This document shows positions 1 to 35,042 of a DNA stretch of 35,042 nt, piece by piece; positions within the stretch are counted from its first letter, which is position 1, and each line of letters starts with the position of its first letter. Where the stretch lies: the sequence record SRR22947725_1729; one strand, written 5' to 3'. The notes under the pieces are model-generated. The model saw nothing but the letters and a program-made list of their open reading frames with translations, was not told the DNA's origin and did not search any database. The position numbers and the translations under genes were made by a program.

Positions 1-2
1 TA

Positions 3-947
3 TCCACCGAAGATTATTTGAAGCAGGTAGAGGCAGCTTGCGAGTTCCTGACAGGGCAATCGCAAGAGATGGAAAAAGATCTCAAGCAAATGATGCAAAA
101 GGCGGCAGAAACGCTTGACTTCGAGAAAGCCGCTGAGCTGCGCGACATGCTTCAGGACCTCAAGAAAGCCACTCAGAAAACAGGTAAATTTTCACGCCTT
201 CCATACAAACTACCATTGGCTATCGACCCGGTATCTGATTTAACAGAGCTGAGAAAAGTTCTGAGCATTCGAAAAATACCGGTCCGAATCGAGGGTTTCG
301 ACATCTCCAACATCAGTGGAACCTTCAAGGTCGCCTCCATGGTCAGGTTTAGAAATGGTCGCCCAGACAGATCCAACTACCGGCGCTATAAAATGAAAAC
401 CGTGCAGGGGCAGGATGATTTTGCCTGCATGGCGGAGACCGTTCGTCGACGGTACACGAGACTGCTCAAAGAAGCAGGAGAGCAAAAAACGGATCTGGAA
501 TCCAGTGAATCACCTTTTCCTGAATTGATCCTGATAGATGGAGGCAAGGGACAACTCGGAGCAGCCTGCGAGGAACTTGCGAAACTCGGCCTCAGCAAGA
601 TTCCCATTATAGGACTCGCAAAGGAATTTGAAGAAATTTACCAACCCGGAAAACCCGACCCCATTCGATTGGACCATCGTTCCGGTGCACTCAAACTCCT
701 TCAACGCGTCCGTGACGAATCGCATCGATTCGCAAACACCTTCAACGCGCAATTGAGGCTCAAGAAAATTTCAGAAAGCTTACTGGATGAGTTCCCGGGG
801 ATCGGTCAATCCAGAAAAGCCGCGCTTTTAAAAAAGTTCGGATCCGTTCAACGCATTAAGACAGCGAGTCTTGAAGAAATATCACAATTACCGGGGTTTG
901 GTGGTAAAACGGCTGAAAAACTAAAACTTTTTCTGGCCGCAAGGTGA
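3..947 (+). CDS. uvrC: Excinuclease ABC subunit C, 5'-truncated by the window edge
   Basis: UVR coiled coil (LDFEKAAELRD), RNase H-like motifs RIEGFDISN, DDFACM.E...RRY, LIDGGKGQL, RDESHRFA, and C-terminal HhH (PGIG...LLKKFGS). The frame is open back to position 3. Confidence 0.97.
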   Translation, partial: STEDYLKQVEAACEFLTGQSQEMEKDLKQMMQKAAETLDFEKAAELRDMLQDLKKATQKTGKFSRLPYKLPLAIDPVSDLTELRKVLSIRKIPVRIEGFDISNISGTFKVASMVRFRNGRPDRSNYRRYKMKTVQGQDDFACMAETVRRRYTRLLKEAGEQKTDLESSESPFPELILIDGGKGQLGAACEELAKLGLSKIPIIGLAKEFEEIYQPGKPDPIRLDHRSGALKLLQRVRDESHRFANTFNAQLRLKKISESLLDEFPGIGQSRKAALLKKFGSVQRIKTASLEEISQLPGFGGKTAEKLKLFLAAR

Positions 948-953
948 GCATAC

Positions 954-979
954 AAAAGCCTTTAACCCGAGAAAAAGGC
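954..979 (-). terminator. Weak candidate intrinsic terminator between convergent uvrC and the dioxygenase gene
   Basis: GCCTTT-N10-AAAGGC stem, followed by TTTT on the minus strand. Confidence 0.3.
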
Positions 980-988
980 AAGCTCCTC

Positions 989-2161
989 TCAAGCCTGTCT
1001 AGTCGTGGTGCGCTCCAAAAGCGCCTGTTTCAATCGCCCGGAATCCCATCGTTCTCTCAATGCCCGTAACCAAAGCTGTTGACATGTTTCAGGCGCACTG
1101 CCATGCATGGGAGGATCAGAATCCAGATTGGTTGGAAAGGAGTATCCATCGGCAAAGGCAGAAACCACGTCTCGCAATTGTCGATCCGAGATTGCCCCTT
1201 CCTTCAACCGATCCAGGAGTCGAGGATGTATCAACTTGACCATCTGAGTTCGATTGACTTGCTCCATCGCACGGCCGAATGCTGACGAAACCTGCAGCAA
1301 ATTAGCCATGCGATCCTTCGCCGTTCGATTCGCACCAGCTGCATGAAATAAAGCAGGGCTGAAGAACAGCATATCTCCACATTTGAATGCCAGCTGAGAT
1401 CGATGTTTTTCAAAAACCTTCATGAAAGCAGGAAGACGATAAGCAAGATAACCTGCCGGAAAATGATGTGAAAAGGGGAGCAACAAGGTGGGTCCGGATT
1501 CAACAGGCATGTCAGTGTGCGCTACGGCACCCTGCAGTGTGAGGTATTGAGATGCCATTTGAGCATGGGCAGGAAACTGGTGACTGACTGCTTCAGGTTG
1601 AAATCCGAGATGATAATCACGGTGCACCGATTGTGCCTCCCCACCCGGTTTCACATTGTTGACCTGAGCGGTGACTTGATAGCCCGGCCCAAGCCAGGCT
1701 CTCGAGGCCAGAGCAAGCAGCGGATTTCCATAATAATCCACGCAAAGCCCAGGGTCTACACTACAAGCCTTTTGAAGGGAATTCCAGATGCGCTCATTGG
1801 TTCCAAAATGGTCCCCCTTTGCTTGCCCATCGAGTTTTTCCTGGTAAATCCGCGACTGAAAAACCTTGGTCATTTTGTCTACATGCGAAAGATTCTCATA
1901 GGCGTTCCGGATCACAAAAACCCCAGGCCCATCCCGCAAACAACGACAGAGTTCAGATGTAAGAACGAGCTCCTTGCTCGGATCCATCAGCGCAGCCCTG
2001 AGATCATCCCCCTGATAAATAAGGATATTCTGTTCTACAGCTTCAGCGTGCGGATAATTTTCCAGAGAGAGCTGATGCTCGCATTCGGCTTGCAGTTTCT
2101 CTGGGTGGAAGTCATTTACCGAAAAGAAACTTGGTAGGCCCTTATTGAGGGGGATGTCCAT
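989..2161 (-). CDS. Phytanoyl-CoA dioxygenase (PhyH) family Fe(II)/2-oxoglutarate dioxygenase
   Basis: HxD motif (HRDYH), distal His and Arg in FHAAGANRT..DR, and SGPT.LLP.SH typical of PhyH; 390 aa ORF. Confidence 0.85.
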   Translation of the reverse strand: MDIPLNKGLPSFFSVNDFHPEKLQAECEHQLSLENYPHAEAVEQNILIYQGDDLRAALMDPSKELVLTSELCRCLRDGPGVFVIRNAYENLSHVDKMTKVFQSRIYQEKLDGQAKGDHFGTNERIWNSLQKACSVDPGLCVDYYGNPLLALASRAWLGPGYQVTAQVNNVKPGGEAQSVHRDYHLGFQPEAVSHQFPAHAQMASQYLTLQGAVAHTDMPVESGPTLLLPFSHHFPAGYLAYRLPAFMKVFEKHRSQLAFKCGDMLFFSPALFHAAGANRTAKDRMANLLQVSSAFGRAMEQVNRTQMVKLIHPRLLDRLKEGAISDRQLRDVVSAFADGYSFPTNLDSDPPMHGSAPETCQQLWLRALRERWDSGRLKQALLERTTTRQA

Positions 2162-2368
2162 AGTATCTTGATCCTTTCAGAAGGATGATCATATAGCAAC
2201 TCGAATGGATAGAGGGTGATGTCGATTCATGGTAAGCCCACCTTGGAACCCATGGTTTGCCGCCGGTTCTGGCAGAGGAGAAAGACTATTAGGGTTTCGC
2301 GGGGTTCTTGAGGGTTAAGTCAAAGGATGGGTTGACTTGGATCTCATTGATGAGGTCCAGCTGACATT

Positions 2369-3361
2369 TCAGTCAAAAGCAGCATCATTTTCTCGCAGGG
2401 ATGAAATCCACCAAGCAAGTAAAGCTGGCAAACCAACCATCAATTCCCGAGCTCTTCTTGCTAGCGAAAGTGCCAACCCTTGACTTACAGGAATGCCCAG
2501 GCTGGCACCAATGAGGGTGATCGTTCCTTCCTGAGCTCCGAGGCCGCCGGGAATGAGGAATGCCGCCATTCGAATCGTTTGTGCAAGACTTTCGAGGATG
2601 ACCGCTTCATGGTACATGATGGGATGTCCCATCAGGGTCATGATTAAATATATTTCACCGGCCATCCCAAATCGGAAAGCCATCCGCCAGCTAAAAGCAC
2701 GCATCAACACAAGCGGGGTGCTGTAGATTTCTCTGACTCGAAGGTCCATGGATTCAGACAAGCGGTTGAGAGACTCTGATTTTTCCTGCTTCATCATTTT
2801 TTGTAGCAGACGCGAAGACATCGCAAACAAACCCCGTTTTTGAATCCGCAACAGGAAGATAACCATCGCGAGCAAAATCAGCATGGCAAGGCCGCCACCC
2901 ATAAAGACAGCCTTGTCCCAGCGATGAAACATCAACAACACGAGACCGAGGGGAGCAAAACATATCTGTGCCAATACCTGAAATGTTTTGTCGATGACCA
3001 TGGTCGCCCAAGGTTCGATGTCCTTGTTGGGTTTTGCAAGAAGCCGCGCCTTGACAAGTTCCCCACCAATTTGCGCTACGGGCAGCAGCCAATTACAGGC
3101 AAGCCCAATCCAGGAGGCGAGGAAGAAAGTCCAGAACCCACGATCGCGATTTTTGGCAAACAAAGTTCTCCAGGCCTGTCCAGCCAGCGCGATTGGCAGG
3201 AAGAAGTAGCATCCCACCCAAAGAAACTGCCAGCCGATATTGGCAAGTATGGGAGATACTGTTCCCCATCCGATTCGCTGAAAGAGCAAGGTCAACAAAC
3301 TTATTCCAATCAGTAACGCCACCAATCGGGAATTTGCCATAAGAAACGGGAAGGATGACAT
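2369..3361 (-). CDS. Lysylphosphatidylglycerol synthase TM / flippase-like (HpnL-like) integral membrane protein
   Basis: Multiple TM helices with motifs LLP.AQIGGELVKA, IDK and PGGLGAQEG. The start is more likely ATG 3361 or 3340 than 3526. Confidence 0.8.
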   Translation of the reverse strand: MSSFPFLMANSRLVALLIGISLLTLLFQRIGWGTVSPILANIGWQFLWVGCYFFLPIALAGQAWRTLFAKNRDRGFWTFFLASWIGLACNWLLPVAQIGGELVKARLLAKPNKDIEPWATMVIDKTFQVLAQICFAPLGLVLLMFHRWDKAVFMGGGLAMLILLAMVIFLLRIQKRGLFAMSSRLLQKMMKQEKSESLNRLSESMDLRVREIYSTPLVLMRAFSWRMAFRFGMAGEIYLIMTLMGHPIMYHEAVILESLAQTIRMAAFLIPGGLGAQEGTITLIGASLGIPVSQGLALSLARRARELMVGLPALLAWWISSLRENDAAFD

Positions 3362-3713
3362 ATAGGGAAGAAATTGATAAATCTGTGCCCAATATACGCA
3401 TACGATGCAACTGATCAAGCAAGACCGAGGCAAAGGCAGTGAAAAGGCAATGGAGGGGCGTGCTGCCACGTCATCCAGAGACTGCCGCTTGCGAAGCTCA
3501 AACCACACCGCGCTGACCGCAGCCACGCAGCCGCCTGAGACGATCCATTCAGGTGAAGCGGATCAGCCAACATCAGATCAAGACACAGGCGATCTACGAA
3601 CTCAGATCCATTGATTCTGGAACTTGAAATCAACGCCGATTATTTTGATGGTGAGTGGCACCGGACGGATGTTGAATGTGTGAATAATGACTCAAAATAT
3701 TTCAGTTCAAATA

Positions 3714-3742
3714 TTGACACCAAAAGGCTTATTTGGTTTGAT
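3714..3742 (+). promoter_or_regulatory. Putative sigma70 promoter of rplU-rpmA
   Basis: Perfect TTGACA (3714-3719), 17 bp spacer, TG-n-TTTGAT (3737-3742), AT-rich upstream sequence; 32 bp before the rplU ATG. Confidence 0.55.
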
Positions 3743-3774
3743 CGTCGTTCCTACTTAAGGGATAAATTTGGATT

Positions 3775-4086
3775 ATGTACGCGGTTCTAGAAACAGGTGG
3801 CAAGCAATACCGAGTGAAATCTGGCGATAAGCTAGAGATCGAACGTTTAGACGTCGAGGCTGGAAAGCCTGTGACATTTAATAAAATTTTAATGGTCAAC
3901 AATGATGGAGACTTGAAAGTCGGCGCGCCGACAGTCGATTCAGCGACAGTTGTGGCAGATGTGCTTAAGCACAAGCGAGGCCCCAAGGTATTGACATACA
4001 AATTGCGACGCCGTAAGGCTCACCGAAAAACCATCGGTCATCGTCAGGAGATCACCGTCATTCAAGTCAAAGAAATCAACGCATAA
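3775..4086 (+). CDS. rplU: 50S ribosomal protein L21
   Basis: MYAVLETGGKQYRV...GHRQ, 103 aa. Confidence 0.99.
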   Translation: MYAVLETGGKQYRVKSGDKLEIERLDVEAGKPVTFNKILMVNNDGDLKVGAPTVDSATVVADVLKHKRGPKVLTYKLRRRKAHRKTIGHRQEITVIQVKEINA

Positions 4087-4101
4087 GACAAGGATTCAAC
4101 C

Positions 4102-4350
4102 ATGGCACATAAAAAAGGACAGGGTAGTTCACGTAACGGTCGCGACAGTAACAGCAAACGTCTTGGCGTGAAGAAATTTGGCGGTCAAACCGTGCGCGCA
4201 GGCAACATCCTCATCCGTCAGCGCGGCAGCAAGTTTGTTCCTGGCGTCAATGTTGGACAAGGACGCGACTGGACTTTATTCGCACTTTCAGACGGCAAGG
4301 TTTTCTTCGACAAGGACAGCCGCCGCGTGAACGTCGAATCTGTGGCCTAG
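4102..4350 (+). CDS. rpmA: 50S ribosomal protein L27
   Basis: [31 protein letters not shown]-like sequence upstream. Confidence 0.99.
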
Positions 4351-4400
4351 TTTTTCCATTGGACGACTCATCGTAGAAGTCTCAAACAAAGCATTTACAC

Positions 4401-4428
4401 AAGGCGAGGCTAAGCCTCGCCTTTTTTT
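4401..4428 (+). terminator. Rho-independent terminator after rpmA
   Basis: AAGGCGAGGC-TAA-GCCTCGCCTT perfect stem running into a T7 tract. Confidence 0.9.
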
Positions 4429-4491
4429 GTCCGTTAATCAGGCTGTTACACAGAATAAACGGTCCCGCTCACTTCTCACCTTCTTTTAGAT

Positions 4492-5691
4492 ATGTTCATC
4501 GATTCAGTCAAAATCTATGCCAAAGCCGGAGACGGTGGTAATGGCTGCATCGCATTGCTGCGCGAAGCTTTCCGCCCTAAAGGTGGCCCCTCGGGGGGCG
4601 ATGGAGGCAGGGGAGGTGACATTATTCTCGAAGCAAGCCACGACATTAATAACCTTGTTGCACAGTATTACTGTCCGAGAACACGTGCTAAAAGCGGCCT
4701 TCCTGGTCTGGGCAAAAACAAAACCGGAAAAAGCGGTGCAACTGTCGTTATCAAAGTCCCCTGCGGGACGACCGTTTGGAGGTTCCTTGACCCTTCAGCA
4801 CCCAAAGTCGAAAAACCTAGCCAGAAAATGCCTCTTCTTCGATCCAATCAAGATAAGGAAGAAATCGAGGATGATGATGAGGAATTGCAAGAAAATGAAG
4901 CCCTGAAATCCGCAAAAATCCGACAAAGAGGGCCTGAGAAAGCAATGGAATTGAACTTGGAGCACCAAGAAGAGGATGCCGGCCAAGCTGATTCAGCCGT
5001 TCAGAGGGAATTAGTGGTTGATTTGGTGGAGCATGGCCAGCAAATCCTGCTGTGCCGAGGAGGCAAGGGTGGTCTGGGGAATCAACATTTTGCCAATTCA
5101 CGCAACCAGACTCCCCGCATTGCGCAGCCAGGCAAGCCGGGCGAGGAGGGTACATACATTCTTGAGTTACGCATTTTGGCGGAAATTGGCCTGGTAGGTT
5201 ATCCAAACGCAGGAAAATCAACCCTTCTGACTGCGCTTTCCAAAGCACGCCCCAAGATTGCTGCGTATCCATTTACGACGCTTCATCCTCAGATAGGAGT
5301 CATGGAGTTTGAAGATTATCATCGAATGACCGTTTGCGACATTCCCGGCCTAATCGATGGGGCGCACCAGAACGTCGGGCTCGGTCACGCGTTTCTTCGC
5401 CATATTCAGCGCTGCAAGGCTCTGGTTCTCCTGATTGATATGGCTGGAACGGATGCACGCAAGCCGTGGGATGACTACGATCAGCTAAGACAGGAACTCG
5501 AATTATACGATCCCGAAATGCTCAAAAAACCTTTCATCGTAGCCGCCAACAAAATGGACATGCCAGAGGCCGTCGACTACTATAAGAAGTTCAGGCGAAG
5601 AGTAAAAGGCGTAACGGTTTTTAAGCTGGCAGCTGCATTCGATGAAGGACTGGATAAGCTGAAGCAATCCATGCGCGAGATAGGCACTTGA
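4492..5691 (+). CDS. obgE: Obg/CgtA GTPase with an internal acidic insertion
   Basis: MFID.VKI..KAGDGGNG, GGP.GGDGGRGG, G1 GYPNAGKS, G2 YPFTT, G3 DIPG, G4 NKMD; canonical synteny with rplU-rpmA. Confidence 0.98.
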   Translation: MFIDSVKIYAKAGDGGNGCIALLREAFRPKGGPSGGDGGRGGDIILEASHDINNLVAQYYCPRTRAKSGLPGLGKNKTGKSGATVVIKVPCGTTVWRFLDPSAPKVEKPSQKMPLLRSNQDKEEIEDDDEELQENEALKSAKIRQRGPEKAMELNLEHQEEDAGQADSAVQRELVVDLVEHGQQILLCRGGKGGLGNQHFANSRNQTPRIAQPGKPGEEGTYILELRILAEIGLVGYPNAGKSTLLTALSKARPKIAAYPFTTLHPQIGVMEFEDYHRMTVCDIPGLIDGAHQNVGLGHAFLRHIQRCKALVLLIDMAGTDARKPWDDYDQLRQELELYDPEMLKKPFIVAANKMDMPEAVDYYKKFRRRVKGVTVFKLAAAFDEGLDKLKQSMREIGT

Positions 5692-5715
5692 TTGCAAACC
5701 CTTGACGCCACTCGC

Positions 5716-6390
5716 CTAGAAGCCACGGTCCGGATTTTTTTGAGAAGCATGCTGAAGACCTTTTGGAGTTTCTAGAATGGTATTCAGAGCGATAGCTGTC
5801 CTCAATTGAGGAGCATTCCGCACCCAACGCCTTAATTTTCTTGGGCTTATGCCCGTTTGGGGAAGGGTGTGTGTTGTTTTTTGAGATAAAGCAGTTTTTT
5901 TCCGGCGAGCAGCTTTTTTGGCATTGGCTAACTTGGTCCCCGCTTCCTTTTTGATACGCTCAGCATCCGCTAATTTCTTTTTCTGGGCAGCCAGAGGATC
6001 TGGTTCTCCAAATGTTTCGCGATGCTGCTCTCCAAATATTTCGCGATGCTGCTCTCCAAATATTTCACGATCCTGCTCTCCAAAAGATTCGGGAGAGTTT
6101 TCCCTGCGGACAGCAGGCTCTTCGAGAACCTCCACCACGGGCGAATCCTTGGCAAGACGCTTTAACTCCTGCTCTAGATGCGCAAAAATCTTAGGAAGCT
6201 TGCGTTGAGGTGAATCTCCAAGGGCTGGTTCAGGAGCCCCTGTTGCACGCCCAGTGGTGATTGGAGGAACCGATGAACTGTCATCTTCTTTTTTGGCAGC
6301 CCGACGTTTGCTTATCCAATCGGACACTGCAGACAACAAAGCAATGACCAGAAACAGGAAAAAACCGTTATCTAAAAATGCCAGCATCAC
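5716..6390 (-). CDS. Hypothetical membrane-anchored protein downstream of floA (YqfB-like position)
   Basis: N-terminal TM helix, low-complexity and charged body, C-terminal LR.AI.L..IL..PK motif; co-oriented after floA. Start is GTG 6390 or ATG 6387. Confidence 0.7.
   Translation of the reverse strand: MMLAFLDNGFFLFLVIALLSAVSDWISKRRAAKKEDDSSSVPPITTGRATGAPEPALGDSPQRKLPKIFAHLEQELKRLAKDSPVVEVLEEPAVRRENSPESFGEQDREIFGEQHREIFGEQHRETFGEPDPLAAQKKKLADAERIKKEAGTKLANAKKAARRKKTALSQKTTHTLPQTGISPRKLRRWVRNAPQLRTAIALNTILETPKGLQHASQKNPDRGF
6005..6084. repeat. In-frame 24 bp tandem repeat, 3.3 copies
   Basis: TCTCCAAATRTTTCRCGATSCTGC at 6005, 6029 and 6053, plus a partial copy at 6077; encodes FGEQ[DH]RE[IT] on the minus strand. 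Confidence 0.95.
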
Positions 6391-6429
6391 GAGTAATTGC
6401 CATTGGGACCTTCACTGTTTGAGCAGGAA

Positions 6430-7452
6430 TCAGCCGTCTATGGAGGCATCCGGCCGATCATCATCCTTGCCGATAGCATCGCGCATGGTGGTGTCTGCCT
6501 GAATGTTATTTAGACGATAATGGTCCATTACACCCAGATTCCCGCTGCGAAAGGCTTCAGAAATAGCGAGTGGGACCTGAGCTTCGGCTTCAACCACTCG
6601 AGCACGCATCTCCTCGACACGGGCAACCATTTCCTGTTCCGTGGCAACCGCGGCTGCACGCCTTACTTCAGCCTGAGCCTGAGCAATGAGTTTGTTAGCG
6701 TCAGCCTGTTCAGCTTGCAGTTTGGCTCCGACATTTTCGCCAACATCTACGTCTGCGATATCGATTGATAGAATTTCGAACGCCGTATTGCTGTCCAATG
6801 ACTTGCCCAAGACAGTCTTGGAAATTCGGTCTGGATTCTCGAGGACGTCCTTGTATGAGTCAGAGGAACCAATGGTGGAAACAATGCCCTCCCCTACCCT
6901 TGCAACGATGGTTTCCTCAGTAGCGCCACCGACAAAACGGTCGAGGTTGGTTCGAACAGTCACCCGGGCACGGGCCTTGATCACAATCCCATCCTTTGCG
7001 ACGGCATCGATAGTGCCCTTACCGGCATTTGGATTCGGACAGTCGATGACACGAGGATTGACAGAAGTTTTGACAGCCTCAATGACCGTTTTACCAGTGC
7101 CCTTGGTAGCGAGATCGATAGCACAGGCACGATCGTATTCGAGCCGAATGTTCGCTTTGCGCGCAGCAATGAGGGATTGCACCACCATTTCAATACTGCC
7201 ACCGGCAAGAAAATGGGCTGATAAATCGTCAATGCCCAGCGAAATTCCGGATTTGATGGCGGTAATCCTGACATTAACGACTAGACCAACCGGAGCATTC
7301 TGCAATCTAAGTGCAACCAACTCGGTGATGGATACTCGAGCGCCTGAGAAGAGAGCTCTTAACCAAATCGTGAAGAAGTTGATCATGAGCAGTGCTCCAA
7401 CAAGGACGATGACGATGACTAGGCCCAAGCCGAAAATCTCTAATGTAGACAT
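6430..7452 (-). CDS. floA: Flotillin-like protein FloA (YqfA/UPF0365)
   Basis: [77 protein letters not shown]. Confidence 0.95.
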
Positions 7453-7542
7453 ATGCGTAGTTGATTAAGAAGTAAATTGGTTATAAGAAAACAATAGCAG
7501 GCCGAGGGTGACATTGCAAAACATAGTGGTAAAAATCCGAGT

Positions 7543-8004
7543 TTAATCCTCCTGACGAACAACAACTCGGAGTCCTTCGACATCAATGACGCCGACACGC
7601 GTGTCGCGCTCAATCAAATTCCCTTCGGAAACCACGTCAATCTTGCCGCCTGAATCCAAGCGCACAGCTCCACTTGGCCTCAGGTCAGTCAACGCAACCC
7701 CTTTTTGCCCAACCAGCTCTGGACGCTCATTACCCAAAGTTCCGATTGAACTTTTCGACACAAATCGTTCAGCCAGTTTGCTGTCAGGGAAAAAACGCAA
7801 CCACGCGATGAATTCAATTCCAGCCAATAAAATGATTCCGATTGCAAGATAATGACTGTCAGGAGCATCGTATTCCCGGTAAGTAGCCATGATGGCAAAA
7901 AGAAAACAAAAAGCACCAATGGTTCCGGCAATCATGCCTGGAATGAAAATCTCGGCTAGTAGCAGCAGACTTCCAACCACAAGCAAGGTGACGATGATCG
8001 ACAT
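7543..8004 (-). CDS. nfeD: Short NfeD family protein (TM helices plus C-terminal OB fold)
   Basis: AEIFIPG, G.ALTDLRPSG, DVVSEG..I, V.VIDVEGLRVVV; directly upstream of floA; likely start ATG 8004. Confidence 0.9.
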   Translation of the reverse strand: MSIIVTLLVVGSLLLLAEIFIPGMIAGTIGAFCFLFAIMATYREYDAPDSHYLAIGIILLAGIEFIAWLRFFPDSKLAERFVSKSSIGTLGNERPELVGQKGVALTDLRPSGAVRLDSGGKIDVVSEGNLIERDTRVGVIDVEGLRVVVRQED

Positions 8005-8110
8005 GGTCCTAACATAGGTTCGGCTCATGGGCGAAACAAGTCGGAATCTTTCGACTGTATACTTGATGCATCGAATGCATTTCATTTAGCTTTCACATAG
8101 CACCCTGATC

Positions 8111-9793
8111 ATGTCTTTGCGAAAGAGCTTACCAAATCAAGTTTCCCGTGCAGTGAGGTATCTAGTGACGGCACTTGTTATCTGCGGCGCAACAATGAAA
8201 GCGCAAGCAGCTTCACCCACATTGCAACATCTTTACCCTGCGGGTATCAGTGCAGGAGCCTCCCGGTCAATTCGATCAACAGGAGAACTCGATCCCTGGC
8301 CACCTCAAGTCTGGGTTTCGGGGACCGGGGTTCGCTTTGAGCCAGCGGAAAAGGAAAAAGTATGGCGGGTGATTGCTGATAAAAATGCGCCGCCAGGCCC
8401 CAGACTTGTTCGATTCTACAATGATGAAGGCGCATCGATCCCACGCTATCTCATTGTCTCGCACACCAGTGATGGAGAAGAATCGGAGCCCAATGACAGG
8501 ATCGGTGAGGCAAATTCAATCCGCGAGCTCCCCATACTGACTCATGGTAGGCTGAACCGAAAACAAGACACCGACATGTTTCGGCTTCACCTTCAGGCAG
8601 GTCAAACGTTTATCGCAAGACTGGATGCCTATGTTCTGGGTTCAACGACCGACGCCATTCTTCGACTGTTGAATGAGGACAACAGAGTCCTGGATTGGAA
8701 TCATGACCACTATTACCTGGACCCTTGCATCCTTTATAAAGTGCCATCAACGGGCTACTACTGGGTTCAGGTGATGGGATTCCCCTACCCCGCAACTTCC
8801 AGTGAGGAGCTGGGTGGTGGCGACGGCTATATATACAGGCTCTTCATGAGTGACTCAGCTTACATCCGCGAACAGAACGCCTCCAGCGAGGGCGAACTCA
8901 CGCTGACCGGTTGGAATCTTGCGACACCAGGCGGGTTGAAAAAAAGAGATCATTCTTTCCAGTCTTCCATGGAACTGGCCACTGATTTTCAGAGCGCTTT
9001 GATTTTTGCCAACCGTGTGAACCCTGAAATTGAACCTAACAACTCAAAGGAGAACGCCACCCGCTTGAGCTCAAGTGCGCGAGGCATCATTCAATCGAAC
9101 GAAGATGTTGACTGGTTCTCGTTCGATGTCGGAAATGAGGCATGGCATCAATTTGAAATTCAATCGGCACGCCTGGGGTATCCCACCGATCTACTGTTGA
9201 AGCTTTATGGTGCAAACGGGAAAGAGATCAAGTCCGATGACGATGCGGCCACCATGAACGATCCAAGGATCATCTGGAAATCGCCCAAGTCCGGACGTTA
9301 CTTTCTCAAAGTCACCTCCCTGACACATCAGGGAGGTGACAATCAGGTCTACCGACTCATTCATTCAATCAAACAGCCCACATGTGAACTGACCACGAGC
9401 GCCAGCGAATTCGCATTGAAGCCCGGTGAATCACTTGAAATCAAAGTTGGCATTGAGCGCAGACATGGTCACACTCGGACTTTGATCATTCAACCTGCCA
9501 ATTTACCCGCAGGTATTTCCTGCGCCCCGGTCATTGCCGATAAAAAACGCAAGGAGATCACTCTTAACCTGCATGCAACCCCTTCTTCATCTCAGTTTCA
9601 AGGCTTGTTGAGTATCATCGGGAAGGAACAGGATGATTGGAATAAAACGTTCCTGGCGGGAAAAGCCACCGTTACTACAAAAGTCAACAACGGAGTGCCA
9701 TCCGGTTATCTGGATCAGGTTTATCGGAAGATCCATCACCTTTGGTTGACCATTCAACCAAAGACGCAAGCCAAAGAACCCGAAGAAAACTAA
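8111..9793 (+). CDS. Exported PPC (pre-peptidase C-terminal) domain protein of DUF1501 clusters
   Basis: Signal-like N-terminus ending AQA, LYPAG, two E.EPN[DN] motifs each followed by G.....D.D.F PPC repeats, Ig-like C-terminus. No protease catalytic motif seen. Confidence 0.8.
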   Translation: MSLRKSLPNQVSRAVRYLVTALVICGATMKAQAASPTLQHLYPAGISAGASRSIRSTGELDPWPPQVWVSGTGVRFEPAEKEKVWRVIADKNAPPGPRLVRFYNDEGASIPRYLIVSHTSDGEESEPNDRIGEANSIRELPILTHGRLNRKQDTDMFRLHLQAGQTFIARLDAYVLGSTTDAILRLLNEDNRVLDWNHDHYYLDPCILYKVPSTGYYWVQVMGFPYPATSSEELGGGDGYIYRLFMSDSAYIREQNASSEGELTLTGWNLATPGGLKKRDHSFQSSMELATDFQSALIFANRVNPEIEPNNSKENATRLSSSARGIIQSNEDVDWFSFDVGNEAWHQFEIQSARLGYPTDLLLKLYGANGKEIKSDDDAATMNDPRIIWKSPKSGRYFLKVTSLTHQGGDNQVYRLIHSIKQPTCELTTSASEFALKPGESLEIKVGIERRHGHTRTLIIQPANLPAGISCAPVIADKKRKEITLNLHATPSSSQFQGLLSIIGKEQDDWNKTFLAGKATVTTKVNNGVPSGYLDQVYRKIHHLWLTIQPKTQAKEPEEN

Positions 9794-9805
9794 ACATCAT
9801 CAATC

Positions 9806-11311
9806 ATGAAAAACTCGTCATTTTGCAGTGCCCATTCGAGAAAGGTTTCCATGCCCGGCTTATTGAGCTATTCGGTGGTTCTCATTGCCATTTGGGGGAC
9901 TTGTATTGAATCGACGCTCCGGGCACAAAACCGAACAAGTGCCTTGAGAGCAGCTGCAACGGTAACGGATATCACCCCATCTTATCTTCCCATCCGAATG
10001 GCTGGTTCCATGAGGCCTAATCAGGCCCAGAGAATTCATGATCCGCTTAAAGCAAGGATCCTCGTTCTGGATAATAGCCTGACCACTCTCGTTCTGGGAA
10101 CGATAGATAATTGCGTCATTCCCCGGGGCGTATTCGATCAGGCCAAACTCAAAGCCTCTGCACTGACCGGTATTCCAACTTCACATATGATGCTCTCAGC
10201 CACTCATACGCACTCCGCCCCGCCATTGACAGGTCTTTTTCTAAATGACGGTGAAACCGACTATTTACCATTACTGATTGACCAAATTGCGAAGGGTATC
10301 GTTAAAACCTATCGTCAACTCGAGCCAGCTCAAGCCGGTTGGACAAAAACCGCAAATCCCCGACATGTCCATAACCGTCGTTGGCATCTCAAGCCCGAAG
10401 CCACCTACGAAAACCCCTTTGGCTCCGATGCCGATTCAGTGCGCATGAACCCTGGATACGGCAATCCCGACTTGAAAGGTCCTGCGGGGCCAACCGATCC
10501 CGATGTGTCCATCCTGGCCATTGCTCGACCAGACGGTTCACCTCTGTGCATTTATGCGAACTACAGCCTTCACTACGTAGGTGGGGTCCAAGGTCTGTCG
10601 GCTGATTATTTCGGTGCCTTCGCGAGTGCCCTTTCACTGAAACTCAAATCCAGTGGCCAAACCAGGCCTTGCATTGGCATATTATCCAATGGCGCAAGTG
10701 GAGACATCAACAATCTGAATTATGCATTACAGAAAGCTCCAGCCAGAAAGGCCCTGTATGAGCAAATCCAATTTGTCGCCAACGATGTGGCGCATTCTGT
10801 AATGAATGCAATGAAGGACATCCAATGGCATTCATCACTCCCGTTGAGATCGACCGAGCGCGAGATACCACTGGGCGTCAGGAAAGCTGAACCACACGAA
10901 ATGGATCGCATCCATCGCATACTGAAAGAAGCACAGGAAAAAGATCTCAGCCGCTGGAGTCAGCCGGAAATTTATGCGAGGGAATCCTTATTACTTCAAG
11001 ATTTCCCAGATCAAGTTGCAGCCAAGTTCCAAGTGATTCAAATAGGCGATTTAGGAATCATGACACTGCCGACGGAAACCTTTGCAGAAATCGGGCTTCA
11101 ATTGAAAAACGACTCACCTTTCGGCCAAACGATGATTGTGGAACTGGCAAACGGTTACAACGGCTACCTCCCGACTCCTCAACAACATGCATGGGGAGGA
11201 TATGAAACATGGCGTGCACGCAGCAGCTATCTTGAGAGACAGGCTTCGATAAAAATCACCGATCTGCTTTCCGCAATGGCGCACAGTCTCTATTCGTCCA
11301 ACGAGCAGTAA
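9806..11311 (+). CDS. Neutral/alkaline ceramidase-like metal-dependent amidohydrolase
   Basis: DITP, HDPL.AR.LVL, SATHTHSAP, NY.LHY, SADYFG, GASGDIN, ANGYNGYLPT, GGYE; hydrophobic N-terminal segment. Confidence 0.8.
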   Translation: MKNSSFCSAHSRKVSMPGLLSYSVVLIAIWGTCIESTLRAQNRTSALRAAATVTDITPSYLPIRMAGSMRPNQAQRIHDPLKARILVLDNSLTTLVLGTIDNCVIPRGVFDQAKLKASALTGIPTSHMMLSATHTHSAPPLTGLFLNDGETDYLPLLIDQIAKGIVKTYRQLEPAQAGWTKTANPRHVHNRRWHLKPEATYENPFGSDADSVRMNPGYGNPDLKGPAGPTDPDVSILAIARPDGSPLCIYANYSLHYVGGVQGLSADYFGAFASALSLKLKSSGQTRPCIGILSNGASGDINNLNYALQKAPARKALYEQIQFVANDVAHSVMNAMKDIQWHSSLPLRSTEREIPLGVRKAEPHEMDRIHRILKEAQEKDLSRWSQPEIYARESLLLQDFPDQVAAKFQVIQIGDLGIMTLPTETFAEIGLQLKNDSPFGQTMIVELANGYNGYLPTPQQHAWGGYETWRARSSYLERQASIKITDLLSAMAHSLYSSNEQ

Positions 11312-11336
11312 TCAACAAAGGGATGAACCTCTGACA

Positions 11337-14300
11337 ATGAGCCAGCTAAATCATGACCTGGCATTCAAGCACCGCTGCATGAACAAAAAGCGTGTATCAT
11401 GCCTGCTGTTTTTATTGTCATGGCTCACTCTCAGCGCGCTGGATATTTCTGAATTCTCGACCAGCGAAGATGTTGTTATTGAATGTGTGGTGAGCGAACC
11501 CTTGGTCATCGACCCGGTAGCCATGGCATTTGATGAGCATCAACGCATGTGGGTGGCGGAGAACCGGGCTTATCCATCCGTGACTCCTGATGTGAGACAA
11601 GGACAAATCGCACTCCTTGAGGACACGAATCTGGATGGCTTCTATGAAAAACGAACAACCTTTGCCACAGGGCTGTCCTATCCTAACGGTGTCATTCCAT
11701 GGGAAGACGGTGTCATCGTCACTGATGCGCCGAATGTCCTGTTCATGAAAGATACCGATGGCGACGGGAAAAGTGATGTTCGTCAGACTTTGCTCACTGG
11801 GTTTGACACCAGTCGGTCCACTCAACTCAGGGTCAATGATCCCACCCTTGGACCAGGGGGATGGATCTATCTGGCGGGAGGTTTGAGCGGTGGTCGGGTC
11901 AAGGCTCCCTGGCAATCGAATGATTCGATCATTGACATGCGCCGCCATGACATACGTTTTCACCCATACACATGGCAACTGAAGGCGACGACGGGGAAAT
12001 CCCAATATGGATTGGACATTGACCGCAAGGGCAATCGATTCATCTGCATGAACCGCGTTCAGGTGCAACACGTGATGGCAGAGGAATCCGATTGGGGGAA
12101 TCACCCTTTCTTTCCATTCAGTCAAACGGTGGAGAACCTTCCGAAAGAACGAGTGGATGATTTACTGAGAGGGTACAACGCGGGCGCACGCATTTTCCCA
12201 CTTACCAAACATGAGACGACCGCTGACTCTCATGCTGGCACATTCACCGCCGCTTGTGCCGTCACCATTTAAGAGATCAATGGATTACCGGAAAAATATT
12301 CCGGTCATGTCTTCTCATGCGATCCAACAGGCAATTTGATTCATTTCGATTACCTCGAACCAAAAGGGCCCGGTTTTGAGGTAAAAAGACAAGAATCCGA
12401 GACTGAATTCGTCGCATCAAGGAATCCCTGGTTCCGTCCAGTGTTCCTGACCACGGGTCCCGAGGGAGCTCTGTATGTGTGTGACATGCGTCGCCAAACA
12501 ATTGAACATCCTGATTACCTGCCTGAGGAAATCCGCAAACGCACTGATTTTGAAAGTGGGAATGACATGGGCCGGATTTACAGAGTGCGCGCAAAGTCGA
12601 CTTCAGCTCTGAAAACGAAGGCACCCCATGAACGAGCAAATAGCCAGTCAGAAGATATACGTGCATTTCGTGAAGCCACGTACACAGGCAATGAATGGAG
12701 AATAGATTCCTCTTTCAGAAGAATCGCAGAAAAATCAGGCAACAAAGAAACACGCCTTGAAGCATTTTCAGCATTGATGAAAGCGTGGAAAACAGTCCAT
12801 CCGGATTATCAGCATTGGTTATTGTCGCTACTCGATGAGGAACAGCAGACGCATCGCAGACTCCTGCTTGATGCCTTGGCAGAGGTAACACCTGCAGGCA
12901 GGACCGCAATCCTCAAAACCATTGGCCGACAAAGTGTAAAGACAGATGCGGCAGGTAACGTAATAGAAAAGTGGTATCGATCCACTTTTGCTTCCTCAAC
13001 CCCATCGGATGAAACACTGCCACCCATGTTAAGGTTTCGACTGGCTTTGGAAATGGATTCATGGAATCAGCCGCATCGCTCTGAAGTTCTGGCAATGATC
13101 TTGGCCAGGGATTCCAGATGGGAATGGACTCGGTCCGCAGTCATACAATCTTCAAAAGGTGATGCCTTGTCATTGTTGAAAGAACTTTTCTTGTCTCTCT
13201 TCAAAATTCCAGATCTGAACGAATCCGAATCTCAAAATACACCCGCATTGAACCATGCAGGTATGCTGATCTCCGTAGAGAAGCTTTCAGAAATAGCCAT
13301 TCTGGAGGGAGCGAATCCTTCTGATATTCTGAATACCGTTCTCAAAGGAAAAATACACAAGCATCGAGATATCGTGCCTGGCAACAGGGCTGATCTCCCT
13401 TTGGAGACCAGAAAACACTCGAATGAACAAGGCCGGAGGGAAGCAAACGCTTTCTTCTTGGCCGCGATGCTTCTTGGCATGCATGAATCAGGAAAACTTC
13501 CACCGCCCGACACCACCAAAGTCTGGCTTGAGTGGGGAGACCCAGCATCTTTGGAAGCCTGGGAAAAGATGAAGAAAACCTTGTCCGATTACTCCACCGA
13601 CCATTTAACAGAAGAAAAAAAATCCGTACTGCATCGTTTTCGAATATTGTCTGGTCAGGAAGACTGGGTATGGAAACTGCACGAAGCCGTGAATCTGAAT
13701 GACGCCGGGTTACTTGATCTGGTGATAGAAGCTTCAAGATCTGCTCTGGCACATGAGATTTTGAGCGAAGTTTTTGCCCCAGCAATCTGGACCAGGCTCC
13801 CGCACGCCGCACGCAACCAATTCCTTCAAACAGCCTGTTCCGATCAACGGCATGCAAGACTCGTTTTCACCGCGATTGAGAATGGCTTACTGCCCGCTGG
13901 AATGCTGAACATCCATCTTCGAAATCAATGGAATCGCGTCTTGTCACAGGAACAAGGAGAACGACTTGAGTCATTGTTGGGCAAACAAGTTTCAATCGAT
14001 GCATTGGCTTCGTTTGAACGACTGAAACCTGCAGTAAAAATGCAAGGAATACCTGCCAGAGGAAAGAACCTCTTTCTCAACCTGTGCAGCTCCTGCCATC
14101 GACTTGATCAAACAGGACAGGCCCTGGGTCCGGATTTATATGGCATTCGCAATCAGGCAAAGGAAAGCATTCCGCTGCACATCGCAGATCCAAATCGAGA
14201 AATTACATCCGGATTTGAAGGAGTGGAATGGACGACATCCGGTGAGACGTTCATTGGCCTTCTGGCCTTTGACAATGGAAACCAAATTCGCATGCAATTA

Positions 14301-14441
14301 CCCTCTGGAATCAATCTCACCTTCCAACGCAATCAGGGTGCCTTACGCAATCTGGATCTTTCACTCATGCCCGAAGGTATCCTGAACGCCTTGACTCATC
14401 AGCAGGTGGCAGATTTATTGGCTTATCTGAGAGGCGAATAA
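11337..14441 (+). pseudogene. PVC-type heme-binding CxxCH protein (membrane-bound dehydrogenase-like propeller, helical region, cytochrome c), interrupted by one in-frame TAA at 12270-12272
   Basis: ORFs 11337..12272 and 12336..14441 are in the same frame, and the gap translates as family-like sequence (TI*EINGLPEKYSGHVFSCDPTGNL). Motifs EPLV.DPVAMAFD, LEDT..DG, WFRPV....GPEGALYV.DM, CSSCH, GPDL, SLMPEG. Signal peptide from ATG 11379. Could be a sequencing error rather than a true pseudogene. Confidence 0.8.
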
Positions 14442-14545
14442 AGCACGCGAAAGAAGGACTTCAAGCCGATCCATGGCTTCCAGCAAAAACAGCCTTTATT
14501 CACTTGAGGTTCTGACTTTCAAAGTTACAATTCCGAGTGCATCCA

Positions 14546-16579
14546 ATGAACAACCTGCAAAGACAAAAAAGTCTGTGCATGCTATTGCTTCAACTGAAAG
14601 TGATAGCGTTTATCTTTGTATTGTTGACACTCATGCTCGCATTACCAATGCGAGCAGCTGAACTGGCAGATGAAACGGCCTTCTTCGAAAACAATATCCG
14701 CCCCATCCTGGTAGATTCCTGTTACAAGTGCCATTCAATCGAAAAAAATAAGTCCAAAGGAGGCTTGTTCCTGGACAGCCGACAAAGCCTCATGAAAGGT
14801 GGCGATAACGGACCAGCCATCAAACCTGGACATGCAGCGGAGAGCCTGCTGATCAGCGCCATTAATTATGGGGATGAAGATCTTCAAATGCCACCAGACG
14901 AGCCACTGACTCCGGAACAAATGGGGCATTTTGAAACATGGATCAATGCTGGAGCGGTTTTTCCTGACAGACTCATTGCAAGTTCCAAAAACGCAGAATC
15001 CTGGTGGGATGAAATCGAGCCTGAATCACTCCTCCCGTTAAGTTCCAAACCTGAGGAAGTGATCGACCATTACACCCTTCAAAAACTAAGGATCCAGAGC
15101 CTGATCCCAGCACCTCCTGCTACGGAAACTGCCTGGCTGCGTCGCATCACGTTGGATCTGGCGGGACGACCACCCACACCTTCTGAGCGAAATGATTACT
15201 TGTTCAATCCGTCTAAAACCCGCAAGGAGGAATTTGTAAATTACCTCGCCCAAACCAGCTGTTTCCTTGAACAACAGATTGAAGAATTCAATTGGCTGCT
15301 GATGGATGGCAAAAAAGGCAAACTGAAACCTTACCTCCAGACTGCGCTGGGTGAATCCAGAGCCTGGGATCAGATATTTAAAGAAATTATTCTGGCAGAT
15401 TATTCCAATGTGTCTTCGGAAGGCGCCGCTGAGTTTATCAAGGATCGTGTGCGGGATATCGATCGTTTGACCAATGACGTCAGTGTGCGTTTTTTCGGTG
15501 TCAACATCAGTTGCGCCCAGTGTCATGATCATCCCAATGTCACCGATTGGACACAAGCACGCTATTATGGAATGAAATCCTTTTTTGGCCGCACCTTCGA
15601 AAACGGAGGCTTTGTGGCAGAAAAAGAATATGGCCAAGTCAGTTATAAAAATACTCAAGGGGATACACTCAAGGCGTCACTTCAATTTTTAGAAGGAGAT
15701 GCACTGACGGAAACACTGAGCAACTGGACTGATGAGAAAAGAAAAAGCGAAAAAGCACTTCTGGAATCGTTGAAAAAAGAAAAGAAACCTGTTCCCCCGC
15801 CCGCTTACAGCCGTCGAAGCCGACTTGTCGAGGCCGGCTTGGCTGGGGATCAGGCAGGTTATTTTGCCAGAGCCATTGTCAACCGGTTATGGCACCGCCT
15901 CATGGGCATCGGACTCGTAGAACCATTGGATCAAATGCATGGTGACAATGATCCATCCCACCCGGAATTACTGCAGTGGCTGTCCCACTGGTTCATCGAA
16001 CATGATTACGACCTGAACGGATTGATTCGAGGCATTGTTCTCAGCCAGGCCTACCAGAGGTCGAGCGCCTGGGAGAGCGCGGAGCGTCCTGCGAAACATC
16101 TTTACGCTGTGGCAAACATCCGCGTACTCACCCCCCGTCAATATGCAACCACACTTCTCATGGGTGTCACTTCCCCGTCGGACTGGCAGAACAACCTTGA
16201 CCCTTCTTCCCCCCGACACAAGGAGAGCTTAGAAAAAGCCTTCAAGGATCTTTCCAAGGTAAGATCGTGGTTCGAACGCCCCACAGAGACTTTTCATTTC
16301 AGTGTCGAGGAGGCCCTGCAGTTGAGCAACGGAGAAGAAGTTCAATCCATTTTATTTGATTCCTCTGCAGTTGGATTATTGAACACACTTACCGAAGAAC
16401 GAGATCTTGACCACTGTATCCAGCAAGCTTACCTGCATATTTATCATCGCCCCCCATCGGAGGAAGAAGCTCAATTACTGAAATCCTTTCTGAATGTCGG
16501 AAAGGAAACATTTCCAACACAACTCAAATCCATGGTATGGGCACTATTGACCAGCCCGGAAAGCCGCCTGAATCACTAA
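14546..16579 (+). CDS. Planctomycete cytochrome c (PSCyt1) + DUF1549 + DUF1553 (PSD1) protein
   Basis: FFE..IRPIL...CYKCH, MPP, WI..GA; LRR..LDL.GRPP; CAQCHDHP; VNRLW..LMG.GLVEP.D, PSHPELL..L; WALL.SPE. Signal peptide; start ATG 14546 or GTG 14537. Confidence 0.92.
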   Translation: MNNLQRQKSLCMLLLQLKVIAFIFVLLTLMLALPMRAAELADETAFFENNIRPILVDSCYKCHSIEKNKSKGGLFLDSRQSLMKGGDNGPAIKPGHAAESLLISAINYGDEDLQMPPDEPLTPEQMGHFETWINAGAVFPDRLIASSKNAESWWDEIEPESLLPLSSKPEEVIDHYTLQKLRIQSLIPAPPATETAWLRRITLDLAGRPPTPSERNDYLFNPSKTRKEEFVNYLAQTSCFLEQQIEEFNWLLMDGKKGKLKPYLQTALGESRAWDQIFKEIILADYSNVSSEGAAEFIKDRVRDIDRLTNDVSVRFFGVNISCAQCHDHPNVTDWTQARYYGMKSFFGRTFENGGFVAEKEYGQVSYKNTQGDTLKASLQFLEGDALTETLSNWTDEKRKSEKALLESLKKEKKPVPPPAYSRRSRLVEAGLAGDQAGYFARAIVNRLWHRLMGIGLVEPLDQMHGDNDPSHPELLQWLSHWFIEHDYDLNGLIRGIVLSQAYQRSSAWESAERPAKHLYAVANIRVLTPRQYATTLLMGVTSPSDWQNNLDPSSPRHKESLEKAFKDLSKVRSWFERPTETFHFSVEEALQLSNGEEVQSILFDSSAVGLLNTLTEERDLDHCIQQAYLHIYHRPPSEEEAQLLKSFLNVGKETFPTQLKSMVWALLTSPESRLNH

Positions 16580-16589
16580 TCAACGCATC

Positions 16590-17915
16590 ATGAAACCCGA
16601 TCAAACTCCCCCTGGACAATGCTCACATTCCGAGCATCAACTCAGCCGCAGATTATTCATGAACAGTTTGGCGGTGAGCATGGCTGGTGCAAGTGGTCTG
16701 ATAGGAAATACTGGCTCCGCCCACCTTTTCGATCAGGAACCGATGACCAGAGAACTCAAGGCGAAGGGGCGCAGCGTCATCCTGGTTTGGTTGGCGGGTG
16801 GCTCCAGTCAATTTGAAACCTGGGACCCGAAACCCGGCAGCCCAAAAGGGGGACCGTTTTCGACGATACCTACCAGCATTCCGGGCCTCCACATCTCTGA
16901 ACTGATGCCCAAAATGGCGAAACGCATGCACCAGACATGCCTGATCCGTTCATTGAACACCAAGGACAGCGGACATGATTCAGCCTCTGCCTTGATCATG
17001 CGCGGACGCAAGGATGAGCCTTCCCTCAAGTATCCCGATATGGGTGCGATACTGGCAAAAGAGCTGGCTCGCACAGATAGCAAGGTACCAGATTACGTTT
17101 CATTTTATTCTCAAACTGAGGGAAGGAATTTTTCGAAGCTGACCCCAAGTTTTCTTGGAGCTCGTTATGCGCCGATGGAACTTTCGGATCACATGACTCC
17201 GCCCAATCTGAAACGATTGCAGGAACTTTCTGAAATCGCCCATCTTTCAAGAGCGGATCTGCAGCAGGTCCTGAGTCAACAATTCGCCAGCCAGCACAGT
17301 TCGGATATGGTGAAAAGTCATGCTTCTGCATTTGCACGCGCTCAGGGGCTCATGAGTAGTGAGTCTCTTTTCGATGTTGAGAAAGAACCCAGATCCATCC
17401 GTGAAAAGTATGGCCCTACCCAGTTTGGCAAACAAATGCTGATGGCCCGCAGGTTGGCTGAATCAGGGGTTCCCTTTATTCGGGTCGGACGGGCATGGTG
17501 GGACAGTCACGGACAGAATTTTGAAACGCACCAGGAAATGGTTCCAGAGCTCGATCATGTCTTGTCAACATTGCTGGATGATTTACGCCAGCGAGGCATG
17601 CTCGATCACACGCTCGTCGTCGTCATGGGAGAATTTGGACGCACCCCTGAAATCAATGCAAGCCTTGGGCGCGACCATTTTTCAAGGGCATGGAGTGCCT
17701 TGATGTCAGGCTGCGGTGTCAAAGACGGAGCCGTTTTTGGGGCAACCGACAAACACGGTAAGGAGGTCATTGAAGGTGAGGTAGGTGCGGGCGAACTGTT
17801 CGCGACGATGCTGAACGCAGTGGGAATTCAACATGATAAGAACTACTACGTTGGCCCACGGCCGATCCCACTGGTTAATTATGGCATTGAACCCATTCGC
17901 CAGATCTTGACCTGA
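16590..17915 (+). CDS. DUF1501 domain protein with a twin-arginine signal
   Basis: SRRLFM, WLAGG.SQFETWDPK, ARRL.E.GV.F, WDSH, GEFGRTP, GRDH. Confidence 0.93.
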   Translation: MKPDQTPPGQCSHSEHQLSRRLFMNSLAVSMAGASGLIGNTGSAHLFDQEPMTRELKAKGRSVILVWLAGGSSQFETWDPKPGSPKGGPFSTIPTSIPGLHISELMPKMAKRMHQTCLIRSLNTKDSGHDSASALIMRGRKDEPSLKYPDMGAILAKELARTDSKVPDYVSFYSQTEGRNFSKLTPSFLGARYAPMELSDHMTPPNLKRLQELSEIAHLSRADLQQVLSQQFASQHSSDMVKSHASAFARAQGLMSSESLFDVEKEPRSIREKYGPTQFGKQMLMARRLAESGVPFIRVGRAWWDSHGQNFETHQEMVPELDHVLSTLLDDLRQRGMLDHTLVVVMGEFGRTPEINASLGRDHFSRAWSALMSGCGVKDGAVFGATDKHGKEVIEGEVGAGELFATMLNAVGIQHDKNYYVGPRPIPLVNYGIEPIRQILT

Positions 17916-17966
17916 CGCACTCGATGAGATGAAAAATCAGTAAACTTTTTCACAGCCAAAGCCATC

Positions 17967-18959
17967 ATGGAATTCAAACTTGTTAAGGAGAAACAGCGAG
18001 AAGATATCCTTTTCTGTCTTCAGCGATTCGAGGATACCTGGCTGGCTGGCAGCTCAGATCACTCGATTCACCCCATCCCGTTTTCCGATGAATCCCCGCT
18101 CCCCTCTCTACTCCAGGGCCACCAGAGCTATGTGACCGGCCTGAAGTCGGCGGCGGGACGGCTGTGGTCAGTAGGCTATGACCGATTACTGAATGAATGG
18201 GACCTTGAAAAAGGCCGATTGGTTTCAAGTCGACTGGCACATCGAAAATGGATCAGGAACATCACTGCCTCACCCGATGAAACGCAATTGGCAACGGTGG
18301 GAGACGATATGGTGGCCAGAGTCTGGAATGCGCGGACAGGCCAATTGATCCACGAACTTCAAGGCCATGCACACCAAACTCCTCAAGGATTTTCAACCAT
18401 GTTGTACACATGTGCCTTTTCTCCGGATGGCAAAACCCTGGCCACCGCAGATCGTATCGGTGAAATTCTTTTGTGGGATACACATTCCGGAACCCTCAAA
18501 CGCAGACTGCATGCCCCGATCATGTATACCTTCGACGACGTCCAGCGATTAAGATCCATTGGAGGCATTCGCTCACTTTGCTTTTCGCCTGATCAAAATG
18601 AACTCGCAGTGGGGGGAATGGGACACGTTGGCAACGTGGACGGATTGGGTGGCAAGGCACGCATCGAGTGGTTCAATCCTTCTACAGGTCAACAAACGGG
18701 CTTGTTTGAGAGTGACACTCACCAAGGCCTCATAGAAGACATGCATTACCATCAAGGCGGATCACACCTCATTGCCGGGGGAGGAAACAACAAGGGTTTC
18801 CTGATTTACCTGAGCACATCGACGAAGAAAGCGATTCATGAACCCGAAGCGCCCATGCATGTGCACCAATTTCAACTCAATGCCGGGCAAAACCGAATGT
18901 TCGCCGTTGGACACCAGAAAATCGCTGAATGGTCCATCCAGTCAAATCAAACAACCTAA
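17967..18959 (+). CDS. WD40-repeat beta-propeller protein
   Basis: Repeated GH/AH...D......W[DN] units and FSPDG..LA motifs; no evident signal peptide. Confidence 0.88.
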   Translation: MEFKLVKEKQREDILFCLQRFEDTWLAGSSDHSIHPIPFSDESPLPSLLQGHQSYVTGLKSAAGRLWSVGYDRLLNEWDLEKGRLVSSRLAHRKWIRNITASPDETQLATVGDDMVARVWNARTGQLIHELQGHAHQTPQGFSTMLYTCAFSPDGKTLATADRIGEILLWDTHSGTLKRRLHAPIMYTFDDVQRLRSIGGIRSLCFSPDQNELAVGGMGHVGNVDGLGGKARIEWFNPSTGQQTGLFESDTHQGLIEDMHYHQGGSHLIAGGGNNKGFLIYLSTSTKKAIHEPEAPMHVHQFQLNAGQNRMFAVGHQKIAEWSIQSNQTT

Positions 18960-18969
18960 ATTAACTGTC

Positions 18970-20307
18970 ATGATCTCCAATCTCAACATATCACGTCGAT
19001 CTTTTCTGCGAAAAGCGATCCTCACCGCAACAGCGACATCCACACTCCCTCACTGGTATCAGGAGGAATTATTGGCAGCGCCGCAAACATCCTCAACAGC
19101 AAGCGCGAATGGCAAGCCCAATGTTGCCTTGATCGGTTGTGGTGGCATGGGAAGGTATGATGCCCGCCTGGCCTCGAAGTTTGGTAACATCGTTGCATTA
19201 TGTGATCTCGATCAGCAACGCCTCTCTGAAACCAGAACAAAGGATTTCCCTAAAGCAACATTATATGATGATTTCAGAAAAGTCGTTGAACTTGATTCGA
19301 TCGATGCGGTCATTTGCGGGACAGTGGATCATTGGCACACGATGGTGTCGATTGCAGCCATGCGGGCAGGCAAGGATGTTTATTGTGAAAAGCCACTGAC
19401 CTTGACAATAGATGAAGGCAAGCGCCTGGTAAGCACATCGAAAGCAACCAGCAAAATCCTACAGACAGGGAGTCAGCAACGAAGTGACGCCAGATTCCGC
19501 TTAGCCTGTGAATTGGTAAGAAACGGTAGAATCGGTAAAGTCAAAAAAGTGAAGGTTTTTCTGCCAGCCGGAAGAAACGAAGGACCTTTTGCTTCAAGCG
19601 ATGTGCCAAAAAATCTGGACTGGGAATTCTGGAAGGGACAGACACCTGATGTACCATACGTGAAGGAACGTACGCATGGATCATTTCGATATTGGTATGA
19701 TTATTCAGGAGGCACCATGACCGATTGGGGCGCACACCATCATGATATCGTTCTCTGGGGACTCGGATTAGACCGCAGTGGCCCGATATCCATTGAGGGA
19801 AAGTCAAAAGTGAGCATGATAGAGGGTGGTTTCTCCGCAGCGAGTGAATACAAAATCCATTACAACTATGCCAACGGAGTGCAACACACAACCGAAAGCA
19901 CCGCGGACGACAACCCTTCCGGAGGGCTCATCCGTGAACAGGGTAAACGCCACGGAATCATGTTTGAAGGTACGGAGGGATGGATTTGGGTAACACGAGG
20001 GAAAATCAAGGCGAGCGATCAGGACTTATTGGATACTCCCCTCCCCTCAAATGCGAAAAGGCTTTACCACAGCGACAACCACATGGGTAATTTCTTTGAA
20101 TGTATCTCAACTCGCAAACAACCCATCTGCAATGTGGAAATCGGGCACCGTTCTGCTTCTGTCTGCCATCTTGGAGTGATCGCGATGAGACTTGGAAGAA
20201 AACTGAACTGGAATCCCGAAACGGAAAGATTCATCAACAATGAAGATGCGAATCACTGGCTCGCGAGAACAATGCGACGCGGATGGGGTTATGAATTCAT
20301 TGCATGA
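18970..20307 (+). CDS. Tat-exported Gfo/Idh/MocA family oxidoreductase
   Basis: SRRSFL Tat motif, IGCGGMG, DHWH, YCEKP, GSQQRS, DWGAHH.D. True start is ATG 18970; the 18838 start overlaps the WD40 gene. Confidence 0.93.
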   Translation: MISNLNISRRSFLRKAILTATATSTLPHWYQEELLAAPQTSSTASANGKPNVALIGCGGMGRYDARLASKFGNIVALCDLDQQRLSETRTKDFPKATLYDDFRKVVELDSIDAVICGTVDHWHTMVSIAAMRAGKDVYCEKPLTLTIDEGKRLVSTSKATSKILQTGSQQRSDARFRLACELVRNGRIGKVKKVKVFLPAGRNEGPFASSDVPKNLDWEFWKGQTPDVPYVKERTHGSFRYWYDYSGGTMTDWGAHHHDIVLWGLGLDRSGPISIEGKSKVSMIEGGFSAASEYKIHYNYANGVQHTTESTADDNPSGGLIREQGKRHGIMFEGTEGWIWVTRGKIKASDQDLLDTPLPSNAKRLYHSDNHMGNFFECISTRKQPICNVEIGHRSASVCHLGVIAMRLGRKLNWNPETERFINNEDANHWLARTMRRGWGYEFIA

Positions 20308-20336
20308 TGATTACAGATACTTATTTTCATGGCGAC

Positions 20337-20768
20337 TCAGCCAATCCGGAAAGAGATACGTTGTATCATCTCTTTGCCGAAGCAGTTTTGGAGGCGTTCG
20401 AGGATTTCCTCACGCCGATACCTTACAATTTCGCTTAGCCAGACACTGTTGTCCACGTTGACGAATAGAGTACCTTTGCGGATTCCGACCGGTTGGGCAT
20501 GAGCTGTCAACGTGGGATCGATGAGGTGGGTCCACGCTTTCAGTATTTGCGATTCAGAGGTTCGCTGATCCAAACGCAATGTTTTCAATGCTTTGTTCAC
20601 CAGGTCAGAGGTCTGGTTCGGTTTGAACTGTGCCAGCTTTTCCTGGTCATCGCAACTTGCCCGCCGCCATTCACGAAGCACCTGATCGCAACCAGCTGAT
20701 CGCTTTGGGGTTCGCTTTCTTTGCCTTGCGTTCTGCTTGGACACATTCGATGATTGAGCCTTGTTCAT
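20337..20768 (-). CDS. DUF721 / DciA family protein (putative replicative helicase loader)
   Basis: AW..LI...L.AHAQP......TL.V.V.NSVWL.E......EIL.RL......I..I.FRIG. Start is ATG 20768 or GTG 20795. Confidence 0.85.
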   Translation of the reverse strand: MNKAQSSNVSKQNARQRKRTPKRSAGCDQVLREWRRASCDDQEKLAQFKPNQTSDLVNKALKTLRLDQRTSESQILKAWTHLIDPTLTAHAQPVGIRKGTLFVNVDNSVWLSEIVRYRREEILERLQNCFGKEMIQRISFRIG

Positions 20769-20911
20769 TCGCTTGAAGAATACATCAAGTTCCACAGCAT
20801 GCGAACCTTGAAAATGAAATGAAAAAAATCCCTACCCCAACTGATCCTATCCACAGGCAAAAACCCATGCCTGTCACGTCCACTGCATTCAAGTCGCATC
20901 AGGCATAGCTC

Positions 20912-21928
20912 ATGATGGATTGGATTGAATTGCTGCACCGATTGTGGCCATGGGAGGCAAGCCTGATCCTCTGGTTACAGCATTTACCGGATGCATTTAT
21001 CCTCAGCATGCGTTGGATCAGTGAGTTGGGACATTCGCCTTTCATGCTGTCACTCATCCTTTTTGCTTACTGGGGATGGAAAGAAGAAGCAGGGATTCAG
21101 TTGACAAAATTTTTGACCTTGAGCGGAGTCGTGATGAGTTTATCAAAAGACCTGCTGCTCGCCCCTCGTCCCTTCTGGGTGCATCCTGAAATCCAGACTC
21201 TAGGGAAAGCGGGAGGATTCGGCATGCCGTCGGGCCACGCAATGATGGCCTGTGTCTGGCTGATAGTGATGGCTCACTGTCAATCCAAGCCAGTGCGATG
21301 CATCGGATGGAGCGTCATTCTGTTGACGGGACTCTCTCGTGTGGCCCTTGGACTGCATAGTCCACTGCAAGTCGTGGCAGGATGGATGATTGGAGTGGTG
21401 ATATTTGTGGGAATTGTCTTCAAGTTCTTCCATCCAAAACCCGTTCGTCCGGCATACACACAAGAAGCAGTGCGCGATACCATCATGATCAGTCTGCTGA
21501 CCTTGCTAGCCTTTGCGATTTACAAATTCAACCTCCATTGGCAAGCGCCTGAAAACTGGCTGTCTAATCTTCAGGAAAAAGGATTGAGCACTGAAATCAT
21601 ACGTCCTCCCTCGGCGAGAGGATGCGTGATTTACCTTTCGTGCTATGCAAGCCTGGTGTTTTGGCAGTGGATTCGATCAAGTCGAATGCCAAAATTGAAA
21701 CTCAACGGAACGGTGGGGCAACGCGCAGGTCGAGTGAGTATTGGGTTATTGTTGGGCGTTTTTTCCTATTACGTTTACCAGTCTCAGAAAACCGCTGTTC
21801 CGGGTTTTTACGGCATTCCCAATCCAATGCTGGTCTTGCTGGCAGGATGCGCCACTTTCCTGCTGGTAATTGGGTTTCCCTGGCTCTTTGACCGAATCCA
21901 TCTTAATTCAGAAAAACCCCTAAGTTAA
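20912..21928 (+). CDS. PAP2 family membrane phosphatase
   Basis: K......RP, PSGHA and SR..LG.H...QV..G motifs; multiple TM helices. Confidence 0.92.
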   Translation: MMDWIELLHRLWPWEASLILWLQHLPDAFILSMRWISELGHSPFMLSLILFAYWGWKEEAGIQLTKFLTLSGVVMSLSKDLLLAPRPFWVHPEIQTLGKAGGFGMPSGHAMMACVWLIVMAHCQSKPVRCIGWSVILLTGLSRVALGLHSPLQVVAGWMIGVVIFVGIVFKFFHPKPVRPAYTQEAVRDTIMISLLTLLAFAIYKFNLHWQAPENWLSNLQEKGLSTEIIRPPSARGCVIYLSCYASLVFWQWIRSSRMPKLKLNGTVGQRAGRVSIGLLLGVFSYYVYQSQKTAVPGFYGIPNPMLVLLAGCATFLLVIGFPWLFDRIHLNSEKPLS

Positions 21929-23071
21929 GGCCAGAAACTGTTCCAACTCAGAGAATGTATTGTAAAAATGAGGTGATAAACGAATAAAATGGTTTCCATC
22001 TCGATCCGTTCTCAAGGAGGTTTGACATTTTTTTTCCTTCAGGCTTTGGTGCAATAGTGACATGTCATCCCCATCGCGATGGAAAGTAACGATACCGCTT
22101 GAGTTTGCCTCGGGAACTTCGGCATGCAGAACCTGATAGCCTTTTTCAATCAGAATCGATGATAGGAATTTACGTTTTTCCAACAAATCTTTGGCAATGG
22201 ATTCAACACCTAATTGCTGGAGCATTGAGAGCGAAGCCTTCAGACCAGCAAGCCCCATCAGGTTATGACTTCCAGCCTCATATCTTCGTGCATCATCTCT
22301 TAATTCAAACTCTTCGGAAGCAACAAAATCAGGGCAGGAAACATTGTGCCAACCAAAAGTGGTTGGTTGTAACAATGTTTGCATTGTTTTTTTAACAACC
22401 ATCAAGCCCGCAGCACAGGGACCAAGCATCCACTTATGCGCGTCGGCTGCCATGAAATCCACATGTTGGAGTGGCGTTGGAAATGCCCCAATCGTTTGAA
22501 TGGCATCCAGACAAAAAGCAATGCCTCGGTCCTTGAGGATTTTCCCGATGGCATCAACTTCAATTCGGAATCCACTGAGAAAATGACAGGAAGCAAGAGC
22601 GACCATGCGGGTGTTCTCATCGATTTGCCCTAAAATATCCTGAGGACGGATCAGTCCCGGTTTCGGTACATTGAGGAAGCGTACCCCGACTCCCCATTCG
22701 GACAAAGCCATCCAAGGATAAACATTGGAAGGATAATCATCGAAATAAACAAGGACCTCATCATTTTTCTGCCAGGAAAAACCGGTCGCAATGAAACTCA
22801 AAGCGAGGCTGGTTGGACCTACCAGAGCGATTTCATTCGCTCCCACCCCTAGAAACTGACTCGCAAGCGCCCGAGTTTCTGCAATCAGGAGTCCCGCCTG
22901 ATCTTCCTGATCACCCAGTTCACATGCAGAAGCATAGGTTTGAATGGCCTTGGAGACGCTCGCAGGGACAGGGCAAACGGCAGCATGTGCCAGAAAGGTC
23001 TGATCCCTGCATATTGGAAACTCTTTTCGACGCAACGATTCGTCAGATTGTATTTCTTCTAAGGTCCACAT
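21920..23071 (-). CDS. PLP-dependent class V aminotransferase-fold enzyme (C-S lyase-like)
   Basis: R.EFP, YPSN.YPW, DAIQ..G, AHKW, RRYEAG, R.SPHFYN; overlaps the PAP2 3' end by 9 bp. Confidence 0.9.
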   Translation of the reverse strand: MWTLEEIQSDESLRRKEFPICRDQTFLAHAAVCPVPASVSKAIQTYASACELGDQEDQAGLLIAETRALASQFLGVGANEIALVGPTSLALSFIATGFSWQKNDEVLVYFDDYPSNVYPWMALSEWGVGVRFLNVPKPGLIRPQDILGQIDENTRMVALASCHFLSGFRIEVDAIGKILKDRGIAFCLDAIQTIGAFPTPLQHVDFMAADAHKWMLGPCAAGLMVVKKTMQTLLQPTTFGWHNVSCPDFVASEEFELRDDARRYEAGSHNLMGLAGLKASLSMLQQLGVESIAKDLLEKRKFLSSILIEKGYQVLHAEVPEANSSGIVTFHRDGDDMSLLHQSLKEKKCQTSLRTDRDGNHFIRLSPHFYNTFSELEQFLALT

Positions 23072-23089
23072 AGGCCCTTTATCAAGAGG

Positions 23090-24091
23090 CTAGATATCAG
23101 CCGAGTCAAGTACACCGTTGAAGTACCCAGTCCAGAAAGAAATAATGTAGTAGGCCAGCACAAGAAGTATCCCAAAGTAAATCAACCTTGGTAACCATTG
23201 TGAAAAGGTGCGAAGTTTTCGATTACCCTCCTCTTCATATACTTTCCTCAATCGAGTCAGGTTTTCATCCAGGCGTCCTGAAGCTTCGCCACTGGTATAG
23301 GACATTCTAAACAACTCTGGAAAGAAGGAGGCGGAATCCAACCACTCGGATGGAGTTTGACCACAATCCATCGCATCGGGAAAGGAGCTTACTTCTGCAA
23401 TCAAGGACGGTGACCCACTCGCATCTGCAGCCGTGATCCAGGCGTTGGAAACTGAAACACCAGCATTGAGCAGGGATTCTAATGCCAGGCAGAATCGTGA
23501 TAATGCCAGGGATTTTAATGCCGCTCCAAGAAACGGTACAAATCGAATCATTGCTTCAATCATTCGCCGCCAGCTTGATCCTCTTGTTCCACTGGAAGCC
23601 CACGAAAGGGCAAACAGAGCCATGTAAATCGGAATCAGAACACCTAAAGTCGCTGACAAATACGCAGCAAGATTGCCTGATTGAAACAGCGCTGGAAAAG
23701 GGATGATGAAAACTGCGAAATGAAAGATAAAGGCTGGATACGCAAGAGTGCCTCGAAATTCACGGATGTTATCTGCCCGACCACTGTAATACTTAGAAAG
23801 CAGTCTGAAGCAAACGTCCAGTCGCCCTGAATTCTCTCCTGCATGTAGAAGAGCTAGATCAAAATCTGGCACTTCTCCCCTTGAATGAGAGACAGCTTCA
23901 GCAAAGGTTTCTCCACGACCAATCGCCTCGCGCCAACCCTTCAGGCGCTGTTGGTAGGCACGGAACCCTTTTGAACGGTCGAGAGTTTCAAGGCTTTGCG
24001 GCAAAGAAAGACCAGCTTCGCACATGGTGCCAAGCTGGTGATAAAATTCAGATTGTTGGGCTGATGACCCTGCATTTAAAAGGAACGCCAT
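23090..24091 (-). CDS. Type II secretion system F / PilC family platform protein
   Basis: Two T2SSF repeats (L.TM..AGL.L..SL; AGE.SGRLD; LL.AGV; SGE.SGRLD..L.RL), LAYP, and TM helices. Confidence 0.9.
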   Translation of the reverse strand: MAFLLNAGSSAQQSEFYHQLGTMCEAGLSLPQSLETLDRSKGFRAYQQRLKGWREAIGRGETFAEAVSHSRGEVPDFDLALLHAGENSGRLDVCFRLLSKYYSGRADNIREFRGTLAYPAFIFHFAVFIIPFPALFQSGNLAAYLSATLGVLIPIYMALFALSWASSGTRGSSWRRMIEAMIRFVPFLGAALKSLALSRFCLALESLLNAGVSVSNAWITAADASGSPSLIAEVSSFPDAMDCGQTPSEWLDSASFFPELFRMSYTSGEASGRLDENLTRLRKVYEEEGNRKLRTFSQWLPRLIYFGILLVLAYYIISFWTGYFNGVLDSADI

Positions 24092-24146
24092 GATATTGGT
24101 TTCCGTGGCACTTCACGGAAAGACGAAGGTCGCTCCCCGAAATGAA

Positions 24147-24464
24147 TCAGTCTGCCATGCTGTCAATGCTGGTCTGTAAATCAGACTTGCTCTTCAGGCC
24201 GACGATCTGTTCTTGAATTTCCCCTCCCTTGAAGAGCAGAAGCGTGGGAATGGACCGTATTCCATATTTTACAGCGAGTTGCTGATTTTCATCAACATTG
24301 ACTTTGTAAATATTGATTTTGGACTCATTCTCGCTCGACAGTTCCTCGAGGACAGGGGTCAGCATCTTGCAGGGACCACACCATTCTGCCCAGAAATCAA
24401 CCAAGGCAGGAGAGGAAGATTGGATAACTTTTTCGTCGAAATTGGCTTCGTTAATACTTTCCAT
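24147..24464 (-). CDS. trxA: Thioredoxin
   Basis: VDFWAEWCGPCK, IRSIPTLLLFK; 105 aa. Confidence 0.98.
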   Translation of the reverse strand: MESINEANFDEKVIQSSSPALVDFWAEWCGPCKMLTPVLEELSSENESKINIYKVNVDENQQLAVKYGIRSIPTLLLFKGGEIQEQIVGLKSKSDLQTSIDSMAD

Positions 24465-24496
24465 GAATGAATATATAGTTCGATGAACAGGGGAGC

Positions 24497-24901
24497 TTAG
24501 AGGAAAAACAAGCGTACGGCGACAAGTAGGGTCACGATAGTGGCGGCAATGGCCAGACCTTTATCAGTCCCACTCACGGCAACTGCTGCTGCAGAAGCTC
24601 TTGGCGCCATGGCAGGTGAAGGCCTCACAGGAGATTTCCCTCCCATGGGAGGAGCCGCAGGTGCTGCCTTGGGTGCTGCTGAGGGTAGCTTTTGAGTTGA
24701 ACCAGCCACACCGCCCGCAGCCGCTGCTGGAGCCGCACCGGGTTTTGCACCTGCTATTGCCGAGGGTGCAGGAATTTTAACCGTTGGTGCCGCAGTAGGC
24801 TTTGGAGGAAGATTGATTCTTACCGTTTCCTTTTTGGGCTGCACATTGCCGCTGTCGGCGGGTGCCGCTCCACCTTGCGGAGTCTTTTGATCGTCTGCCA
24901 T
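24497..24901 (-). CDS. Hypothetical Pro/Ala-rich protein with a C-terminal TM anchor
   Basis: 134 aa ORF with a KKETVRINLPP motif, P/A/G-rich linker and hydrophobic C-terminus; promoter-like element upstream. Confidence 0.75.
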   Translation of the reverse strand: MADDQKTPQGGAAPADSGNVQPKKETVRINLPPKPTAAPTVKIPAPSAIAGAKPGAAPAAAAGGVAGSTQKLPSAAPKAAPAAPPMGGKSPVRPSPAMAPRASAAAVAVSGTDKGLAIAATIVTLLVAVRLFFL

Positions 24902-24924
24902 AAGTTTAAATTTTGATTGTCAGT

Positions 24925-24953
24925 AAAGTAATTATGCATCAATGGCCTGTCAA
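24925..24953 (-). promoter_or_regulatory. Putative sigma70 promoter for the hypothetical-trxA(-gspF) unit
   Basis: Minus strand: TTGACA (24953-24948), 17 bp spacer, TACTTT (24930-24925); 23 bp before the ATG. Confidence 0.55.
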
Positions 24954-25113
24954 TGCTCGTTTCGTCTATAATTAAAGCAAATACGCTGCCATTAAAGATA
25001 ATCGAAAGGGGATTTTGTTCTCTAATGGAGGCATACAGATGCTAAGCATTGCATTAGCCTTTCTTAAACGCGTATTGTGAATGGAATTCAATCTGAATTA
25101 AAGAAATCAAATC

Positions 25114-25827
25114 ATGTGCGCAACGGAAAAAAATAAAAAAGGGTGCCTGTTTTACGGGTGCCTGACGTCCATCGTACTCGGATTGGTCTTTTTTGTAGCG
25201 GCGCCGTTGGTGCTTTACTACGCATTCAATGCAGCCGCAGGCAAATTAGTCGAGAATTACACCGATGAAGATCCCATCCAATTACCAGAGGTAGTAATAG
25301 GGGAAGCTGAACTGTCGATACTGAAACAACGCGTCGAGCGATTCAGAAAAGCCATTCAGACCAAGGAAGCTTCTCCACCACTCGAACTCACTACCGAGGA
25401 AATCAATGCACTTATCTTCCATGATGCTCAGCTTGAAAAGCTCAAAGGAAGGGCTTACTTGAAAATCGAGGGAAATGCCCTGCAGGGACAGGTCAGTATT
25501 CCTCTGGATGAATTGAACCTTGGCTCGGATACGGGGCGATACGTTAACGGCACGGGTAGTTTTAAAATATCGGTTCGAGAAGGCAAGCTGTCGGTGATCA
25601 TCCAATCCATTGAAATCAAGGGCAAAACATTGCCCGCTGCGGTTCAAAATGTAATTGTTGGAGTGAATCTATTTGAAAAAGCGGAATTGGATCCGGAAAC
25701 CACGAAGCTTCTTGATCATTTGAAAACGTTCGAATTACGGAACGGCAAGTTGATCCTCGAACTCAACGAAAATCGCAAAGCCGAAATCGACGATGCATTG
25801 GATTTCAGTGGGGGTGATGAGCTTTGA
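25114..25827 (+). CDS. Hypothetical protein with an N-terminal membrane anchor
   Basis: KKGCLFYGCL followed by one TM helix and an alpha/beta soluble domain; 237 aa. Confidence 0.75.
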   Translation: MCATEKNKKGCLFYGCLTSIVLGLVFFVAAPLVLYYAFNAAAGKLVENYTDEDPIQLPEVVIGEAELSILKQRVERFRKAIQTKEASPPLELTTEEINALIFHDAQLEKLKGRAYLKIEGNALQGQVSIPLDELNLGSDTGRYVNGTGSFKISVREGKLSVIIQSIEIKGKTLPAAVQNVIVGVNLFEKAELDPETTKLLDHLKTFELRNGKLILELNENRKAEIDDALDFSGGDEL

Positions 25828-25852
25828 CTGCTGCAACTGAATCCAGGATCAA

Positions 25853-26794
25853 TTAAGGCCTCAAGGTCGCTAATTTTTGTCGTACCATTGCCGCTTGACC
25901 ACCTTCGATGATTTGCCAGCAGGCGAGCCCATTGCCTACTAAATCGAATTGATCAAATGACCATTGAATCTGCTTGTCGCGCGTGATTTCAAAAATTTGA
26001 GGATTGCCGGGACCCGCGTGGCAGTTCCCTACCATGAAATGACCGTTCTCCAGCTCTTCCAGACACGTTGTCCACTTCAACTCAATATCTGTTTTTGGCA
26101 CTTGCCCGTTGATTTCCCACACCACTTGTTTCTGCGGAGTAACTTCAAGGACACTGTTCCCCCCCCCTGAAGCAATAAGCGTATTGCCATTGCTCAGTCG
26201 AATAGCACCGTAGACCCGTGTGTTGATTACATAATCCCAGACGACATTTCCAGAACGGTCATATTCTATAACAACTCCCGGATTCTCAGAGCATACGAGG
26301 TAATTCCCATCAGAGGTCATTCTCATGAGACGAGTCGATTGCGTCCCCCCTTTTTTGAGTGGAAATGAGTGAACCAACTTTCCTGCTTGATCCACTTCGA
26401 GGATGCGCCCTATTCCACTTTCAGCGATGATGGTGTGACCATTGGGGAGTCGCTTGAATGCATGCACGTCCACTCTTTTACCTTCGTTCCCATTCATCGT
26501 CGCTGAGTCATAAGTCCACACGACTTTTTTATCCAGCGTGATTTCAGTCAAGGTAGTCCATGTATCGTGGAAAAGAATATTCCCATTTTCAAGCAACTGA
26601 AGATCGTGATGCCCTGTATGGCCCTTGTTTGGTCCTGCCGTCTTGTGGGACCAGAGCAGTTCGCCCTGGGAATCACAAATCGCCAATATGTTCTTCCCAT
26701 AGGATGCCCCGACGAGAACCAACCTTTCGGCTTGGGCAAAAGAAATTGAACATAACAAGGATAAGATAATGAGCGCGGCCCCGTTGATTTTCAT
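25853..26794 (-). CDS. Secreted beta-propeller repeat protein (PQQ-like / arylsulfotransferase-like repeats)
   Basis: Signal peptide (AQA), repeated RL.NG.TL.....N..LE.T..K.VVW units. Confidence 0.8.
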   Translation of the reverse strand: MKINGAALIILSLLCSISFAQAERLVLVGASYGKNILAICDSQGELLWSHKTAGPNKGHTGHHDLQLLENGNILFHDTWTTLTEITLDKKVVWTYDSATMNGNEGKRVDVHAFKRLPNGHTIIAESGIGRILEVDQAGKLVHSFPLKKGGTQSTRLMRMTSDGNYLVCSENPGVVIEYDRSGNVVWDYVINTRVYGAIRLSNGNTLIASGGGNSVLEVTPQKQVVWEINGQVPKTDIELKWTTCLEELENGHFMVGNCHAGPGNPQIFEITRDKQIQWSFDQFDLVGNGLACWQIIEGGQAAMVRQKLATLRP

Positions 26795-26862
26795 GGATAT
26801 CAGTATTTATCAGGGTGACCCCAGGGATTCAGCCTTGGGATTTCAGTGAACTTGTTGTGTGC

Positions 26863-26902
26863 AAAAGACCAGACAGGCGTTGTTAAACGTCGGTCCGGTC
26901 TT
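26863..26902 (-). terminator. Candidate intrinsic terminator / long hairpin after the 26934..27653 gene
   Basis: Minus strand AAGACCGGAC...GTCTGGTCTT stem ending in TTTT. Confidence 0.55.
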
Positions 26903-26933
26903 CAAATGAAGTTTAATGAAGCAGGGAAATCAG

Positions 26934-27653
26934 TTACTTCTTGGCCTTGGTTGCCGACCAGTTTCCTTTAGCCACTTCTTCGTTGAAATCATCGTAATAT
27001 TTCCACTCGCCGACCAACTTCTGGGCAGCTGAGAGTTTCGCAGCTATTTTGACTGTGCCTCCGCCAAAAGGAATTTCCATTTTCAGCCCGTTCTTAAGCA
27101 CTTTGACACGGTTGTAATTTGTTTCGCCATCGTCCGTGGAAGCCAGAGCAGAAAAACCCGAGCCTGATTTTTTAACGATCATAGCATGCTCCATGAGATC
27201 CTGGTCGGTTTCTGCCACAACATCCCATTTACCAGCAAAGACAGGTGGGAGAGAACGGACAGCTTTCCAATCATTGGACATCTGCTCAACCCCATCCTCA
27301 GAACGAACAAACCATTTCCCCGATAAACTGCCGTCCTTCTGCAAATCTGCTTTGGCGCCTATGACTCCCTTGTTGCCATCTCTTTCAAAATCAAAAGCGA
27401 TGGCTAATGTTTTACCATCCAGCTCAACGCGATCCATGTCCTGCTTGACCCCTTCTTCATTGACCATGCTTACGGCCCACTTATCGCCATTTTTCCGAAT
27501 GGTAAAAACTGAATCACGTGATTCAAATTCATCAATGGAAGCGGACGCATCCCATTTGCCTGCAAGATTGACTGTGGCTTTGTGGTGATCGGCATTAAGA
27601 GTACTGCAAAAAACACAGAACACTCCGGCTAGTGAGTAGATTAATTTTTTCAT
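26934..27653 (-). CDS. Secreted protein with two tandem beta-rich domains
   Basis: Signal peptide MKKLI...LNA; two ~100 aa repeats starting [LF]AGKWD and ending L.G.W...W.A.[RK]. Confidence 0.8.
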   Translation of the reverse strand: MKKLIYSLAGVFCVFCSTLNADHHKATVNLAGKWDASASIDEFESRDSVFTIRKNGDKWAVSMVNEEGVKQDMDRVELDGKTLAIAFDFERDGNKGVIGAKADLQKDGSLSGKWFVRSEDGVEQMSNDWKAVRSLPPVFAGKWDVVAETDQDLMEHAMIVKKSGSGFSALASTDDGETNYNRVKVLKNGLKMEIPFGGGTVKIAAKLSAAQKLVGEWKYYDDFNEEVAKGNWSATKAKK

Positions 27654-27777
27654 GGTTTGAAATATAGTTCACAAGCCAGGGCAAAAAGACCAGTAAAACC
27701 TGATAAAAAATCATGAACTGAAAATTCGCTTCTAATCAAAAGTTGCAGCGTTGCATGCCAGGTGAGGGTTTGGCAGG

Positions 27778-28635
27778 ATGTCGAGCATGGCACAATTGGA
27801 GAACAAGTATTCAGGACATGTTGAATTTTCACCTCATTTTAGGAAGAGGCATTCCATTCAATATGTAGTGTTCGATTTCGATGGCACTTTGTCTCTTGTC
27901 CGTGAAGGTTGGCCTGAGGTCATGCTCCCGATGTTCGTTGAGATGCTACCAGACAAAACGGGAGAGTCAGAAGAATCCGTCAAAAACATGCTGCTCGACG
28001 ACATCATGAAATTGAACGGAAAACAAACTATCTACCAGATGATCCAACTTGCAGAGCGAATCAAAGAGCGAGGAGGATCTCCCAAAGAACCTCTTTGGTA
28101 CAAGCACGAATACCTAAGGCGTCTGGATCTCCGCATTCAAAACCGCAAAGAAGCAATCTTGTCAGGTCAAATAAAAGCCGATGAACATGTTGTCCACGGC
28201 GCTCGCCACATGCTTGATCTCCTAACCAGCAAGGGCCTCCCCGTTTATTTGGCCAGTGGAACTGACGAACCCTTTGTTAAGGAAGAAGCAAAGATCCTCG
28301 GGCTGGACCATTACTTTAAGGGGCACATTTATGGCGCCCTTGACGATTACAAATCTTTCTCAAAGAAAATGGTCATTGATCGAATTTTACGCGAAAACAA
28401 CATTCCGGGTGAACGTCTTTTATCTTTTGGTGATGGATATGTGGAAATTGAAAACACAAAGGAAGTGGGTGGACTCGCAGTCGCAGTGGCCAGCGATGAA
28501 GCCAACAATGGAAGCGGCAATATCGATGAATGGAAACGAAAGCGTTTGATGGGTGTGGGTGCCGATGTGTTGATTCCTGATTATCGCGATATAGAGGTAT
28601 TGATGCCACAACTGACCGATCAACCGGCTTTTTGA
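27778..28635 (+). CDS. HAD superfamily phosphatase
   Basis: Motif I FDFDGT, motif II LASGT, motif III Lys, motif IV FGDG..E. Start is ATG 27778 or 27787. Confidence 0.92.
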   Translation: MSSMAQLENKYSGHVEFSPHFRKRHSIQYVVFDFDGTLSLVREGWPEVMLPMFVEMLPDKTGESEESVKNMLLDDIMKLNGKQTIYQMIQLAERIKERGGSPKEPLWYKHEYLRRLDLRIQNRKEAILSGQIKADEHVVHGARHMLDLLTSKGLPVYLASGTDEPFVKEEAKILGLDHYFKGHIYGALDDYKSFSKKMVIDRILRENNIPGERLLSFGDGYVEIENTKEVGGLAVAVASDEANNGSGNIDEWKRKRLMGVGADVLIPDYRDIEVLMPQLTDQPAF

Positions 28636-28706
28636 CGTGTTACGGGAAAAGCTGGCAGCAAGCAATCCGGAAAGAGCAGGTTGACAAGAAGAGTTTACCT
28701 TAGCAT

Positions 28707-29822
28707 ATGAATAAAATTTTTGAACCTCCCTTTGATCGTTCGCGATTGAAGGTTTTCCCTATCGAGGAAAGAAAAAGCCTCACCAGCGTGGAAGACATTC
28801 TGGTGGATCCAGAGTCGAAATCAGGTGAGGTGAATCCTGATCTGGCTTCGCAAATAGACAACTGCGCTCAATCCATTCTAAAAGCACGGAATCGTGGAGC
28901 TTCGGTCATGCTCATCTATGGAGCTCATTTATTACGCAATGGTGCCGCACTGATCCTTGATGAAATGATGGAGCAAGATTGGCTGACACATCTTGCAACC
29001 AACGGAGCAGGCACCATTCACGATTTTGAATATGCTTTTCTGGGCCGATCCACTGAATCCGTGAGGGAAAACGTCGAAACCGGCACGTTTGGGGCATGGG
29101 ATGAAACGGGACGCTCCATCATGTTGGCTCTGGCAGCGGGCGGACTGGAGAACAAAGGCTACGGGTGCTCACTTGGTCAATTCATTACTCAAGATGGATG
29201 CGAACTTCCTTCTCCCGAAACGCTGAGGGAGGCTATCATCAAAGATCCTGCTTCCAGACTAGCAGCAGCACAAGCAGACTGCCTTCGATTGATGAGTCAG
29301 TTTCAACTCAAACCCGGGTTTCACGCGGTCAAAAACAGAAATAAAAAAGCATCCATTCTGGCGAATGCCTATGCACATGGAGTCCCTGTTTCTGTGCATC
29401 CTGGCATTGGATATGATATTATTACCAACCACCCAATGTTCAAAGGAAGCATCGTAGGGCGTGCAGCAGAATCAGATTTCGAACTCTTCTGCAAAGCTGT
29501 AGAGGACCTGGATCAAGGTTCGGTTTTATCGATTGGATCTGCGATCATGGGACCGCAGGTTTTTGAAAAGAGTTTGAGCTGTGTACACAACGTGAGGCGT
29601 CAAGAAGACCGCCAAAATGTCACAGGCCATTCCATTCATGTCGTGGACCTGCAGGATGGTGGCAAATGGGATTGGACAAAGGGGGAACCTCCCAAGAACA
29701 GTCCAGCCTATTACTTGAGATTCTGTAAGAGTTACTCCCGCATGGGCGGAATCATGCATTATTTGCAATGCGATAACGCCACATTTATACATCAACTTTA
29801 CAAACGCTTGAAACAAGCATGA
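28707..29822 (+). CDS. Deoxyhypusine synthase-like (putative NAD-binding) protein of unknown function
   Basis: L.YGAHL.RNG....L..M....W..HLATNGA..IHDFE, SILA.AY...VPV.VH, IGSA.MGP; these parallel DHS-fold segments. Recognised by eye only. Confidence 0.6.
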   Translation: MNKIFEPPFDRSRLKVFPIEERKSLTSVEDILVDPESKSGEVNPDLASQIDNCAQSILKARNRGASVMLIYGAHLLRNGAALILDEMMEQDWLTHLATNGAGTIHDFEYAFLGRSTESVRENVETGTFGAWDETGRSIMLALAAGGLENKGYGCSLGQFITQDGCELPSPETLREAIIKDPASRLAAAQADCLRLMSQFQLKPGFHAVKNRNKKASILANAYAHGVPVSVHPGIGYDIITNHPMFKGSIVGRAAESDFELFCKAVEDLDQGSVLSIGSAIMGPQVFEKSLSCVHNVRRQEDRQNVTGHSIHVVDLQDGGKWDWTKGEPPKNSPAYYLRFCKSYSRMGGIMHYLQCDNATFIHQLYKRLKQA

Positions 29823-30829
29823 ATCCAAATCGTATTAGCGAAATCCTTAATTGCTACGATCAATTAAAAATCGCGATCGTTGGGGATTTTTGTCTTGATC
29901 GATATTTTGAAATCGATCCATCACGTTCTGAAAAATCCATTGAAACAGGTCTGGAAGTTTATAATGTCACCAACGTACGCACCCAGGCAGGTGCCGCAGG
30001 AACGGTACTGAACAATCTGGTTGCACTTGGCATACCGGAAATTCACACGATCGGGTTTTGTGGTGAAGATGCCGAGGGTTGGTTATTGCGCAAGGCACTC
30101 CACAAGCTGAAAGGAGTCAACTCGGAATTTTTCTTCAGCTCCAGTCTGAGGCATACATTCACCTATTCAAAACCCCTCGTTTGTGAACTCAACAAGCCCC
30201 CTGTCGAGCTCAACCGTCTGGATCAAAAAAACTGGACTGCCACACCAGAAGAGATTTCCGATCAAATATGCGAGGGCATTGAAAAACTGATTCACAAGGT
30301 CGATGCCTTCATCGTCATGGATCAGGTCGATATTGAAGAAACGGGAGTCATCACATCACAAATCCTTGAACGCTTGGGGCAGATCCAAGAACAAAACCCT
30401 GAAAAATTAATCATTGCTGACAGCCGACGAGGCCTTCAAAGCTATCCCAATCTAACTTATAAGATGAACGCCAATGAACTGGCTGCCTGGAAGGGGTGTT
30501 CAAAGATGTCTATCGACCAAGTGAAAAATGAATCATTTCAAATTGCACGGAAATCAGGACAGCCAGTATTTGTTTCAATGGCCGATCAGGGAATCACTGG
30601 GGTAATTCCCAAGGGTGATCAAGCCCATGCAGCATCTCTTCCCTTGCGGGGGCCCATTGATATTGTAGGAGCCGGTGATTCAGTCACAGCAAATCTCTGC
30701 GCCAGCCTGGCAGCTGGAGCATCGCTTGACGAGGCGCTGCAACTTTCCATGCGTGCAGCCTCATGTGTTATCCACCAACTGGGAACCACAGGAACTGCCA
30801 CAAGGAGGGATCTGCTGCAATTCGCTTGA
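29819..30829 (+). CDS. PfkB family sugar(-phosphate) kinase, RfaE/HldA domain-I-like
   Basis: IAIVGDFCLDRY, GAAGTV.NNL.ALG, ADSR, N..E, DIVGAGDS; ATGA overlap with the upstream gene; no HIGH-type adenylyltransferase domain. Confidence 0.9.
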   Translation: MNPNRISEILNCYDQLKIAIVGDFCLDRYFEIDPSRSEKSIETGLEVYNVTNVRTQAGAAGTVLNNLVALGIPEIHTIGFCGEDAEGWLLRKALHKLKGVNSEFFFSSSLRHTFTYSKPLVCELNKPPVELNRLDQKNWTATPEEISDQICEGIEKLIHKVDAFIVMDQVDIEETGVITSQILERLGQIQEQNPEKLIIADSRRGLQSYPNLTYKMNANELAAWKGCSKMSIDQVKNESFQIARKSGQPVFVSMADQGITGVIPKGDQAHAASLPLRGPIDIVGAGDSVTANLCASLAAGASLDEALQLSMRAASCVIHQLGTTGTATRRDLLQFA

Positions 30830-30891
30830 ATTGACAACTGAACGCGACGACAGACCTGGTATGCTCTGCTCCATGAAACGCCAGGGTAAAG

Positions 30892-31446
30892 TTAGCTTTC
30901 TTCTCTTTCCTGTGCTTCCTCTTCACTTAGAAAGTGGGTTTCCAGAAAAGAACTCAAATCGGCGGATTGCTGGAACAATTTATCTCTTAATTCGAGGACC
31001 GAATCGGGTCCATCCAAATCCCAGGGCTGGGAAAGAACCTCTTCCGTTCTCAGGAAGAGTGGGACATGAACATCAAGGTTACCCAGTTTGAGAAGAGTAT
31101 TTGTCAGGGCGCTCACATGGACTTGAGCCTCCTGGACCGTCTTTTTGCATTTCGAAAGGCTCCAATTCCCTGTTTTCAGGTGCTTGAGGACACCACATTC
31201 AAAGGATGCACACATGTTGGGTCTTTTGTCGTAAACTTTGCAATGATGGCTTTCATCAAGGCAATGACAGGGTTGAATCAAGAAGTTTTGATTGTCATGC
31301 TGTTCGAGCTCGACACCACAATTTAGGACGCGATCCAACTCCTGCTTATCTTCGATCCGGACATCAATGAATAACACACCAGAACAGCAGAACCCACAAT
31401 CAGTACATAGCTGTTTGGCCGCTTCAGCGTTGGTCGTTTCCTTCAT
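30892..31446 (-). CDS. YkgJ family (CxxCxxCC) cysteine-cluster protein
   Basis: CTDCGFCC...PC..L.....C.VY..RP..C..F.C. Confidence 0.9.
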   Translation of the reverse strand: MKETTNAEAAKQLCTDCGFCCSGVLFIDVRIEDKQELDRVLNCGVELEQHDNQNFLIQPCHCLDESHHCKVYDKRPNMCASFECGVLKHLKTGNWSLSKCKKTVQEAQVHVSALTNTLLKLGNLDVHVPLFLRTEEVLSQPWDLDGPDSVLELRDKLFQQSADLSSFLETHFLSEEEAQEREES

Positions 31447-31454
31447 CGGAAGGA

Positions 31455-33023
31455 CTATTCTGAGTAAACAGGCTCGAGGAGCGGATTGACCTCAGAGTCC
31501 GACTCCACCACATCTACATCAATCGAGTGGCGATCAAAGACGGAACCTTCACTTAGGGATAGTTGGGACAATGCCTTGTTGTATTCAGCGAGAGCATTGA
31601 TTTCGCTCGAGCGCGCAGCGGTAAGGTCACGCTGCAGCTGCAAAACGATAAAACTTGTGCTTTTACCAACTTCGAGTTTCTTCTGCTCTGCATCAAGTGC
31701 AGCTTCAGCAAACTCACGCTCCTGCCGAGTTGCCTCGACACGCTGAAGGTTGATTTTGGTTAGTGAAACAGCGTTCTCGATGTCGACCATGATTTGCTGC
31801 TCAGACCGCTTGAAGGTTAATTTAAGTTGCTCTGACTGTGCTTTCGCAGATTTGAAATTGTAGCGCTCCTGACGTCTCGTGAGCGGAACGCTTAATTCTG
31901 CTCCGACGGACCAGACGGGGTTGTCACGTCCAGTGAGTTGATCAAAAACGTCGCTGTAGCTTCCATTACGCGATTGAGCCGCATAACCGATACTTCCAAC
32001 CAGGTCTAATTGGGGAAAGAGCTGATTCCGTCGAAATTTCACAAGGATTCCCTGATTCTCCAGACCTTTGCGGGATTGAAGGAGATCAGGCCTTTGAGTC
32101 AGGCCTTTGTGCCAGCTATCCTGCAAGTCTGTCACGACAGGAACAGCTCTCAGCCCTTCAGAGGGTTGAATAGAAACGGAGGCCCAATCGGAGTATTCCT
32201 GGCTGAGTAAGTTTTTCAAAGCATTCTGACGAACAATAAGTGTACGTCTGGCACCCAGTAAATCAGCTCGCCGAGCAGCAACTTGTGATTGAGCCTGCTT
32301 TTCGTCAAGAGGAGCCATGGTGCCAATTTCCACTCTCTTTTTGTTTTCGGCAAGAAGACGGTCGGCTAATTGCACAGCTTTTTCCTGGACCTTGACATTT
32401 TCCAGAGCAGCTATCAGGTCGTAGTAGGCAAGCTCTACCTGGGTCAGGACATTCATCATCTGCCATTGCAATGCCAACTCTGATTGGGTCAGGCGGTTTT
32501 TGGAGAGTTTGATATTGTATCTTGCTCCATCAATCCAGAGATTTTTCAAAAGTGGTTGACGCAGTTGAGAAAAAGCGGAGTTACCAGAAAACTGATTGAA
32601 TGAAAACCCCAGGTTATTGACTTCAGTCTCGGAAACAAAGGTTTGAAAAGAATACTGGGTACCCGTGGGAAGTTGGCCTGAAATCCCAGTGCTGAAAGAG
32701 TCTGTCTCACTCGACGACCCGGGGATGTTACCGATGCTTGGGTCAAACCTTCCTGGCTCCTGCCGATTTTGCTGGCGATAGGAAAAGAAGAAACTTGGAT
32801 CATAGGCACCTTGCGAGATCCTCAGATCATAGAGGGAAAGTTCCGGGTTTACCCTTTCGATCTGGACAGTCAGGTTATTTTCGAGAGCCGTTTCAAAGCA
32901 TTCCTGCAAGGACAGGGCGCGCACCTGGCTCTGGGCATGCACCTGAACAGCAAAGTTTGACAAGCAACATACCAGCACCGCACATGCGAGCCGGATAACA
33001 TTTGTTTCTTTTAGATTTCTCAT
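31455..33023 (-). CDS. TolC family outer-membrane efflux protein
   Basis: Signal peptide, LSL..C...ALENN, L.QPLL, VE.AYYDL, RPDL, P.LDL, GKST...VL..Q. Confidence 0.92.
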   Translation of the reverse strand: MRNLKETNVIRLACAVLVCCLSNFAVQVHAQSQVRALSLQECFETALENNLTVQIERVNPELSLYDLRISQGAYDPSFFFSYRQQNRQEPGRFDPSIGNIPGSSSETDSFSTGISGQLPTGTQYSFQTFVSETEVNNLGFSFNQFSGNSAFSQLRQPLLKNLWIDGARYNIKLSKNRLTQSELALQWQMMNVLTQVELAYYDLIAALENVKVQEKAVQLADRLLAENKKRVEIGTMAPLDEKQAQSQVAARRADLLGARRTLIVRQNALKNLLSQEYSDWASVSIQPSEGLRAVPVVTDLQDSWHKGLTQRPDLLQSRKGLENQGILVKFRRNQLFPQLDLVGSIGYAAQSRNGSYSDVFDQLTGRDNPVWSVGAELSVPLTRRQERYNFKSAKAQSEQLKLTFKRSEQQIMVDIENAVSLTKINLQRVEATRQEREFAEAALDAEQKKLEVGKSTSFIVLQLQRDLTAARSSEINALAEYNKALSQLSLSEGSVFDRHSIDVDVVESDSEVNPLLEPVYSE

Positions 33024-33128
33024 CTCTTTATTTCCCTCAAAGCATCTTGAAAAGGACTATGCAAAATTGTCAGTGATACTCAAACAGATTTGGCTACCGA
33101 TTCCTGACTTGATATCAATGAATATTAT

Positions 33129-34919
33129 TCAATGATATTCCTGGATAGGTTTTACTTGGTATCCATTTTTCTTGAGCGCTGCGATCGCCGAAGCGGCGGC
33201 CTTGGCACTGCTGAGTGTCGTCATGATGGGCACCCGACTGTAGACCGCAGTAGTACGAATCTTCACTTCATCGGCACGCGGAGCCTGCCCTGAAGGTGTA
33301 TTGATTACCAATTGAATTTCACCATTCTTGAGTAGATCCAGCGAGTTGGGTCGACCTTCGGCTAATTTGCGAACCTCGCGCACCTCCATACCTGCCTCCT
33401 GAATCACTCTGGCGGTCCCTTCGGTGCAGATCAGTTCAAATCCAAGATCAGAAAACTGTTTTGCCAGGTCTGCAATCTGCGACTTGTCTGATTTGTTAAC
33501 ACTGATGAACACTTTCCCCTCAAGCGGCAGAGGGGCGTTGGCTGCCATTTGAGATTTGGCATAGGCCGTTCCCAAATCAGCATCCAGTCCCATGACTTCC
33601 CCGGTGGATTTCATTTCGGGAGAAAGCAGGATATCTTGCCCCTGAAAGCGGTTGAATGGGAATACGGATTCCTTGATCGCCCAATAATCCGGCCAAATTT
33701 CCTCAGTAAAGCTCAAATCGATGAGCTTGGCACCCGCCATCACTCTGGCCGCCATCTTGGCTAAGGGAACCCCAATGGTTTTACTTGTAAAAGGCACAGT
33801 GCGGGAAGCCCGAGGATTGACCTCCAGCACATAAACAACGCCATCCTTGACCGCATACTGAACATTCATCAGTCCAATCACTCGCAATTCCCTGGCCATG
33901 GCGTGTGTGTAGGAACGAATCGTTTCGATGGTTTCTTTGCTGAGTGTGTGGGGAGGCAGCACCATCGCGGCATCGCCGCTGTGAACGCCGGCAAACTCAA
34001 TGTGCTCCAACATACCACCAATGACGATGGTTCCCTCCTCCGGATTATCGAAATGCCCCACGTCGCATATGCAATCCACGTCCACTTCAGTGGCATCTTC
34101 TAAAAATTTATCTACCAAAACAGGCCGTTCCGGCGAAGCTTCAACGGCATAGCGCATGTATTCCCGCAATTCAGAATCAGAATAGACAATCTGCATCGCC
34201 CGCCCACCAAGCACGAAGCTCGGGCGAACCAACACAGGATACCCTACTTTCTTGGAAGCAGCTAAGGCTTCCTCTTCGTTCACTGCCAGCCCATTTTCTG
34301 GTTGCGGTATATCCAACTTTGTGAGCATGGCCGCAAATAATTTACGATCTTCGGCTATTTCAATGCTACGCGGGGAAGTCCCGATGATATTAACCCCGTT
34401 CTCTTGAAGACCAATTGCAAGGTTCAAGGGCGTTTGCCCTCCAAATTGGACAATGGCTCCCCAGCATTTTTCGCGATGATAAATGTTGAGCACATCCTCA
34501 AGAGTCAGAGGTTCAAAAAAAAGTTTATCGCTCGTGTCGTAATCAGTAGAAACCGTCTCGGGATTGGAGTTAACCATAATGGTTTCAATCCCTGTCTCTT
34601 TCAGGGCAAATGAGGCATGCACGCAGCAGTAATCAAACTCAATTCCCTGACCGATTCGGTTGGGACCTCCACCAAGGATCATGACTTTCCGAGTCTCTGA
34701 AGCCCGAATCTCGTCATCACCACGATCGTAGGAAGAGTAATAATAAGGTGTGTAAGCCTCAAATTCGGCAGCACATGTATCTACCAGTCGGTAGCTTGGT
34801 GATAAATCGTTTTGATGGCGAAATTCGCGGATTTCCTGCTCAGATTTACCAGCAAGGTTTGCAATTTGCTTGTCTGAAAACCCGAAGGATTTGGCTTTGG
34901 TGATTGTTTCTAAGTTCAT
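33129..34919 (-). CDS. carB: Carbamoyl-phosphate synthase large subunit, C-terminal half as a separate gene
   Basis: AK..GFSDKQIA, VDTCAAEF, GGGPNRIGQGIEFDYCCVH, RPSFVLGGRAM, EVNPRASRT, EMKSTGEVMG and MGS domain. Only 596 aa with one ATP-grasp domain; stops in all three frames upstream. Confidence 0.96.
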   Translation of the reverse strand: MNLETITKAKSFGFSDKQIANLAGKSEQEIREFRHQNDLSPSYRLVDTCAAEFEAYTPYYYSSYDRGDDEIRASETRKVMILGGGPNRIGQGIEFDYCCVHASFALKETGIETIMVNSNPETVSTDYDTSDKLFFEPLTLEDVLNIYHREKCWGAIVQFGGQTPLNLAIGLQENGVNIIGTSPRSIEIAEDRKLFAAMLTKLDIPQPENGLAVNEEEALAASKKVGYPVLVRPSFVLGGRAMQIVYSDSELREYMRYAVEASPERPVLVDKFLEDATEVDVDCICDVGHFDNPEEGTIVIGGMLEHIEFAGVHSGDAAMVLPPHTLSKETIETIRSYTHAMARELRVIGLMNVQYAVKDGVVYVLEVNPRASRTVPFTSKTIGVPLAKMAARVMAGAKLIDLSFTEEIWPDYWAIKESVFPFNRFQGQDILLSPEMKSTGEVMGLDADLGTAYAKSQMAANAPLPLEGKVFISVNKSDKSQIADLAKQFSDLGFELICTEGTARVIQEAGMEVREVRKLAEGRPNSLDLLKNGEIQLVINTPSGQAPRADEVKIRTTAVYSRVPIMTTLSSAKAAASAIAALKKNGYQVKPIQEYH

Positions 34920-35042
34920 GCTTTTGTTCGGTCACCCGTTAAGAAAAACAGTTAAAGCCACGAGCGACATGAAAGCAAGCATTGGGCTGCACTCCATTCA
35001 AAAAAATCTAACCTGCATCATGCTGGACAAAGTTGACATTGA

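Follow-up and report, generated by a model that had tools for sequence, protein, structure and literature searches.

What do three neighbouring genes at positions 27778..30829 of the DNA studied here make, and which pathway do they serve? We refer to the whole 35,042-nt stretch (record SRR22947725_1729) as the window. In a preliminary description the trio was read as a non-canonical sugar-phosphate (heptose-like) route in which a DHS-like protein acts as an epimerase or isomerase. Five enzymes are regarded as making up the whole of ADP-heptose synthesis, a pathway that serves as a target for antibiotics and also gives rise to an innate-immune signal.

Organization of the locus

The trio comprises HAD' (27778..28635, + strand, 285 aa), a capped HAD-superfamily phosphatase that is not of the GmhB type; MID (28707..29822, + strand, 371 aa), a GSU2086-family protein of the "long" form with a DHS/ornithine-cyclodeaminase-like dinucleotide-binding fold; and KIN' (29819..30829, + strand, 336 aa), a PfkB kinase and divergent HldA paralogue without an adenylyltransferase domain. 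As first described, the three co-oriented genes lie between opposite-strand genes; the ORF list places the latter at 26934..27653 and 30892..31446, both on the - strand. A 71-nt spacer separates HAD' from MID, while the KIN' ATG at 29819 overlaps the MID TGA stop (29820-29822), giving the ATGA start/stop overlap (29819..29822, + strand; translational coupling) that had been reported and that we again read from the sequence. These are real genes and not chance ORFs, since each has hundreds of conserved relatives. Promoters in the trio region were no more frequent than in shuffled sequence (4 found, 4.2 expected). Eight terminator-like sites were found (3.6 expected from shuffles), none of them at the operon end: seven are inside the three genes and one is beyond the downstream opposite-strand gene. 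No LPS genes occur close to the trio within the window. A near-identical genome (G001/G002, 75% complete) was used for genome-level work on the window's organism.

The kinase and the phosphatase

KIN' matches PfkB (PF00294; 4.5e-19, 69.3 bits, threshold 25.8), and HldE domain I (TIGR02198) is its top-scoring NCBIfam model, the 120.8 bits being far below the cut-off (345). The N-terminus bears the VGD..LD.Y motif and Pfam returned no cytidylyltransferase-like domain, in agreement with the original reading of a kinase that has the HldE domain-I signature and no nucleotidyltransferase. A C-terminal G-A-G-D is invariant in 22 relatives, and KIN' shares 23% identity with the canonical HldA encoded in the near-identical genome.

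HAD' matches PF00702 (1.2e-13, 52.3 bits, threshold 26.4), carries motif I (DxDGT) as D-F-D-G-T near residue 33, and has a weak HAD-IB match (TIGR01488, 30.9 bits) below the cut-off of 45. It shows no match to GmhB (TIGR00213) at E<=0.01 and its translation has zero cysteines, so that a GmhB-type Zn site is impossible; its exclusion from the GmhB type is thereby upheld. We propose that HAD' is the sugar-phosphate (7-phosphate) phosphatase of the branch.

Family, fold and conserved residues of MID

MID is a member of NCBIfam NF052581 ("GSU2086 family"), scoring 327 bits (cut-off 250), with residues 8-366 covering positions 1-300 of the 301-position model. As a catalogued family that is very widespread, it is not peculiar to the window. 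Our literature search found no published paper assigning MID a function. There was no match to SDR or TIGR02197 (HldD) models, and the fold also differs from that of HldD. Pfam matches were all sub-threshold (ArgZ-like_C_2nd, 23.1 bits; DS, PF01916, 17.3 bits and limited to residues 47-111; cut-off 27 each), as was the match to TIGR00300 (17.5 bits over residues 48-115, cut-off 410.8). A PDB search with the single sequence found nothing; a profile search returned ArgZ/AgrE-type cyclodeaminases as the sole significant matches (6e-7 to 7e-5).

A DHS-like fold, as had been claimed, is confirmed on the predicted structure (AlphaFold, pLDDT 94.9), for which Foldseek (probability 1.00) and VIA-align agree. 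VIA-align matched the model to ArgZ (6juy_B; Z 19.2, 210 residues aligned, rmsd 3.1), AgrE (6lrg; Z 18.8), 3c2q (Z 18.1) and DHS (range Z 16-17.5; 8put_A, Z 17.5, 266 aligned, rmsd 4.2). The long form is distinguished by a helical insert of about 50 residues (about residues 163-211). Among 34 relatives 19 residues are invariant, mostly polar or glycine, and they map to those loops that in relatives hold the dinucleotide; sequence alignment with the structural kin matches these nucleotide-binding loops as well as an HD-x-E motif. In a MID-specific basic segment (333-347), R338, K341 and R345 are invariant or nearly so, and an anionic substrate would therefore fit. The idea of an NAD-using adenylyltransferase that replaces HldC was rejected, given that five proteins combine MID with HldC-type domains. 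Complex prediction for MID with KIN' (alignments unused, no controls) returned "no answer", with a score of 0.00.

Conservation of the trio, gene neighbourhoods and fusions

The trio order is conserved in 46 of 80 related loci, and Paludisphaera soli is one cultured organism that carries the trio. A HAD' homologue (41-99% identical) lies directly upstream of MID in 46/80 (one further locus has HAD-MID only and another is cut by the contig end), and a KIN' homologue follows MID in 54/80, with 20 of those 54 junctions overlapping or abutting. A GmhA-like gene is found directly upstream of HAD' in nine of the 80. In other taxa MID forms one polypeptide with domains of heptose-type isomerases, kinases, phosphatases and adenylyltransferases: it is fused to a GmhA-like SIS (P0226, P0242), to PfkB (P0259), to PfkB plus HAD (P0126), to HAD (P0173, P0231, P0182), to an HldE-domain-II-like transferase alone (P0149, P0151, P0206), and to the latter together with a DUF89 phosphatase (P0145, P0262). 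The expected joint conservation of the trio is thus seen, and the fusions tie MID to heptose enzymes.

Short-form relatives (18 loci fetched, 13 scanned by Pfam and all 18 by tblastn) occur in LPS operons, where members are 24-34% identical to the window's long-form MID. Among the 13 Pfam-scanned loci, short-form MID is beside or near lpxK in four and adjoins hldE in two, gmhA in two and a heptosyltransferase in one. The Geobacter heptose-gene context given in the preliminary description also proved correct: GSU2086 sits between hldE (GSU2085) and gmhA (GSU2087) in Geobacter sulfurreducens, according to PMC5585712.

GFO/IDH/MocA oxidoreductases are present near the trio in 14/80 loci, and xylose-isomerase-like TIM barrels also recur. 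Both were set aside as partners and judged likely chance neighbours from very large PVC gene families.

A proposed branch beside the ADP-heptose pathway

All ten MID genomes compared carry both a near-canonical HldA (314-351 bits, TIGR02198) and a divergent one (114-142 bits), whereas five of five MID-less genomes have the canonical type only (divergent KIN'-type paralogue, 0/5). GmhB-like genes abut canonical hldA in three related genomes. The trio is read as a parallel branch because MID genomes also carry this canonical hldA-gmhB pair. In the near-identical genome we see a single GmhA-type isomerase, encoded just beyond the window, a canonical hldA at another site and the KIN'/HAD'/MID set. 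G002, G003 and G004 each have one GmhA-like gene only, and the module-type SIS is the sole GmhA-like gene in three genomes that retain canonical hldA. There is at most one HldC-type transferase per genome tested, which counts against the parallel-branch reading, since it leaves no obvious way of keeping two routes separate.

In samples of three phyla, HldD is encoded in 9/106 MID genomes vs. 117/217 MID-less genomes. It is retained in 7/13 long-form genomes, and trio-type members account for most HldD overlaps. Given this coexistence (nine sampled genomes; seven of the 13 long-form genomes), MID is not simply redundant with HldD here. Short-form MID in LPS operons look like HldD substitutes; trio-type MID, which often coexists with HldD, may therefore make a further heptose isomer. 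The proposal of a non-canonical route thus holds in that the trio is conserved and heptose-linked, but the route is not stand-alone: canonical hldA-gmhB is kept, and HldD is present in about half of the trio-type genomes.

Co-occurrence with nickel-pincer cofactor genes

A nickel-pincer dinucleotide cyclodeaminase was reportedly described by Desguin in 2025, and the NCBIfam name of the TIGR00300 relatives calls them nickel-pincer nucleotide-dependent. A nickel-pincer adenine dinucleotide cyclodeaminase is among the work cited in PMC13524815. We found larC in 109/109 MID genomes vs. 134/217 MID-less genomes (pooled one-sided Fisher test over three samples, 6e-18, treating related genomes as independent). 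MID is absent from all 83 larC-less genomes (three phyla), though it is present in 33% of all those sampled (106/323). In the Planctomycetota, larC accompanies MID in 64/64 genomes, LarA in 46/47 and HldD in 16/23; HldD, a same-pathway control independent of larC, is present in 7/12 larC-less Planctomycetota. Half of the MID-bearing Planctomycetota (32/64) are without LarA, and many larBCE-positive, LarA-negative genomes are noted in PMC13524815. A search for larC in the genome of the E. coli control came back negative. Because the MID family was found only where larC is present, and because a nickel-pincer-dinucleotide enzyme is among its closest structural kin, its hydride carrier may be a nickel-pincer nucleotide and not NAD. 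The NAD dependence proposed in the preliminary description may therefore need changing.

Proposed mechanism and alternative explanations

We infer that MID acts as a heptose-phosphate epimerase or isomerase. The reading of the trio as a heptose-phosphate side-branch operon, in which MID is a hydride-shuttling epimerase/isomerase that may depend on the nickel-pincer cofactor and is served by a dedicated kinase and phosphatase, seems to us to have an even chance of being right. A GmhA-type isomerase would supply heptose 7-phosphate to both routes, and MID would alter the configuration of the heptose phosphate by means of a tightly bound dinucleotide hydride carrier, perhaps a nickel-pincer one (NPN/NPAD) instead of NAD. 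The cycle would be redox-neutral, with oxidation and re-reduction as in the structural kin DHS and ornithine cyclodeaminase; the site of epimerization would most likely be C6 (a guess), so that the L-glycero form would arise ahead of activation. On the altered isomer, KIN' and HAD' would next transfer the phosphate from C7 to C1 (the order of steps is a guess), and the single HldC-type adenylyltransferase would activate the product. A bolder version, to which we assign somewhat less than even likelihood, is that the GSU2086 family is the third fold to use a nickel-pincer cofactor (LarA and the AKR-type NphT being the first two, with the cyclodeaminase kin alongside) and constitutes a nickel-dependent heptose epimerase. 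Much of the Planctomycetota, Acidobacteriota and Verrucomicrobiota, and bacteria outside these phyla, would then require nickel and larBCE for the synthesis of LPS or other envelope heptose, and the trio would supply a second isomer of heptose, formed as a sugar phosphate prior to activation.

The strongest competitor, tentative in our judgement, keeps the same branch and a redox-neutral epimerase/isomerase acting on heptose phosphate or ADP-heptose, but gives MID a tightly bound NAD(P)+ and explains the larC link by shared ancestry or lifestyle. AgrE, a close structural relative of MID, was crystallized with plain NAD+ (PDB title 6lrg), DHS was solved with NAD (PDB titles), and the dinucleotide loops are conserved in MID. 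Moreover, larC is common in the sampled phyla (76/121, 89/101 and 75/101 genomes; 60-88%), and lar genes almost never adjoin MID (larB/larC within 6 kb in 1/80 long-form and 0/18 short-form loci). A LarA-family gene is present in 12/13 selected MID genomes, including the one nearest to the window, so that larC there is explicable without MID. It is harder to reconcile with NAD(P)+ that none of the 83 larC-less genomes has MID despite its overall frequency, while the HldD control occurs freely without larC. A non-heptose sugar phosphate (hexose, pentose or octose) as the substrate of the trio, with the likeness to heptose enzymes due to descent only, is unlikely. The partner domains do score far below heptose cut-offs (kinase, 121-158 vs. 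345; SIS, 74-110 vs. 209; transferase, 97-169 vs. 181.5), and the window has no LPS gene near the trio; yet a heptose enzyme is still the best match of every partner, short-form relatives lie among lpxK, hldE, gmhA and heptosyltransferase genes, the anticorrelation with HldD is hard to account for otherwise, and the module-type SIS serves as the only GmhA-like gene in the three genomes with canonical hldA.

That MID is a non-catalytic regulatory, scaffolding or metabolite-sensing subunit of heptose enzymes is very improbable, for its identity of about 63-65% across phyla and the 19 invariant residues at the dinucleotide loops form an enzyme-like pattern. Least credible of all is a polyamine enzyme of the deoxyhypusine/homospermidine-synthase type that is near sugar genes by chance, a possibility to which we attach almost no weight. 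It would suit the DHS-like fold and automatic names in the ESM Atlas (e.g., "deoxyhypusine synthase family protein"), but the PF01916 score is below cut-off, a true PF01916 homologue (131-235 bits) is encoded elsewhere in 4/5 MID-carrying genomes, and sequence likeness to DHS is confined to about 50 residues (hhalign against the DHS homologues of the same genomes: 50 columns, probability 72%). The K of the DHS S-W-G-K motif is the catalytic lysine. Global hhalign places it at MID K325, in a low-confidence alignment (probability 42%), and that column holds K in 6/34 relatives, Q in eight and N in four; judged from these alignments, the DHS catalytic lysine is not conserved in the MID family. 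An earlier candidate equivalent, K288 (from motif spacing), was dropped when the global profile alignment put G277-S278 on the DHS GGG loop. The basic segment with R338, K341 and R345 likewise suits an anionic substrate. The original rejection of polyamine or hypusine chemistry is therefore supported by the separate PF01916 homologues and by the lysine position.

Significance

New in the present analysis are the presence of larC in 109/109 MID genomes, the distribution of HldD (9/106 vs. 117/217) and the finding that HldD overlaps are mostly trio-type. A family that is found in 106 of 323 sampled genomes of three phyla is tied to the heptose pathway by gene order and fusions, and it largely excludes HldD; if MID provides the missing epimerase activity, this would account for many Gram-negative bacteria that are "HldD-less". 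The dedicated kinase and phosphatase of the trio point to diversification of heptoses at the sugar-phosphate level, of which we know of no previous description. Should MID need the nickel-pincer cofactor, nickel would be linked to envelope sugar synthesis, and E. coli expression by itself would be expected to reveal no activity if laboratory strains lack lar genes. Part of the larBCE-positive, LarA-negative genomes noted in PMC13524815 would also be explained.

Comparison with known systems

MID passes the NF052581/GSU2086 cut-off over the whole model and shares the heptose-gene association of that family; the window's protein differs in being a long form with an insert and in being accompanied by a kinase and a phosphatase of its own. 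Points of likeness to the textbook ADP-heptose pathway are the HldA paralogy of KIN', the GmhA-like nature of the module-type SIS, the presence of a phosphatase and, elsewhere, fusions of MID with each of the four early-step domains. In contrast to that pathway, none of the three trio proteins reaches the corresponding heptose-enzyme cut-off, HAD' and GmhB (HAD-IIIA with a Zn site) fall in different HAD classes, and MID is without a counterpart, being unrelated to the SDR epimerase HldD.

The best structural matches are the ArgZ/AgrE C-terminal domain and TIGR00300 enzymes (6juy, 6lrg, 3c2q; Z 18-19), which share the HD-x-E motif and whose catalysis is redox-neutral and relies on a bound dinucleotide, in one branch reportedly a nickel-pincer adenine dinucleotide (NCBIfam name; PMC13524815). 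Only about 210-220 residues superpose, however, the context of MID is sugar phosphate and not arginine/ornithine, and segment 333-347 is peculiar to MID. DHS (PF01916; 1dhs, 8put) has the same fold (Z 16-17.5) and its first two nucleotide-binding loops align, but MID is under the Pfam threshold, apparently without conservation of the catalytic lysine, and the same genomes have a separate true DHS homologue. With the LarA superfamily of nickel-pincer-dependent 2-hydroxyacid racemases/epimerases, MID would share epimerization by hydride transfer to a bound cofactor, which is a proposed analogy only, and in genome content it shares a one-way larC dependence (Planctomycetota: LarA 46/47, MID 64/64), although the LarA fold is unrelated to that of MID.

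Gene organization and surroundings of the trio

The trio consists of co-oriented genes on the + strand for a HAD-superfamily phosphatase (HAD', 27778..28635, 285 aa), a GSU2086-family protein with a deoxyhypusine synthase (DHS) fold (MID, 28707..29822, 371 aa) and a PfkB kinase paralogous to HldA (KIN', 29819..30829, 336 aa). A 71-nt spacer separates HAD' from MID, an ATGA start/stop overlap joins MID and KIN', and the flanking genes (26934..27653 and 30892..31446) lie on the opposite strand, confirming the three-gene cluster of the preliminary description. Elsewhere in the 35-kb window the genes are unrelated ones, either housekeeping or PVC-typical (uvrC, obg, floA/nfeD, PSCyt/DUF1501, gspF, trx, carB and a gene for an outer-membrane efflux protein), and a domain scan found no LPS gene among them. 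A protein identical to the window's is recorded from a Verrucomicrobia MAG, and locus L001 of a Verrucomicrobia single-cell genome is 99% identical to the window's locus. This genome (G001, the same as G002) is 75% complete and was the closest one used for comparison.

Directly downstream of the trio (30892-31446, -) is a gene for a putative zinc- or iron-chelating CxxCxxCC protein (PF03692); since it keeps this position, along with the outer-membrane efflux gene, in only six close relatives (L001-L003, L005-L007), we place it outside the module. Adjacent ORFs at 11337-12272 and 12336-14441 (+) correspond to the N-terminal (model 6-273) and C-terminal (297-384) parts of DUF7133, the second running on into a cytochrome c domain; the gene is either split or frameshifted, or naturally exists as two genes. 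At 14537-17915 (+) a PSCyt1/PSCyt2/PSD1 protein is followed by a DUF1501 protein, a pair typical of planctomycete and verrucomicrobial genomes whose function is not known. The 596-aa ORF at 33129-34919 (-) contains the second ATP-grasp half and the MGS-like domain of the carbamoyl-phosphate synthase large subunit and nothing more, which suggests a split carB or a first half beyond the ORF's own start.

Gene order was compared at 80 loci (the best 80 of 593 confirmed relatives) on contigs from one genome per species, all encoding the long form of MID, which has a helical insert at residues ~163-211 and is the window's type. The trio proved to be conserved together: the HAD'-MID-KIN' order of the window is kept in 46/80 loci, with MID-KIN' only in 7, HAD'-MID only in 1, MID alone in 20 and truncation at a contig end in 6. 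KIN' follows MID in 54 loci, 20 of these junctions overlapping or abutting, and a GmhA-like SIS gene lies immediately 5' of HAD' in nine. With flanks that vary freely among loci, the trio forms a module of its own. In 5/5 genomes examined in which MID is solitary, a KIN'-like gene (32-52% identity) occurs elsewhere.

Properties of the encoded proteins

HAD' is a capped HAD-superfamily hydrolase (PF00702, 1.2e-13; HAD-IB below cut-off) with no GmhB match in the family search and no cysteine in its translation, in agreement with the earlier view that it is not GmhB-type. The kinase traits put forward for KIN' hold: its top family is HldE domain I (120.8 bits, below the cut-off of 345), and Pfam found no adenylyltransferase domain in it. 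Its nearest solved relative is the Burkholderia HldA (7e-9).

NCBIfam places MID in NF052581, ‘GSU2086 family protein’ (327 bits; cut-off, 250), a family catalogued without an assigned function; Pfam matches (ArgZ-like_C_2nd and DS) are sub-threshold only. The family is very large, with >6,177 proteins in a 90%-clustered collection and 1,741 representative clusters at E<=1e-3 in a 50%-clustered library. Among the 120 best listed relatives, source names are all generic (‘hypothetical protein’) except that of P0010, which looks like a misannotation. Long-form MIDs share ~63-65% identity across Verrucomicrobiota, Planctomycetota and Acidobacteriota.

The AlphaFold model of MID, for which 34 relatives were used, has high confidence scores (pLDDT 94.9, pTM 0.93). 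Foldseek retrieved the LOR/SDH-like 3c2q, ArgZ, AgrE and many DHS entries with probability 1.00, at TM values of just 0.4-0.46. VIA-align gave Z scores of 19.2 for ArgZ (6juy_B; 210 residues aligned, rmsd 3.1), 18.8 for AgrE (6lrg), 18.1 for 3c2q, and 17.5 and 16.3 for DHS (8put, 266 residues aligned, rmsd 4.2; 1dhs), bearing out the DHS-like fold proposed earlier. By sequence, PDB matches are confined to the ArgZ/AgrE/3c2q group (6e-7 to 7e-5) and span residues ~41-112, comprising the first two nucleotide-binding loops and a common HD-x-E motif.

Local profile comparison of MID with DHS aligns 50 columns and no more. In a forced global alignment (probability 42%, indicative only), successive DHS dinucleotide loops fall on conserved MID segments up to the invariant D314, and the lysine of the DHS S-W-G-K motif falls on K325 of the window. 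This column is lysine in just 6/34 relatives, so the DHS catalytic lysine is no feature of the MID family. True DHS homologues (PF01916, 131-235 bits) are located at other loci in 4/5 MID-bearing genomes, and MID is therefore not the cell's DHS; on both counts the non-polyamine role suggested at the outset stands. Nineteen residues are invariant in MID. The MID-specific segment 333-347 contains the invariant R338 as well as K341 and R345, each kept in 33/34 relatives, from which we infer a putative phosphate-binding site in place of the polyamine tunnel.

Fusion partners of MID, identified among representative proteins by Pfam and NCBIfam, are PfkB plus HAD (P0126, 1,021 aa), PfkB (P0259), a DUF89 damage-control phosphatase plus an HldE-domain-II-like transferase (P0145, P0262), that transferase alone (P0149, P0151, P0206), a GmhA-like SIS domain (P0226, P0242), HAD domains (P0173, P0182 and the GmhB-like P0231) and a second MID copy (P0121, P0156). 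The partners' top family is always a heptose enzyme, which upholds the proposed heptose link, and always scores below that family's curated cut-off (kinase, 124-158 vs 345 bits; transferase, 97-169 vs 181.5; SIS, 74-110 vs 209). From these partners, MID is taken to add a fifth activity to those of the isomerase, the kinase, the phosphatase and the nucleotidyltransferase.

P0121 and P0156 (679-693 aa) carry the GSU2086 domain in tandem within one chain. DHS is an oligomer with its cofactor at subunit interfaces, so such a fused dimer may be informative.

A putative branch beside the canonical route

Two HldA-like genes are present in 10/10 MID-bearing genomes tested, one near-canonical (314-351 bits) and one of the divergent KIN' type (114-142 bits); MID-less genomes of the same phylum have the canonical type only (5/5). 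The two kinases of the near-identical genome share 23% identity. A GmhB-like gene abuts canonical hldA in three genomes (G003, G004, G010), and one copy of an HldC-type transferase above cut-off occurs in 4/5. The kinase-epimerase-phosphatase route first described would thus run in parallel with the canonical one and not stand alone. G002, G003 and G004 each have a single GmhA-like gene (117-122 bits), that of G002 lying ~1.2 kb beyond the window's start and being 58% identical to the SIS gene heading the Paludisphaera module. With one GmhA-like gene and two HldA-like kinases, the isomerase appears common to both routes, which split at the kinase; this would set the MID reaction among the sugar-phosphate steps, and KIN' and HAD' would be specialised for the MID product. 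We consider it likely that the trio is a heptose-phosphate branch. The full model that best explains the data, in which MID would change the configuration of a heptose phosphate by way of a bound dinucleotide hydride carrier in a side branch next to the canonical ADP-heptose pathway, has in our judgement an even chance of being correct.

For HldD, TIGR02197 matches were compared across samples drawn evenly from three phyla. Genomes with and without MID had it in 2/8 and 83/113 Verrucomicrobiota (over cut-off), 6/64 and 17/37 Planctomycetota (E<=1e-75; one of the six has a broken, sub-cut-off copy), and 1/34 and 17/67 Acidobacteriota (E<=1e-75), or 9/106 and 117/217 in total. Fisher tests (p = 0.009 for Verrucomicrobiota, 5e-5 for Planctomycetota) are overstated because kin are not independent. 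The overlaps are non-random: five of the nine are long form (G032, G068, G005, G136, G224), and the sole one in Acidobacteriota, G315, also has the sole trio among 18 fetched short-form loci (L106; HAD' 52% identity, MID, KIN' 33% identity). Long-form genomes, G003, G004 and G006 included, have HldD in 7/13 cases.

The short form, embedded in LPS operons, is 24-34% identical to the window's MID. Of the 18 fetched loci, 13 had their neighbours scanned (58 ORFs). MID is adjoined by lpxK in L090, L098 and L099 (in L095, lpxK is ~0.9 kb away with one small unscanned ORF intervening) and by an HldE-type bifunctional gene in L095 and L098. A HAD+transferase fusion (L099), a lipid A acyltransferase (L093) and a family-9 heptosyltransferase (L107) lie nearby, and a GmhA-type SIS gene is immediately 5' in L102 and L105. 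Heptose/LPS families were absent from scanned neighbours in L096, L097, L100, L101, L103 and L104; L091, L092 and L094, outside the 13 scanned loci, have the same ORF layout as L090. Our reading of these sequence patterns is that LPS-operon-type MID would stand in for HldD, and that trio-type MID, including the window's, would be an extra branch neutral towards HldD.

A possible nickel-pincer cofactor

The family nearest to MID is called ‘nickel-pincer nucleotide-dependent’ in NCBIfam, and an ornithine cyclodeaminase that uses a nickel-pincer adenine dinucleotide is reported (Desguin 2025, as cited in PMC13524815); we therefore scored the cofactor gene larC (PF01969). It was present in the first 12/12 MID-bearing genomes tested and, with and without MID, in 8/8 and 68/113 Verrucomicrobiota, 64/64 and 25/37 Planctomycetota, and 34/34 and 41/67 Acidobacteriota (33/33 with MID when G279, flagged unpublished, is left out); including G003, G004 and G006, totals are 109/109 with MID vs 134/217 without. 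MID occurs in 0/83 larC-less genomes of the three samples (pooled one-sided Fisher, 6e-18; kin not independent). In Planctomycetota, LarA, a known cofactor user, follows the same one-way rule (larC in 46/47 LarA genomes, the exception being a 42-residue fragment), and HldD breaks it (larC in 16/23 HldD genomes; HldD in 7/12 larC-less genomes).

The presence of larC may instead be owed to a LarA-family gene, with MID using NAD. A LarA-family match in 12/13 selected MID-bearing genomes, including G001, could explain larC alone, larB/larC lie <=6 kb from MID in 1/80 long-form loci (L042) and 0/18 short-form loci, the larB-larC operon of the window's nearest genome is ~38 kb away from MID, and AgrE was crystallised with NAD+. 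LarA is found in just 32/64 MID-bearing Planctomycetota, so half of these have larC without LarA. We hold nickel-pincer dependence of the MID family as a tentative reading. The preliminary interpretation is partly supported. It holds for the DHS fold, the link to heptose and a role outside polyamine chemistry; the epimerase or isomerase reaction is a proposed one, and in MID a nickel-pincer cofactor may take the place of NAD.

Outside the window, on G002 contig C142, larB (AIR-carboxylase-like) and larC overlap and make up a two-gene operon without an adjacent LarA (L089:4425-6493); the sole LarA-family match of G002 is a partial-model one (77 bits) on another contig. An amino-acid permease gene of this single-cell genome is present as two overlapping ORFs (L089:7584-9045), probably through a frameshift or assembly error.

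Relation to known systems

We found no paper linking a deoxyhypusine synthase-like protein with heptose, deoxyhypusine synthase with HldE, or the nickel-pincer cofactor with heptose. The sole paper found to name GSU2086 (PMC5585712) describes its product as hypothetical and the gene as part of a sugar operon, with a transposon phenotype on electrodes (-3.2) like those of hldE (-3.1) and gmhA (-3.7), polar effects being possible. What is new here is the separation of trio-type from LPS-operon-type MID, the quantified avoidance of HldD in three phyla, the strict co-occurrence of larC with MID, and the placement of the trio beside the canonical hldA-gmhB pair, with an isomerase that appears common to both.
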